This document shows positions 1 through 64,000 of a stretch of DNA of 64,000 bases, one piece after another. Below the pieces are notes generated by a model. It ran no database searches. It saw nothing but the letters and a program-made list of their open reading frames with translations, and was not told the DNA's origin. Source of the stretch: an uncultured cyanobacterium. Lineage in GTDB: Bacteria; Cyanobacteriota; Cyanobacteriia; Cyanobacteriales; Nostocaceae. Numbering within the stretch: the first letter of the stretch is position 1; every line of letters starts with the position of its first letter. Made by a program: the position numbers and the translations under genes. The DNA is taken from the NCBI GenBank assembly GCA_963706595.1, contig OY970166.1, positions 2,496,001 to 2,560,000 of the forward strand, written 5' to 3'.

Positions 1-1060
1 TCCGTGTCCGCGACAGTTCCTGCTCACTAATTCCTGTAGTTTGCAAATCATTTAAATGACTAAGAATCAAGTTCTCAACTTGGTCTAAATTTTCAGGCTC
101 CAACCAAGCAGTAATTGTAAATAAACTCGATTCTCGTTGTAGAGAACAATTACTATAAATTCCCTGTACTAATTGCAATTCTTCCCGCAAATCACGCACC
201 AATCGGGAAGTTCGCCCTTCTGACAATAACACCGCCAACAAATCTAAACCATAAGCAGTGTGTAATTGCTCTACTCCTGGTACAACCCACGCCATCATTA
301 AGCGTGCTTGTTCTAGACGTGGTAAACAAATTTCTTGGCGGTGAATTCCAGTAATAACTGGCGCGATGATTTTTTCAGACTGCGGACACTTTAATGGTGC
401 TGCAAAATCAGCAAATGATTTATTTACAAGTTCCCAAGCCGACTCTTGAGCAATTCCTCCCACAACCACCACTGTCATGTTTTCCGGTTGGTAGTGGGCG
501 CGATGAAAACAACGCATGGCATCTGGTGACTGTTGCATTAGTTCTAACTCAGTACCTAGCACCGAACGCCCGTAAGGATGGTTTTGGTAGATGCTGTGAT
601 TCAGGGCTTGAAATCCTATCCAATCGGGGTCATCATTGCAGGAGCGAATTTCTTCCAACACTACATCCCGTTCGCGAATAAATTCATCCTCTGGAATTGC
701 AGCATTAATCAGCAGTTCTCCCAAGTGGGGCAGAGTATCTGCTATGTAAGAACCTGCTGTAGTTAGGGTGTAATGAGCATAATCATAACTTGTCGCTGCA
801 TTACTCACACCGCCCCTGGTTTCAATGTTGTGGTCAAACATTCCCGGCGCTAACTTCGCCGTCCCTTTAAAAATCATGTGTTCTAAAAAATGAGCCATCC
901 CGAACCACGGTTTTGGCTCAAGGGTTGCTCCGGCGCGCACCCAAACATCAGCCACCACGACAGGGGTAGTGGCAATTTCTTGATGAATAAGTGTTAAACC
1001 ATTATCTAGTCGGAGAACCGAAGCTGGAAACACGGTATGCTCTAGTTGTTGTTGTGACAA
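1..1060 (-). CDS. M16 (pitrilysin/insulinase) family zinc peptidase, runs off the window start
   Basis: Manual translation from TTG at 1060 (or GTG at 1033): ...VLRLDNGLTLIHQEIATTPVVVADVWVRAGA...GMAHFLEHMIFKGT, with the inverted HxxEH zinc motif. Absent from the ORF track because its stop lies outside the window. Confidence 0.9.
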   Translation of the reverse strand, partial: MSQQQLEHTVFPASVLRLDNGLTLIHQEIATTPVVVADVWVRAGATLEPKPWFGMAHFLEHMIFKGTAKLAPGMFDHNIETRGGVSNAATSYDYAHYTLTTAGSYIADTLPHLGELLINAAIPEDEFIRERDVVLEEIRSCNDDPDWIGFQALNHSIYQNHPYGRSVLGTELELMQQSPDAMRCFHRAHYQPENMTVVVVGGIAQESAWELVNKSFADFAAPLKCPQSEKIIAPVITGIHRQEICLPRLEQARLMMAWVVPGVEQLHTAYGLDLLAVLLSEGRTSRLVRDLREELQLVQGIYSNCSLQRESSLFTITAWLEPENLDQVENLILSHLNDLQTTGISEQELSRTR

Positions 1061-1164
1061 GTTTTTGTAGCTTTAACCACAATTTAAGACAATTTTTGCT
1101 ATTTTAACTCTGAACAATCACTAAATTAGAATCAACCTATACAAATTTTGTTTTCCTCAACCAT

Positions 1165-1205
1165 AAAAAATTAAAGCCCCCAAGTTTTTGCTAACTTTGG
1201 GAGCT
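1165..1205 (-). terminator. Probable intrinsic terminator of 6S RNA
   Basis: Minus strand AGCTCCCAAAG...CTTGGGGGCT hairpin followed by TTAATTTTTT. Confidence 0.55.
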
Positions 1206-1217
1206 AATAATTTTTAA

Positions 1218-1400
1218 GTTCACCGCAACGCCGTTTTACCTAAGTTTATGACCTGGTTAAACCAGGTGGGTGCCGACTTTCTTCGTTTTAAGTTTCCGGG
1301 TACACGCCCGGTTTACTGCCACGAGACCTGTTAGCTTCCCTTTTCTTTAAAGACATAGATCAAAAAACTTGATGGCAGTCACCAACGTCGTAGTGCAACT
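1218..1400 (-). ncRNA. ssrS: 6S RNA (cyanobacterial 6Sa/SsaA)
   Basis: About 183 nt with complementary ends (GTTGCACTACGACGTT ... AACGGCGTTGCGGTGAAC) and the segment CACCCACCTGGTTTAACCAGGTCATAAACTTAGGTAAAACGG. Lies directly downstream of purK, the known cyanobacterial synteny. Confidence 0.85.
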
Positions 1401-1461
1401 AAAACTTATTATAGCTTTCTAAAACAGGTTCTGTGTTCAGTATGAGAATTTTCTAGTAAAT

Positions 1462-2622
1462 TCAATTGGGATACCAGATAGATTCTATCGTCTGGGCTAT
1501 GGTACTGATGGTATCTCGGTTTTGATGATCGAGTAACACAGTCACGTGTCCTAGTTTGCGCCCAGGACGTGATTCTGTTTTTCCGTACCAGTGAACGAAA
1601 GCTTGGGGAATTGCGGCTAATTTTTGGCGTTGGCTTTGGTAGTCGCTTCCCGAAATTTCATACCCCAGGAGGTTTACCATTACAGCGCTAGCACAATGTA
1701 ACGCGGGATTTCCCAAAGGTAAGCCACAAACGGCTCGCAAGTGTTGCTCAAACTGAGATGTTTCACAAGCGTCTAAGGAAAAATGCCCAGAATTATGGGT
1801 ACGAGGGGCAATTTCATTTACCAGAATTTTCCCGGCGGCGGTGAGAAATAGTTCTATGCCAAACACTCCCACGACTTGCAGGTTATTTAAGAGGGTATGA
1901 GCGATCGCCTCAATTTCAGCCGCTTGATTCGGTGTAATATCAGCTGGTGCAATCACTCGCCGACATACCTGTTCTTCTTGTTGAGTTTCTACCACTGGGT
2001 AAGTCACAACCTCACCTGCTACCGAACGGGCTGCAATTACCGCTAATTCTCGTTCAAAGGGAACAAATTCTTCGATTAAAAACATTCCTTGACTTAAAGC
2101 ATTATTTGTGTTTTGCAAATTTAGCTTTTCCTGCAAATCTGCTAAATCTTTAATAATGAAAGTGCCTTGACCATCATAACCGTGTCGTCGGGATTTTAAA
2201 ACCACAGGAAAACCCAAGACTTCTACTTGAGACGGGAGATTTTCTGGCTGTTCCACCGCGAAAAATCGGGGAACAGGTAATCCCAAATCTTTTAAATAGC
2301 AACGCTGGTCATATTTATCTAAAAGAGGAGTTAAAGCTGCTAACCTTGGTCGAAAGCAAACACCTTGATTTTCTATCAAAGATAAAGACTCTAAATCAAC
2401 AAATTCATTTTCAAAGGTGATGACATCAGTTTTTTGTGCTAGAATCTCTGTGGAGCTAGCATCGTCAACTTTAGCCAAAACAACATCCTGGGCGATCGCC
2501 ACAGCAGGATCATGTACACTAGGAGTTTGCACCACTAATTCTACACCTAACTTTTTAGCTGCATCCCCCATCATCCAGGCCAGTTGACCACCACCAATTA
2601 TACCAACACGCTTCATCGACAT
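1462..2622 (-). CDS. purK: N5-carboxyaminoimidazole ribonucleotide synthase
   Basis: GIIGGGQLA, TFENE, GYDGQG, NEIAPRTHNSGH and RPGRKLGH motifs. Confidence 0.97.
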   Translation of the reverse strand: MSMKRVGIIGGGQLAWMMGDAAKKLGVELVVQTPSVHDPAVAIAQDVVLAKVDDASSTEILAQKTDVITFENEFVDLESLSLIENQGVCFRPRLAALTPLLDKYDQRCYLKDLGLPVPRFFAVEQPENLPSQVEVLGFPVVLKSRRHGYDGQGTFIIKDLADLQEKLNLQNTNNALSQGMFLIEEFVPFERELAVIAARSVAGEVVTYPVVETQQEEQVCRRVIAPADITPNQAAEIEAIAHTLLNNLQVVGVFGIELFLTAAGKILVNEIAPRTHNSGHFSLDACETSQFEQHLRAVCGLPLGNPALHCASAVMVNLLGYEISGSDYQSQRQKLAAIPQAFVHWYGKTESRPGRKLGHVTVLLDHQNRDTISTIAQTIESIWYPN

Positions 2623-3116
2623 CCTAGAGAATAACGAGTTTCTACGCCAGTTTTAGAGTTTACACCACTGGCTTTGCTACACAGTTCTTTAATTTGCACT
2701 CCATCCAAAATTGCATCTGTGAAATCTGCACTGTCTATATTCACATCAGTAAAGGTGGAGCGCAGCAACAGAGCTTCTTTGAAAACGGCATCGCTCAAAT
2801 CAGCCCCTGCGAACTTTACTTGATCCACCATAGCATTAGTTAAATCCGCCCCGTGCAGATTTGCTTGCGTCATTACCGAAGCACTCATAACGGCTCCGCG
2901 CAAATCAGCATCTTCAAAGTTAGCTAATTCCATATTGGCGTTAGAAAACTCAGCCGCTTGTAAACTTTGTCCCGAAAAATCACGTCTGGCTAATTCTGCA
3001 TTGCTAAACGACATGGGATGAGTCCAATCTGCCCAGGCTGGGGAAGCTAGGAACCATACAGTAATTCCCAAAATAAATGCTAATCCTTGCTGAAAAAACA
3101 TCATCACGTAGTTCAT
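2613..3116 (-). CDS. Exported/lumenal pentapeptide repeat protein
   Basis: Signal peptide (..SPAWA), A(D/N)LxxA repeats, C-terminal LC...TGVETRYSLGC. Confidence 0.9.
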   Translation of the reverse strand: MNYVMMFFQQGLAFILGITVWFLASPAWADWTHPMSFSNAELARRDFSGQSLQAAEFSNANMELANFEDADLRGAVMSASVMTQANLHGADLTNAMVDQVKFAGADLSDAVFKEALLLRSTFTDVNIDSADFTDAILDGVQIKELCSKASGVNSKTGVETRYSLGCR

Positions 3117-3389
3117 TAACTAATCTTTGTGTTCAGCTTACCGCATTTCAATGTGGGACTGACCAGCCGAGTACCGCAAGGCGTTCGTCAGGAGGAGATT
3201 ACTGCAAGCCCGGTCTCAGATTAATTTATCGGCTTTTCAACGATTTTAAATGGGTGCTTTATTTACGCCCACCTGTACTAGCCCTGCCATGATGGTTAAA
3301 AATTATACACTTTATTCCTTTAGTAGCGAGCCGATTTATTGACATTTGAAATCACCTTCATCGGTGCATCGGATACTTTTTAGTTTTTC

Positions 3390-3585
3390 TAAGTAAGTCG
3401 GCGAGAAAAATTCAATGTACATGAAGAAATATAAATTGTTCGTAGGGTGTGTTATGCCGTAGGCTAACGCACCTTGAATTGTTGAAACTAAAGCCGAAGT
3501 TTTGACGGTGCGTTGCGCTGCGCAACAACACACCCTACATTAAAAGTTCTTAATATGACTTGAATTATTAGTGCCGACTTACTTA
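3390..3585. mobile_element. MITE-like element containing a GTAG REP-like palindrome pair
   Basis: 13-bp terminal inverted repeat TAAGTAAGTCGGC (3390) / GCCGACTTACTTA (3573). Inner inverted pair GTAGGGTGTGTT..ACGCACC (3442-3473) / GGTGCG..AACACACCCTAC (3507-3538). Confidence 0.7.
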
Positions 3586-3621
3586 CGTTGCCTAATTATA
3601 TTTAGTAACAATTGATATAAT

Positions 3622-6579
3622 TCACTGTTGAATGGGAATTTCGATCACAAATTCTGCACCTGACCCAGGTATGGAATTACAAGATAAATTTCCCCGATGT
3701 TTATCTACTATAATCTGATAACTAATAGATAGCCCTAATCCTGTACCTTTACCCACATCTTTCGTGGTAAAGAAAGGGTCAAATAATTTTGCCCGGATTT
3801 TTTCGGGAATTCCTCGACCATTATCTCCAATCCGGATTGCTACCCTGTTTTTTTTGACAACTTCAGTCATAATATGAATTTGTCTTTGTTCTCTGATCAA
3901 ATCTTCTTCCAAAGCATCAATAGCATTACTTAAAATATTCATAAATACTTGATTTAGTTGCCCTGGATAACATTGAATGGCAGGAACTTGACCATATTGT
4001 TTAATGACTAATATTTCTGGATAATTCGGTTGTAGCTTTCAGGCGGTTTTGGAGAATCATTAAAGTACTATTCAAGACCATCATGGATATTCACCTGTTT
4101 AAATTCGGATTCATCTAAACGCGAGAAATTACGCAGAGATAAAACAATTTCCCGAATTCTGTCAGTGCCTACCTGCATAGAAGTTAAGCAGTTTAATTAA
4201 GTCTTCTTTGAGAAATTCTAGGTCGATAGCTGCAATTTCTGCCTGAATTTCTGCTGGTGGATGGGGAAAGTATAATTGATAGAGTTCTACTAGCCGCAGC
4301 AAGCCTTGAGCATATTCGCCGGCTGGAATGAGATTACCATGAATAAAATTGACTGGATTATTAATTTCATGGGCGATACCCGCAACCATATTACCGAGTG
4401 AGGACATTTTCTCACTGTGAATAAGTTGAGATTGAGTACGTTGCAGTTCGTATAGAGTATTTTCTAGGTTTTGAGTTTGCTGCTGCAATTTGATTTCGGA
4501 TTGTTTGCGTTCTGTAATGTCGCTGGTAATACTTGCCAAACACAAAGGCTCACCAGTGTCAGAACTTTTAACCACAAACACGTTCATTTCAATGGGAATT
4601 GCTTCTTCAGTCTGAAAATGTCGCAAACGATATTCACCTTGCCACATACCATGCTCTATGACAGCAGGTATAATTCGCTGTTCCATTTCTTCTCGGTCTT
4701 CAGGAAGCATATAGTCAAGAAGATTGAATCCTTGGGCAACTTCTAAGCTATCAACACCCACTAGCTTGAGTCCAGCTTCATTAATGAAGAGGCATTGTCC
4801 TTCTAGAGAGGCACAACCAATCAAGTTACTGCTATTTTCAATCAGTGAGACAAACATTTGTCGCTCTTGTTCGGCTTGTTTGCTGTTTGTGATGTCGGTA
4901 GCTGTAACCACAAGCTGATGAATTTGTGCAGCACTGTCAAACAGAGGCGTGATATTCAAGAGCCACCAAGTTTCTTTCTCCTCAGCGCAGCAAAAAGACT
5001 CTTCTATTAATATGCTTTTGCCAGACTGGACACATTGCCGATAATGATCACGATAAGTATTCACCATCTCAACAGGTAGTGCCTCAGCCAAGATTTTGCC
5101 AAGAAACGATTCTAAAGGTACGGGGCTAGTTCTTAACATAGTGGGATTAAATTTGACGTAACGAAATTCTTCCCCATTGTTGATAACGTCTAAAACATAA
5201 ATGCCATAATCTACACTTTCCCAAATACTTTGTAAAAACTGTGCCTGCTCTTGAAGTGTTTCTTCTGCTTGTTTACGGTCACTAATATCAATAAAACAAC
5301 CATGCCAAATGATTTCACTCTCTGCTTGGCGTTCTGGGCGAGCAACCCCCTTGATCCATCTGTACTCACGAAAGGATGCGAAAGTTCGCCACTCATATTC
5401 AAAGTTTTGCAGTGTTTGGGCAGAATGAGCGATCGCTGCCTGCAACCGGTCTAAATCTTCAGGGTGAACATAGTTAAAAGCCAAGGTGGCATCTGTTTGA
5501 ATTTCTTCTGGCTCTAGTTCCAAAATTTCTCGACATCCTGAAGAAACGAAGGGAAAAGACATTGTGCCATCCAGATCAAGACGAAATTCAAAAAGCATAC
5601 CTGGTACATTGTCTGCGATTCGTTGCCACCTTGCTTCAGCTTGACGGAAAGCAGATGTACGCTCTTCAACCCTATTTTCTAGCTCCTCGTTCAGTTTTAT
5701 CAGTTCTGCTCCTTTTTGCTTCATCTCAGTAATATCCATAAGCACTCCACAGAAAATTATCTCTTGTTGCTCATTAGTCATAGGAGTTGAATCTCCTTGC
5801 CACCAAATGATTTCGCCATCAGGCTTCAACAATCGTCCCTCATAATGCCAAGGAGTACAATTTTCTACTACGACTTCTACGGAGGTGAAAAAACTGTCCA
5901 AATCCTCTGGATGTATTCGAGCAAAAAAGTTATTTAAATCCTGCATCATCTCGGCTGCGGTGATACCTGCAAGTTCCCAGATAAAGTCGCTTATATAGTC
6001 CACGCTCCAAATACCGTTACGGTTTGTGAACTGGAAAATCGCCCCAGGCAAATTAGCTGCGATATCTCGGAAACGTCTTTGATTATTTACTAGGGCGATT
6101 TCTGCTTGTTTGCGAGCAGTAATTACTTCTGTGAACATGATAATACCACCGACTTCGCCAAAATCTTGGTACCAAGGATGTATCTCCCATTTCATCCATT
6201 CGGTTTCTCCATTTGCACGCCAGCAAGCATCTTCGTCACATTTTTCAATGGCTCCCGCCAAACAACGTTGATGAATTTCCCGCCAATCCTGGGAAATATC
6301 CGGAAAAACTTCGTAATGCGATCGCCCAATAATATTTTCATTATCTAAGCCGTAATCTTCCCGCCAACGGCGACTCACTAACAGGTATCGCATTTGACAA
6401 TCAAATATGGCGATCGCAGCAGGTGTATACTCTATAAATAAACCCACTTGCTCTGGGCTATATTTGAGGTGATTAGGGTTTACTCGTTGACGCAGTTCTA
6501 TCAGTTCTTGTTGAAGGGATTCATAGGTATTTTTATCGACAGTGATTAGATTACCAGTCATAGTCTCGTATATTTCCAA
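3622..6579 (-). pseudogene. Multi-PAS sensor histidine kinase, frameshifted (ORFs 4162-6579 and 3622-3942)
   Basis: Several PAS/PAC domains and H-box AHEINNP. The kinase continues across three +1 indels (about 4182, 4071, 4025) into NILSNAIDA...GKGTGLGL. May be sequencing error. Confidence 0.85.
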
Positions 6580-6966
6580 CTAAGAGGTTAAAGTTAACTT
6601 CCGTATCTATGTTTCCCATTCTCAAATATAAAATCTCAAATTAACTCAAAATTTATCCGGATTGATGCTAAATAAGTAAGTCTTTGAGCATTGCATTTTG
6701 CCATTTTTAGCTTGCAGAACCAAGAAGGCAGGGAAGACAAGGAGAAAGAAATTTTTTGAATATGGAATTGGGAGAATTTATTTCTGGAAAATAGCTAAAC
6801 TTAGTATCTATTAGAACTATTTTGCCATGAATTTCAGTTTAATTACCGTGATTTATCGGCAAATAATTTGACAAACAATAATGTTTTACAGCAGTTTTTG
6901 TAAAATTATGCAGAATTGATACCAGTGGCACTGAAGTTCACAGGTAATCACATAAGGGTTATTAAT

Positions 6967-7494
6967 ATGGCAAACAAAAAGTATCTTTTACCATTTATAG
7001 TAGTAGCGATCGCAGCTAGCATCAGCAGTTGTAGTTCTACTCCTAGTCCTAATTCCAGCAGTATTGAGAATGAATTACCAGATCCTACCACCATGCCAAG
7101 GGCGGCTCCAAAAACACCTGATGCAACTTCTAGAGTTTCCCCAAATCAAACTGCTAAAGTTACTTTATATATAAGTGATATCCAATGTCAAGAATTGATT
7201 CCGCAACAAGTCCCAGTACCAGCAGCAGAGCCTGTAACAGGTGCAGTAGGTAAAATTATAGAAGAACAAGATACAGCTGACTTTGACTTGTCTGCTTATC
7301 GTGTCACAGTTGAAAATGGCATTGCTACAGTTGATTTACGCCTATCTCCTTTGTCAAAGCGGCAGTTAGTTTCTCTTTCTAGTTGTGAACAGTTTGCTCT
7401 ATTTGGCAGTCTCCGCAAAACTTTAATGAGTAATGCTGAATGGAATATTAAAGAAGTTCGCTTCACTGAGCAAGGGAAGGAAGTAATTCTTTAA
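6967..7494 (+). CDS. GerMN (sporulation/spore germination) domain lipoprotein
   Basis: Lipobox-like ISSC, then ATVDLR...SLSSCEQFALFGSLRKTL. ATG at 6967 preferred over TTG at 6916. Confidence 0.7.
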   Translation: MANKKYLLPFIVVAIAASISSCSSTPSPNSSSIENELPDPTTMPRAAPKTPDATSRVSPNQTAKVTLYISDIQCQELIPQQVPVPAAEPVTGAVGKIIEEQDTADFDLSAYRVTVENGIATVDLRLSPLSKRQLVSLSSCEQFALFGSLRKTLMSNAEWNIKEVRFTEQGKEVIL

Positions 7495-7596
7495 AATGCA
7501 CAGGATACACTGAAGTGGAAATATGATCATCTTCATTACATATTTCTTCTATGACTTTCACATATCGTCTTGCAAAAATATGATTACTATATATGT

Positions 7597-7971
7597 AACC
7601 TACATTCCGCACCTTCAACTGTCACAAGCGGTAATTACTGAAAGAAAAATGTAAGCAAAGAATAAAATCAGACATTTATAGGGAGCAAAGATTTTGAGCA
7701 GTCATTAATCTAACAAAATGGTATCAGAATGTATTGTCAATGAGGAGCAATAAGAACGAGAACTAAATTTATGATGATTTGATAGATAAATGTCTATGCT
7801 AAATCTCTTCAAATTTTTCGTGCTTACATAACTGTCAAATATATTGTTTTTGATGATTTATTTTCATGCTGTAGATTCGTTCAGTACTATGAGCCTTCAT
7901 CATCCTAATTTTTTTGCTTTTCTCTTGATGTAATCTCTTTGTACTTCAATTTGAAGTGCGGAATGCGGGTT
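7597..7971. repeat. Imperfect ~22-bp inverted repeats bounding an AT-rich segment (possible MITE or IS shell)
   Basis: AACCTACATTCCGCACCTTCAA (7597-7618) vs TTGAAGTGCGGAATGCGGGTT (7951-7971). Confidence 0.55.
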
Positions 7972-8066
7972 AACATCACAACAGGATTCTCCATGAATTC
8001 TGTTTTGATTTTCTGATTTCTATTTTGGTTAACAATTAATTTTTCTAAACTTTTTCTAGATTTTCA

Positions 8067-8326
8067 TTATACTTGTGATGGCGATACATCTGCCAAACTG
8101 TAGGCGTTACGAGTCAGCAATATTGAATCCGTTAGTTCAAAAGTTACATCATGCGCTCTACCTAAATGGTAGTACGCGGCTTGACGGAATTCTTTTAGTT
8201 TGGCACATTTCATATTTGCAGATGAGGGTTGGTAGTTCTGCTCTCAGTTTCTGCTAATAGGGGGCTTGTGTTCAATCACACCCCTTATTTTTTTCTTTGA
8301 ATTTGGCTATTTAGTCTAAACTCCAG
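8067..8326 (-). mobile_element. Truncated IS (IS701-like/DDE transposase N-terminus plus probable end)
   Basis: 8213->8067 encodes MKCAKLKEFRQAAYYHLGRAHDVTFELTDSILLTRNAYSLADVSPSQV*, resembling the N-terminus of cyanobacterial DDE transposases. Candidate terminus CTGGAGTTTAGACTAA at 8326-8311. Confidence 0.7.
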
Positions 8327-8349
8327 GAAATAAACCAAGAGAGAAAAAC

Positions 8350-8380
8350 AAAAGCCCCTTCCATGATAGAAGAGGCTTTT
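8350..8380 (-). terminator. rRNA operon terminator
   Basis: AAAAGCCCCTTC...GAAGAGGCTTTT hairpin just downstream of 5S, with a T-run on the minus strand. Confidence 0.75.
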
Positions 8381-8395
8381 ATGTTTGAAAGATAA

Positions 8396-8514
8396 ACCTG
8401 GCATCGAGCTATTTTTGCAGAGGGCTACCCCAAAACTATCGTCGCCGCAGCAGCGTTTCACCTCTGAGTTCGGGAAGGGATCAGTGTGGTTCCACCGCGC
8501 AATAAACACCAGGA
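8396..8514 (-). rRNA. rrf: 5S rRNA
   Basis: TCCTGGTG...CCACACTGATCCCTTCCCGAACTCAGAGGTGAAACG...CCAGG. Confidence 0.97.
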
Positions 8515-8589
8515 AAGAATGGTGGGTCAGAGACCCTGAAGGCTGCACAGTCACGCGAAATAATTAGCAATTCACACAAGCAATGATCT

Positions 8590-11419
<2,830 letters not shown>

Positions 11420-11769
11420 ACTTTTTCATTGGTGTTTTTCTGCAAACTTTTTTTCGTTCTGTTTACTTCTTTCTTTGCACTGATTTTACTCAGCACTCAT
11501 CAAAGAAGCACTCAGGACTCCAATTCGTCTGCCTGCTTTTTTTCGCGTTACTATGCAGTTTTCAAGGTTCTGGCTGGATAACTACCCAGCAGTTCGATTG
11601 TACAAGACAATCAATTGCTGAATTTCTATTCCAATTAAAAATTGAGATGTTTATAAACTGAACCAAAGATACTTTGAAAGCTTTTACCAATTCTCGAACG
11701 ACCTAGGAATGACCAACTCAGTATCTAATGGCAATTTGCTTTCGATGTTTGAGTGGATTCGGTCTCCCT
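11420..11769 (-). other. 16S-23S ITS without tRNA genes; contains boxA
   Basis: About 350 bp; boxA GAACCTTGAAAACTGCATA at about 11552-11570; no tRNA-Ile or tRNA-Ala sequence. Confidence 0.9.
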
Positions 11770-13259
<1,490 letters not shown>

Positions 13260-13441
13260 TGTTGTGCTTAGAGTTTTATCCGAAACAACAAGTTGTTTCA
13301 TAATCCTGTGAATTTTTTTGATTAACGTTTGGGTTTTCTTCCCAAACTAAATCTTCTTGACGAGGATTGGTTCTTATTTAGCTTTCAAAGTATTTTGTTT
13401 TCACGGTTCAGGTGTTGCGGCTCTCGCCTTGGCACTTATTT

Positions 13442-13470
13442 AAGATAACAAGTCTATTTGGTTTCGTCAA
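13442..13470 (-). promoter_or_regulatory. Sigma70-type rRNA promoter
   Basis: TTGACG-17 bp-TATCTT on the minus strand; leader boxA-like GAACCGTGAAAAC at about 13397-13409. Confidence 0.75.
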
Positions 13471-14015
13471 GGGGTTGAGGAAAGTTTTTTTGAGAAGGGG
13501 AAGGAAATTGACTCTAAGCCTTTTGTGATAAGTGTTTAGCGTAATTCTGCTATCTGGATGAAGGCACATCAGAGTTGTGGGCTACCGATGGTTGAGTCTT
13601 TGTTTGTAGTGGAAGCTTCGCAGTAAGTGGGGCTGGGGGCGAATAGCCTGTTTGAATTTTGCTATATATATTATTGCTTCAACTACCATAGCTTTCTGAA
13701 TCTCATGTCTTTATGAGCCTGTGGATAGAGGCGGTAAGCTAACTCTACACAATGACTTGTCAACACTTTGGTTTGACTTGGTTTAACCCAAGCTACCAAA
13801 GATTAACTGATATGGGGACATGGCGATCGCAACCTATATCCTATATATAGATAAGTAGGCACGGATATTCATAACTATGTCAATACTGAAGAAGTCGAGC
13901 AGCGAGAGCAACGTAGCGTCAAAAATTCAAGGTGGGTTACGCTATCGCTAACCCCGATTAAGCTTAATTTATAGCTTGGAGCAGGGAGATTGCAAGGTCA
14001 GTAGAAAGTCTTTAC

Positions 14016-14615
14016 TCATCCCTCTATATATAAGTCCACAAATTTAATCACATCTACCAGCCCTTGTTGAGTCTTCAAATTTGTAAAAATAAAAGGTTTT
14101 TCACCGCGCATTTTCTGCGTATCCTGTTTCATTAAACCTAAATCTGCACCAACATAGGGCGCAAGGTCAATTTTATTAATCACCAGCAAGTCAGATTTAG
14201 TGATACCGGGGCCACCTTTGCGGGGAATTTTATCACCAGCCGCCACGTCGATGACGTAAATTGTTAAATCTACCAATTCGGGACTAAAAGTAGCTGCTAA
14301 ATTATCGCCACCACTTTCCAAAAATACTATATCTAAATCAATAAATTGGTGTTCTAATTGTTCAATAGCAGCCAAATTCATGGAAGCATCTTCGCGAATA
14401 GCTGTGTGAGGACAACCGCCAGTTTCCACTCCCAAAATGCGATCGCTTGTCAAGGCCTGAGAACGTACTAAAAACTGAGCGTCCTCTTGGGTATAAATAT
14501 CATTGGTAACAACAGCAATTTGATACTGCTCACGCAAAGCTTTACACAAAGCATCGACTAAAGCTGTCTTTCCTGAACCCACCGGGCCAGCTACCCCTAC
14601 ACGCAATGCACTCAT
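14016..14615 (-). CDS. ureG: Urease accessory GTPase UreG
   Basis: [18 protein letters not shown] and NKID motifs; start at MSALRVG (14615). Confidence 0.97.
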
Positions 14616-14625
14616 TTTGCTGTAT

Positions 14626-15315
14626 CTAACTCCTAAACAACCTTGTATACTGGGTTTCATGCTGCATACTTGCTAAGGACAAACCCCAACTACAACAGAT
14701 GAGTTCGTCATCTTCCAAAGCTAGTATTTCTGCTACATCGGTGCTAATTAATGGTTGTAACTCTAGTAATAACTCTTGTCCTGCGGTTTGACCAAGGGGA
14801 ATGAGTTTGATTCCAGCCGTAATCAAGTTAGTTGCCCAACTATGCAGATATCCCAGTAAAGCAGCTTGAATATCAATTTGCCAATGAGCAACAGCAATAC
14901 CAAAAGCGATCGCATAATTGCCAGGATTACCCACTGCATTTACTAAAGGTATAATCTCTGGTTGTAGTTTACCAAGTAATTGGGTAAGCGATCGCCCCAT
15001 CTGCCAACTAGATGCTCGTAATTCTTGACTTTCCCTCGTAGCAGATAACCACATATTCCACCGACATAAACTTGAAATATCGCCTATAGTTGCCGATTTT
15101 GCGGATCTTACCATTACCGCCGCATCTAACCGAACTGCCCCATAATGTAATTCAGCTTCTAACCAATGTTTGAGGCTGTTTTGATCGGAAATAATGCCCT
15201 TTTCTACTAGCATTTCTAAGCCTTCAGAATAGCTATATGCTCCCACAGGCAAGCCAGGACTCGCTAACTGCAATATGTATAAAAAATTCGTATTATTAAG
15301 GGTGATGGTGTCCAT
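14626..15315 (-). CDS. ureF: Urease accessory protein UreF
   Basis: [14 protein letters not shown]-terminal [11 protein letters not shown]. Confidence 0.96.
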
Positions 15316-15736
15316 AAGCGCCTAATTCTGGCTGAAATGGTAAGGTTTCCTCTGTAATTTCTAGTCCCAGTTGTTCTAGCATTGTGCGTAAAACTGAATC
15401 TGGTAATAAGCGTACATAGCTAGAGGTAATTTCTACGGGTACGTGGCGATTTCCCAAATGGTATGCGGCGCGCATTAATAACAGAGGTGTTTGAGCAAAA
15501 ACTGTTAACACTGTTTCTGGTTTGGCAGTAATTCTAATTAAATTGCTATTGGTTTCGTCTTGTAAAATATCACCATCTCGCAGTAAAGTTCCTCTGGGTA
15601 AACGCAAAAATACAACTTTGCCATCTGCGGTTTCAAAGCGATGACGGCTGCGGGTGCGTTCTTCTGCTGTGAGTGCTAGGGTGAAAGTGACGGCAACACC
15701 AGGATTAGGCGGTTGACGTTGGGTTAAAGTCAGCAT
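15296..15736 (-). CDS. ureE: Urease accessory nickel chaperone UreE
   Basis: [16 protein letters not shown], His-rich tail. Confidence 0.96.
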
Positions 15737-15878
15737 AAATCAAGTTTAAATGTCATATTAACTTTGCTTTATTAGTTGCTATTACCAAAATCATTTCACC
15801 CCACCCCCAGCCCCTCCCCGCAAGCGAGGAGGGGAGCTAAAACATAGCTTGGGTAAGGTTTCCTGGTTTAATAAGTTA

Positions 15879-16403
15879 TCAAACAGACACTAAGCGTCGT
15901 AATGATTCAGCCCGGCGCTTGGCAATAGTGTTATTGGGGGCAAATTTTAGGGCTTCTTCATACATTTGTAACGCCTGAGTAGTTAATTTTTTCTTTTCGT
16001 AGGCGTGTCCCAGGTTGTTCAGTGCTGTTACGTAGTCTGGTTTACGTTTTAAAGCTTCTTTATACTGGCGAATTGCTAGGTCATATTGCTCTTGACTAAA
16101 GTAAACATACCCTAGTCCGTTATAAATAGGGGCGCTATCTTCTTCCTCTTCTTCTTCAGCAGCTTTGATGGCTTTTTGAAAGAGGGCGATCGCTTGCGAA
16201 AATACTTGTTTCTCTGAAAAAATACTGGCTAACTCGTAATATTCTTGTGCCGTACCTTTTTCTGTCTCCAATTTCTTACGTAACCTTGCTAAGGCACTTT
16301 CACGCCTGCGAGTTTTGAAAATTTGACGGAAGACATTCACGACTGCGAATGAAAGCAGACCTACAAAAATTGAAAGATAAATAATGACTAAATTTTTATC
16401 CAT
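15879..16403 (-). CDS. ycf37: TPR protein, Ycf37-like photosystem I assembly factor
   Basis: N-terminal TM helix followed by TPRs (YNGLGYVYF, ALNNLGHAYE). Confidence 0.7.
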   Translation of the reverse strand: MDKNLVIIYLSIFVGLLSFAVVNVFRQIFKTRRRESALARLRKKLETEKGTAQEYYELASIFSEKQVFSQAIALFQKAIKAAEEEEEEDSAPIYNGLGYVYFSQEQYDLAIRQYKEALKRKPDYVTALNNLGHAYEKKKLTTQALQMYEEALKFAPNNTIAKRRAESLRRLVSV

Positions 16404-16509
16404 TGTCTGCAAACACAAATATTAAAAGCTACTTCTGTCTCTATTATCTGACACTTGGGAGATGTTGGAAATCAGGGAGATATTTCTTCACTTTATTATT
16501 GAGAATTTT

Positions 16510-17361
16510 TTAAGGTAAGCCCCAATATTGAACACGTTCTTTTAGCCAACCTTCTGCGGTATATTTAGCGATCGCTTGATTTACTTGTCGTCTTAACTGA
16601 TCGTACTGCAATCCTTTGGGCATGACTACAGACAAGGGTTCCGTTGATAGCTTGGTGGGTAAAAGCCGGTATTGGGGATATTGTTGCACCCAACCACTTA
16701 GAACACTGGCATCGGCAGCAAATGCTACAACTGTATTATCTTCTGTGAGCGATCGCCCTTCTTGATATGAATTAACTCCCACTAACTCAGCTTTTGGCAC
16801 ATAGTAACGCACTTGGGCAATTGTGCTGGAGTTCTTGATTACGGCGATTTTGCGGTTTGCTAAATCAGTTAGCTGACGCACAGAGGCATCTTTTGTTACT
16901 ATTACCGCACCATCAAAATAGTAAGGAACACTGAAACTTACTAACCGGGCGCGAGACTCGGTTGCTGTGACTCTGGCGATCGCTAAATCAACTTTATTGC
17001 TTAAGACTACAGATAAGCGATCGCGGTTGGCTACTGGTTGGAATTTTACAGCATCCGCTTTCCCTAATAAATCCAACGCCAGACGCTTCGCCAAGTCAAT
17101 TTCTAAGCCTTGTAAATTACCGTCAACATCTCTAAATCCCAAAGGACGTAAGTTATCTTTGACGGCGATAGTTAAATAACCTCTTCGCTCAATTTCGGGC
17201 ATTTGGGCGGCAGATGCCATAAATCCCCAGGAAAAGCAGACAAGACAAAAGATAGTAGCGGATAATACCAGATGTAACTGATTAATTTTTAGCCCTCCTC
17301 TGCGAGACGCTACGCGAACGACTACGCTCAGGGCGAGCCATCTGTTACATCGGTAATTCAT
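16510..17361 (-). CDS. Amino-acid ABC transporter substrate-binding protein (family 3)
   Basis: AVKDNLRPLGF, GLEIDLAK, FSVPYY. Confidence 0.9.
   Translation of the reverse strand: MNYRCNRWLALSVVVRVASRRGGLKINQLHLVLSATIFCLVCFSWGFMASAAQMPEIERRGYLTIAVKDNLRPLGFRDVDGNLQGLEIDLAKRLALDLLGKADAVKFQPVANRDRLSVVLSNKVDLAIARVTATESRARLVSFSVPYYFDGAVIVTKDASVRQLTDLANRKIAVIKNSSTIAQVRYYVPKAELVGVNSYQEGRSLTEDNTVVAFAADASVLSGWVQQYPQYRLLPTKLSTEPLSVVMPKGLQYDQLRRQVNQAIAKYTAEGWLKERVQYWGLP
17295..17339. repeat. Nested small dispersed repeats (SDR-type) inserted in frame
   Basis: 45-nt insert with AGCC at both junctions: a 21-nt CTCTGCGAGACGCTACGCGAA lies inside CTC/CGACTACGCTCAGGGCGAGCC. Confidence 0.65.
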
Positions 17362-17373
17362 CCGTTACAACCC

Positions 17374-17730
17374 TTATGCTTTAGCTTGTAGTGCCAATTC
17401 CGCAACTTTGCCGAAACTAGCTGGATCGAGAACTGCCAATTGTGCCAACATTTTGCGATTTAGTTGGATATCAGCTTTTTTCAAATTGCCGATTAATTGA
17501 CTGTAGCTCAAACCATGTTGCCTTGCAGCCGCATTAATCCGAGCAATCCACAGACGACGAAAATCGCGCTTTTTCTTTTTGCGATCGCGGTAGGAACTGC
17601 GAAGCGCCTTCATTACCTGTTGGTTAGCGGTTCTAAACAAAGTTGAATGGGAACCACGAAAACCTTTAGCTAATTTGAGAATTTTATTGCGGCGTTTACG
17701 AGCTACATTACCGCGCTTTACTCTGGTCAT
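17374..17730 (-). CDS. rplT: 50S ribosomal protein L20
   Basis: MTRVKRG...[14 protein letters not shown]. Confidence 0.99.
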
Positions 17731-17749
17731 AGTCTATTTCCTGAAAAAC

Positions 17750-17947
17750 TTACAAATAAGGAAGCATTAAACGCACGTTGTCTTCATCGCGTTCGTGTAC
17801 AAGTGTGGACTTGGACAAGCTACGCTTTTTGTTAGAAGATTTGTGTTCTAAAAGGTGGTTTTTGAAGGCTTTGCGACGCACAATCTTACCTGTACCAGTG
17901 GCACGGAAACGTTTTGCCGCAGCTTTACGAGTCTTGAGTTTAGGCAT
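17750..17947 (-). CDS. rpmI: 50S ribosomal protein L35
   Basis: [14 protein letters not shown]. Confidence 0.99.
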
Positions 17948-18008
17948 GGTCTGACTTTAATTCGACACAATCCATAATTATATACTATTATTTACAGATT
18001 TAAGTGGC

Positions 18009-20456
18009 TCAAGTAACTACACATTCAGGAAACTGACGTTTTAAGGCTGGAAAAACGGGACAAGGCGCTTGTTCTTGTAAATTTTCTGGTTTACTCCAGG
18101 TAAAAGGCGCTTGCTGTGATGCAGACATCCACAATAGGCGCTTGGCTCGTGTCATCGCCACGTAGAGTAAACGATATTCTTCAGAGGTTTTCAAATGTTC
18201 TGCCTGTTTCCACGCTTGGGAAACATCAGGTAGATTCGATTCGCCGTGGATTGCAGTCCGAATTTGGGCGCGAGCTACTTCTGATAAAGTAAAGTCGCCT
18301 AAAAACTTGCTTTTGGGAGGAACCCAAAATTTCCCAGGAATTAAATTTTCATGTAGAAAGGGCATAAATACATAGTCCCAATCCAATCCCTTGGCTTTGT
18401 GCATGGTGATAATTGTCAGTTGACCGCGACGGGTATAACGTGCGTCTAAATCATCTGTTTCTACTGGTTCAAACCGTTCAGAAGTGACGATTTCACTTAA
18501 AGCTGACAGCATTGTTTCCATTGAATTGTTCTCAGCTATTTGCTGGTTTACCCGTTCGGCGAGTTTGTCAGCAGTGGCTAATTCGGCTTGGTCGTATTTT
18601 AAAGTTAAAGCCAGAAAGGCAATCAGTTGATATAAAGGCAGTTCCAACCGAGCGCGGAGTAAACTCCGACACAAATGCGCGGCTTTTTTGACTGTATCTG
18701 TCTGGAGTTCTGCTAAAGGACTAGGATACAAAAATTCTTCTGGGAGACTAGCGAGGGCGTTGAGGTCTTGGGTAGGAATTAATTGACGCTGTACCAATAC
18801 TTCTAAAGCAGCTTTGAGGAAGTCAGGAGAATGGGGGCGATCGCAAAATTGCAATAATCCCAACATTTCTTGGGGGATATGAGAACGGCGATCGCTTTCG
18901 CCTACGTCATAAAGTGTAATTTTATGCTCCTTACACATAGGAGCTAACATCTCTGTTAGCCAGCGTCCTTGACGATTTTCTCGCACTAAAATTGCCCCAC
19001 TTATTTCTTTGGGATTTTGAGTAAACAACTCAACCATTCTTTGGGACAATAATTCAACAGTGTGATAAATATCACGGGGTGTATAAAGTTCTAGTCCTCG
19101 TCCCACTGGTGCTGGGTTAGGATTTGTTTGAGGATCGCCAGTATCAACGGGGCGGATGTTTTGATCACGAAAGGGCGATGAAGGCGATTGCTGATTTTTG
19201 TCTTGATAAAGGCTGTTTACCCATTCTAGGGCGAAGTTGGCGGCAGCGATGATAATTCTGGTACTGCGTCCAGCTTGATCCATTGTGGCTAATTTGCCCA
19301 GGCGATCGCACACTCCGCAAAACTCCCGAAAATAAATCGGATCAGCTGGTGTAAAAGTCGAGTTAATCGCTTGGTTAGGATCACCAACTCGCACTAGGTT
19401 GAGTGGGGAATGGGGAGTTACTTCGACTGCGCTCAGTAACCGGGGGAGTAGGGAGTGGGAAAAAGAGGGAGAAGATTCGAGTAAAAGCCCAATTTCTTGT
19501 TCCCCCCTGCTCCCTGCCCCCTGCCCCCCTGCTTCTTGCCCCTGGTTACTTGCTAAAATCTCTAACAGCTTTGTCTGCAAGGGGCTGGAATCTTGGGCTT
19601 CGTCTTCAAATACCGCAAAAACTTGATTTTGCTCGATGCGACGGGCGCTGTCATTTTCCAGGACGCGCAGAGAGGCTGAAATCATATCGTCGTAGTCGAT
19701 AAAATCACGCGATCGCATTAAGTTTTGATATTGTTCATACAATCCCGCCGCTACCCGCAAAATTCCATACTCATCTGTAGTTTGTTGACTCCATTCCCGC
19801 AGTTTTTCTGGCAATATTCCCGAACTTTTAGCTTCATGAATGACTGTACTCGCCAAATCTGGTAAAACTTCTGTTCGTAACACTGACTGACGACGTAATC
19901 TTTCTGTCTCTTCACCGTCAAATTGATGACCTTCTAGCAACCGAGAATAAACTTCCAGATTGTGATTAATCCATTGTTCTACGGCTGTGCGAATAAAACG
20001 GTGGCTTTGGTTGGGTGTAATTAATGTGACATTTTCTAATTCTAAACCCGATAAATTAGGGTGACGGCTGGCAATATTTAAGGCTAAACCATGCAGGGTA
20101 TAGACAGCAAAGCCTGTTGGCGGTAAAGATAAATCTTTTAAATATCCGCGAATTTTTAATTTAATATTGGCAGCTGCTGAACGGGTAAAAGTAACAACTA
20201 CAATCTGACGACGGGAAGAAGGGCGTGATTCAGCAGATGTTTGGTATTGACGGGCGATCGCGATCGCTACTGCTGCGGCCATCCCAGTGGATTTACCAGC
20301 CCCAGGAACGGCAGAAATAGCCAGTGGACCGAATTGCCAATCTGCCATTTGCTGTTGTCCTGGGCGTAGACTATTGCGGATTGTCAAAATCTTCTCTTGT
20401 AATAGTGACTGGAGAGATTCGTGAGGGACAGTAGCTGTCAAATGAGCGTCTGACAT
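18009..20456 (-). CDS. UvrD/REP family ATP-dependent helicase
   Basis: AVPGAGKS, DEAQD, VGDPNQAI, TMHKAKGLDWD and RLLYVAMTRAK motifs. Confidence 0.92.
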   Translation of the reverse strand: MSDAHLTATVPHESLQSLLQEKILTIRNSLRPGQQQMADWQFGPLAISAVPGAGKSTGMAAAVAIAIARQYQTSAESRPSSRRQIVVVTFTRSAAANIKLKIRGYLKDLSLPPTGFAVYTLHGLALNIASRHPNLSGLELENVTLITPNQSHRFIRTAVEQWINHNLEVYSRLLEGHQFDGEETERLRRQSVLRTEVLPDLASTVIHEAKSSGILPEKLREWSQQTTDEYGILRVAAGLYEQYQNLMRSRDFIDYDDMISASLRVLENDSARRIEQNQVFAVFEDEAQDSSPLQTKLLEILASNQGQEAGGQGAGSRGEQEIGLLLESSPSFSHSLLPRLLSAVEVTPHSPLNLVRVGDPNQAINSTFTPADPIYFREFCGVCDRLGKLATMDQAGRSTRIIIAAANFALEWVNSLYQDKNQQSPSSPFRDQNIRPVDTGDPQTNPNPAPVGRGLELYTPRDIYHTVELLSQRMVELFTQNPKEISGAILVRENRQGRWLTEMLAPMCKEHKITLYDVGESDRRSHIPQEMLGLLQFCDRPHSPDFLKAALEVLVQRQLIPTQDLNALASLPEEFLYPSPLAELQTDTVKKAAHLCRSLLRARLELPLYQLIAFLALTLKYDQAELATADKLAERVNQQIAENNSMETMLSALSEIVTSERFEPVETDDLDARYTRRGQLTIITMHKAKGLDWDYVFMPFLHENLIPGKFWVPPKSKFLGDFTLSEVARAQIRTAIHGESNLPDVSQAWKQAEHLKTSEEYRLLYVAMTRAKRLLWMSASQQAPFTWSKPENLQEQAPCPVFPALKRQFPECVVT
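19402..19545. repeat. In-frame STRR/SDR repeat insert within the helicase
   Basis: TGGGGAA/AGGGAGT and CCCCTGC heptamers plus CTTCGACTGCGCTCAGTAACC; encodes QGQEAGGQGAGSRGE...PHSP. Confidence 0.8.
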
Positions 20457-20524
20457 AAAGTTTTAGATTTTAAATGAATTTGACATGATCAAATCGCAAG
20501 TTGAGCATCTTTCTGGGAAATAAA

Positions 20525-20640
20525 GATATAGCAACCGCCAAGGTGGTTAAGACATAAACGAATAATCAAACTTAGACACCATTCGGGTTTTAACCCACTC
20601 CCCACTCCCCACTCCCTACTCCCTACTCCCCAGCTATATC
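20525..20640. repeat. MITE-like repeat with short TIRs and internal STRR
   Basis: GATATAGC...GCTATATC ends; CCCACTC/CCTACTC heptamers at 20594-20631. Confidence 0.55.
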
Positions 20641-20689
20641 AACAATCATCGATTTACCTGTGGAGATAAATTTTCACTATGAATAAATA

Positions 20690-22357
20690 ATGACAAATCG
20701 CAAACTATATCTACATTATCTAGGTTTAGCTGGTGTGATTGCACTTGGTGCTGTCTTGCGCTTTTGGCATTTAGACTTAAAACCTCTGTGGATGGATGAG
20801 GTAATTACTGCTATTTTCAGTTTGGGGAAAAATTACGATGATTTGCCCTTAGATGTCTTATTTCCTCTGCAACGCGTCCCAGAAATTTTTACTTACCAGT
20901 CTGGGGTTAGTTGTGATCAAATTGCCGAAAATCTAGCTAATCAGTCTACCCATCCGCCGTTGTTTTTTTGTGTCATGTACCGTTGGTTGGGGTGGATGAT
21001 TCCCTTGGGTTCAGAGTGGGTGGTAAAGTTGCGATCGCTATCGGCTTTATTTGGTGTAGGTGCGATCGCCGCAATTTATGCTGTCAACCGCATTGCTTTT
21101 ACCGGTGCATCAGGAATCATTGCCGCATTAATGATGGCTATTTCTCCCTTTGCTGTTTACCTTTCCCAAGAAGCACGCCACTACACTATGCCTATGTTCC
21201 TGATAAGTTTAGCCTTATTGGGACTAATGCAAATTCAGCAGGATATTTTTGAGCAGCAACGCCTGAGACTTTGGGTGGTGATTTTATGGTCAAATGTTAA
21301 TATTATTGGTCTTTATATTCATTACTTTTTTATTTTGGCTTTCATTGCCGAAATTATTACATTACTATTCTTGATATCTTGGGGTAAGACTCAGATACTG
21401 AACAAACGCCAAATTTGCCTAATTTTAATTATATCAGCGACTGGAGTTGTCATTAGTTTCCTTCCCTGGATGCGGGTAATATTAAATCATTTTCAAAGTG
21501 CTGAAACTAACTGGTTACCTGCCACCATACACATTGCACCACTATATCAAACTTTAATTAATTGGATGTTAATGGTGATTGCGCTACCTGTGGAAAACCA
21601 GCCTCTGCTAATTAAAATTAGCTCTGGCTTTTTTATGATAACTTTTGCCTTATGGTTAGGGTGCCAGGTATACAAAGGTTTAAAACTGCTGTTATTAGAT
21701 AATACAAGTTATTTAGCGACATTAACACTTTTAAGTTTTACTATGATTGTGCTAATCCAATTTTTGGGAATAGCCTATTTATCAGGTAAAGATATAACTA
21801 TTATTCCGCGCTATAGCTTTGTTTATTATCCCAGTTTTTGCGCTTTGTTAGCAGCTAGTATTAGCAAAATTCACCAGCAAAAATTCATCATTTTGTTTGT
21901 TGGTATTCTTAGCTGTGTTTTTGTAGTTTCTAACTTAGTGTTTCAAAAGCCTTTCCAGCCTGAACAAGTTGCTCAAAACATGAATTTAGATCCCTCTGTC
22001 CCGATCATGCTGGTGGTAGGATACAACAATTATCAGGATGTGGCTTTGGGATTAAGTTTTTCTTTAGCCTTAGAAAAGGTTAGAAGTAACACAAATACTG
22101 CTGTTCGAGTTAGTTTCAATAACTCCGATAGTATTGCTTTTTTGCAAAGATATCGGAATTCACCTGCTTTCTGGAATCAGCTTGATGAAATGCCAATAAC
22201 AGCTACATCTCCGATGAATTTATGGATAGTTAGCCCCGGAATGAGAAAACAGGATTATCCCCAGCAGGTGGCGCTGTCTGGGGATGACGTTTGTACTATA
22301 GACACGACACAACACTATCGCATAGGTGTTCCCTATCAGCTTTATCGGTGCCAATAA
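20690..22357 (+). CDS. GT-C membrane glycosyltransferase (PMT/GT39-like)
   Basis: LWMDE, STHPPLFF and SQEARHY motifs; many TM helices. Confidence 0.85.
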   Translation: MTNRKLYLHYLGLAGVIALGAVLRFWHLDLKPLWMDEVITAIFSLGKNYDDLPLDVLFPLQRVPEIFTYQSGVSCDQIAENLANQSTHPPLFFCVMYRWLGWMIPLGSEWVVKLRSLSALFGVGAIAAIYAVNRIAFTGASGIIAALMMAISPFAVYLSQEARHYTMPMFLISLALLGLMQIQQDIFEQQRLRLWVVILWSNVNIIGLYIHYFFILAFIAEIITLLFLISWGKTQILNKRQICLILIISATGVVISFLPWMRVILNHFQSAETNWLPATIHIAPLYQTLINWMLMVIALPVENQPLLIKISSGFFMITFALWLGCQVYKGLKLLLLDNTSYLATLTLLSFTMIVLIQFLGIAYLSGKDITIIPRYSFVYYPSFCALLAASISKIHQQKFIILFVGILSCVFVVSNLVFQKPFQPEQVAQNMNLDPSVPIMLVVGYNNYQDVALGLSFSLALEKVRSNTNTAVRVSFNNSDSIAFLQRYRNSPAFWNQLDEMPITATSPMNLWIVSPGMRKQDYPQQVALSGDDVCTIDTTQHYRIGVPYQLYRCQ

Positions 22358-22377
22358 AGATTAGCCTTTAGTTTTTT

Positions 22378-22428
22378 GACTCCCACTCCCCACTCCCTAC
22401 TCCCCATTCCCTACTCCCCACTCCCCAA
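22378..22428. repeat. STRR heptamer array between convergent genes
   Basis: (CCCACTC/CCTACTC/CCCATTC)n. Confidence 0.8.
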
Positions 22429-22432
22429 TCAT

Positions 22433-23521
22433 TTATTCGTCAATTTGCCAGGAATCTTTGCTGATCACATCATCGAAGATTTTCTTAGGACGCACAATTA
22501 CAATCAGTCGCCCCAGCAGAGGAATTTCTGGCTCGGTTTCAAACCACTGAAAGTCTAATTCACCGTTGTGTTCCACAACGAAGTAGCTGGAGTCATCCCA
22601 TTGTCGCCCAGCGCGATCTATAGCAACCAGCACTGGTTGTGGCAGGTTTTTCTCTTGATTGGGGAGGCGATCGCTACTACAGAAAATCGCTACGGGGTCT
22701 TCTGCACTCAATAACACTTGCCAACCTGGTAAAGGTACCCAAGCTTGTTCACCCGCAAATTTGACTAAACCAAATGGCTCGATGGTTTCTACCACAGGCA
22801 CACTTTGCAAGTCTTGTGGTGTTAATGGGAACTCGCCTACTACTGGCACAATCCGAGGTAGTTCTTCTTCGGACTCAAATCGATAAAAAGGTAGAATCGG
22901 TGCTGAACGCTGGGAAACTACAGTAAAATCAACGAGTAATTGTTCGATTTGCTTCCTAGCTGTGGGGGTATGAGCAAAACGTAAACCTTTGGCAATGAAG
23001 CGCGATCGCTCTTGCAAGTCTGTATATTGTCGTGCTAGTTTCCAAGCTTGATAAGCAACTGCATCCCCTGGATGGGCAGTAAAACCTTCTGGTAAAAGTG
23101 GAAAGCGAGAGAAATCTTTAATTGCTTTTGCTACTTCCCGCGCTTCCTCAAGATCGAGTTTGTGGATAAACGTCAGTTCAGCCGCCGCAGCTCGTTCTTG
23201 GTGGGTAAGCAACCTTAGTTCATATAAAACATCGCTACCCCGTGTAGTGTAGTGCGCTTGTGTGGCTTCCGAAGCACCACCTTCTGCTAAAGAATTATAA
23301 ACCTGGGAGCCAACAATTACCTGATTTTGTTGAATTGGTTCAAATCCAGTTTCCTCAAAAATTTGTTGAGGATTGTGACCGGCTTTTAGCAAAGAGGCGA
23401 TCGCTACGCCCCACTCTACCCAGTTACCTTGTTTTTGCCTCAACTTTCGTAGTAATTCTTTTACTACATCGTCATTAACAGCATTTTCAGGATTTTGAGC
23501 ATTGGAAGGTACATTAGTCAT
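22433..23521 (-). CDS. raf1: RuBisCO accumulation factor 1
   Basis: LRQKQGNWVEWG, FEETGFEPIQQNQVIVGSQVY, HPGDAVAYQ, acidic C-terminus WQIDE. Confidence 0.93.
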   Translation of the reverse strand: MTNVPSNAQNPENAVNDDVVKELLRKLRQKQGNWVEWGVAIASLLKAGHNPQQIFEETGFEPIQQNQVIVGSQVYNSLAEGGASEATQAHYTTRGSDVLYELRLLTHQERAAAAELTFIHKLDLEEAREVAKAIKDFSRFPLLPEGFTAHPGDAVAYQAWKLARQYTDLQERSRFIAKGLRFAHTPTARKQIEQLLVDFTVVSQRSAPILPFYRFESEEELPRIVPVVGEFPLTPQDLQSVPVVETIEPFGLVKFAGEQAWVPLPGWQVLLSAEDPVAIFCSSDRLPNQEKNLPQPVLVAIDRAGRQWDDSSYFVVEHNGELDFQWFETEPEIPLLGRLIVIVRPKKIFDDVISKDSWQIDE

Positions 23522-23760
23522 AATTCACAGCACGGAAGCTTCAACTTGAGAGGGTGATTGATTTCTCTTGGTGGAAATCCTATTGTAATCTTTAATAGTT
23601 GTACACGAGAGGAATCATCTGTAGACAGAGGCGATAAATCGTCGTCTCTACAATTCTCGCTAGCGGGGAAAGGGTAGAAAGTCAGATATTTTTCAGTTAG
23701 ATAAATTCACGCAAGGCTTAAACGCTATTTTGAATTAATCTGGGTACAGAATATAACATA

Positions 23761-24736
23761 ATGGCTAATACTGATAGTAATTATCTCATGGATAATCTCA
23801 TTGCTGAAACTCCTACAAGTCACCGTCAATTATCAACTTTGGAAAGACCGACAAAACTCAAAATCCTTGTAGTTGATGATGAGCCAGATAATCTCGATTT
23901 GCTTTATCGCACCTTTCGGCGCGATTTTAATGTCCTCAAGGCTGATAGTGGTGTCAATGCTCTCAAAGTATTGGCAGCAGAAGGGGAAGTAGCGGTGATC
24001 ATCTCCGATCAACGGATGCCAGAAATGAAAGGCACTGAGTTTCTCAGCAAGACTTTGCCTCAGTTTCCAGATACGGTGAGGATAATCCTCACAGGATTTA
24101 CTGATATCGAAGATTTGGTCGAAGCGATTAACTCAGGGCAGGTCTACAAATATATTACCAAGCCTTGGGACCCAGGGGAACTGAAGGCGTTGGTACAAAG
24201 AGCAGCAGAAACTTACGGCTTACTCAAGCAACGCACAGAAGAATTACGCCGTGCGAATTGCCAAATGGCATTACTAACTGTTTTAGTACAGGTCAGCCAA
24301 GCATCTGATAGTTTAGAGGAAGTTTTCACCCCAATTGCTCAGGCGTTTAGTGAAACTTTCAACGCGGATAGTTGTGCTTTGCAGCTAGTTCAGGACAATC
24401 AAGCTCGTAGCAACTCAAGGTTTCTACTGTCGTGTGGGTAATCTAGAAAACTGGCTAGGACAAGATCCACTGACATCTGAAGCGATCGCCACAGGACAAA
24501 TGCAAGTTGCTTTCGATGTGGCTAAAGATACTAAACTGGCTGATGTACCTTACTACCAAGACACTGGTGTGCAAGCGCATTTAGTCATTCCTATTACCTA
24601 CCGCAATGATATGTTAGGAATTCTGTCACTTCAGTGGCAACAACCTGGCTGTTTGCGAGAAGATGAATTAAACCTCATTCGTTTATCAGCAGAACTTGTA
24701 GCAATCACACTTACTAGTACAGCATGGCGTAAATAG
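23761..24736 (+). pseudogene. Response regulator + GAF domain protein, frameshifted (ORFs 23761-24441 and 24434-24736)
   Basis: Receiver domain (VVDDEPDN, SDQRMP, KPW). A +1 indel at about 24400; removing it gives ...LVATQGFYCRVGNLENWLGQD into the GAF domain. Confidence 0.8.
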
Positions 24737-24758
24737 GGATACCATTTCAAACAGTTCA

Positions 24759-24932
24759 AAATCCCAAAATAAAAGATTTTTGACTTTTGTTTTTTGACCG
24801 TACCAATTTGAGATTTTGGATTTTAGATTTTGGATGATTTTTTGGGTTCCAGCCGCTATGCCTGCTCATCAATCTCAAATACTCGCAGCGCTGCGTCAGC
24901 AACGAAGATCGCAAATCTAAAATCTAAAATTG
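24759..24932. repeat. AT-rich STRR arrays in inverted arrangement
   Basis: AAAATCC/TTTTGGA/TTTTAGA/AAATCTA heptamers. Confidence 0.6.
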
Positions 24933-24976
24933 TTTGAGATTAAATTAGATATATTTTTACTCAGAAGTTTTAACCA

Positions 24977-25666
24977 ATGAATCCAGAAATTCGCGATATT
25001 TTTGACCGGATTGCTCCAGTTTATGACGAATTGAACAATTGGTTGAGTTTGGGACAGCATCGTATATGGAAGGAAATGACAGTCAAATGGAGTGCAGCTA
25101 AACCAGGAGATATTTGCCTGGATTTATGTTGTGGGAGTGGTGATTTAGCCTTTCGTTTGGACAGATATGTGGGAACTATGGGACAGGTTTATGGTGTGGA
25201 TTTCTCGCCCAACCTCCTAGCTGCTGCTCAAGAACGCTCCCAAAGCCAGTACCCCCAATCTACTATTTCTTGGATAGAAGCCGATGCACTAAATTTGCCC
25301 TTCGATGATCAATACTTCGATGCCGCCACAATGGGTTATGGGTTAAGAAATGTTACAGATATTTCCCGCAGTCTGGAAGAATTACACCGCGTTCTCAAAC
25401 CGAGCGCTAAAGCAGCAATTTTAGATTTTCATCGTCCCAGAAATCAGCAGCTGCGAGCTTTTCAGCAATGGTATTTGAATAGTATAGTTGTACCAATTGC
25501 CCAACATCTGGGTTTAAAAGAAGAATATGCTTATATCAGTCCCAGCTTAGATCGTTTCCCCACTGGACAAGAGCAAGTAGAGTTAGCCCGTCAAGTTGGT
25601 TTTACATTGGTTACACACTACCCCATCGCTAACGATATGATGGGAGTGCTGGTAGTCAGTAAATGA
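24977..25666 (+). CDS. menG: UbiE/MenG family quinone C-methyltransferase (demethylphylloquinol methyltransferase)
   Basis: FDRIAPVYD, LDLCCGSGD, MGYGLRNV, YAYISPSL. Confidence 0.88.
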   Translation: MNPEIRDIFDRIAPVYDELNNWLSLGQHRIWKEMTVKWSAAKPGDICLDLCCGSGDLAFRLDRYVGTMGQVYGVDFSPNLLAAAQERSQSQYPQSTISWIEADALNLPFDDQYFDAATMGYGLRNVTDISRSLEELHRVLKPSAKAAILDFHRPRNQQLRAFQQWYLNSIVVPIAQHLGLKEEYAYISPSLDRFPTGQEQVELARQVGFTLVTHYPIANDMMGVLVVSK

Positions 25667-25738
25667 GTCATGAGTTAAGAGTTTTGCATTAAACTCATCA
25701 CTGATCGCTCATCAATCCTAATTCTCTTAATTTTTACT

Positions 25739-26974
25739 TTGGATTGGTCTCACATTTGGTTTTATTTATTACCCCCGGTACTGGGTGGCATTATTGGCTA
25801 TTTCACCAACGATATAGCCATCAAAATGTTATTTCGCCCCTACAAAGCAATTTATCTAGCTGGGCGAAGAGTACCATTTACTCCTGGATTGATTCCCCGC
25901 AACCAGGAGCGTCTGGCTAAGAACATTTCTAATACAATTATGGGGTCGTTGCTGACTCCTGGAGAATTGCAAAATCTGGCGCGACGTTTGTTACAGACAG
26001 AACGCGTACAGTCGGCAATTTTGTGGTTATTGCAATTAGCAATTGAACAAATTAAGGTTGACAAAAACGAGAAAAGCGCCAAAATTGTGGCGGGAATTTT
26101 GCGTGATTTGTTAGGAGAATCATTACCTCGTTTGCTCAAAGTTTTGGCAAGACGAGAAGATTTTTTAGAGGCGCAAATTAATCAAATTTTTGACCAGGTA
26201 TTGCTGGAATTACAACTGAGTGAAGAACAATCTACAAGGTTAGCCGATTGGTTAATACAGGTAGTTTTACCCCCAGATGTATTGCGGCAAGTAATTATTG
26301 ATTTTTTGACTGATCGCACTATTCAAACTATTGATGAAAGTTTTCGCGAAAAGACGAGTGGTACTTATTGGGTAGTAGCAAATTTATTTGGTTTACGTAA
26401 TACTCTGACAAGACTGAGAACTTTTTGCTTAGATGAAAAAGATGCTAGCAATGCTCGTTTAGAGGAATTGATTCAGGTTTTGCAAATGCGCGATCGCCTG
26501 AAAAGAGTTCTGCTAGATTTATCATTACAAAATTTGCCCATTGGGACAGTACGCCAACTGCGAAAGACTACACGCGAAAGTGTGCGTCATTATATCCAGT
26601 CCAGTGGTAGCGATTTACTCCAAGGATTAACTGATTCTGTTAACTGGGAAAATATCGCCACATTATTACTTAATCGTCTGAGTGCTTCACCTGTTCTGAG
26701 TTCTTCCTTAGAAGTTGTCAGTCAAGAGTTGGCTAAAATTTTAGAGAGATATTTAGAAAAAGATTTAGAACAAATTGTCGCCCAGGTAATTCCCATATTA
26801 TCGATAGATCAAGTGATTGTTGACCGGGTAAAATCAACTTCACCTGCTGATTTGGAAGCGGCAATTGAGGGAATTGTCAAGAATGAATTGCAGGCAATTG
26901 TAACTTTAGGTGGTGTGTTGGGTTTTATTATTGGGTTATTGCAAGTAGGATTTTTATTATTTACGCAAGCTTAG
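25739..26974 (+). CDS. DUF445 family membrane protein
   Basis: [32 protein letters not shown]. Confidence 0.9.
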
Positions 26975-27002
26975 TTTTTATGATTATTTTAGCAGCGATC
27001 GC

Positions 27003-27578
27003 CTAGTTTAAAATTTGTTCTAAATCCAGCACAAAACCAGAAAGCACATCCTCTCCAGACAAACTGCTGGGAGCTTGTAAAACCTCGACTGCTTGTCCTG
27101 GGCGGTAAATTTCCACCCGTTGGTTCTGAGGGTCAATTAGCCAACCCAGGCGCACGCCATTGTCAATGTACTCCTGCATTTTGTGTTGTAAAGTTTGCAA
27201 GCTGTCTGAAGCAGACCGTAATTCTACGGCAAAATCAGGAGCCATTGGTAAGAATCTCGCAGGATTTGGATTTAGGGATTCTAATCGTTCCCGACTCACC
27301 CAGGATGCATCAGGAGAACGGTTTGCACCATTGGGAAGTTTGTAACCTGTTGAGGAGTCAAAAGCTAAACCTGTACCATCAGCATCAGCCCAATTACCTA
27401 AACGTTGTGTCAGTCTACTATTACGATTTCCGCTTTTCCATCCCGTGGGGGGCATAAGAATCAGTTCTCCCTCTGCTGTGCGCTCAATTCGCAAATCTCG
27501 ATTATTCTGACACAGTTGGAAGAACTGCTCATCTGTTAAATCAATGGCGGGGCTGAGGTTAAGAATTAGGGCAGTCAT
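27003..27578 (-). CDS. Uma2 family putative endonuclease
   Basis: ERTAEGELILMPP, RSPDASW, PDFAVELRS, RLGWLIDP. Confidence 0.93.
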   Translation of the reverse strand: MTALILNLSPAIDLTDEQFFQLCQNNRDLRIERTAEGELILMPPTGWKSGNRNSRLTQRLGNWADADGTGLAFDSSTGYKLPNGANRSPDASWVSRERLESLNPNPARFLPMAPDFAVELRSASDSLQTLQHKMQEYIDNGVRLGWLIDPQNQRVEIYRPGQAVEVLQAPSSLSGEDVLSGFVLDLEQILN

Positions 27579-27614
27579 AATTGCCTATTAATCTTGATAA
27601 ATGTAGCCTAGCAT

Positions 27615-28568
27615 TTACCAGTCACGGTAGAGCTTTTCGGCATAAAACATAATCTCTTCATTTGGTAGTCTAATTTTTGGTTTTTGTCGGGGGTAAAGAC
27701 TTTCAATAGCACTGGTATCTTGTTCAACAACTGTAGAAACTGCTCGTAAGAATGAATTTTTTAGCAGTAACTTTGACAAAGGATTTATTCCCTGAGCATA
27801 TACCAACACAAATGTTTTGGTGATTGTTTCTGTTTCCGGGTAAAGAATATGAACTTGAGCAATATTACTAATAGGTGTTTTAGCTAAGAAAACTGTAGTC
27901 GAAGGAAATGCGTATTCCAGTATATTATTTAATGCCTTGGGGAAGATTGCCAGAACTGGGTTTTTAATAATTTCTCCAAGGGTGTTGTTAGCTCTGCTAA
28001 TTTCTTGCTCTACTTTAGCGTAGTAACCATTTTCCTCGAAAGAACTAACATTACAGGATGTGATTTTAAATAATTGTTTATGAGTGCCATTCTGATGGTT
28101 ATAGTCATAGTTCACCATCAAGCTACTCAAAAAGTCTCCCTGAATATTTGTTTCTCCAGCCACTCCCATAAATTCGTATGTATCGGCAATTTTTTGATGT
28201 AAATCTGGAATAGGTAATCTTGGTTCCAGTCCTGCATAAGTCCAGATACAATCATTGCTCAGAATTAGCTCTAACGGCTTGGCAATTGGCTGAGTGTCTT
28301 TTTTGTCTCTTTGAGATAGTTTGCCTTTATGATCAAATTCTAAAGCATGAAACGGACAAGTGATAGTATTTCTTTCTTCACAAATCCAGCCATCTGATAA
28401 AGGTGCTTGCATGTGTGGGCAAATATTTTCTAGGGCATATACTTCACCTTTTCGGTTTTGCCAAAGAACATAATCATTACTATTTAAAGTAATTTTATGC
28501 GGTTGATTTATTCCCAACATTGATTTATGGGCAATCAACCAAGGTGCGCCCGGTAAAATTGGTTTCAT
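27615..28568 (-). CDS. Rieske non-heme iron oxygenase
   Basis: CPH...CPFH Rieske motif; DYNHQNGTH mononuclear iron motif; EQD. Confidence 0.9.
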   Translation of the reverse strand: MKPILPGAPWLIAHKSMLGINQPHKITLNSNDYVLWQNRKGEVYALENICPHMQAPLSDGWICEERNTITCPFHALEFDHKGKLSQRDKKDTQPIAKPLELILSNDCIWTYAGLEPRLPIPDLHQKIADTYEFMGVAGETNIQGDFLSSLMVNYDYNHQNGTHKQLFKITSCNVSSFEENGYYAKVEQEISRANNTLGEIIKNPVLAIFPKALNNILEYAFPSTTVFLAKTPISNIAQVHILYPETETITKTFVLVYAQGINPLSKLLLKNSFLRAVSTVVEQDTSAIESLYPRQKPKIRLPNEEIMFYAEKLYRDW

Positions 28569-28605
28569 TAAACCTCACAAATCATTACAAATATGTTGCG
28601 ATTTA

Positions 28606-28682
28606 CTAACTAATTTTTTAGTTAGCAATTAATTTAATACATTTCCTGACTTCTGTCAATTATTAACCAAATTTTTAGTTAA
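28606..28682. promoter_or_regulatory. Two palindromic operators, probably bound by the adjacent TetR
   Basis: CTAACTAATTTTTTAGTTAG (28606-28625) and TTAACCAAATTTTTAGTTAA (28663-28682) between divergent genes. Confidence 0.7.
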
Positions 28683-28712
28683 GATATCAGTCGTGAGTAT
28701 GATGGTAAGCAC

Positions 28713-29369
28713 GTGAGTCGTTCAACGCAATCAAAACTTTCGTCTAAAAAACCGCGTCAGGTACGTGATGCAGAGGCGACAAAAAAGCAGATTCTTGATG
28801 CAGCAGAAGCAGAGTTCGCCAGAAATGGGCTGAGTGGGGCGCGTACAGAGGCGATCGCAAAAGGTGCAGGAGTCACCACAGCGATGATTTACTACTACTT
28901 CCAGAACAAGGAAGGGTTATATAAGGAGGTTTTGCAACGTCCGATGGTGGAAATCTCTGAAGGGGTTCAACAGCTAAATTTAGATGAGTATCCAGCAGAT
29001 GCAGCCTTAAAAATGTTAATTAAACAGGTGATTGCTTATGAAGCGGTACATCCACAACGAGGGATGCTGTGGTTTCAAGAAGCGAACCAAAATCAAGGCA
29101 AATATTTTAAGTTGGGGAATTGGCAAGAAAATTTCGGGTACGTAATCAAAATTTTAGAACGGGGAATGGCTGAGGGTTGTTTCCGTCAGCTTGATACTTT
29201 TCTCGTCACTCTCCAAATTGCGGGAATTTGTAATTTTTATTTCAACGCCCACGAAAACCTCAAACACATTAGACCAGATTTGCAACTACTGACTCCAGAA
29301 ATGATTGCGCGGTACTCTGAAGAAGCGGTTAATTTGATTTTAGCTGGTGTGCGAAAGGGTGGGGAGTAG
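28713..29369 (+). CDS. TetR/AcrR family transcriptional regulator
   Basis: ILDAAEAEFARNGLSGARTEAIAKGAGVTTAMIYYYFQNKEGLY helix-turn-helix. Confidence 0.95.
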   Translation: MSRSTQSKLSSKKPRQVRDAEATKKQILDAAEAEFARNGLSGARTEAIAKGAGVTTAMIYYYFQNKEGLYKEVLQRPMVEISEGVQQLNLDEYPADAALKMLIKQVIAYEAVHPQRGMLWFQEANQNQGKYFKLGNWQENFGYVIKILERGMAEGCFRQLDTFLVTLQIAGICNFYFNAHENLKHIRPDLQLLTPEMIARYSEEAVNLILAGVRKGGE

Positions 29370-29371
29370 AA

Positions 29372-29475
29372 GAAGCAGGGAGCAGGGGAGCAAGGGGGAA
29401 GAAGCAGGGGAGCAGGGGGGAGTTAAAAATTACTTTAAACTTCCGGTTACTTAACAACCGTTCCTCTTCTCCCCC
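29372..29475. repeat. STRR-flanked dispersed repeat, copy 1
   Basis: AGCAGGG units plus core TTTAAACTTCCGGTTACTTAACAACC, shared with 39168-39223. Confidence 0.7.
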
Positions 29476-29508
29476 AGTCCCCAGCTATAACAGTGCCTGC
29501 TTTTTACT

Positions 29509-30072
29509 CTAGTTGATAACTTTCTTGATACCATCGAGAAAAACTTGAAAACTACGAGATTTGTTTTCAGTCAAGGATAAATAGGGCGCGATCATTCTAG
29601 AATGAGTGCCGGGATAATATTCTGAAACTAACTTTCTGAGTTCTTCTTTCGCGGAGTTGAGTCTATCGGGGTTACGAAACTTGGTTTGATTTTGTTTTTG
29701 ACTCAAACTTTCGGGTTTTAGTCCATAGGCTGTTTCGACTGCGACTAAATCACCCAAAAACCAAGATTCTAGTTCATGACATACTATTCGGATCAGTATG
29801 TTTTTGTTTCCTGCATTTTGACAAATTTCTAAAAGTTCTGATTTGAGTTTTGTACAGTCATGGGAGTCTTGATCGTGAACAATAACAAATTTTGTGGCAG
29901 GGTTAAATTGAAAGGCTCTAATTTTCTTTGGTATAGATTTAGCTAAGTCCTGTTTACCTTGGTGAGGAATCAATCGATAAGAAATTTCATCAGGAATTAT
30001 TTTGGGTAAGATTTCTTTTAAAACATTTTCTATAGAAGGTTCTTCTAATAAAAAGATAATATCGTAACTCAT
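29509..30072 (-). CDS. DUF4276 family (TOPRIM-like) protein
   Basis: FLLEEPS, HQGKQDL, VHDQDS, CHELESWFLGD, NKSRSF. Confidence 0.8.
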   Translation of the reverse strand: MSYDIIFLLEEPSIENVLKEILPKIIPDEISYRLIPHQGKQDLAKSIPKKIRAFQFNPATKFVIVHDQDSHDCTKLKSELLEICQNAGNKNILIRIVCHELESWFLGDLVAVETAYGLKPESLSQKQNQTKFRNPDRLNSAKEELRKLVSEYYPGTHSRMIAPYLSLTENKSRSFQVFLDGIKKVIN

Positions 30073-31256
30073 TAGGGAGCAACTCCTTCAAACCAGCCTT
30101 GATTCCAGAGATATCCGGGTAAATCTCCTGCTTTCACTAAGTTTTTCAGGGTTTCATTATCGCTGGCTCGGAAAATTTTTGTAGTCCCTTGTTCTTTTGT
30201 CAGCCAGAAAATACTGTCTAGGGGAACAGCATTCAAAAAGTCGGGGGAGTGAGTAGAAACAAAGACTTGTCCGCCTCTATGGGCATAACTGGCAAATTCT
30301 TCAGCAAGTTCGTGAAGCAAACTAGGATAAAGTTGGTTTTCGGGTTCTTCGACGCATAGTAAAGGATGGGGTTTAGGATCGAAGAGCAGAATTAAATAGG
30401 CAAACATTTTCATTGTGCCATCAGAAACATAGCGATCTATAAAGGGGTCTTTAAAAGCTTGGTCTTGAAACTTGAGGATTAATCTGCCGTCTTCTGTTTC
30501 TTTTGCTTCTACTTTGGAAATACCGGGGACTCTTTCCTGCATTTTTGTGAGGATGGTTCGGAATATATCGGGATGGTTTTGATAAATATATTGGGCAACG
30601 ACTGCCATATTATCGCCTGTGGGGGAGAGATGTTCGGCATAGAGTGCGTCTTTGCTGCCTCTGGCATCGCTGATATGGAAGTCGGAAACGTGCCAATTTT
30701 CAATTAGTGAACGGAAGGCGCTGGCGGCTTTGAAACGTTGAAACTGCCCCAGTCCTTTAATTGCTAAAATATCATTGGATTCGAGTTGTTGTTCTTCCCG
30801 TTCTAGTTCTTCGTCGGTCTGTTCAAAGTTTTCTTCATTGGTGATGGCATATCCTTTACCGTTCTGGAACTTGAGAAATTGATAGGGAGAACCGTATTCG
30901 CCGCGTTTGTACCGGAGAATTTCTCTTTTAACTAAGGGTCGTCTTTCTTCTTGTCCAACATTTAAAATATAGGTAACGAGGCGCTCTGTTTCCAGAATAT
31001 TCATGCGGAATTTTAGTTCTATTTCAATATCTTCTTGTTCTTTGCCTCTAGTGACGACTTCATTAAATCCACCTCGGATCTGAAGGGCTTGACGAATGTT
31101 ATTTTTTAGGGCATCGCGGAGAAAACCAAAAATATCGAATAGTGTAGATTTACCTGTACCATTGGCTCCGATGATCACGCAAAAGGTGGGAATTTCTGTG
31201 ATTTCTACAGATTCAAAGGCTCGATAATTTTTAATTTTTATAGAAACAATTTTCAT
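30072..31256 (-). CDS. ABC-type ATPase (AAA_21/AAA_15, AbiEii/OLD-like)
   Basis: IKNYRAF, Walker A GANGTGKST, signature VSDGT, Walker B CVEEPEN, H-loop STHS. Confidence 0.9.
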   Translation of the reverse strand: MKIVSIKIKNYRAFESVEITEIPTFCVIIGANGTGKSTLFDIFGFLRDALKNNIRQALQIRGGFNEVVTRGKEQEDIEIELKFRMNILETERLVTYILNVGQEERRPLVKREILRYKRGEYGSPYQFLKFQNGKGYAITNEENFEQTDEELEREEQQLESNDILAIKGLGQFQRFKAASAFRSLIENWHVSDFHISDARGSKDALYAEHLSPTGDNMAVVAQYIYQNHPDIFRTILTKMQERVPGISKVEAKETEDGRLILKFQDQAFKDPFIDRYVSDGTMKMFAYLILLFDPKPHPLLCVEEPENQLYPSLLHELAEEFASYAHRGGQVFVSTHSPDFLNAVPLDSIFWLTKEQGTTKIFRASDNETLKNLVKAGDLPGYLWNQGWFEGVAP

Positions 31257-31294
31257 AACTAAATCTACCTTAAAAAGAACAGTATTGATGACAA

Positions 31295-33895
31295 TTACCC
31301 ATTTTTACCTGCTTTTAATTTGGGGTAAGCGATGCGCTTGTGGTGAAATTGCTGCCAAACATCGACAAAGATTTGACTGATTTCTGACATTTCTTGTCGT
31401 GTCAGTCCTGAATCTACCATTTGATTGTCTTGCCATTTGGCACGGAGAATATTATTGAGCATGGCTAAGGCTTGTTCTGGAGTGGCATCTTTGAGCGATC
31501 GCAATGCCGCTTCGCAGGAGTCTGCTAACATGACTATGCCCGTTTCCCGTGATTGAGGAATGGGTCCTTCATAGCGAAAATCGGCATCATCTAGGATTAA
31601 GTTGGGATCTTCCTGGCACAATTCTTGTGCTTGGTGATAGAAATAGGCAATCAACATTGTTCCTTGATGCTCAGGAATAAAAGCTTGGATCGCTGTGGGT
31701 AAAAGGTGTTTTTGCGCCATTACCAACCCCTCAGTCACGTGCTTTTTGATAATTGCGGCACTTTTCCAAGGATCTTGAATCTCGGTTTCATGTTTATTCG
31801 GTCCCCCCATTTGATTTTCAATAAAGCCCAGAGGGTCGTGCATTTTGCCGATGTCATGATACAGAGTTCCAGCCCTGACTAGTTCTACATTACATCCCAG
31901 TTGTTTGGCAGCAGCTTCAGCTAAAGTAGCCACCAACAAAGTATGTTGAAAGGTTCCAGGGGTTTCAGTGGCTAATCGTTTTAATAAGGGGCGATTTGGA
32001 TTGGCTAGTTCAGCTAATCGAATCGGGGTAACTAAATCAAATACTTTTTCCAGATAAGGACTTAAGCCCAAGGCCACAATACTCCAAGCTAAACCAGATA
32101 AAGCAAATAATCCTGAGCTTTGAAGTACGAAATACCAACCGCCGCCAAATGCTGCACCTGTGAGGAGGTTCATGATCAGGTATACACCACCCTGAGTTAC
32201 AGCGATCGCTACACCTAATAATGCTAATTCTTCACGCGATCGCAATTTTTGCGCCATGCTACTACCCAATATTCCCGCCGCCCCACCAGCCAAAAGCGAA
32301 ATTATGCTGATTTCCACAGTCATGGGTAGAATTAGCAGCAGCAGTCCCACAACAGTCACACCTAAAACAGGTGCATAGAAGCTACCCAACAATAAACCAA
32401 CGGCGCTCCAAGTGGTATACGGTAAGCCCAAGGCTAGCACTCCTGGGGTACTTAGGGTCAGTAGCAGTACTAACAGGTAATCGCGCTGGCGCAATTTGCA
32501 CGACCTTTGTCTTCCAACTACAACAAAAACGCCAATAGCTACAGTCACAATGCCGGCTAATTTTGCCAATTGTAGCCAGTTATTCTCCCGGCGAATTAAT
32601 TGATAATGTTCTAGGACATCAAAGTGCCATTTAGTAATCTCCTCACCCTTGGTGACAATCAGATGTCCTTGCTGCACCTCCACCATCACAGGTGATACAC
32701 CATCTGAAGCTTGCTGTATTTGTTGTTTCGTTTGTTCTTCATCATTCTTGAGATTGGGTTGCAGCACAGCTAACAACAATTTGCTTACCAATGGTTCAGC
32801 ATTTTTTGGCACCAATTCCTGTACGTTGAGCTTCACCGCATTCTGGAGAATACTTGAGGGTAATCCTGGGGGAATTCCTTGAGCCAAAATCCTATCTGCA
32901 CTCTGGCGAATTCCTGTTTGTGCTTGGACCCATTCGTTATCTGATAATTTCAGGAGCGCAGTTTCGCTGTAAACTCTCTTAGAATTGGCTTTCTCTGGCT
33001 GTAAAAGTTGGATTTTTGCTTGGGTGTATGCTTGGCGTACTTGCGAGGTTTGGACTATAAGTGAATCTAAATTTTGCTCTGAAGTGGAGGCGCGATAAGC
33101 TTTGAGTTCCGCTACTGCTTGAGTAAACTCAGTATTTTGGGAAATATTAACGGGTTTTTCCTCTAAAGGAGACAGAAACAGAGGGAGACTACCTGAATTG
33201 AGGAGATGAGACAGTGATTGGTGTTCTGAAATCTGTGAACCCGTAGATGATGGAAATAAAGGCAGATATTGGGAAGTGGGAAGTTTTTGAGCTATGCTGC
33301 TTGGCTGTCTATTTCCCACATTAGTACTGTTTTGGCCCATTAACAAGCCTGATTTCTGTTGGCTAGTATTTTGTAAAGTTATTAGTAGCGTTTTCCATTC
33401 CGAGGCAGAACAAGAGCGAAGATAATGCTGGGTAGGAATAGATAAAACTGATGTATCAAAAAAAGGAAAAATTCCGGCAGTGGTGCGAATTTTACTTCCT
33501 TCATCCAGAAGTTGCTGTAAATTTTTGTTGATTCTTTCGGTTCTTTGGACATCGACCATCAACACTGGGATGGAACTTCTACTAGCGGCTTGGCGTTGGG
33601 CTTCTGTTTCTTCTTTATCCTCAATGCTAGCAGTATAGGGTGCTTTCATCGTTTCGGGTGCAGGAGTACCAACTGCCAACTGGGGTTGATTGTATAGTTT
33701 ATGCCCCATAACCCCTGTAAGAGATACTACAGCGATCGCTAAAACAACAGAAGAACGCTTAGAATGCACCCAGCTTAGACATACTGCATCAATTCCCCGT
33801 CGAATCCTGACCGTTTTTGCCATTGCTCTGTGTGCTATTTCTGGTTTCTGGTGTTCGCTGTGGTCAAAAAATTGAAAAAATTGCTGCTTTTTCAT
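31295..33895 (-). CDS. 7TM-HD membrane phosphohydrolase (PgpH-like)
   Basis: Extracytoplasmic domain, TM bundle, PGTFQH, YHDIGK, EHQGT, MLADSCEAA. Start at MKKQQF (33895) preferred. Confidence 0.88.
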   Translation of the reverse strand: MKKQQFFQFFDHSEHQKPEIAHRAMAKTVRIRRGIDAVCLSWVHSKRSSVVLAIAVVSLTGVMGHKLYNQPQLAVGTPAPETMKAPYTASIEDKEETEAQRQAASRSSIPVLMVDVQRTERINKNLQQLLDEGSKIRTTAGIFPFFDTSVLSIPTQHYLRSCSASEWKTLLITLQNTSQQKSGLLMGQNSTNVGNRQPSSIAQKLPTSQYLPLFPSSTGSQISEHQSLSHLLNSGSLPLFLSPLEEKPVNISQNTEFTQAVAELKAYRASTSEQNLDSLIVQTSQVRQAYTQAKIQLLQPEKANSKRVYSETALLKLSDNEWVQAQTGIRQSADRILAQGIPPGLPSSILQNAVKLNVQELVPKNAEPLVSKLLLAVLQPNLKNDEEQTKQQIQQASDGVSPVMVEVQQGHLIVTKGEEITKWHFDVLEHYQLIRRENNWLQLAKLAGIVTVAIGVFVVVGRQRSCKLRQRDYLLVLLLTLSTPGVLALGLPYTTWSAVGLLLGSFYAPVLGVTVVGLLLLILPMTVEISIISLLAGGAAGILGSSMAQKLRSREELALLGVAIAVTQGGVYLIMNLLTGAAFGGGWYFVLQSSGLFALSGLAWSIVALGLSPYLEKVFDLVTPIRLAELANPNRPLLKRLATETPGTFQHTLLVATLAEAAAKQLGCNVELVRAGTLYHDIGKMHDPLGFIENQMGGPNKHETEIQDPWKSAAIIKKHVTEGLVMAQKHLLPTAIQAFIPEHQGTMLIAYFYHQAQELCQEDPNLILDDADFRYEGPIPQSRETGIVMLADSCEAALRSLKDATPEQALAMLNNILRAKWQDNQMVDSGLTRQEMSEISQIFVDVWQQFHHKRIAYPKLKAGKNG

Positions 33896-34120
33896 ATTAT
33901 CTGGAGCCGCCTTACTTTGATCACTCAAAACAAGACAATCTTCAAAATAGTCCCAGTTGTACTGGACGCGATGAGAACATCGGTGATGGGATCTGGTTGC
34001 AGGCGATCGCACACAATAGCTACCTACAGACTAAGGTTATACTTGAAGAGTAGAATACTACTAAATTTTCGATTTATGATCTGGTATTTTGTGCCTACAC
34101 CTTGAACAGTGACTGTAACA

Positions 34121-35083
34121 TTAACGCGACTGGATAATGCGAGGAGATGCAAAGACGCAAAGTTGAGCCTGTTCTTCATATCTGACAAATCCCTCCTCTG
34201 AATACTCCTTTAAATTTAAGGCGGGATCATACACTCCTGACCATACAGCAACCAGTGCGTCAGCTAATTCTAACACCTGGGAAAAATTTGTTAGTTCCCA
34301 ATTGGCTAAATTAGTGGGACATAACAAAACCCGCCATTTTACGGGAATACCCGCAATACTGTTGTAAGCTCCTGATAAAGCCCCTGTAATTGTGGTAATG
34401 GTTTGGGAATCTAAATTTCCAGTTTCTTCTCGCCAAATATTCTCCTGGTGAGTAGCCCGTAAAACCGCTAGACGTAGGTCTTCCAAGGTGCTGAGAAAGC
34501 AGTAAAATGCCATAGCAATCAGATTACTCGGCTCTTCTTGTCTGCTGAATTCCGCTTGTGCCGATTCTAACCCAACTCCTTGAGCTAATAAATCATTAAG
34601 TTTTAGTAACTTTTTTGGTAAAAGTGTCGATGTTTCTCCAATAAAGGCGATGATTTCCGGTATCAGGGTTAGAGGATCAAGCTTTTCCGTGAAACATTGA
34701 GCGATCGCATATCCTACGGCTAGTGTGCCATCCCTGACAATTGGATCATCTTCCCATATTGGCAACAGATGCAGCAGGTTTTGTCGCAGGTTGGCCGGAT
34801 TTTCATGAAAAAAAAGTGCCACTGGTAATGTGGCAATCATAGCTTTTGGTAAAACACCATCAGTTATATCTAAATGAGGAGATTTTGTTTGATGACGCTT
34901 TAGCCAATTATCTATATCTAATTTGCCTAACTCGATTAAGCTTTGAGCGCTCAGAACTGCTATGGTGCTGACATCAGAGGCCAAAAAATCCGGCTCTTTA
35001 GCATCTTTGGCTAAAACTTCACCCAGTAATGCCCCTAATAAAGTACCTTTAAAGCGATTAATTAGTGGATAGCGCATATTCAC
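34121..35083 (-). CDS. ADP-ribosylglycohydrolase-fold protein (degenerate motifs)
   Basis: RFKGTLLGALLGE and ITGALSGAY...IP..W. Confidence 0.75.
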   Translation of the reverse strand: MNMRYPLINRFKGTLLGALLGEVLAKDAKEPDFLASDVSTIAVLSAQSLIELGKLDIDNWLKRHQTKSPHLDITDGVLPKAMIATLPVALFFHENPANLRQNLLHLLPIWEDDPIVRDGTLAVGYAIAQCFTEKLDPLTLIPEIIAFIGETSTLLPKKLLKLNDLLAQGVGLESAQAEFSRQEEPSNLIAMAFYCFLSTLEDLRLAVLRATHQENIWREETGNLDSQTITTITGALSGAYNSIAGIPVKWRVLLCPTNLANWELTNFSQVLELADALVAVWSGVYDPALNLKEYSEEGFVRYEEQAQLCVFASPRIIQSR

Positions 35084-35100
35084 AAAAAATAAATCTTAAC

Positions 35101-35559
35101 TTATTTATTTTGTAAATGATGCACTAGAGCCTGTAAGCCCAGCAAGTAACTTTGCACACCAAAACCACTTATTTGGCCGATGGCGACGGGAGCGATAAAA
35201 GAATGGTGGCGGAAGTCTTCCCGGCGATAAATATTGCTCAGATGAACTTCAACTGTAGGTAGGTTAACACCAGCGATCGCGTCCCGTAAAGCCACACTAG
35301 TATGGGTGTAAGCCCCGGCATTAATCAAAATTCCCTGATGTTTTCCTAAAGCCCCATGAATAGTATCTACCAAAACCCCCTCATGATTTGACTGCACAGG
35401 AATTACCTTCGCCTGAAACTTCAAAGCTTCTTCTTTTAACAAGCGATTAATTTCAGCCAGCCCCAAGGAACCATAAATTCCTGGTTCTCGCTGTCCTAGT
35501 AAATTTAGATTTGGCCCGTGCAGCACTAAAATGCTGATCAATGGTGAAGATGAGTTCAA
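35101..35559 (-). CDS. aroQ: Type II 3-dehydroquinate dehydratase
   Basis: [34 protein letters not shown]. Confidence 0.97.
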
Positions 35560-35573
35560 TTTCTTTGGGCTGC

Positions 35574-35711
35574 TTAACGGCGACGTGTGCGCTCATGTAC
35601 AGGAATCGGAATTAGTTCCGGTTCCGGCTCGCATTCTGGCCCTAATAAGCCATCAATCAGCTTGCGTGCCAACGCCTTCAATTTTTCTAGCACTTTATCT
35701 ATATAGTCCAT
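35574..35711 (-). CDS. atpT: 45-aa small protein, likely AtpTheta/Norf1 ATP synthase inhibitor family
   Basis: [52 protein letters not shown] upstream; amphipathic helix plus [11 protein letters not shown] motif. Below the ORF-track length cutoff. Confidence 0.6.
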
Positions 35712-35784
35712 TGAACTTATCGCTCCTGAGATACTACCTCAATATTTTGACTAACAGCTACGCAGAACTCGCGTACTTTTGCAC

Positions 35785-35897
35785 CTGCTATATAAAAACT
35801 AGACAAAACTAGACTTTATTTCTGACTTCATCGGGAGCATGGGAGCAGCTATCCCTCAGTAAGCTTTGACGCTGTAGCCCAACGCGATCAATTAATT
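35785..35897 (-). mobile_element. Orphan IS607/TnpB right end (omegaRNA-like scaffold)
   Basis: About 82% identical by manual alignment over 84 nt to 53209-53292; ends TTTATATAGCAG; no tnpA or tnpB ORF nearby. Confidence 0.75.
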
Positions 35898-36070
35898 CTG
35901 GAAGTGAGCTACCTCTAGAATTGAGAGTTGTGATTCACCCTACTTTTTAGATTATCACATTACAAACCTACATAATGGCATTTCACTAATGATGGATGTT
36001 CCCCATTGAGAGCCAAAAGTCCAGAGTTAGTAAGTTTTCACCACTACGGACTTTTGATTCTTGACCCTAA

Positions 36071-38722
36071 CTAACCTTCAGCATCATTTTTTTTAGCGCT
36101 CGTCTGAGATGATTTAGCAGTTGACTTAGCTCGTGAAGTTGTTGATTTACTCGTTTTGCGAGTAGTTTTTTTGGTAGATGCTTTGCTTGCTAATAATTCT
36201 AGCGCTGTAGATAATGTCACATCTTCTACCGATTGGCCTTCTGGGATGCTCACATTAACTTTGCCGTGCTTGATATAAGGTCCATAGGGTCCATCATAAA
36301 TATTCACAGGCGTACCTTCTTCAGGGTGCATACCCAATTCGCGTAAAGCTGCCTTAGACTTGCTACTGCTAGAGCCACGTCCCTTTTTCGGTTCGGATAA
36401 TAATTCCAACGCTCGTTCCAGGGAAACTGTCAGCACATTATCAGCAGCTTTGAGAGAACGATAGTCTTTGCCTTCCTTGCCTTGGTCGTGAACGACGTAA
36501 GGGCCAAAACGCCCCAAACTGGCTTGAATTTTCTTACCTGTGTCTGGATGTAATCCCAATGTCCGGGGTAGAGCCAAGAGACCCACAGCCATGTCTAAGG
36601 TGACATTTTCGGGAGTGACACCTTTAGGTAGAGAAGTTTGTTTGGGTTTAGGATTTTCGTCGGTTTTATCACCCAACTGTACATAAGGACCGTAAGTACC
36701 AATTTTCAGATAAATTGGTTCACCAGTTTCAGGATGCCGACCTACTTGGTCAGGCCCCACGGTTTTTTGCCGCAGTAACACTTCTACCTGTTTCGGGTCG
36801 AGGTCAGAGGGTGTCAGGTCTTTGGGAATTGATGCAGTAACCACAGTGCCATTATTGTCAACTTCGATGTAGGGTCCATATTTGCCAATGCGGACTTTAG
36901 CATCTAAATTTTCCAGTAATACCGTTCTGGCTTGAGTGGCATCGATTTGACTTTCCTGTTCTCTGACTAAAGTTTCTAAACCTTTGTCTCCCAGATAAAA
37001 TTCCCGCAAATATGGCAACCACTTAGCTTCGCCTGTGGCAATATCATCCAGGGTTTGTTCCATCTTGGAAGTGAAACTGGGGTCTACAACATCCGGGAAA
37101 TACTTTTCTAAGAGGTTAGTGACGGCGAAAGCTGTAAAAGTAGGAATCAAGGCGTTACTCACCAATTGGGCGTAACCCTTATCGATGATTGTGCCGATGA
37201 TACTGGCGTAGGTACTAGGGCGACCAATGCCTTCACTTTCTAAGGTTTTTACTAGAGTAGCTTCGGTATATCTGGCTGGTGGTTGGGTTTCGTGACCCAC
37301 AGCTTCTAAATCAGTACAATCTGGATGATCACCCACTTTTAAACTGGGTAAAATGACTTCCTGATCTTCTAAAGCTGCATCTGGATCATCTGAACCTTCC
37401 ACATAAGCGCGCAAGAATCCCGGAAAATCAATGCGCTTACCAGAAGAACGAAAGCCAGCATCTTCAACTTGCAACTGGACGCTAATTTGGGTTTGCCGAC
37501 AGTCAGCCATTTGACTGGCAACAGTGCGCTTCCAAATCAAGTCATAAACCGCAAGTTCCCGACCACCTAAACCAGTTTCTTGGGGAGTACGGAAAGTACT
37601 ACCCGCCGGACGAATGGCTTCGTGGGCTTCTTGTGCGCCTTTCGATTTGGTGGTGTATTGCCGAGGTTCGGGACTGAGGTAGTTTTTACCATAAAGTTGT
37701 TCTACACAGCTACGAGCAGCCGTCAGCGCCTGATCAGATAAATGCACGGAATCTGTACGCATATAGGTGATATAACCTTGCTCATACAAATTCTGGGCAG
37801 TTCGCATTGTGTCTCTAGCTGAGAGGCGCAGTTTGCGGTTGGATTCTTGTTGCAGTGTCGAAGTAGTAAACGGTGGCGCAGGTTTACGCGTTACCGGGCG
37901 TTCGTCGATGCTGTTAACATTCCAGGTTTTCCCGGTCAAGCGTTCCTGGAGAGCGATCGCTTCCTCTTCGTTGAGCAACAAGACATTGCGCCCGGCGGTA
38001 ATTTGTCCTGTGGCGGCATCAAAATCGCTACCAGTGGCTACTTTGGTTCCTCCCAGGCTGGTCAATTGGGCAGCAAAGGCAGTTTTATCCTGCACCAAGC
38101 TAGCTTTTAAATCCCAATATGTCCCTTCATGGAAAGCGCGGCGTTGGCGTTCCTTTTTGACTAAAAGTCGCACAGCTACAGATTGCACTCGCCCAGCAGA
38201 TAATCCCCAGGCGATTTTTTTCCACAGCAAAGGCGACAAGGTATAACCAACCAATCGATCCAAAATGCGCCGTGTTTCTTGGGCGCGAACTAACTGCTCA
38301 TCAATATCACGGCAGTTATTCAAAGCTTTTTTGATAGCTTCTTGGGTAATTTCGTGAAACACCATTCGCTTGGTGGGAACTTTGGGTTTCAGCAGTTGGT
38401 ATAAATGCCAACTGATGCTTTCACCTTCCCGGTCTTCGTCAGTTGCCAGAATCAGTTCATCAACACCTTTGAGGGCATCTTTGAGCTGGGTAACAACTTT
38501 CTTTTTGTCTTTGGGGACAACATACACCGGTTCAAAGTCTGCGTCTACATTTACCCCCAGCTGCGCCCACCGTTCTGCTTTCACAGAGGCGGGAATTTCA
38601 CTAGCCGATTGGGGTAGGTCACGGACATGACCCATAGACGCTTCCACCCGATAGTCTTTTGGCAGGTAGTTGCGAATGGTACGAGCTTTGGTCGGAGATT
38701 CAACGATGACGAGAGTTGACAT
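36071..38722 (-). CDS. topA: DNA topoisomerase I
   Basis: [41 protein letters not shown]. Confidence 0.98.
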
Positions 38723-39139
38723 GGAAATTTCAAGAAAAAGAGTAGCTTTGAAGCTAAAAAGTCGAGTTGAGTTAATTTCGGTGCAATGTCAAGATAAAAC
38801 GTCACGCTTAGAGATGTGATTTTATCCTTACACAAACTGCCCAAAAGGGGTAGAATTCTCTCAACTTCAGTTGTTGTAGTTCTTTTGATAATGGGAGAAG
38901 CAACCTTTGAAAGTCAATCGCCAGTTATTTCCATCTTTAACTTATCTGAGGCACAATTGGCGAATACAGTTTCAACGATACCCGTAATTATTGCCAGGTG
39001 GTATTCATGGCTAAAAAGTTCTGGTGACTGGGAACTGGGTTTTTAAAGGAAAAATTATCGTAGGCACTTTGACGATTACCTGACCGCCGAAAGGTTTCGC
39101 AGGCGATCGCTAATATCTACATCCCGTTGAAAAAGAGGC

Positions 39140-39295
39140 AAGGGAGCAGGGAACACCGGAGCAAGGGGGAGTAAGAAATTATTTTAAACTTCCGGTTACT
39201 TAGCAACCATTCTTCTTCTCCCCTGCTCCCTGCCCCCTGCACCCGTTCCTCTTCTCCCCTGCCCCCTGCACCCGTTCCTCTTCTCCCCACTCCCC
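39140..39295. repeat. STRR-flanked dispersed repeat, copy 2
   Basis: GGGAGCA units, core TTTAAACTTCCGGTTACTTAGCAACC, then CCCCTGC units. Confidence 0.7.
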
Positions 39296-39383
39296 AAAAA
39301 TATAAATGCAACTTTGGTGAAGAACAATAGATAGAATAAACTCAGCTAGCCTTAATGTCTAATCGTCAAAACCTATATATCTC

Positions 39384-40946
39384 ATGGATTTTGCTAATCT
39401 TACATCCCAGTTGAATGCTGGAACGATTTTGCCAGAGGGGATTGTAATTGTCACCCTCTTAGGGGTTTTGATTGTTGATTTGATTTTGGGACGTACATCT
39501 TCACGCTGGATTGGATATCTGGCGATCGCAGGTTTAGTCGCTGCGGTGGGCGCACTCTATCTTCAATGGGATGCGACTAATCCCATCTCCTTTACCGGGA
39601 GCTTTATTGGTGATGACCTCAGTATTGTCTTTCGCGGTATTATCGCGTTGTCTGCTGCTGTCACTATCTTGATGTCAATTCGCTACATTGAGCAGAGTGG
39701 TACTGCTTTAGCCGAATTCATCGCCATTTTGCTAACTGCAACTCTGGGAGGAATGTTTTTATCCGGTGCTAGTGAGTTAGTGATGATTTTCATCTCACTA
39801 GAAACTCTCAGTATTTCCTCTTACTTGCTCACGGGTTATACCAAGCGTGACCCCCGCTCTAACGAAGCTGCGCTGAAATACCTGTTGATTGGAGCTTCCA
39901 GTACGGCAATATTTTTATACGGCGTTTCGCTGCTGTATGGTTTATCCGGTGGAGAAACAGAATTAGGTGCGATCGCCAATGGTATAGCCGCAGCTAATAT
40001 TGGTCAATCTTTAGGTTTGGTAATTGCACTCATTTTCGTGATTGCAGGTATCGGCTTTAAAATTTCCGCCGCACCCTTTCACCAATGGACACCAGACGTT
40101 TACGAAGGCGCTCCCACCCCAGTGATTGCCTTTTTATCTGTGGGTTCCAAAGCTGCTGGATTTGCCCTAGCCATTCGCTTACTGACAACAGTCTTCCCCC
40201 TCGTTGCAGACGAATGGAGATTTATTTTCACCGCCCTTGCAGTTCTGAGTATGGTGTTGGGTAACGTCGTCGCCCTCGCCCAAACCAGCATGAAACGGAT
40301 GTTAGCTTATTCATCCATTGCTCAAGCTGGATTTGTGATGATTGGCATGATTGCCGGTACTGAAGCCGGATATGCCAGTATGGTATTTTACCTGATGGTT
40401 TACCTGTTCATGAACCTGTGCGGGTTTACCTGCATCATTCTCTTCTCCCTACGCACAGGAACCGACCAAATTGCCGAATACTCTGGCTTGTATCAAAAAG
40501 ACCCACTTTTGACATTGGCTTTGAGTATCTCCCTACTTTCTTTAGGTGGTATTCCGCCATTAGCTGGGTTTTTCGGGAAAATCTACTTATTTTGGGCAGG
40601 TTGGCAAGCTGGACTTTACTGGTTAGTTTTACTTGGTTTAGTTACCAGCGTTGTCTCCATCTACTACTACATTCGCGTAGTCAAAATGATGGTAGTCAAA
40701 GAACCTCAAGAAATGTCCGAAGTAGTCAAGAATTATCCCGAAATTAAGTGGAATTTGCCCGGATTTAGACCTTTGCAAGTGGGACTGATAGTAACTTTAA
40801 TCGCTACCACCATTGCTGGGGTTTTGTCCAATCCACTATTTACACTGGCGAACAATTCTATCTCTCACACTGCAATGCTACAAGCAACAATTTTTGAGAG
40901 AACTCAAATAAGTGCAATCTCCACACAGGAACCAGAGGAGTTGTAG
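39384..40946 (+). CDS. ndhB: NAD(P)H-quinone oxidoreductase subunit 2 (NdhB)
   Basis: [47 protein letters not shown]. Confidence 0.97.
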
Positions 40947-41040
40947 ATTGTTCTCTTGTTAACTCATGGCTGAAACTGTTGGGGCGGAACTTATTGCGCC
41001 CCAACTTAGATTTAAATTTTTAAATAAATATATTTGTCAT

Positions 41041-41315
41041 CTAATCAATAGGAATAGTGATCACGAATTCAGAACCTTTTCCTGGTGCGGAATTCACTTC
41101 CAGACTTCCCTGGTGCTTCTCTACAATAATTTGACGCGCAATTGATAATCCTAAACCAGTACCCTGTCCTACAGGTTTAGTTGTAAATAAATATTCAAAT
41201 ATTTTCTGCTGAACATCATCTGACATTCCCACTCCATTATCTTTGAGATGATTTCTAAATTGGTATTTGTATCATCGACAATTAAAATTAAATCTTTTTT
41301 TGGGAGATTAGACAT
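41041..41315 (-). pseudogene. Internally deleted hybrid response regulator-histidine kinase
   Basis: ATG at 41315 gives MSNLPKKDLILIVDDTNTNLEIIS (receiver start), joined out of frame at about 41245 to KDNGVGMSDDVQQKIFEYLFTTKPVGQGTGLGLS (HATPase end). Confidence 0.8.
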
Positions 41316-42425
41316 TTTTATTTTTTAGTTTTGATAAATCTTATAATTATTTTTTTGTTTAATTATGCTGAAATGCCGTTGTATTATCTTCTGAGATTTT
41401 TTGAGTCAGTCCGTATTGTTAGAGTACAGAGTCAGAGATATGAGCCAATATTCCTTCTCTGCTTTTCTTCAGAGAGAGTAATCAGGAGGCTAGAACCGGC
41501 TGTGCGATCGCGCTACCCCTTGTTCATTAGCTTTCCCAAAAAGGTGTTGATTCTTACTATTGATATGGAATAACCATACCCAACAGATGGCTTCCACAGG
41601 ATATCTTTGCTCATTTGCATGATCGTCTGGCAATCAGTCATTCAGTTGCGCGACAGACATATACGTTATTTTTTTTAGTTTGTCATCACCTATTTGAATG
41701 ATATTTGCTGTTTATTTAAGTGTTATATGAAAATTATACTAATTTTATTGCTTGTCATTAGATGTATTTATAGGTATAAATAAAGATTTTGCGTGAGAAA
41801 ATTTTGATCTTTTTAAGTTGTAAGTAATGCTAGTAAAAATTATACCTTTGAGAGAGAAGAATAAATTAGTCCTTGAGGTCTAATTAAGAATATTTATAGA
41901 TAAATTTAAGGTTGAATTTAACTGAGAGATATGATGCAAGTAGTAATTTATATGTATTATTACTTAATTAATAAAAACAAAAGGATTTGTGATTTTTTAA
42001 ATATATCGAGGAAACTTCCATAAAATTACTGTTATCATTTTTAAGAAAAAATCAAACAATAGTCATATAAATTCAAATTTAAACCGTAATTTATAGCTTC
42101 AAATGTAGTTACCAGAAGTGCAAAGATAATTTGCGAACAGTATACTTTTCTGGCAAAGTAATCAAACAAATCTAGTGAATCAGAGTTATTTATAGCTCAG
42201 GCTAGAACTCAGCCGTAACTCAATTTTTCAAAAATGAGTTAATAGATGAATTTGTAGTAATTATTCATTCTAATAGACACAAATTCATTGCGTTTGCGTA
42301 GCTAAATAAATCAATTTATTAGGGAATAGGGATATTCATGCAAGAGCGATAGAAATAATTTGCTGATTTATGGTGCAACAGTTAATTTGTCATAACGTAA
42401 ATTATTGAATTAGGGAGATTTAACA

Positions 42426-43139
42426 ATGAGAGAATTACTCGTATTTATTGAAGAAAAAAAACAGGAATTTGCGAGTTTACCATTATTTGAATTCATGAGA
42501 GATCAAAGTATTGATCCCAAAGAAAGGCTTGCTTGGGCATCATACGCGGCTCCTTTTATTATGAGTTTTGGAGACTTAAACAAATATGTTTTTAGAGACG
42601 AACAAAGTAGCGATCCAATTCAGGTAATCATCAACAAACATACTTATGAAGATGATCATCACTGGTTATGGTTTTTAGAGGACTGTCAACTTTTACAAAT
42701 TAACCAAGGAATGCATTCTATCGATGCATTTAAATTTATTTGGGGTCAAGAAACAGAAATGTCTCGCCAGTTAGTGTATAAACTTTGTAGATATAGTTTC
42801 CAAGCTACTTTGATCCAGAAATTGGTATTAATTGAAGTCATCGAAGCAACTGGAAATGTCATGTTTGTAGTTGCATCTACAGTTGGTAAGCAATTTCAGG
42901 AAACTACCCAAACAAAACTTCTTTACTTTGCTGATTTTCATTTAAATGTAGAGACTGGGCATACAACTGGCTCACCTGAAGTAGAAGAATTTATGCAAAA
43001 TATTCAATTGTCAGAAGAAAATCTACAGGAAGCTTATGAACTGGTTGAAAAAGTGTTTGATCTTTTTACAAGCTTTACCAACTATCTTTTAATTCATGCT
43101 CAAGAATCTACAAAGCGCCAAGTTGCAAAAGCTAATTAA
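42426..43139 (+). CDS. Heme-oxygenase-like diiron (HDO) enzyme, AetD-like
   Basis: 237 aa, predicted helical; D76/H79 (HTYEDDHHW), E140, H172/E176/H179 (FHLNVETGH), colinear with AetD as recalled; SD AGGGAG. Confidence 0.75.
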   Translation: MRELLVFIEEKKQEFASLPLFEFMRDQSIDPKERLAWASYAAPFIMSFGDLNKYVFRDEQSSDPIQVIINKHTYEDDHHWLWFLEDCQLLQINQGMHSIDAFKFIWGQETEMSRQLVYKLCRYSFQATLIQKLVLIEVIEATGNVMFVVASTVGKQFQETTQTKLLYFADFHLNVETGHTTGSPEVEEFMQNIQLSEENLQEAYELVEKVFDLFTSFTNYLLIHAQESTKRQVAKAN

Positions 43140-43190
43140 AAAATACTGGCATTCGTCAAAACTCAAGTATAAATTTGAAGAGGAAAAGTC

Positions 43191-44786
43191 ATGAATGTAG
43201 TCACAAACATCGAATACTTAATTATTGGTGCGGGTCCGGCGGGTTTACAGTTGGGTTATTTTCTGGAAAAATCTAATTCTAATTATCTGATATTAGAAGG
43301 ATCTGATATTCCTGGTAATTACTTTACAAATTTCCCTAGGCATAAGAAATTAATTTCAATTAACAAGGTGTATACGGGCTACGATGACCCAGAAATTAAC
43401 CTCAGATGGGATTGGAATTCACTCTTGAGTGATAGTGAAGAAATGAAATTTAAGCACTATAGCAGGCAGTATTTCCCCCACACAGATGATTTGGTTAAAT
43501 ACCTCGGCGATTTTGCCAATCATTTTGAAATTAAGATTAAATACAATTGCCAAGTTGTCAAAATTGCTAAAAATGACAAGTTTATGGTGATAGACAGCAA
43601 TGGGAATATTTATTCGGCAGACCGTCTGATTATAGCGACTGGTTTTTCTAAACCATATATACCAGCAATTCCTGGAATCGAGTTAACAGAAAAATACACT
43701 GATATCTCGATAAATCCAGAAGATTTTGCTAATCAAAAAGTATTAATTATTGGTAAAGGAAACTCTGGATTTGAAACTGCTGACCATTTAGTCGGAACTA
43801 CTGCACTGATTCATATCACTAGCCCATCACCGGTCTCTTTATCGTGGAAAACTAAATACGTAGGACATCTGCGAGCAATCAATAATAATCTCATAGATTC
43901 ATATCAACTCAAATCTCAAAATGTAATTTTAGATGCTATAGTCAATAAAATTGATTATCAGAACGGTCAATACATTGTGACCTTTACTTATGGACATGCA
44001 GATGGAGAAGTTGAGGATTTAATCTATGATCGCGTAATTTTGTGTACTGGATTTTGCTTTGATACTTCTATATTTGACGAGTCATCTGTGCCTGATCTAG
44101 CTATCAACAATCGCTTTCCCAATCAAACTAGTGAATGGGAATCAACTAACATTAAGGACTTGTATTTTATTGGAGTGCTAATGCACATGCGGGATTACAA
44201 GAAGAAGCAATCAGGCTTTATTCATGGGTTCCGTTATAATATTCGTTCCCTTTATCACATTTTAAATCGTAAGTACCATAATCAAGAGTTACCATGTCAA
44301 GAAATTAAACTTACTCCTGAATACTTGGCTAAAGCTATTCTCAAACGGGCAAATCAAAGTTCAGGTTTATGGCAGCAAACAGGCTTTCTTTGCGACCTAA
44401 TTATCGTCCTCAAAGATAGTAACACAGTCAAGTACTACGAAGATATCCCAACAGATTATGTACATGAAAGCGACTTAGGTGAGGAGGAACACTACTATAC
44501 TCTGACTTTGGAATTTGGACTAGATATTATTTTTGCCAGCCCAGATCCTCTTGCTGTTGAGCGCATCCACAAAGATGACATTGATCGAGCCGCACTCAGT
44601 TCTGGTATCCACCCCATCGTTCGCCATTATTGCAAGCATACTCTGATTGCAGAGCATCATGTTATTGAAGATATAGCTAGCGAATGGTTAGAGGATGTAC
44701 ATATTCACCCACTGCTGAAATTCTTGCAATATCAACTATCAAGCAAGGTATCTCTGCCGACATTAGCTTCATCAATCCCCCAATAA
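43191..44786 (+). CDS. FAD/NAD(P)H-dependent oxidoreductase, FOXRED2-like
   Basis: GAGPAG, LRWDWNSLLS, IIATG, GKGNSG, LCTGF, SGFIHGFRYN. Confidence 0.75.
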   Translation: MNVVTNIEYLIIGAGPAGLQLGYFLEKSNSNYLILEGSDIPGNYFTNFPRHKKLISINKVYTGYDDPEINLRWDWNSLLSDSEEMKFKHYSRQYFPHTDDLVKYLGDFANHFEIKIKYNCQVVKIAKNDKFMVIDSNGNIYSADRLIIATGFSKPYIPAIPGIELTEKYTDISINPEDFANQKVLIIGKGNSGFETADHLVGTTALIHITSPSPVSLSWKTKYVGHLRAINNNLIDSYQLKSQNVILDAIVNKIDYQNGQYIVTFTYGHADGEVEDLIYDRVILCTGFCFDTSIFDESSVPDLAINNRFPNQTSEWESTNIKDLYFIGVLMHMRDYKKKQSGFIHGFRYNIRSLYHILNRKYHNQELPCQEIKLTPEYLAKAILKRANQSSGLWQQTGFLCDLIIVLKDSNTVKYYEDIPTDYVHESDLGEEEHYYTLTLEFGLDIIFASPDPLAVERIHKDDIDRAALSSGIHPIVRHYCKHTLIAEHHVIEDIASEWLEDVHIHPLLKFLQYQLSSKVSLPTLASSIPQ

Positions 44787-44787
44787 A

Positions 44788-46329
44788 ATGAATTCAAAAA
44801 TTCAGCATATTTGCATTATTGGTGCGGGCATTAGTGGTCTAGTGGCAGCTAAAACATTTATGGAAGAAAGCTACGAAGTCACTGTGTTTGAGAAGCAGAA
44901 GGGACTTGGTGGTGTGTGGGAAAGTTCTCGGACTTATGTAGGACTAACCACCCAGAATCCTCGTGATACCTATGCGTTCACAGATTATCCTATGCCTGCA
45001 TTTTATCCAGAGTGGCCTACTGCTGAACAGATGCAGAATTACTTGAAGTCTTATGCACAGCACTTCGGAATTGTTGAAAAAATTCGATTTCAAACGGAAG
45101 TTATTCAGATTGAAAGAAAAACTGGAGTACAGCCAGGATGGATAGTTAGCATTAAGTCGAATGATCAGAACACACAGAATAAATACGAGTTTGATTTTGT
45201 TCTCGTGTGTAACGGTATTTTTAATATCCCTAAAATGCCATTCTTCCCTGGGCAGAAAGAGTTTGTAGCATCTGGAGGTCAGGTGCTACATTCTACCGAA
45301 TTAAATGATATTTGCCAGGTTGAGGGTAAGCGGATCATCATTGTGGGCTTTGGCCGGTCTGCAACTGATATAGCTACTCAAATTGTTTCTCAAGCCAAAG
45401 AATGTACTTTGCTGTTTCGACATTCTTTGTGGAAGATGCCGAAATATTTCCTAGGTCTATTCAATATCAAGTATGTTCTGTTAACTCGTTTTGCAGAAGC
45501 TTGGTTTCCTTACCGACACCTGCAAGGGATAGAGTGGGCGCTACATACTATAGGAAAGCCCATCGTATGGGCTTTCTGGAAATTGAAGGAGATTCTCGTG
45601 CGCTTACAGTTCGGTCTTGATAGTTGTGGAATGTTACCTGACAAACCTCTATATGAATCAGTGAACTGTTCGAGTGCGATCGCGCCCACAAATTTTTACA
45701 AGTATTTAGCCTCTGGCAAACTCAAGGCGAAAAAGACAGCGATCGCTCGGTTTAATAGTGATGGAGTAGAACTAGAGAATGGTGAACAGTTACACGCAGA
45801 TGTCGTCATCTTTGGGACAGGATTTCGCCAAGATGTCCCCTTTCTCGAAAACAAGTATCGTCAGATGCTGATTGATGACCAAAGCTATTTCCACTTATAC
45901 CGCAATCTCATCCACCCTAATATTCCTCAACTAGGCTTTGTCGGCTACAACTCCAGTTTCTTTAGCCAACTAACGTCTGAGGTTGGATCATGGTGGTTAG
46001 CTGAGTATGTTAAAGGCAATTTGCTATTACCCTCAAACGCCGAAATGATTCAGGATATGGAAGCAGAAATTTACTGGAGACAAACTAAGTGGCCCGCAGG
46101 TGGAGGTAATGGGGGATGTACATCCCCGTTTAACTTTCATCACCTCGAACAACTGATACAAGATATGAGAGTGAAAAGTCATACTTCTGGCTGGCAGCGC
46201 ATTGCAGAAGTGATGATGCCCGTAAATCCATCCACCTATCAATACATCCGCAAAGAATTACGCGGAAAAAGGCTTTCATCGGCAAATAATTCCGAGATAG
46301 CTGAAAGTTCAGCTATAGAAGTGGGTTAA
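44788..46329 (+). CDS. Class B flavin-containing monooxygenase (FMO-like)
   Basis: GAGISG, FEKQKGLGGVW, variant FMO motif F...GGQVLHSTEL, GFGRSATD, FGTGF; starts 1 nt after the upstream stop. Confidence 0.88.
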   Translation: MNSKIQHICIIGAGISGLVAAKTFMEESYEVTVFEKQKGLGGVWESSRTYVGLTTQNPRDTYAFTDYPMPAFYPEWPTAEQMQNYLKSYAQHFGIVEKIRFQTEVIQIERKTGVQPGWIVSIKSNDQNTQNKYEFDFVLVCNGIFNIPKMPFFPGQKEFVASGGQVLHSTELNDICQVEGKRIIIVGFGRSATDIATQIVSQAKECTLLFRHSLWKMPKYFLGLFNIKYVLLTRFAEAWFPYRHLQGIEWALHTIGKPIVWAFWKLKEILVRLQFGLDSCGMLPDKPLYESVNCSSAIAPTNFYKYLASGKLKAKKTAIARFNSDGVELENGEQLHADVVIFGTGFRQDVPFLENKYRQMLIDDQSYFHLYRNLIHPNIPQLGFVGYNSSFFSQLTSEVGSWWLAEYVKGNLLLPSNAEMIQDMEAEIYWRQTKWPAGGGNGGCTSPFNFHHLEQLIQDMRVKSHTSGWQRIAEVMMPVNPSTYQYIRKELRGKRLSSANNSEIAESSAIEVG

Positions 46330-46418
46330 TACCGCACTTTGCAAATAAATGAAGTACACATTTTAACTTGACACCTATGGCATCTTGCCCGCCCTTGTCT
46401 ACCTCTCTCAGATGAAAT

Positions 46419-46463
46419 GTGATGAAGTAAGCAATGGCTAAACGCCGTTGCTTACTTCATCAC
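46419..46463. terminator. 20-bp stem hairpin between convergent genes
   Basis: GTGATGAAGTAAGCAATGGC-TAAAC-GCCGTTGCTTACTTCATCAC. Confidence 0.65.
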
Positions 46464-49400
46464 TATCCTATGGGTATTTCAATTACAAACTCAGTACCCT
46501 GTCCCAGTTCAGAATTACAGGTTAACTTACCCTGATGTTTATCCACAACAATCTGATAACTGATTGACAAACCCAACCCTGTACCACTACCTACTGGTTT
46601 CGTAGTAAAAAATGGGTCAAATATTTTTTGCCGCACAGATGCTGTCATACCAAAGGCGTTATCAGCAAACCTAATCTTGAGCATATTAGACTTTGTTAGT
46701 TCAGTGCAAATACGAATTGTGGGACTGCTAATGGTTTGCTCTTTAACTTGTGTCTCTTGCAAGGCATCAATTGCATTGCTAAGAATATTCATAAATACTT
46801 GATTAAGTTGACTAGGGTAACAAGTAATAATCGGTATATCTCCGTATTCTTTGATGATTTTAATTTCACTACAAGTTTGATCTCCAAGTCGTTTTACGTT
46901 TGTAGTATTTTGCTTAAATCGATGCTGCAAAATCATTAAAGTGTTATCCAGCCCCTCATGAATATCAACAGGTTTCATTTCAGATTCATCCAGGCGGGAG
47001 AAATTACGTAAGCCTAAAACGATATTTCGGATACGCGAACTTCCAACTTTCATAGAATCTATAGTTTTAGGTAAGTCTTCTACTAGAAAATCTAGATCAA
47101 TTTCTTCAGCTTTTTCGACAACTTTAGATGCTGGATAGGGATATTCACGTTGATAGACAGCAAACAAGTCTAATAAATCTTCGACATAATCACTAGTATG
47201 AACAAGATTGCCATGAATAAAGTTGATAGGATTGTTAATTTCATGGGCAATTCCTGCTACCATTTGCCCCAAGGAAGACATTTTTTCACTTTGAATTAAT
47301 TGGCTCTGAGTGCGTTGCAATTCCTGTAAAGTTTGCTGCAAATTTTTATTTTTCTCTTTAATTTCTAATGTTCTTTCGGCTACTTTTTCCTCTAAAGTGT
47401 GGTTGTATACCTCCAATCGCTCATTAGCTTGAGCTAAATTTTTGTAAAGCATGGCATTCTCTAGAGAGATTGCTGCTTGGCTAGTCAAAAGTTTGAGAAC
47501 TTCTAAGCGATCGCGTGTAAATGCCCCTGTGGTCAAATTATTTTCTAGGTAAACAATGCCCAGCAATTTACTTTGATTAATCATTGGGATACACAACAAA
47601 CTTTTTGCTTCCTGATGAATAATGTAGATATCTGCCGCTAAGGTAGCTTGAGCTTTTACATCATCAACAACGAATATTTCGCGTGTACGTTTTACATAAT
47701 TAATTAAAGAAATAGGAACATCGGTACTAGATTCTAGAGCAGTTGCTATAAAATTTATGTTAGTATCAATAGAATTTGAACTGTAACTAACGGCAGTAAC
47801 TGTTAAGGTTAATTCATCACTTTCACTCAAAATTAAAACACATTTCGATGCTCCCGCGTTTTCCATGACAACTTCCATTAAAGTCGAAAGAAGTTCCTGT
47901 AATTCAATTTCCCCAGAAAGTGCTTGAGACGCTTTAATGACAGTTGCTAAGTCCAGCATATCTGACATACTAGTATTAGAACTAACCATAGCTTCATTAG
48001 TAATTAAGATAGATTTATTACTAGGGTTAGATTGAGTTATGCTACTTTCAGAGGTACTTATTTCACTAGAATGTAGGTTCAGCTTTTCTGCTTGAATAAT
48101 AGACTTCAGTAATTGAGAATAGCGTTTTTCTAAGTCGTTTACTTTTGCTAATGCACCCCACCGAACATAGCTATAGTAAGCATCAGTTAGGTAAGTTTGG
48201 GCAATCTTCTGCTTACCCCATTCTAAATAAAACTTACTGGCAAGTTCTTGAGCCAGAGCTTCTTCATGGATATATTCATGTTCATGAGCCAGGGAGATGG
48301 CACGGTCATAATATTCCATTGCCTCCAAATATTGAGCCAAAATACGATATTTTTCAGCCTCTATCAAATAAAATTTATGTAAATGATTTATCGGCACATG
48401 ATCTGCCCATTTACGTATCTTTTGTTGATTAGCTAGTACTTTAGCCAAGATTTGTTCTTGTTGAGATGGCTCGGCATCATCATATATAGCCAGCAATGCT
48501 AGAGAACTATAAAAATATAATTGCGGAACCACAAACTGTCCAATTCCACTAGGTAAATACTGCTCTGCTATGACAGCATTTTTAACTGCTTCAGGGTAAT
48601 TGCCAAATAGATAACACAAATAAAGTTTACATAGATAAACATACAAAAGTGCAATTCCATCATTAGCTTTTATCTGAACTGGCAGGATTTTTGTCTCATC
48701 ATAAGCTTCACCAATCAAATGGCAGGGATTTTCAACAGCACCCATTAAATTTAATACTGTCTGTCGATAAATTTGAATCCAGTAAAAAACGCCATCCTGC
48801 TTAATTTGGCAGGCGGCATAACTGTAGTTTGCCATTTCCCGCTCAAGTTGGGTCAGTTCCTGACCGCTAAAATAGGAAATGTAGCAGTATGAATATAAAG
48901 AATAAGCAGCGAATTCTAAATCTCCTGTTTCTAATCCAACAGCATAAGCTTCTAAAAGAGGCTGTAAAACTTCCTTAATCGGTTCCTTCCAATGCCTGAC
49001 ATGAGCATTAAATGTTTGGATAATTTTAGATTTAATTTCTTTAAGATTAAAGCGTGATGATAGACTTATAGCTAATTTGCCAAACTGATAACCAAGTTCA
49101 ATATCTTCCAAAGGACCACACAGCATTAAACCATAGGCAACATATGCAAAGGCCGATAAGGGAGAATTACCATATTTAAGCGATAAATTAACTTGTTTCA
49201 AGCAAATCAGAGGCATCAGTTCAGGAACAGACTGATAAGCCAGAGCAATTGCACTGGACAAAATACGCATGATTGCCAATGGTTCTGCTTGCTTCATCTC
49301 TGGTAAATCAATTAATTCTTCTATGTTGCGATTAACCAGAATTGAAGTTGTTATTTCCATTTCTTTCTGAACATCAGTCTGGCTAGGATGCTCTGGAAAT

Positions 49401-52110
49401 TGCACTCCCAACAATGTCAAAAAGGCTAGTGCAGTTTTGACAGCTTTTATTGCTTTACCCTGCGCCCCATAAGCCTGGATTGTGACTTCATAAACTTTTA
49501 CCTTCTCCAATAATGTATTAGCTTTTGCTAACACAACCTGAACCAGTTGCTCTGTCTGCTCAAATTCGCCATTCAAATATGCCGCCTCTGCCGCAGCCTC
49601 ATATAAAGCTAGGGTTAGCTCATATTTAATATCCCAACTATCACCCGCCAGCAGTTTAATTCCAGTCGTTAAATACTTAATCGCAGCTGAGTAAGCTGTG
49701 GATGCTAAAGCTTTACGTCCAGCAATCAGGTTCATTTCAGATAGCTCATCGCGCTTAGTTTGCTCTGTGATGAATTCAATTGCAATGTTAAGCTGATTAA
49801 CCAAAATAAAAATATTTTCTTCCCTCTGCTCAATAGGGATGTCATTAAATAGCAATAGCCCTATTTTTAGGTGAATTATTTTTTTTTGTTCAATAGGAAT
49901 TAAGGAATAAGCAGCTTGTTGCACCCGGTCATGTACAAAGCTATATTTGGGTAATTTATTATTATTATTAGTTATTAATTTGTGTGATTCTTCTCTATTA
50001 GAAACTTCTGGCTGTTTATACTCATCTTCTGACAAAGAATTGTATACTTCATTTTGAGGCAAAACTAAACCATCAAGCAAGGCTGGCCATAAATCATTTG
50101 CTGTATCTACTATAGATTTTTCATGAATAGTGGCAAGGGTTTTTAAGTCGAATTCATTACCAATACAAGCCGCGGATATCAACAAGTCATGAGTAATTTT
50201 GGGCAGTTTTTTGATTTGAATTGCCATGAATTCTACTACATCGTCTGTAAGAGTTAATGCTTGAATTCTTGTAATATCATACTGCCAGTGACCAAGATCC
50301 AAATTCAATGTAATTAGTCCATCATCATGTAAAGACTTCAGGAATTGAGTCACAAAGAAGGGATTTCCTTTTGTTTTAGCAAATACAATTTGTGTCAAAG
50401 GAACAGCAACTACTTCTTGACAATGCAATGTATCAACAATCAAATCATTTAAATCTGATTGATTGAGGGGTGAAAGAGTTATGCTATTAATAGTTGCTCC
50501 TGTTTTAGCAATTTCTTGTAATGTCAAATTTAATGGATGTGCATTTGAGACTTCATTATCACGGTATGCACCAATCACTAATAAACTCCCATTATCCTTC
50601 ATTATCCTGTGCATTTTGTCTGTAACAATAGAAGCTGTAGCTTCACTCATTAATAATTGGATAAAATTCAAAGAATCTTTATCTGCCCATTGCAAGTCAT
50701 CCAGAAAAATTACTAAAGGATGCTCTTTAGTATTAAAAATTTGTATGAATCTCTGGAACAATAAGTTAAACCGATTTTGGGCAGCACTACCAGAAATATC
50801 TGTAGCTGGAGGTTGTTTACCAATAATCATTTCTAGTTCAGGAATTACATCAGTAATTACCTGACCATGCGTACCCAATACTGATAAAATTTTCTCCTTC
50901 CACTGTTGAATTTGAATATCAGTTTCCGAAATTAGTTGGTCAATTAAATCCCTAAAAGCTTGTACTAATCCTGACAAAGGGGTATCATGTTGAGATTGAT
51001 CAAATTTACCCTTTATAAAGTAGCTACGCTGTCTGACAATCGGCTTATGAATTTCGTTGACTATAGCAGTTTTACCAATCCCGGAAAAACCCGTGACTAA
51101 TATCATTTCTGTTGTCCCGTGTGTCACGCGGTTAAAACTGGCGAGTAGAGTTTTAAGTTCACGTTGACGGCCATAAAGTTTTTCGGGAATAATAAAACAG
51201 TTAGAAATATCTCGACTTCCTAATTCAAAATTTGCAATATCTTCTTTTTCTTGCCACTGCTTGCGGCATATTTCTAAGTCATGCTTGAGTCCATATGCAC
51301 TTTGATAACGGTCTTCGGCATTTTTTGCCATTAGCTTGCTGATTATCTCAGACAAGATGGGGGAATATTAGGGTTAATCTGGCTAGCTTTTGGCGGTTCT
51401 TTTGCAATGTGCGAGTATACTAACTCTATTGGGTCAGTGCTGCTGAAGGGTAACTGTCCCGTGAGGAGTTCAAAGAAGGTAACACCTAAAGAATAAAAAT
51501 CAGTGCGGTAGTCAATACCTCGATTCATACGTCCCGTTTGTTCGGGAGAAATATAAGCTAGTGTGCCTTCTAAAACGTTAGGATTTGTAATAACTTGAAT
51601 TTGTTTCGGTAAGAGACTCGCAAGACTAAAATCGATGATTTTAATCTCATTAGTCTTGGGTTTAATGAGAATGTTAGCGGGTTTGATATCCTTGTGAATG
51701 ATGCGATGGTGGTGTAGTCCTTCCAGTGCGGAAGAAACTTCAATAGCAATATGGAAAAACGCAGTTAAAGAAACCGGATTTTTCTCCATGTCCGGCTTTT
51801 TTTGTTGCCAATCTTTAAGAGATATACCGCCAAAGTCTTCCATGACTAGGATATAGCCGTTGCCGTAGTTTTCCAAACTATGGGGTTTGACAACTCCGGG
51901 TATATCCAGGTTTTGGGTAATACTGTATTGATTACGGAACTGAGCGATTTCAGCAAAAGTAGGATATTCATTCCGCATCAGTTTGAGGATCACAGGTTTT
52001 TGATCTTGTTCTCTGATGCCCCGATAAACTAGGGTTTTGCTACCTGAATAGATTGGCTCAGTAATCCGATAGCCAATTATAGGGTATACAGTATCTAATC
52101 CTACTAACAT
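46463..52110 (-). pseudogene. Ser/Thr kinase-AAA ATPase-GAF-histidine kinase (HstK/Pkn type), frameshifted (ORFs 51343-52110 and 46463-51355)
   Basis: HKDIKPANI, EGTLAYISPEQTGRMNR; GFSGIGKT, FLDDLQW; GAF; AHEINNP; GTGLGL. A 1-nt loss in the C run at about 51360 breaks the expected NIPPILSEIISKLMAK. Confidence 0.88.
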
Positions 52111-52298
52111 TCTAGGTTATGCTCATACTTAGGTTGCTCTGTTTTATTATTCCCATAATATAAATATAAATAACGTTAAAAAAATTAAAACTCAGGTTAA
52201 AATATTTTTTTTAGTTATGCAATATAAATAAAAATATGAGAAACATTTATCTAATTAAAACCCAACATATAGGATTTCCCACTTTAATAAGTACTTGA

Positions 52299-52552
52299 AC
52301 CCCACCCGCAACCCCCTCCGGTGCAAGCGAGGCTACTGGCGTGGCAAGCTTAAAATAGTGCATTAGGTAAAAGCAGACAACATTGATTTATCTCAATTTT
52401 CTCAAAAATCTATTGCAACATTTTAGCCTTGCCACGCCAGTAGGTTGGGTTGACGTAAGGAAACCCAACATCATTGGTCCCGTTGGTTTGCGCTGCGCTT
52501 AACCCAACCTACGTCTAATGCACTATTTTAAGCTTGTCAGTCCACTACTGGC
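52299..52552. repeat. Composite nested inverted-repeat element with a REP-like GTAG palindrome
   Basis: IR pairs 52333-52348/52428-52443, 52346-52366/52515-52535 and 52440-52451/52501-52512; CTACTGGC direct repeat at 52333 and 52545. Confidence 0.7.
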
Positions 52553-52763
52553 TACGTTTTTTTGTCTTACTAATTAGGGTGCAGTTATTTTAGTAAGATG
52601 TAATAATAGCGATAATCTTTTAATTTATTGGGTATTCAGAGTTTTAACTAATTCGCATTCTTCGCATAAGCAAGTCAAAAATACAATCATTTGATGAGCA
52701 AAGGCTTGAAAATTTTATGCTTTCAAAGAGCGATAGTATTTTCTAATTTTTCGATGCTTCTGT

Positions 52764-53292
52764 AGAGCTATCCTAAGTTGACAATTAAATAGACATACTT
52801 ATACACTTATAGACAAAGCTATAAGTGTATTTATGTTTAAACCACATGAATTTGCCGAAAAAATGGAAGTTTCTGTGAAAACGTTGCAGAGATGGGACAA
52901 TTCTGGGAAATTATTTGCCAAAAGAACACCATCGGGACATCGATTTTATACTGAAAACGACTTGCTCAAGTAATTGCTGATTGCGGATTTCATGAATTTA
53001 AGCGCCAGCTAGAATATAAAGCTCAAAAGTTTGGTTGTGAAATAATTATTGCTGACCGTTGGTTTCCATCAACTAAAACCTGTTCTAATTGCGGACATAT
53101 TCAAGATATGCCGCTTTCAGAAAGAGTTTACAATTGCCACAATTGTGGGCATGCGATGGATAGAGATTTAAACGCAGCAATAGTTTTATCAAGGTTGGCT
53201 AAACCTTGAAAGCTTGCTGAGGGATAACCGCTCCCATGCTCCCTTTGACGCAAGAAGTAAATATCTAGCTTGGTCTAATATTTATATAGCAG
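52764..53292 (+). mobile_element. Internally deleted IS607-family element (tnpA 5' fragment joined to tnpB 3' fragment)
   Basis: 52833-52973 MFKPHEFAEKMEVSVKTLQRWDNSGKL..RTPSGHRFY (TnpA MerR-like HTH); 52973-53209 ADCGFHEFKRQLEYK...STKTCSNCG...CHNCG..DRDLNAA (TnpB zinc finger/RuvC-III); TAGACA subterminal repeats; right end ...TATATAGCAG. Confidence 0.88.
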
Positions 53293-53310
53293 CAGTTAAG
53301 CTTTTATTGT

Positions 53311-53346
53311 CAAGAACAAGTAGTACATAAATACTACTTGTTCTTT
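53311..53346. terminator. Hairpin, probable terminator
   Basis: AAGAACAAGTAGTA-CATAAA-TACTACTTGTTCTT followed by a T-run. Confidence 0.6.
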
Positions 53347-53444
53347 TTAGGTTTTGAACCAAATATTTTTACTTACATTCACTCAAGAATTTGTGTTTGA
53401 GGCTACGCATTAAGAAAGGCACAGAAGGACTGTAAATACAAATA

Positions 53445-54077
53445 CTACTTGATTTTTTGTTTAATAAAAGTCACCACCTGAGCTAGCTGTTTCTTTAAGC
53501 CGTCGATTTCTGCTTGCATTTTGATAACTTTTTCATTTAGCGCATTTATTTCTGCTGAGTTAGCTGAGTGATTATCCGAAGGCACTACTATCGTATTTGC
53601 GATACTAGAAGCGGCTACGGGAATCTTCTTGGTGTCAACAGTGGCTACCGGAATATTTTTAGTAGCCACACCAGCTACTGGAATGATTTCTGGGCGAGGC
53701 TTTTTGGCTTTGGCCATCGCTGACTTAATCGCAGTAATGAGTTGCTTTTGGTCAAAAGGTTTTCCCAGAAATTCAAAGTATTCAAAAGGTTCTGTAAATT
53801 TTTCTGTCACCTCTTCCTTACGACCAGACATGATCACCAAGGGAATCTTCCTTAACTCCGGCTGTGCTTGAACTTGCTGAAAAACTTCCCAACCACTCAT
53901 TTTAGGTAGGAGAAAGTCCAACATGATCAAGCTGAGTTTTTCCTGACGGATGAAATTCAATCCTTCCAAGCCGTCTTTTGCTTCTAAGACCTCGAAATTA
54001 CCCGGAGGCAACATCTGTCGTACTTTTAACCTGACAACGGTAGTGTCATCGATAACTAAGATTTTGTTGCTTGCCAC
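53445..54077 (-). CDS. Response regulator (receiver + low-complexity linker + coiled coil)
   Basis: LVIDD, MLDFLLPKMSG, KPF. Confidence 0.9.
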   Translation of the reverse strand: MASNKILVIDDTTVVRLKVRQMLPPGNFEVLEAKDGLEGLNFIRQEKLSLIMLDFLLPKMSGWEVFQQVQAQPELRKIPLVIMSGRKEEVTEKFTEPFEYFEFLGKPFDQKQLITAIKSAMAKAKKPRPEIIPVAGVATKNIPVATVDTKKIPVAASSIANTIVVPSDNHSANSAEINALNEKVIKMQAEIDGLKKQLAQVVTFIKQKIK

Positions 54078-54345
54078 GACTTATTGCTCTAACAGATTAA
54101 ATGTAAATAGCGATTTTGCTGATTGACATTACTCAGCACTTTTGATTTTGAGAGTGTTCCCACTATATACAAATTTTTTGTTCATTGGGGGATAGTATAT
54201 TTCGCTATAAATGGCAAAAACGGAAGTACTTTAAAAAACTAGTGCTTATATTTGGGGAAATTTGTGTCATGGTGATATTTAGGGGCTTAAACCTTGCTCA
54301 AGTGCAGAGGAAATTTGCCCTACAGTACTTTTAGATATTGCTTGG

Positions 54346-55257
54346 ATGTCTATGACTTCGCTACAGCCAGCCCAATTTAAGTCGGAAATTACGGCAATAC
54401 CTAGCTGGTTACGTCGCCCAATTGGCAAAGCTAGTGAGCTTTCTACTGTACAACGCATTATTAAGCAGCGCCAAATTCACACCATTTGCGAAGAAGGACG
54501 ATGCCCCAATAGAGGGGAGTGCTATGCTCAAAAAACTGCAACTTTCTTGCTATTAGGTTCAGTCTGCACACGCTCTTGTGCTTTTTGTCAAGTAGATAAA
54601 GGTCATGCACCAATGCCTATTGACTCAGAGGAACCGCGAAAAGTAGCAGAAGCAGTGCAGCTTTTGGGATTGCGTTATGTGGTGCTAACTTCCGTCGCTC
54701 GTGATGATTTGCCAGATCAGGGAGCGGGGCAGTTTGTGAAGACAATTGATACTATTCGCCTGTTAAATCCAGAGACTCAAGTTGAAGTGCTGACTCCAGA
54801 TTTTTGGGGTGGTGCGGGTGCTGGGGAATTAGGCCAATGGCAAAGGATAGCCACTATTGTGACAGCCAAGCCAGCTTGTTTTAATCACAATGTGGAGACT
54901 GTGCGGCGGTTAACAGGCCCTGTGCGTCGGGGAGCCAAGTATGATCGCTCGCTGCGAGTGCTGGCGGTAGTTAAAGAAATTGATTCGACTATTCCTACCA
55001 AATCAGGTTTGATGCTGGGACACGGCGAAACGAGGGCGGAAGTAATCGAAACTATGGCGGATTTGAGGGACGTGGGGTGCGATCGCCTGACTATCGGCCA
55101 GTATATGCGTCCTTCCTTAGAACATTTACCCGTTCAAAAATACTGGACTCCAGAAGAATTTGATGAACTGGGGAGCATAGCATGGAAAATGGGATTCAAC
55201 CACGTCCGTTCAGGACCTTTGGTTCGTAGTTCCTACCATGCGGGTGAGGAGGAGTAA
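54346..55257 (+). CDS. lipA: Lipoyl synthase
   Basis: [30 protein letters not shown]. Confidence 0.97.
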
Positions 55258-55385
55258 GAGGCAGGGGGGCAGGGAGCAGGGAGCAGGGGGAGTAAGAGGC
55301 AGGGGGGCAGGGAGCAGGGAGCAGGGGGGAGAAGACGGTAACTTCCCAATGACTAATGACCAATGACTAATGACAAATGACCAAA
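55256..55385. repeat. STRR arrays
   Basis: (GCAGGGA/GCAGGGG)n followed by (AATGACT/AATGACC)n. Confidence 0.8.
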
Positions 55386-55469
55386 GACACAAATATTTCT
55401 AAAGAATTTGGATTTTTGGTACACCTGTTTGGTATTTCTGAGAAAGTCAACAAAGAAGGAGAACGACTT

Positions 55470-55604
55470 ATGGCTAAAGTTCAAAATTCGCCGGTTCCAT
55501 CCACAGGAGCTAAACCCCCGTACACTTTTCGCGCTGGTTGGGCATTACTGTTATTAGCTGTTAACTTCTTGGTTGCAGCTTATTACTTCCACATCATTGA
55601 GTAG
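55470..55604 (+). CDS. psaX: Photosystem I subunit PsaX
   Basis: MAKVQNSPVPSTGAKPPYTFRAGWALLLLAVNFLVAAYYFHIIE; SD AAGGAG. Confidence 0.92.
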   Translation: MAKVQNSPVPSTGAKPPYTFRAGWALLLLAVNFLVAAYYFHIIE

Positions 55605-55625
55605 TTAGAAGTGGAGTGGTGCTGC

Positions 55626-56492
55626 TCAAATCGTGCCTTTGAATAAACCTTTGGGGCGAATGAGCAGCACCAAAATCATAATTAACAGCGCTATACCTTG
55701 TTTATACTGTGAACCTATCCACAGGGTGCTGAGTTCTTGGGTAACACCAATAATTAAAGCGGCGGCGATCGCACCGTAGGGATTACCAATACCTCCTAAA
55801 ATTACGGAAGCGAATAAGGGCAAAATCAAAAACCACCCCATATTCGGGCGTACGGCTGTAATCAATCCATACATACTGCCACCCAAAGAGGTGAATGTAC
55901 CGGCAATAATCCAAGTCCAAAGGATGACTTGCTCGACATTGATCCCAGAAACTCTCGCTAAATCTAGATCGTCAGCCACGGCTCGCATCGCTTTACCAAT
56001 TTTGGTGTTTTGCAGGAGATAGTGCAGTGCCAAAATTGCAATCACTGCTAACCCCAATACCAATAATTGATTTTGCGCTACTCGGATGCCAAAAATATTC
56101 AACGCCGTGGTCACGGGTAAATCGTAATTTTGGTTCTGGCCGCCCCAAAGGAAGATAATGCCATTGCGGAGGAATAAGGCCAGTCCAATAGAGATAATAA
56201 TCAGTGTCGTGGAAGTGGCACGAATTGAGCGCATTCTGGACCACAACAATTTTTCTGCCAGTAGCATTGCGGCTACTGTTCCCATTGCTGCCAAAATCAT
56301 CGATAGCCAAATATTGATGCCACCGGCATTTACTAACAGGGTCAAATAGGCTCCCATAGTTAAAAAATCACCGTGAGCAAAATTAGATAACCGTAAAATG
56401 CCGTAAGTAAGGGTAAGTCCGACTGCTGCTAGTGCAATAATGCTTCCTACTGCAATGCCATTGACGATTAGTTGAGCAATTTGTGTATCCAT
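55626..56492 (-). CDS. Branched/neutral amino-acid ABC permease (LivH/NatD-like)
   Basis: GLTLTYGILRLSNFAHG, GKAMRAVADD, VILGGIGNPYG, RPKGL. Confidence 0.9.
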   Translation of the reverse strand: MDTQIAQLIVNGIAVGSIIALAAVGLTLTYGILRLSNFAHGDFLTMGAYLTLLVNAGGINIWLSMILAAMGTVAAMLLAEKLLWSRMRSIRATSTTLIIISIGLALFLRNGIIFLWGGQNQNYDLPVTTALNIFGIRVAQNQLLVLGLAVIAILALHYLLQNTKIGKAMRAVADDLDLARVSGINVEQVILWTWIIAGTFTSLGGSMYGLITAVRPNMGWFLILPLFASVILGGIGNPYGAIAAALIIGVTQELSTLWIGSQYKQGIALLIMILVLLIRPKGLFKGTI

Positions 56493-56691
56493 CAGTTTTT
56501 TCTAAAAAGTTACTATCTAAAGCTCCTCAGAATTTGAGGAGGTTTAAGTTTATACAATATTTTCTTGTTACTAGTGACAATGTACAGGACAAGTTATAGT
56601 TTATATACAAGAGGCAATTGTGAGTTAATATACATAAAATCTTGTTAACCTTTTTGTGCCAAGCCAAACTTGTTTAACGGTCTACTTGACC

Positions 56692-58522
56692 ATGCAGCAA
56701 TATTCAAGCTTACCAGAACAAAACTCAACAGTAGATGGAACGCCAAAACTTTTGACAACAATGCAGCAACTTCGTGCCGAGTTGTGGCTGGAACGCAGCT
56801 TGAACCAGTTGCAAAGTCGCCTTAACGATTGCCTACTTTCTGTTTGTAGTCATGTCTCCCAGTCTAAAAACACAGAAGCGGAAATTTTCCAAACTGTGGT
56901 GAACGAGATCGCCATTGCTTTGAATAGTATTACGGTAGCGATCGCTTTATTTCAGCCGCGAGAAAAAATCGCTCAGGTTTGTTATGTTTCTTGTTCTGAC
57001 TCGCCATGTCCACAACTGATATTTCTAGATCAGAAAGATAAAAAACTGCAATTGAAATTGCAAGAAGTCATAGCAGTCCAAGATTTACAGCAGCTGGAGA
57101 CACAACAACCAAATCATGTCTGGCGTTTAACTGATGATGCTAGGGCTGTTATTGGTTGGTTAATGATCTCGAAAACGCCCCTCAAGTCTGAGGATAAATC
57201 ACTCATAGCATCCCAATCTCAACTGAGATCACAATTCCTGACCCGATCGATTAAGCAGTGTGTGGGGACACTGATACAACTCAAAAAAATCCAATCTTTA
57301 CAGCAACGCTCCCAACAGCTAGGTAGTTCTAACGAAAAACTAGAGCGCACCAATGAACTTAAAAACCAGTTTCTGGCTAACACCAGTCATGAAATCCGCA
57401 CACCGTTAAGTTCAATCATCGGTTTCAGCCAACTACTCTTAGCCCAAGGCTACGATCCAACTAGGCAACACCACCAAGAGTATTTAAAGATCATTCAGTC
57501 AAGTGGTAAGCACTTACTAACGCTCATCAACGATATTTTAGACCTCTCTAAAATTGAAGCCAACCAGCTGGAAGTGGAATGGGAAAAGGTCAATGTACCA
57601 GAAATATGTCGTAATGTTTTAGCACTTGTAAAAGAGAAAGCCGCTAATAAGGGTTTGAAACTGCGTCTCAAACTAGATCCCAATGTCACAACTTTAGTTG
57701 CTGATCCTCTGCGCCTGAAGCAAATGCTGTTGAATTTGCTGTTTAATGCCCTGAAGTTTACCAGTACAGGAACTGTGGGTTTAGAAGTTTTGCGCAAAGG
57801 TGAGTTTATACATTTTATAGTTTGGGATACTGGGATTGGCATTTCCCCAGAAAACCAAGCGCAACTATTTCAACCCTATTTTCAAATTGCCAATACTGTA
57901 GTTAGTCGCAGTGAAGGTACTGGTTTGGGGTTAACGGTGACTCGGAAGTTGGTGGAAATTCATGGTGGTTGGCTGGAAGTGGAATCGGAAGTCGATCACG
58001 GCTCGCGTTTTACAATCATTCTCCCGATGCAGCCTGTGGAAGAACTGGGGAAAGATGAAGTAGATGTAGAGGCGATAGAGGTTTCTCCCAGGGTGGGAGA
58101 TCAAGAGAATGGAACAATCACCACCGCCACTGATTAATTCTAGTTCTGGTCTAGAGATTTTGTTGGTGGAAAATGATTTCCCCAACGCTGAGTTAATCAG
58201 GATTTATCTGAGTACATTGGGATATCAGGTGACTTGGGTCAAGAATGCTGCCCAAATGTGGTCGGCGCTGGCACAGTTAAAGCCAATGGTGATTTTAATG
58301 GATGTTTCTCTGCCAGATGGAAATGGTTTAAAGCTGGCGCAGCAGCTGCGAGCAGAAGAGCAGTATCAGATGATTCCGGTAATTGTTCAAACAGCAATGG
58401 CGATGAAAGGCGATCGCGAAACTTGTTTAGCGGCTGGAGTCAATGATTATATTTCTAAACCGATTGATTTACCTCTGTTAGGCGATGTTAGTATCAAAGA
58501 TATATTAAATTACCAAAATTAG
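56692..58522 (+). pseudogene. Hybrid histidine kinase, HrmK-like, split in the kinase-receiver linker (ORFs ending 58137 and 58109-58522)
   Basis: MQQYSSLPE...ELWLERSLNQLQ N-terminus, SHEIRTPL, GTGLGL; the receiver (MDVSLPDGNG, ISKP) is in another frame. Confidence 0.7.
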
Positions 58523-58603
58523 GAGTATTATGGCAAAATAATTCGGTTCAAGTCTAAGATAGGATTAATTGGGTGCTATGGGTTTGACCCAGATTAGGAA
58601 ATC

Positions 58604-59431
58604 ATGTTGACAAAAAAACTTGAGCAATTAAAAGTTTTATTTAGAGAAATGGAGCAGGCATTAATTGCCTACTCTGGAGGGATTGATAGCACTTTGGTTG
58701 CCAAGATTGCTTATGATGTGTTAGGCGATCGCGCTTTGGCTGTTACAGCTGTTTCGCCTTCGCTATTGCCAGAAGAATTAGAAGATGCGAAAATTCAAGC
58801 CGCAACAATGGGAATTCCCCATAAAATAGTCCAAACTCACGAAATGGACAATCCTAATTACACTTCTAACCCGGTCAATCGTTGTTATTTTTGCAAAAGT
58901 GAGTTGCATGATACTCTCAAACCCTTAGCTTTACAGCTAGGTTATCCCTATGTAGTGGATGGCGTGAATGCTGATGATTTACACGATTATCGCCCAGGAA
59001 TTCAAGCTGCTCAAGAAAGAGGGGCGCGATCGCCTTTAGCAGAAGTTGGGGTGACTAAAGCTGAAGTCCGTCAACTTTCACAACAACTCGGTTTACCTTG
59101 GTGGGATAAACCCGCTCAACCTTGTCTAAGTTCTCGCTTTCCTTACGGTGAAGAGATTACTGTCGCCAAGTTGCAAAGAGTGGGTAGGGCAGAAATTTAT
59201 CTGCGAAAGCTGGGTTGGCAGAATTTGCGTGTGCGTTCGGAAGGAGATACAGCCCGGATTGAATTGTTACCAGCACAGATTAAAGATTTTGTCTTAACTA
59301 CAGATTTACAGGCAGTAGTCTCTGCATTTCAGGATTTGGGATTTATCTACGTCACACTGGATTTAGAAGGTTATCGTAGTGGTAAGTTGAATCAAGTTCT
59401 CAAGTTTCCATCAATGATTCCAAGTGCATAA
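58604..59431 (+). CDS. larE: LarE-like ATP-dependent sacrificial sulfur transferase (PP-loop)
   Basis: AYSGGIDS, RCYFCK, DYRPG, PCLSSR. Confidence 0.88.
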   Translation: MLTKKLEQLKVLFREMEQALIAYSGGIDSTLVAKIAYDVLGDRALAVTAVSPSLLPEELEDAKIQAATMGIPHKIVQTHEMDNPNYTSNPVNRCYFCKSELHDTLKPLALQLGYPYVVDGVNADDLHDYRPGIQAAQERGARSPLAEVGVTKAEVRQLSQQLGLPWWDKPAQPCLSSRFPYGEEITVAKLQRVGRAEIYLRKLGWQNLRVRSEGDTARIELLPAQIKDFVLTTDLQAVVSAFQDLGFIYVTLDLEGYRSGKLNQVLKFPSMIPSA

Positions 59432-59438
59432 AGGTCAT

Positions 59439-60419
59439 TTAACTACCGGATTGAGTAAATTCTAGTTGTTGTAGTGCCAAACGCCAAATATCATAGCCAT
59501 CTTGAGACAAATGTAAACCATCTGTAGTTAACTCTGGGCGCAGATTGCCTTGAAAATCTGTAAACCAATGATAAATATTGAGATAATCAACTTTTTCTTC
59601 TTGAGCAATCGCAGCCAGCTGTGTATTAATCTGAATAATCCGGCTATTAGGAATTGCCGGTAGGCGAGTAGGCAAAATTGATTGGACGATAATTTGACTT
59701 GTGGGGTGAGACCGCCGCAAGCTACGGATAATCCGCCGATGATTACGCAAAATTTCTTGGTTACTATCCCCTTGGCGTAAGTCGTTAATCCCAGCCATGA
59801 TGTAAATTACATTCGGTCGTGTGGTCGAAAATGCCCGCAATCTTCTGACCACACCACCGGAAGTATCCCCAGATATGCCCTGATTGAGCCACAATTTACC
59901 AGTAGGCAGTTTTTCTTTAGGAAACCACATACTCAAGGAATCACCAACCAAGATACCTAAATAACTTGCACCTTGTCCTTGACTGATGGCTTTGGCTTCT
60001 AAAGCTAATAAATTTTTCCAGTCTTCATAAGTGAGTTGACGTTTCCGGCTGGAATCCCCGAATACTTGCGAAGAATTACTATCTAACCGTGTATAAATTT
60101 TACCTGTTTTCAGGGCTGCCAATCTTTGGTCGTAAAGTTGATTACCAGATGTTAATGGCAAGTGATTTGTTTGGGAACTGGGATTAAATAAAGACTCTGG
60201 TAATTGTTGATTGCTGAACTCTGGTAAGGATATATCAGGATTAGCGATGTTTTTTTTATTCGCTGTTATTTGGGAATTCTGTGGAGAATTCAACAATAAT
60301 TGCGAAGTTTCTGGCATAACTCTCGACATCTGTGGAAGAGCAGATGCTGGTATTACTAATCCTGTTAACAAGCCTGCTGCTAACAGATAAGGTTCCCTCA
60401 TCGCTTTGTCTTTCCTCAT
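59439..60419 (-). CDS. SGNH/GDSL hydrolase
   Basis: VGDSL, NQGISGD, GIND, DGLH; start may be 60401. Confidence 0.9.
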   Translation of the reverse strand: MRKDKAMREPYLLAAGLLTGLVIPASALPQMSRVMPETSQLLLNSPQNSQITANKKNIANPDISLPEFSNQQLPESLFNPSSQTNHLPLTSGNQLYDQRLAALKTGKIYTRLDSNSSQVFGDSSRKRQLTYEDWKNLLALEAKAISQGQGASYLGILVGDSLSMWFPKEKLPTGKLWLNQGISGDTSGGVVRRLRAFSTTRPNVIYIMAGINDLRQGDSNQEILRNHRRIIRSLRRSHPTSQIIVQSILPTRLPAIPNSRIIQINTQLAAIAQEEKVDYLNIYHWFTDFQGNLRPELTTDGLHLSQDGYDIWRLALQQLEFTQSGS

Positions 60420-60670
60420 ATTTACTGCTTTTTCCTATGACGGTATTAATCACCTGGATTCAGGAAAATTTTACTTAGATTTAGTTATTATTGTTATTTA
60501 CACCGGATTGTATAGTTCTGTAAAGCAGCTTCACAAGATTATATTTAAGAATTCACCATTTCTTCAAGATATAATTTCTTATTCCTCAGCCAGTCTTATT
60601 TAACAAGAATTTTTTCGGGAATATATAGTTAAAGATTCAGAGAAGTGCTAAGATTTAGGCGAAGTAATTA

Positions 60671-60883
60671 ATGTTTCTTTGTTATTCTGTGGCTAGAGCT
60701 AGTACCGCAATTGGTGTCAGTCCAATTATTAAGGAGAGTGTGCAAAAACAGGCACATTCGACACGTTTGACCCTAAAAGAGGTTATTCTTATGGGAATGT
60801 TAGCTATTGACAAGCTAGATGATCAAAGCCGTCAAGAGTTAGCCAATCAAGTTCATCAAATGCAGGTGAATGGCGAGATTTGA
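60671..60883 (+). CDS. Small hypothetical protein
   Basis: 70-aa ATG ORF; GGGAATATA motif upstream. Confidence 0.55.
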   Translation: MFLCYSVARASTAIGVSPIIKESVQKQAHSTRLTLKEVILMGMLAIDKLDDQSRQELANQVHQMQVNGEI

Positions 60884-60935
60884 GCGATTAGTTATCAACT
60901 TTAACTTTTCCATCTCACTCTTAAATTCGCACTGA

Positions 60936-61841
60936 CTATTGATCAAATCGATAACGACTTCCCATCAGATAATCTTCATTAATTTCAAAGGAAATCCATC
61001 GACGTTGCCAAGTTTCGGCGACAAATCCGGTTGTATTGGAACCTGCAAATGGGTCTAACACTATATCACCTTCATCAGTTAAAAATTTGATGAAAAATTC
61101 CGCGAACCCTCTGGGAAACCGGGCTGGGTGAGGTTTAATCCCCTCGGCTTTACAGCGCCGTAAATAAGCGCTATTAGATTCAGTATTGGCAATTTCTAGC
61201 AAATTTGGCGGAATTGCCCCCTGATTATCTTTTTGGAATTTGTCAGAAATATCATGTCCACTGGGACGGATTTTAGCTTTATAGCCATTTTTCAGCAGTT
61301 GTTTCATACTCTGGCTATATGGCTTTAAGACTTTCCTGTTGTCGGCTTTAGGATTTGGTGTTTTCGACAACCACCAAACTACATTGACTGAATCTTTCAC
61401 CCGAATGCGTCTAATTGTCACCCACTCAGCCGGGGTAGGTAATCGAGCCGGATTGTAGTGATAAAATTCTTGAGCTAGAAAAAAGCCGACTTCTTTACAC
61501 AATCTCACTAAAAGTTCGTATTGGTAGATACTCCGCACAGGATTACCAGGAAGATAAGCACCGCCTAAATCCAGAATAAATGAGCCATTCTCGGTGAGAA
61601 CTCTTTTAAACTCGGTGGCGAAAGGTAGAAACCATTCAATATATTTTTCCGCGCTTTGATTACCATATTCTTTTTGACGCGTGAGAGCAAATGGTGGTGA
61701 AGTAAGGATGAGATTAATACTATTTTGCTCAATGGATTTAATCAGTTTGAGGCTATCACCCAAATATGCTTTTCCTAAATTTTGGGTGTAATAGGGATGG
61801 AAAATTATATCTTCTGATGATTTTATTGTTTCTTGTTGCAA
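60936..61841 (-). CDS. Beta-class N4-cytosine DNA methyltransferase, M.PvuII-like
   Basis: TSPPFAL catalytic motif before HPARFP...DPFAGSNTT SAM motif; RPSGHDI..F.KDN.GAIPPNLL. Confidence 0.9.
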   Translation of the reverse strand: MQQETIKSSEDIIFHPYYTQNLGKAYLGDSLKLIKSIEQNSINLILTSPPFALTRQKEYGNQSAEKYIEWFLPFATEFKRVLTENGSFILDLGGAYLPGNPVRSIYQYELLVRLCKEVGFFLAQEFYHYNPARLPTPAEWVTIRRIRVKDSVNVVWWLSKTPNPKADNRKVLKPYSQSMKQLLKNGYKAKIRPSGHDISDKFQKDNQGAIPPNLLEIANTESNSAYLRRCKAEGIKPHPARFPRGFAEFFIKFLTDEGDIVLDPFAGSNTTGFVAETWQRRWISFEINEDYLMGSRYRFDQ

Positions 61842-61956
61842 GAGTTTTAATTGGTTGAAAATTGTTTCAAGTGTATACAGTGGTTGGCATTTTTAGTAGG
61901 TCACAAATTAGGAAATAAAGGATGAGTAAAATCCCATCCTACGCATCAATGAAAGT

Positions 61957-62397
61957 TTACCACTTTTTGTAGGGGAGAAACTTACCAGACATAATAACTT
62001 TAACGCGATCGCCTTTGGGGTCTGATTCTTTCTCTACATCTAAAGTAAAGTCAATGGCGCTCATAATACCGTCGCCGAATTTATCATGAATCACGGCTTT
62101 AATGGGCATTCCGTACACCTGCATAATCTCATAGAAACGATAAATCAGTGGATCAGTGGGTACAACAGGACCTAATCCTTTGAGCGGACATTCAGTTAAC
62201 TGTTGAATATAGATCGGACTTAATCCCAATGTTTGCACCAGTAACTGAGCTTCTTCTGGGGAAGCGCTGGCTTGTCGGTAGAACACAGCCGCAATCCATA
62301 CTTCGTCACGTCCGAGAATTTTTTCTAAATCGGCAAAACTCAATTGTTTCTCTTGTTTTGCTGCTAAAAGCTGTTGAGTAATTTCGGGAATAGACAT
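61957..62397 (-). CDS. cynS: Cyanase
   Basis: [28 protein letters not shown]. Confidence 0.97.
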
Positions 62398-62781
62398 CGA
62401 AAAACCGCTCCAAGTCTGTCAGGCTAATTTTAGGCGATCGCTCGTTGCCAGGGAGCAATTAGTTTTAAATTATACTATTACTTCTATAATACTTTTTCTA
62501 TTTTAATCATGGGGTTTCTCAAATTTGGGGAAAGCGATCGCCGGACATAGCTGTGCTGACTTCAGATGGTGTGCATTACACTCAGCGTCACCTAGTAATC
62601 GCATCCTACTTAAGGCTGATTTATGGAGATATTTTAAACAACAATAGTTCACTAATTATTTCTGTAAACTATTTGCCAAAATGCCGGAATTTGATGAATT
62701 TTAAATAGTATCCTGTTCTGTATTCGTACAACAAGAAGTTAGAGTATAGGTCTAACAATTACACATATCACGCAACTGTCC

Positions 62782-63330
62782 ATGTTCCGACAACCTGCTT
62801 TTGGCATCGCTTTAAGTACGCTTGTCCTTGCGAGTGGATTAATGAATTCTCCCATAACAGGTAAAACCTCTACAGAACAAACCACTCGTAATCAACCGTT
62901 ATTAATTCCTTCAAGTCAGGCTGCAACATTAACTACTAACTTTGACACTAATGCCCTAGAAAAATCAGTTTTTGACGACATTAATCGATATCGAGTTACT
63001 CATAATCTGCCAAAGTTGACCCTAAATGCAAATATCACTCAACAGGCAAGGATACATAGCCAAAATATGGCTAATAATAAAGTCCCTTTTAGCCACGAAG
63101 GGTTTGAACAGCGAATCACAGCTATTCCCCTGCGCTACAACGATGCGTCAGAGAATGTCGCAGTCAATCGGGGATATAGCAATCCTGCTAGTCAAGCTGT
63201 TACAGGTTGGTTGGAAAGTCCCGGACATTTGAAGAATATTCAAGGCAATTTCAACCTGACAGGGATTGGTGTGGCGACAAATCCAAAAGGCGAAGTTTAC
63301 CTTACCCAAATTTTCATTCGCACTAGATAG
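62782..63330 (+). CDS. CAP/SCP domain secreted protein
   Basis: INRYR, HSQNMA, ENVA, WLESPGHLKNI, GIGV, TQIF. Confidence 0.9.
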   Translation: MFRQPAFGIALSTLVLASGLMNSPITGKTSTEQTTRNQPLLIPSSQAATLTTNFDTNALEKSVFDDINRYRVTHNLPKLTLNANITQQARIHSQNMANNKVPFSHEGFEQRITAIPLRYNDASENVAVNRGYSNPASQAVTGWLESPGHLKNIQGNFNLTGIGVATNPKGEVYLTQIFIRTR

Positions 63331-63352
63331 ATTTATTTACTGGGTTTTTGCA

Positions 63353-63410
63353 CAATAATAATGTAGTGTCTGATAGTATTTTTATCTCCAAGACACTGCA
63401 TTTATTATTG
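63353..63410. other. Long AT-rich hairpin in the intergenic space
   Basis: CAATAATAATGTAGTGTCT ... AGACACTGCATTTATTATTG. Confidence 0.5.
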
Positions 63411-63417
63411 AGGATTC

Positions 63418-64000
63418 ATGACATTACAAGATTTTCAAGTAGGCGATCGCGATTTAAGTGACGCGGTTCTGGCTGAGTATTTAGAATCCGACGCGATCGC
63501 TATCGACACCGAAACCATGGGATTATTACCGCAGCGCGATCGCTTGTGTCTGATTCAGCTATGCAATGGGGAGGGTAAAGTCACCGCCATTCGCATCGCC
63601 AAAGGACAAACCGCAGCCCCAAATTTAAAAACACTCTTTGAAGCAGAGAATATCCTGAAAGTGTTTCACTTCGCTCGTTTCGATGTTGCGACTTTGCGCC
63701 ATAACCTGGGGATTCAAGTACAGCCGGTTTTTTGTACCAAAATTGCCAGTAAACTGGCTCGGACATACACCAATCGTCACGGACTCAAAGAAGTAGTACT
63801 AGAGTTAGAACACATAGAATTAGATAAAAGCGCTCAAAGTTCCGATTGGGGGAACGCTGATAATTTATCTGATATTCAACTCAATTATGCTGCCAATGAT
63901 GTCCGTTACTTACTCGGCGTACAGCAGAAACTCATGGAAATGCTCAAACGAGAAGAACGTTGGGAAATTGCTCAGGAATGCTTTCAAGTTTTGCCAACTT
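63418..64000 (+). CDS. rnd: Ribonuclease D family 3'-5' exonuclease, runs off the window end
   Basis: Manual translation MTLQDFQVGDRDL...IAIDTETMGL..RDRLCLIQL...KVFHFARFD...SSDWG...YAANDV. Confidence 0.9.
   Translation, partial: MTLQDFQVGDRDLSDAVLAEYLESDAIAIDTETMGLLPQRDRLCLIQLCNGEGKVTAIRIAKGQTAAPNLKTLFEAENILKVFHFARFDVATLRHNLGIQVQPVFCTKIASKLARTYTNRHGLKEVVLELEHIELDKSAQSSDWGNADNLSDIQLNYAANDVRYLLGVQQKLMEMLKREERWEIAQECFQVLPT

Follow-up and report, generated by a model that had tools for sequence, protein, structure and literature searches.

The window (the whole stretch of DNA analysed, 64,000 nucleotides) carries on its minus strand, between a gene that we take, by sequence recognition, to be topA and a small conserved ORF, the terminal 113 bp of an IS607 element's right end (Table 1). 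The sequence-only reading had described this place as an orphan TnpB “omegaRNA-like” scaffold resembling the right end of another IS607 remnant in the same window. Its minus-strand sequence and position were confirmed, as was the alignment to 53209-53292 (69 of 84 columns match, and the similarity stops at the same GCAG; BLAST E 4e-17 over 96 bp). The homology reaches beyond the start noted there, in the 5' direction to 35897, across the terminal tnpB codons. As also noted, neither tnpA, tnpB nor a left end was found upstream of the remnant, where topA ends at 36071.

The nearest relatives of the remnant, 88-90% identical over 112 bp, are the right ends of tnpB-linked IS607 elements of the same genus. 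They belong to a subfamily with the TnpB C-terminus ...INLSRLAKA, which differs from the subfamily of the 53-kb remnant (80% identity). IS607 family copies carry a serine-recombinase tnpA together with tnpB, and no Rfam family matches the scaffold at the gathering score. The 53-kb remnant (114 bits with the covariance model considered below) is a member of the same family and another subfamily, and it is not the direct parent of the 35785-35897 copy. To judge by its named database matches, the host is a filamentous cyanobacterium of Nostocales type. Elsewhere in the window, at 46463-52110, a Ser/Thr kinase-AAA-GAF-histidine kinase gene appears split into frames of 255 and 1630 aa near 51350, possibly by a frameshift.

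Table 1. Features of the probable atpT leader and related IS607 remnants (window positions unless a genome or locus is named).
Feature	Position	Strand	Basis
topA, upstream neighbour (presumed)	36071..38722	-	ORF
Extended -10-like element TGTGATAAT	35951..35959	-	Conservation
IS607 right-end remnant, 113 bp	35785..35897	-	Final tnpB codons and omegaRNA scaffold ending in GCAG
AATTA microhomology at the deletion join	35893..35897	-	Alignment of filled and empty alleles
Stem-loop 1, loop GGCTA	35867..35887	-	
Stem-loop 2	35822..35863	-	Compensatory changes in the family
Stem-loop 3, two GTCTAG repeats, 3' TAGC able to pair with the stem-loop 1 loop	35787..35819	-	
Predicted guide (native leader)	35765..35784	-	Equals the insertion target of empty alleles
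45-aa conserved cyanobacterial ORF, probable atpT (AtpTheta)	35574..35711	-	Size, copy number, distribution, residue spacing
Separate internally deleted IS607 remnant	52768..53292	+	Left end, tnpA stub, tnpB tail, right end
Scaffold-only remnants	G000:C1:3764642-3764780; L072, L078, L080/L274, L165, L251, L263-L265, L277-L279		

Comparison of alleles with and without the remnant defines the insertion point. Empty alleles read ...TAGAG directly followed by GTGCAAAAG, the filled allele reads ...TAGCAG followed by GTGCAAAAG at the same point, and the target within the probable atpT leader is GAG/GTG. Since GAG directly precedes 19 of the 20 left ends examined, and with a right end closing in AG, a dinucleotide core AG and no target duplication, the event is a canonical IS607 insertion with an AG core; insertion with GG cores has been described for the family in the accessible text of PMC6188088. 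About 35 bp of the host leader, including the GAG target motif, are missing from the filled allele, and the join lies at an AATTA microhomology. With the left end and the GAG motif both missing, the remnant cannot revert by excision.

The insert is present in four of 11 genomes of the genus (G000, the genome of the window, to G003) and absent from seven (G004-G010), from all 14 other family genomes in which the leader was aligned and from 19/19 further homolog loci of the small ORF. Among 201 sampled family genomes, a set without G001 and G003 in which no more than four candidates were scored for each genome, only G000 and G002 matched across both flanks. The filled junction also occurs in a metagenome contig (L112) and in a named genome record (L111), the latter left out of the carrier count as a possible duplicate of a genome already counted. 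With four carriers in the genus, the suspicion that the remnant is a strain-specific decayed scar was not borne out.

Remnants consisting of little more than the scaffold recur in the family: they are about 114 bp long and join host GAG to one tnpB-internal point (usually CAATTAA). A GAG-start pattern had 30 listed matches in 301 family genomes, and 17 of these were examined; 12 loci in 10 genomes proved to be scaffold-only remnants and five were chance matches in a coding gene, in counts that are no measure of enrichment, the pattern itself selecting for the CAATTAA junction. The copy at G000:3764642-3764780 is a precise insert relative to all five genomes searched, and two copies in genome G011 have private variants in common at different sites. 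In genus g5, what at first looked like a conserved locus of this class, present in five genomes, was rejected as a chance match within a coding gene. The class may have arisen through TnpA activity at a false end inside the element, or may represent a minimal circle that is itself mobile: we suppose that TnpA mistakes an internal GCAG for an end and either deletes up to it or excises a small circle. The allele in the probable atpT leader is most simply such a scaffold-only remnant with an additional slippage deletion of 36 bp; a single deletion from a full element is a possible alternative.

Other IS607 derivatives occur beside this class. At G000:C1:4791380-4791437 and 5399860-5399917, left and right ends are fused at a TTGAC microhomology into 58-bp sequences with most of the scaffold missing. 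G002 contains an IS607-derived miniature element of ~300 bp with both ends and a complete scaffold (e.g., L064-L066, L069-L071) in at least 40 scored copies; GT immediately follows the right end in 6/6 copies examined.

The scaffold of the remnant is complete, with three stem-loops and a predicted pseudoknot, in agreement with the universal omegaRNA layout of stem-loops and nexus pseudoknot given in the accessible text of bioRxiv 2023.11.20.567912. In 24 tnpB-linked right ends, 97.6% of cells are paired and six pairs are changed on both sides. The covariation score was reached by none of 500 shuffles, a figure inflated by the relatedness of the 24 sequences. The GCTA/TAGC pseudoknot is complementary in 24/24, but its four pairs are invariant, which makes it a prediction without covariation. 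A covariance model built from the same 24 right ends gives the window copy 110.4 bits, in agreement with the omegaRNA scaffold proposed earlier. By allele, the scores are 123 bits in G001 and 122 in G003 (like intact elements), 110 in G000 and 92 in G002, the last differing at five conserved columns and carrying an inserted 24-nt hairpin.

In the window copy, a G-to-C change at 35868 breaks a pair of stem-loop 1 kept in 31 of 33 family sequences and also abolishes the former tnpB stop, and an A-to-C change at 35824 breaks a U-A pair of stem-loop 2 kept in 33/33. The 24-nt hairpin repeat has been inserted repeatedly between stem-loops 1 and 2 at the identical point (L114, which is the G002 allele, L107, L075, L079, L190, and L265); it resembles the small dispersed repeats of Nostocales.

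Upstream of the scaffold, the extended -10-like element noted at 35959-35951 was confirmed, together with the start of the 45-aa ORF at 35711. It is found in all 12 aligned genomes and in 8/8 family loci, and in empty alleles it lies 170-178 nt ahead of the ATG. Because it is conserved in empty alleles, it is the host gene's promoter. The scaffold lies downstream of a promoter conserved in filled and empty alleles alike, in line with the host-driven transcription proposed earlier. Conservation between topA and atpT, which the sequence-only reading wished to see compared across Nostocales, holds for this promoter but not for the scaffold, which is missing from most of the genus and from the other family members examined. 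A promoter scan of the window did not flag the element because the scan requires a -35 hexamer. Transcription would start near 35944.

The RNA evidence comes from contigs of four runs (X1, X4, X12, and X15) out of 20 listed. Those of X1, X4, and X12, from three studies, span the junction of scaffold and leader, so that scaffold and ORF are bridged in three of the four runs. The X4 contig is identical to the G000 allele, and the X15 contig has just 22 nt on the scaffold side. The contigs terminate at 35933 and 35925, the X1 end at 35933 lying in adapter sequence; 35934-36060 is uncovered in all four runs, which is a weak hint only. The summed depth of X12 over the right end is very high, being made up of many short contigs of other copies, and was excluded. 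Short of proving it, these data support a leader, roughly 233 nt in length, of which the scaffold would be a part, in contigs that carry neither strand nor end information. The whole leader of the G000 allele folds no better than its shuffles (z -0.26).

The small ORF is probably atpT, an identity that we infer from indirect features, without a direct match. It is a single-copy gene present in 21 of 61 genomes of the phylum and, read across homologs, fits four of the five described AtpTheta residue spacings. Pfam and NCBIfam gave no match, no atlas or cluster name was found, and a published atpT probe primer matched 0/19 homolog loci. Databases label homologs of the protein hypothetical; in several they are called “DNA topoisomerase I” or “HicB family nuclease”, apparently by mis-annotation. 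In Synechocystis, the accessible text of PMC9241938 reports that both the level of atpT expression and its induction in the dark depend in part on the 5'UTR, and that in darkness the atpT mRNA is the most abundant mRNA.

The predicted guide is a piece of the native leader, and the sole perfect target found for it is the empty allele of G008, G009, and G010, which it matches 20/20 after GAG. Within G000 itself, the longest match next to a GAG is 9 nt, and 30 shuffled guides reached 7-13 nt. The guide is absent from 50,697 phage records (six weak unrelated matches only) and from 72,556 plasmid records, where the single match is another IS607 end. Two exact 17-mer matches in viral contigs end after guide position 14 and were taken as chance. 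Several alleles depart from the perfect target: the empty target of G006 has two seed changes, that of G007 has two mismatches, and in G005 a deletion of 21 bp has affected target motif and seed; on the filled side, the G001 guide carries a 1-nt insertion in its seed. The lesions of G005 (L117) and G006 (L118) hit a motif that is otherwise widely kept in the family, and they are possible escape alleles.

A TnpB of the cognate clade, expected from the earlier reading, is encoded elsewhere in the genome of the window. The 358-aa protein at G000:805023-806096 is full-length, retains the D-E-D catalytic motifs and seems to be an intact cognate; its subfamily has a right end merely 82% identical to the remnant. 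G000 gives 11 covariance-model matches to this right end. With cognate TnpB defined by at least 65% identity to the G000 protein, full-length copies are present in G000, G001, G002, G006, and G007, i.e., in three of the four carriers, and none was found in G003, G004, G005, G008, G009, and G010, several of which are draft assemblies. G003, a complete single contig, yielded no cognate TnpB at E<=1e-60 and no other copy of the scaffold family, and keeps an intact scaffold as its only copy. No genome combines a full-length cognate TnpB with a perfect empty target: three of the five TnpB-positive genomes are filled, and the other two are G006 and G007 with their altered targets (Fisher p=0.18 for genomes that are related and non-independent). 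Two TnpBs of 383 aa form a sister subfamily (G000:C1:3557234-3558409, 4163620-4164795); their elements have the terminal 38 bp in common and a divergent inner scaffold (67-72 bits), and the ORFs extend to within 24 nt or less of the right end.

Divergence of the four carrier alleles is 2.7-9.1% in pairs, compared with 15.6-22% at topA four-fold sites and 24% in the native segment replaced by the insert. Against intergenic medians of 12-14.5%, the scaffold falls at the 4th, 16th, and 28th percentile (3/70, 9/57, and 26/94); it is on the conserved side, yet no outlier. The four alleles differ by 11 core substitutions, of which seven are at conserved columns where 8.1 would be expected (P(<=7)=0.31), and no compensatory changes were seen; there is no sign of selection for the RNA fold, in a set of 11 substitutions that gives little power. 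Neither topA, rpoB, nor the hydrolase-like gene downstream gives a tree in which the carriers form a clade (three trees, mostly unresolved). Their flanks are mosaic, with only two diagnostic sites for a shared haplotype in 7218 columns and none within 700 bp. Scattered carriers without a shared haplotype mean that the allele either is old and under constraint, or is young and was spread in very short tracts; most simply, it arose after the species had split, was spread by recombination and is at present drifting.

Among known systems, the remnant resembles in fold CboIStron (bioRxiv 2023.11.20.567912) and ISFba1 (PMC11061315): as far as their accessible text goes, they have in common three stem-loops with a nexus pseudoknot (a predicted one in the remnant), a guide taken from the flank, a dinucleotide core common to target motif and right end (AG here), and a target differing from self at -3. 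The ISFba1-type TAM, AGGAG, terminates in GAG, as here (PMC11061315, accessible text). Unlike both, the remnant has no tnpA, tnpB, or intron in cis and is unable to excise, so that a donor joint could not arise in its own genome. Trans-acting standalone omegaRNAs and PATE-like elements have been described in the accessible parts of PMC10691335 and bioRxiv 2023.03.14.532601, the former terming the role of standalone omegaRNAs unknown. Like them, the remnant is a scaffold without its own effector that has a related TnpB in the genome and could act in trans. However, elements of that kind retain both ends or are said in the accessible text to be mobilised, whereas the remnant lacks the left end, has its target motif deleted and sits in a host 5' leader, at one site in four species-level genomes. 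A literature search, with most subscription papers outside its reach, returned no description of the locus, nor of IS607 scaffolds that lack the left end and have a fixed junction, of which the accessible parts of PMC3542288 and PMC10711439 likewise make no mention.

TldR guide RNAs are TnpB-type scaffolds fixed beside a host gene, with a nuclease-dead partner. The remnant is likewise fixed beside a host gene, but it has no adjacent effector and no promoter target beside a target motif (the 9-nt run lies within the shuffle range). The dead partner suggested by the sequence-only reading did not emerge either: all five full-length clade relatives checked, out of 39 PF07282 matches in G000, retain their catalytic motifs. 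By such comparison, the remnant works like an IS607 omegaRNA in its fold but qualifies neither as a PATE, having no left end, nor as a TldR guide.

On balance, we lean towards the view that the remnant is a tolerated, transcribed, slowly decaying passenger. This builds on the boundaries, empty site, target motif, fold, distribution, and RNA coverage observed above. An IS607 element or a scaffold-only derivative would have inserted at the GAG/GTG site of the probable atpT leader. Through a deletion between AATTA microhomologies, the host would then have lost some 35 bp; the remaining 113 bp of the element, without left end and target motif, could no longer be excised. This presumed order of events would be followed by passive transcription from the presumed start site within the host leader, with the remnant tolerated as a presumably neutral sequence. 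Ordinary homologous recombination would have carried it between sister species that exchange DNA, or it would have persisted as an ancestral polymorphism, drifting in either case. Any TnpB loading would be incidental, since its own genome offers the guide no target. In favour of a passenger are the empty site in 7/11 genus and 14/14 other family genomes, the 7/11 substitutions on conserved columns, the two pairs broken in G000, the damage in G002, the lack of a cognate TnpB in G003, the absence of an own-genome target, and the commonness of similar scaffold-only remnants in the family. Against it, the scaffold is below neutral divergence, G001 and G003 score like intact elements, and the carriers are not a clade.

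The main rival reading, which we regard as unlikely but not negligible, is that the remnant is an immobile homing marker. A TnpB acting in trans, with scaffold and guide supplied from the host promoter, would cut empty alleles (GAG with the 20-nt match) entering by DNA exchange; repair would copy the filled allele, and the insert would spread across species without a transposase. The filled allele would be spared because GCAG instead of GAG precedes its target. According to the accessible text of bioRxiv 2023.11.20.567912, empty-site cutting and homing were shown for an IS607 TnpB, and the base at -3, the same as here, distinguishes target from self. The perfect match in G008-G010 and the scatter of carriers on the trees speak for homing. 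The lack of a perfect empty target in all five TnpB-positive genomes, with the lesions of G005 and G006, is the pattern that homing would leave, but the association is non-significant (p=0.18) in related genomes. Also speaking against homing, G003 has no cognate TnpB, the G001 guide has its seed insertion, the G000 allele breaks two pairs, the G000 TnpB comes from a subfamily with a right end only 82% identical, and no co-converted flanking tract is visible. We likewise regard as doubtful the fuller proposal of a transposase-free 113-bp guide locus that, from the host promoter and with TnpB in trans, would convert empty alleles across species, have G005 and G006 as escape lesions, and belong to a recurrent scaffold-only class with a fixed left junction, perhaps moving as minimal circles.

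The low divergence of the scaffold, its intactness in G003 where the cognate TnpB is absent, and the effects of the Synechocystis atpT 5'UTR would also suit a co-opted leader element whose hairpins stabilise or regulate the host mRNA without TnpB, under mild selection; we consider this improbable, as 7/11 genus genomes and every other family member examined do without the scaffold, no compensatory change is seen among four alleles, and the leader folds like its shuffles. The original proposal, in which the RNA would guide an active TnpB, or a TldR without nuclease activity, in trans against a host gene, plasmid, or phage, is drawn from a complete scaffold, probable transcription, and a cognate-clade TnpB in the genome. 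It now seems very improbable: the guide is unchanged native flank, no target rises above chance in the own genome, the viral 17-mers stop short, phage and plasmid records hold no match, and the five relatives keep D-E-D. One can further imagine a decoy, in which an abundant, possibly dark-induced leader RNA would titrate TnpB off the guides of mobile copies and dampen IS607 homing. The abundance of atpT mRNA in dark Synechocystis and the completeness of the scaffold suggest it by analogy, but in G002, despite the insert, no fewer than 40 family copies were scored and three cognate tnpB genes are full-length, and we give the decoy very little credence.

If the remnant is a neutral passenger, it would be an ordinary IS remnant, notable for its transcription in a host leader and its presence in four species. 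If homing were true, it would give standalone omegaRNAs a testable role, namely to spread an allele of the chromosome where no transposase is involved. A small natural test set exists in the matched alleles with and without the insert, in scaffolds ranging from near-intact to decayed, and in the two targets that are damaged.

What the first reader, a model, noticed from the sequence alone, without database searches (positions are those of the whole stretch)
42426..46329. Uncharacterised three-enzyme operon: AetD-like diiron enzyme + FOXRED2-like flavoprotein + FMO
Seen: three co-oriented genes with 51-nt and 1-nt gaps, SD sites before the first two, a long AT-rich upstream region and a strong hairpin at the end. 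ORF1 has D76/H79/E140/H172/E176/H179 spacing. Established: this is the ligand pattern of heme-oxygenase-like diiron oxidases, and from memory it is colinear with AetD, the nitrile-forming enzyme of aetokthonotoxin biosynthesis. Class B FMO folds include amine N-hydroxylases and single-component halogenases such as Bmp5 and AetF. No other aet-type genes, NRPS or PKS are present. Inference: a stand-alone pathway that oxidises a free amino acid to a nitrile, oxime, N-oxygenated or possibly halogenated small molecule. I know of no described pathway with this gene combination.
Basis: partly seen in the sequence, partly recalled or inferred. Interest (0 to 1): 0.88.

Follow-up and report, generated by a model that had tools for sequence, protein, structure and literature searches.

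The report
Skatole cluster with swapped flavoenzyme
This cyanobacterial three-gene unit is a variant of a recently described pathway that breaks tryptophan into skatole and cyanide, but its halogenating enzyme is replaced by a relative of the poorly understood human flavoprotein FOXRED2, which gives that protein family a concrete small-molecule reaction to test.

Summary
ORF1 is 57.6% identical to the skatole synthase SktA (39% to AetD) and carries SktA's pocket residues T142/F214. ORF3 is 54% identical to SktC. This is a variant of the skt cluster of Nostoc punctiforme NIES-2108 (PMC11869266). The new element is ORF2: a true FOXRED2 homologue (39% to chimpanzee FOXRED2) that sits where the tryptophan halogenase SktB sits. 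In 80 related HDO loci a halogenase is present in 38, an ORF2-type gene in 19, both in 0. ORF2-type genes adjoin an HDO in 29 of 30 family loci and are fused to one in at least 10 proteins. They are not found in SktA's own genome, and they also occur beside tryptophanase, indoleamine dioxygenase and a halogenase-linked antiporter. Best reading: ORF2 decorates the tryptophan ring (halogen about 0.35, hydroxyl about 0.3), ORF1 cleaves the product to a substituted skatole plus cyanide, and ORF3 oxygenates it. A reductase role (about 0.2) is not excluded. No chemistry is shown. The scan noted the fused form before on other DNA (e1-2770723).

The parts
40947..42425 (.). AT-rich intergenic region between ndhB and ORF1; presumed promoter and regulatory region
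   Evidence: 30.4% GC overall, 25.8% in 41650-42425; sigma-70 scan not above chance, 19 against 23.1 +/- 4.1
42426..43139 (+). ORF1: SktA-type heme-oxygenase-like diiron oxidase (probable skatole synthase)
   Evidence: 57.6% to SktA, 39.1% to AetD; six ligands plus F44/F48/Y167/T142/F214; in a 99%-supported clade with SktA (quick tree)
43191..44786 (+). ORF2: FOXRED2-family FAD/NAD(P)H flavoprotein in the slot of the halogenase SktB; reaction not shown
   Evidence: PF13738 E 2e-53; 39% to chimpanzee FOXRED2; slot counts; model pLDDT 96; fold neighbours
44788..46329 (+). ORF3: SktC-type class B flavin monooxygenase
   Evidence: 54.2% to SktC over 511 aa; PF00743
46419..46463 (.). About 20-bp hairpin between the converging ORF3 and kinase genes
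   Evidence: z = -7.7; one copy in the genome; not called as an intrinsic terminator
46463..51355 (-). C-terminal piece (AAA, GAF, His-kinase ATPase) of a large hybrid kinase gene that regularly accompanies these HDO loci
   Evidence: Pfam; a member of the kinase cluster lies downstream of the HDO in 57 of 80 loci
51343..52110 (-). N-terminal Ser/Thr kinase piece of the same gene, in another frame (one frameshift near 51350)
   Evidence: Pfam Pkinase; the intact paralogue aligns in two frames, residues 18-264 and 279-1876

Best explanation
A variant of the skt pathway. Step 1 (inferred): ORF2, a self-sufficient FAD/NAD(P)H/O2 enzyme, substitutes the benzo ring of L-tryptophan in place of SktB. 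Halogenation is slightly favoured (about 0.35) over hydroxylation (about 0.3). Step 2 (inferred from close homology to a characterised enzyme): ORF1 binds the amino acid at a diiron centre and cleaves C-alpha/C-beta to give a substituted or plain skatole, cyanide and CO2. Step 3 (inferred; also only proposed for SktC): ORF3 oxygenates the 3-methylindole to an oxindole-type product. The adjacent hybrid kinase may sense or regulate this (weakest step). Shown: genes, homologies, ligand and pocket residues, synteny, fusions. Not shown: any reaction.
For: ORF1: 57.6% to SktA, and 24 of 27 inspected ligand and pocket-region positions identical to SktA against 17 to AetD; SktA chemistry from PMC11869266. 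ORF3: 54% to SktC. Slot: in 80 loci, Trp halogenase 36, a second halogenase type 2, ORF2-type 19, none 23, both 0. The halogenase/ORF2 label needs 5 changes on the HDO tree and both states occur inside two separate starred clades; each FMO subtype occurs with either middle gene. ORF2-type genes adjoin an HDO in 29 of the 30 best of 63 family matches. HDO-ORF2 fusions: 8 among the best 120 homologues, plus P0242 and L175. Partners outside HDO loci are Trp/aromatic enzymes: tryptophanase (L226), amino-acid oxidase (L173), 3-HAO (L168), IDO fusion (P0252). For halogen: family members are fused to (P0257) or lie beside (L107, L108, L224) an antiporter family that lies within 6 kb of a flavin halogenase in 5 of 8 plasmid loci inspected, of 36 matched, and beside the aet genes. 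Near-invariant K59 and K241 (117 and 118 of 127 rows).
Against: No characterised ORF2-family enzyme was found. ORF2 lacks WxWxIP and FxxPxSxG. K241 did not align with AetF K258 in a low-confidence part of the profile alignment. The same residues are kept in vertebrate FOXRED2, which is not known as a halogenase; the only activity I saw cited is reductive prodrug activation (PMC4800186). In this cyanobacterial family the antiporter is mostly housekeeping: 29 of the 30 best loci have a second antiporter and none a halogenase within 1.5 kb. The gene after AetE-type tryptophanase is a FAD_binding_3 monooxygenase in 11 of 14 loci, AetF in 1 and ORF2-type in 1, so that slot is not halogenase-specific. 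The exclusivity is not significant on independent pairs (5 pairs, median p 0.5). Top fold neighbours include a disulfide reductase (YpdA, Z 32, rmsd 2.7, 313 aligned) tied with monooxygenases. ORF1 has I139 where SktA has T139.
Confidence: 0.5

Rival explanations
1. ORF2 is an indole-ring hydroxylase rather than a halogenase; the pathway makes hydroxy- or, with a methyltransferase, methoxy-skatole derivatives. This is the hydroxyl branch of the best explanation.
For: An O-methyltransferase follows in 3 of 19 ORF2-type loci (L006, L064, L069) and in none of the 38 halogenase loci. Class I methyltransferases follow in L066, L085, L093, L099, L214 (some may be the same genome). A sulfotransferase lies in L107. 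Fold neighbours are largely oxygenases. The slot after tryptophanase usually holds a FAD monooxygenase.
Against: One O-methyltransferase locus has no ORF2 (L050); P450 or FMO genes in the same loci could supply the hydroxyl (L064, L006, L107); the window's own unit has no methyltransferase; the antiporter links point to halide.
Confidence: 0.3
2. ORF2 is the dedicated NAD(P)H-dependent reductase that returns the diferric HDO to the diferrous state; the product is then plain skatole and its FMO oxidation product.
For: Tight linkage (29 of 30) and at least 10 fusions. A distant member also pairs with a distant HDO (L170, 28%) and one is fused to a haem IDO. A dedicated HDO reductase has precedent (MboB, PMC13185094 passages). 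Human FOXRED2 is cited as reductively activating prodrugs. YpdA ties for best fold match.
Against: Not found in SktA's own genome or in two HDO-plus-FMO genomes (G302-G304), and absent from 61 of 80 HDO loci. A reductase need not exclude a halogenase, yet the two never co-occur. ORF2-type genes also stand without any HDO beside tryptophanase (L226), in L218, and fused to FAAL-ACP. No Fe2S2 domain or CxxC. The C-terminal domain has no match at Z >= 5 among 48,161 chains, reductase C-domains included.
Confidence: 0.2
3. One reading: ORF1 makes a nitrile like AetD, or a flavoenzyme N-oxygenates the amino acid to an oxime or nitrile.
For: ORF1 is 39% identical to AetD with all ligands. N-hydroxylases (DesB, DfoA, PvdA, SidA) are among ORF2's fold neighbours at Z 25-28. 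HDO outcomes diverge with few pocket changes (PMC13108848 passages), and ORF1's six-member clade is distinct from SktA's.
Against: ORF1 has T142/F214 like SktA, not A142/S214, and lies in the SktA clade. ORF3 is a SktC homologue. AetE and AetF were not found in the genome.
Confidence: 0.15

Closest known systems
skt cluster of Nostoc punctiforme NIES-2108 (SktA skatole synthase, SktB Trp 5-brominase, SktC FMO; PMC11869266)
   Same: Three co-oriented genes HDO - flavoprotein - FMO; ORF1 57.6% to SktA, ORF3 54.2% to SktC; same converging hybrid kinase downstream (L021).
   Different: The middle gene is a FOXRED2-family protein with no BLAST hit to SktB; ORF1 has I139; ORF3 belongs to a second FMO subtype.
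aet cluster (AetD nitrile synthase, AetF single-component halogenase)
   Same: Same HDO family and ligand set; a class B-type flavoprotein as candidate halogenase; ORF2 and AetF share the FAD-binding N-terminus (HHalign probability 97).
   Different: 39% identity; AetD pocket residues absent; AetE and AetF not found in the genome; ORF2 and AetF do not align reliably past about residue 160.
FOXRED2 / ERFAD (eukaryotic ER flavoprotein)
   Same: 39.4% over 444 columns to chimpanzee FOXRED2 isoform X3 and 35.9% over residues 8-520 to a fish orthologue; 14 of 14 inspected conserved positions shared with the chimpanzee protein.
   Different: Bacterial, without the N-terminal extension, and embedded in small-molecule gene clusters.
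MboA/MboB (HDO with dedicated reductase; PMC13185094, PMC13725569)
   Same: An HDO next to a flavoprotein.
   Different: MboB is an Fe2S2/flavin phthalate-dioxygenase-reductase type; ORF2 has no such domain.

Membership tests
HDO superfamily (AetD/SktA branch), ORF1 | 3-His/3-carboxylate ligands D76, H79, E140, H172, E176, H179 | tested here: met
   ligands from PMC11611611
HDO superfamily (AetD/SktA branch), ORF1 | Substrate-contacting F44, F48, Y167 | tested here: met
HDO superfamily (AetD/SktA branch), ORF1 | Seven-helix bundle fold | not tested
   ORF1 was not modelled; inferred from the full-length match to AetD chains, E 3e-51
SktA-type skatole synthase, ORF1 | Pocket residues T142 and F214 | tested here: met
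   residues named in PMC13108848
SktA-type skatole synthase, ORF1 | Pocket residue T139 | tested here: inconclusive
   ORF1 has I; close SktA relatives in halogenase-FMO loci carry T, L or I
SktA-type skatole synthase, ORF1 | Forms skatole and cyanide from Trp | not testable with these tools
   needs an assay
AetD-type nitrile synthase, ORF1 | M139, A142, S214 | tested here: not met
   I139, T142, F214
skt cluster | sktA and sktC homologues in one co-oriented unit | tested here: met
   57.6% and 54.2%
skt cluster | sktB, a PF04820 Trp halogenase | tested here: not met
   ORF2 has no PF04820 hit; tblastn with SktB finds nothing in the genome
FOXRED2 family, ORF2 | Full-length homology including the C-terminal domain and the conserved motifs | tested here: met
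Canonical flavin-dependent halogenases, ORF2 | WxWxI(P) and FxxPxSxG motifs | tested here: not met
   motifs from PMC13519999
AetF/Bmp5-type single-component halogenases, ORF2 | Lysine equivalent to AetF K258 in the NADP-domain insertion | tested here: inconclusive
   K241 (118 of 127) lies in that domain but the profile alignment there is low-confidence and does not pair the two; no residue-level structural overlay was available
AetF/Bmp5-type single-component halogenases, ORF2 | AetF-like overall fold | tested here: inconclusive
   class B-type core shared; lists of 50 cannot exclude a family
Any halogenase or hydroxylase, ORF2 | Halide- or O2-dependent substitution of an indole | not testable with these tools
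   needs an assay
Thioredoxin/glutathione reductases, ORF2 | Redox-active CxxC | tested here: not met
   no CxxC; no cysteine among the near-invariant columns
MboB-type HDO reductase, ORF2 | Fe2S2 ferredoxin domain | tested here: not met
   no such Pfam hit; MboB described
Class B FMO (SktC type), ORF3 | Two Rossmann motifs | tested here: met
   motifs at residues 12 and 187; PF00743 175.6 bits
Class B FMO (SktC type), ORF3 | FxGxxxHxxx(Y/F) fingerprint (motif recalled) | tested here: inconclusive
   strict pattern not matched; G and H present at 164 and 168

The most novel reading that the evidence does not exclude
ORF2 founds a new class of single-component flavin halogenases, unrelated in its catalytic half to PrnA-type and AetF/Bmp5-type enzymes and homologous to vertebrate FOXRED2, with a C-terminal domain that matched no solved fold here. 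Cyanobacteria would then have swapped three or four unrelated halogenase types into one slot to tune a halo-skatole signal read by the neighbouring hybrid kinase, and eukaryotic FOXRED2 would be a candidate O2-activating small-molecule enzyme rather than only a reductase.
Probability: 0.3. Interest if true: 0.85.

Novelty: new variant of a known kind. Interest (0 to 1): 0.55.

Why it matters
The pathway type (aerobic skatole and cyanide formation by an HDO) was published in 2025, so the unit as a whole is not new. What matters is ORF2. The FOXRED2 family runs from cyanobacteria and actinomycetes to giant viruses and vertebrates, and I found no reported small-molecule substrate for it. Its recurrent swap with tryptophan halogenases names a substrate (tryptophan or indole) and leaves three distinguishable reactions that one set of assays can separate. 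Either a new halogenase or hydroxylase class, or a second type of dedicated HDO reductase, would be new enzymology. ORF3 also offers a second, 54%-identical candidate for the SktC step, which could not be tested because SktC was insoluble.

Tried and rejected
1. Complex prediction ORF1 + ORF2: no verdict, score 0.00; not used as evidence.
2. RNA runs: none was listed, so co-transcription is untested.
3. AetF was not among the 50 rows shown in three fold searches of the ORF2 model nor among the best 60 of 444 profile hits; this does not exclude kinship.
4. ORF2 C-terminal domain (residues 362-520, pLDDT 93): no Foldseek match at E <= 0.001, best Z 4.4 among 48,161 chains. My idea that it is a glutathione- or ferredoxin-reductase C-domain found no support.
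5. The idea that MboB is a FOXRED2-like protein: rejected.
6. Antiporter as a general halogenase marker: holds in the plasmid loci (5 of 8) but fails in this cyanobacterial family (0 of 30 within 1.5 kb).
7. Tryptophanase loci as a second halogenase slot: not specific.
8. Independent-pairs test of exclusivity: too few pairs. The careful tree did not finish; the quick tree was used.
9. Myxococcota-centred phylum search: 1 of 301 genomes has the ORF2 family. The 57 viral loci were not read for neighbours.
10. Promoter scan: at chance level.
11. Paper searches without a useful hit: FOXRED2 + bacteri + biosynthe; halogenase + antiporter + halide + BGC; methylindole volatiles of cyanobacteria; FOXRED2 with halogen/monooxygenase/tryptophan, 15 of 587 listed, none holding FOXRED2; DiatB, 0 papers, so ORF3's PDB hit DiatB stays uninterpreted.
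12. ORF3 as the halogenase: not supported; it stays in place whether or not a halogenase is present.
Full report
1. Observation. The three ORFs, the 51- and 1-nt gaps, the SD-like stretches before ORF1 and ORF2, the AT-rich upstream region and the hairpin are all present. The unit lies between ndhB and a converging hybrid kinase gene in a 5.57-Mb single-contig genome whose nearest named HDO relatives are Nodularia sp. (72% and 68%). ORF1 has no Pfam hit but matches AetD chains at E 3e-51 and has the six ligands that PMC11611611 gives for AetD.

2. The pathway type is published. A paper search led to the skt cluster of Nostoc punctiforme NIES-2108 (PMC11869266; I read parts 1-2 of 4 of the text and parts 1-2 of 3 of the supplement). 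SktA turns Trp or 5-Br-Trp into skatole, cyanide and bicarbonate; SktB is a self-sufficient Trp 5-brominase; SktC is an FMO that was insoluble and has only a proposed role. The skt locus came back as L021, and the N-termini of its three ORFs match the supplement's sequences. ORF1 is 57.6% identical to SktA and 39.1% to AetD; ORF3 is 54.2% identical to SktC; ORF2 has no hit to SktB. A review (PMC13108848, passages) names M139/A142/S214 of AetD against T139/T142/F214 of SktA. ORF1 has I139/T142/F214, and position 139 varies among T, L and I in close SktA relatives. In a quick maximum-likelihood tree of 81 HDOs, ORF1 falls in a 99%-supported clade of 45 with SktA (AetD was not in this tree). SktA-type chemistry is therefore the best inference for ORF1, at about 0.7.

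3. ORF2 occupies the halogenase slot. Of 85 confirmed HDO matches the best 80 loci were kept. A Trp halogenase is present in 36, a second halogenase type in 2, an ORF2-type gene in 19, none of these in 23, and both kinds in 0. Some loci are cut short, and 4 of the 23 have lost most iron ligands. The exact trio occurs in 6 of 80 and HDO + halogenase + FMO in 33. Halogenase and ORF2 alternate within two separate starred clades and need 5 changes on the tree, and each FMO subtype occurs with either middle gene. The independent-pairs test cannot confirm exclusivity (5 pairs, median p 0.5). Conversely, ORF2-type genes are found in 57 of 389 family genomes, and 29 of the 30 best loci, the window's own included, have an HDO next door; 8 of the 30 also have the FMO (these overlap with the first set). 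Eight of the best 120 ORF2 homologues are HDO-ORF2 fusions; two more are P0242 and a 781-aa ORF in G305.

4. What ORF2 is. It belongs to the FOXRED2 family: an Atlas cluster of that name scores 0.98, and a search of representatives (587 proteins at E <= 1e-30) returned chimpanzee FOXRED2 isoform X3, 39.4% identical over 444 columns and sharing all 14 conserved positions inspected. The model (pLDDT 96) has a class B-type FAD/NAD(P) core whose nearest solved folds are tied between YpdA reductase (Z 32.0), the S. aureus putative monooxygenase 3d1c (Z 31.4) and type II FMOs (Z 30.7), followed by N-hydroxylases. The C-terminal 160 residues match nothing at Z >= 5. There is no CxxC and no canonical halogenase motif. 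K59 and K241 are near-invariant, but the profile alignment with the AetF family (probability 97) is reliable only to about residue 160 and does not pair K241 with the catalytic K258 (K258 from PMC10306068 passages). Fold and motifs do not decide the reaction.

5. Context beyond the HDO. Family members stand without an HDO next to a tryptophanase 73% identical to AetE (L226), an amino-acid oxidase (L173), a 3-HAO (L168) and a histidine-type methyltransferase with a FAD oxidase (L218), and are fused to an IDO domain (P0252), to FAAL-ACP (P0243, P0246) and to a Na+/H+ antiporter (P0257). Both actinomycete loci found among plasmid records (2 of 2) carry a P450 and the same antiporter family. That family follows the Trp halogenase in L046 and L061, lies beside the aet genes in G607 and in the halogenase-containing cla and abe clusters (PMC3158105 passages; family identity not tested), and is within 6 kb of a flavin halogenase in 5 of the 8 plasmid loci I opened, chosen for diversity out of 36 matches. 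Against this: in the window's own family the antiporter is mostly housekeeping (29 of 30 best loci in tandem with another antiporter, none with a halogenase within 1.5 kb, 1 with an ORF2-type gene), and the gene after AetE-type tryptophanase is a FAD monooxygenase in 11 of 14 loci. O-methyltransferases follow in 3 of 19 ORF2 loci and 0 of 38 halogenase loci, which favours a hydroxyl. An obligatory reductase role is unlikely because no ORF2 homologue was found in the genomes of L021 (SktA), L036 or L067. An optional one is possible: MboB is a precedent of a different fold (PMC13185094, PMC13725569 passages), and FOXRED2 is cited as reductively activating prodrugs (PMC4800186 passage).

6. Mechanism. 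Most likely: Trp -> ring-substituted Trp (ORF2; inferred) -> substituted skatole + cyanide + CO2 (ORF1; inferred from SktA) -> oxindole-type product (ORF3; proposed for SktC, untested there too). My odds for ORF2: halogenase 0.35, hydroxylase 0.3, reductase 0.2, other 0.15. A member of the large kinase cluster lies downstream in 57 of 80 loci (the cluster also holds smaller two-component genes), and two of this genome's three long hybrid kinases sit tail to tail with its two HDO genes. This suggests a signalling role, which is inference only. Here the kinase gene is frameshifted.

7. Novelty. The HDO-flavoprotein-FMO layout and two of the three genes are known; the FOXRED2-type middle gene is not described in the skt paper's parts that I read, in the passages of the 2026 HDO review, or in the ten searches. 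The library lacks most subscription papers, and I did not see part 3 of the skt supplement or the supplements of the other papers, which could list such homologues. Also seen but not used: passages of PMC13519999 (motifs only), bioRxiv 10.64898/2026.08.03.742642, one table row of PMC3684772. Labels recalled rather than from a call: ndhB, topA, the FMO fingerprint, 'formamidase-like' and 'kynurenine-monooxygenase-like'.

8. Verdict. Real, and a new variant of a known kind. It keeps real interest because it gives an orphan family that includes a human protein a named candidate substrate and a short decisive experiment. Interest 0.55.

Noticed in passing
window 46463-52110: The hybrid Ser/Thr-AAA-GAF-His kinase gene is split by one frameshift near 51350, close to a short homopolymer; pseudogene or sequencing error.
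   Followed up: partly
G000:C1:1592262-1592957: A second AetD/SktA-family HDO (46% to ORF1) stands alone, tail to tail with an intact 1879-aa hybrid kinase; similar lone HDOs occur in other genomes of the genus.
   Followed up: partly
L096, L098, L104, L205, L210: HDO + ORF2-type gene followed by an indoleamine 2,3-dioxygenase, and in some an SDR or an alpha/beta hydrolase (formamidase-like, recalled): possible ring-opening branch. The same hydrolase follows the FMO in L006 and L031.
   Followed up: no
L230-L241: A recurring P450 + AetE-type tryptophanase + FAD monooxygenase unit (11 of 14 close AetE loci have the monooxygenase) without AetD or AetF nearby.
   Followed up: no
L219, L220, L222, L169, L174: A conserved cluster of ORF2-family gene, amidohydrolase, radical SAM, ATP-grasp, PLP decarboxylase and O-methyltransferase; two divergent ORF2 subtypes fill the first position.
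   Followed up: no
L076, L077, L079, L080: Microcoleus HDO homologues that have lost most iron ligands (H72Y, E75K, D76K, H79Y, H172Y) yet keep one conserved locus.
   Followed up: no
L223:6270-8757: At the same ndhB-kinase locus the HDO is followed by a far more divergent ORF2-family gene (45%), suggesting a second independent recruitment of the family.
   Followed up: no
L109-L162: FOXRED2-family genes (30-40%) occur on many viral contigs, a number of them giant-virus MAGs.
   Followed up: no
L185:4502-8648: A Bacillus mycoides plasmid carries tyrosine phenol-lyase, antiporter and an unannotated flavin halogenase between IS6 elements: candidate halophenol unit.
   Followed up: partly
L043:7795-10015: HDO followed by a short ORF with tandem TWTENLDIDLAH-type repeats and a second halogenase type; may be a peptide precursor.
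   Followed up: no
L045, L068, L073: Other tailoring partners of the HDO: aromatic prenyltransferase (L045) and P450s (L068, L073).
   Followed up: no
window 8001-13000: A GC-rich stretch (46-54%) almost without long ORFs, probably an rRNA operon; not checked.
   Followed up: no
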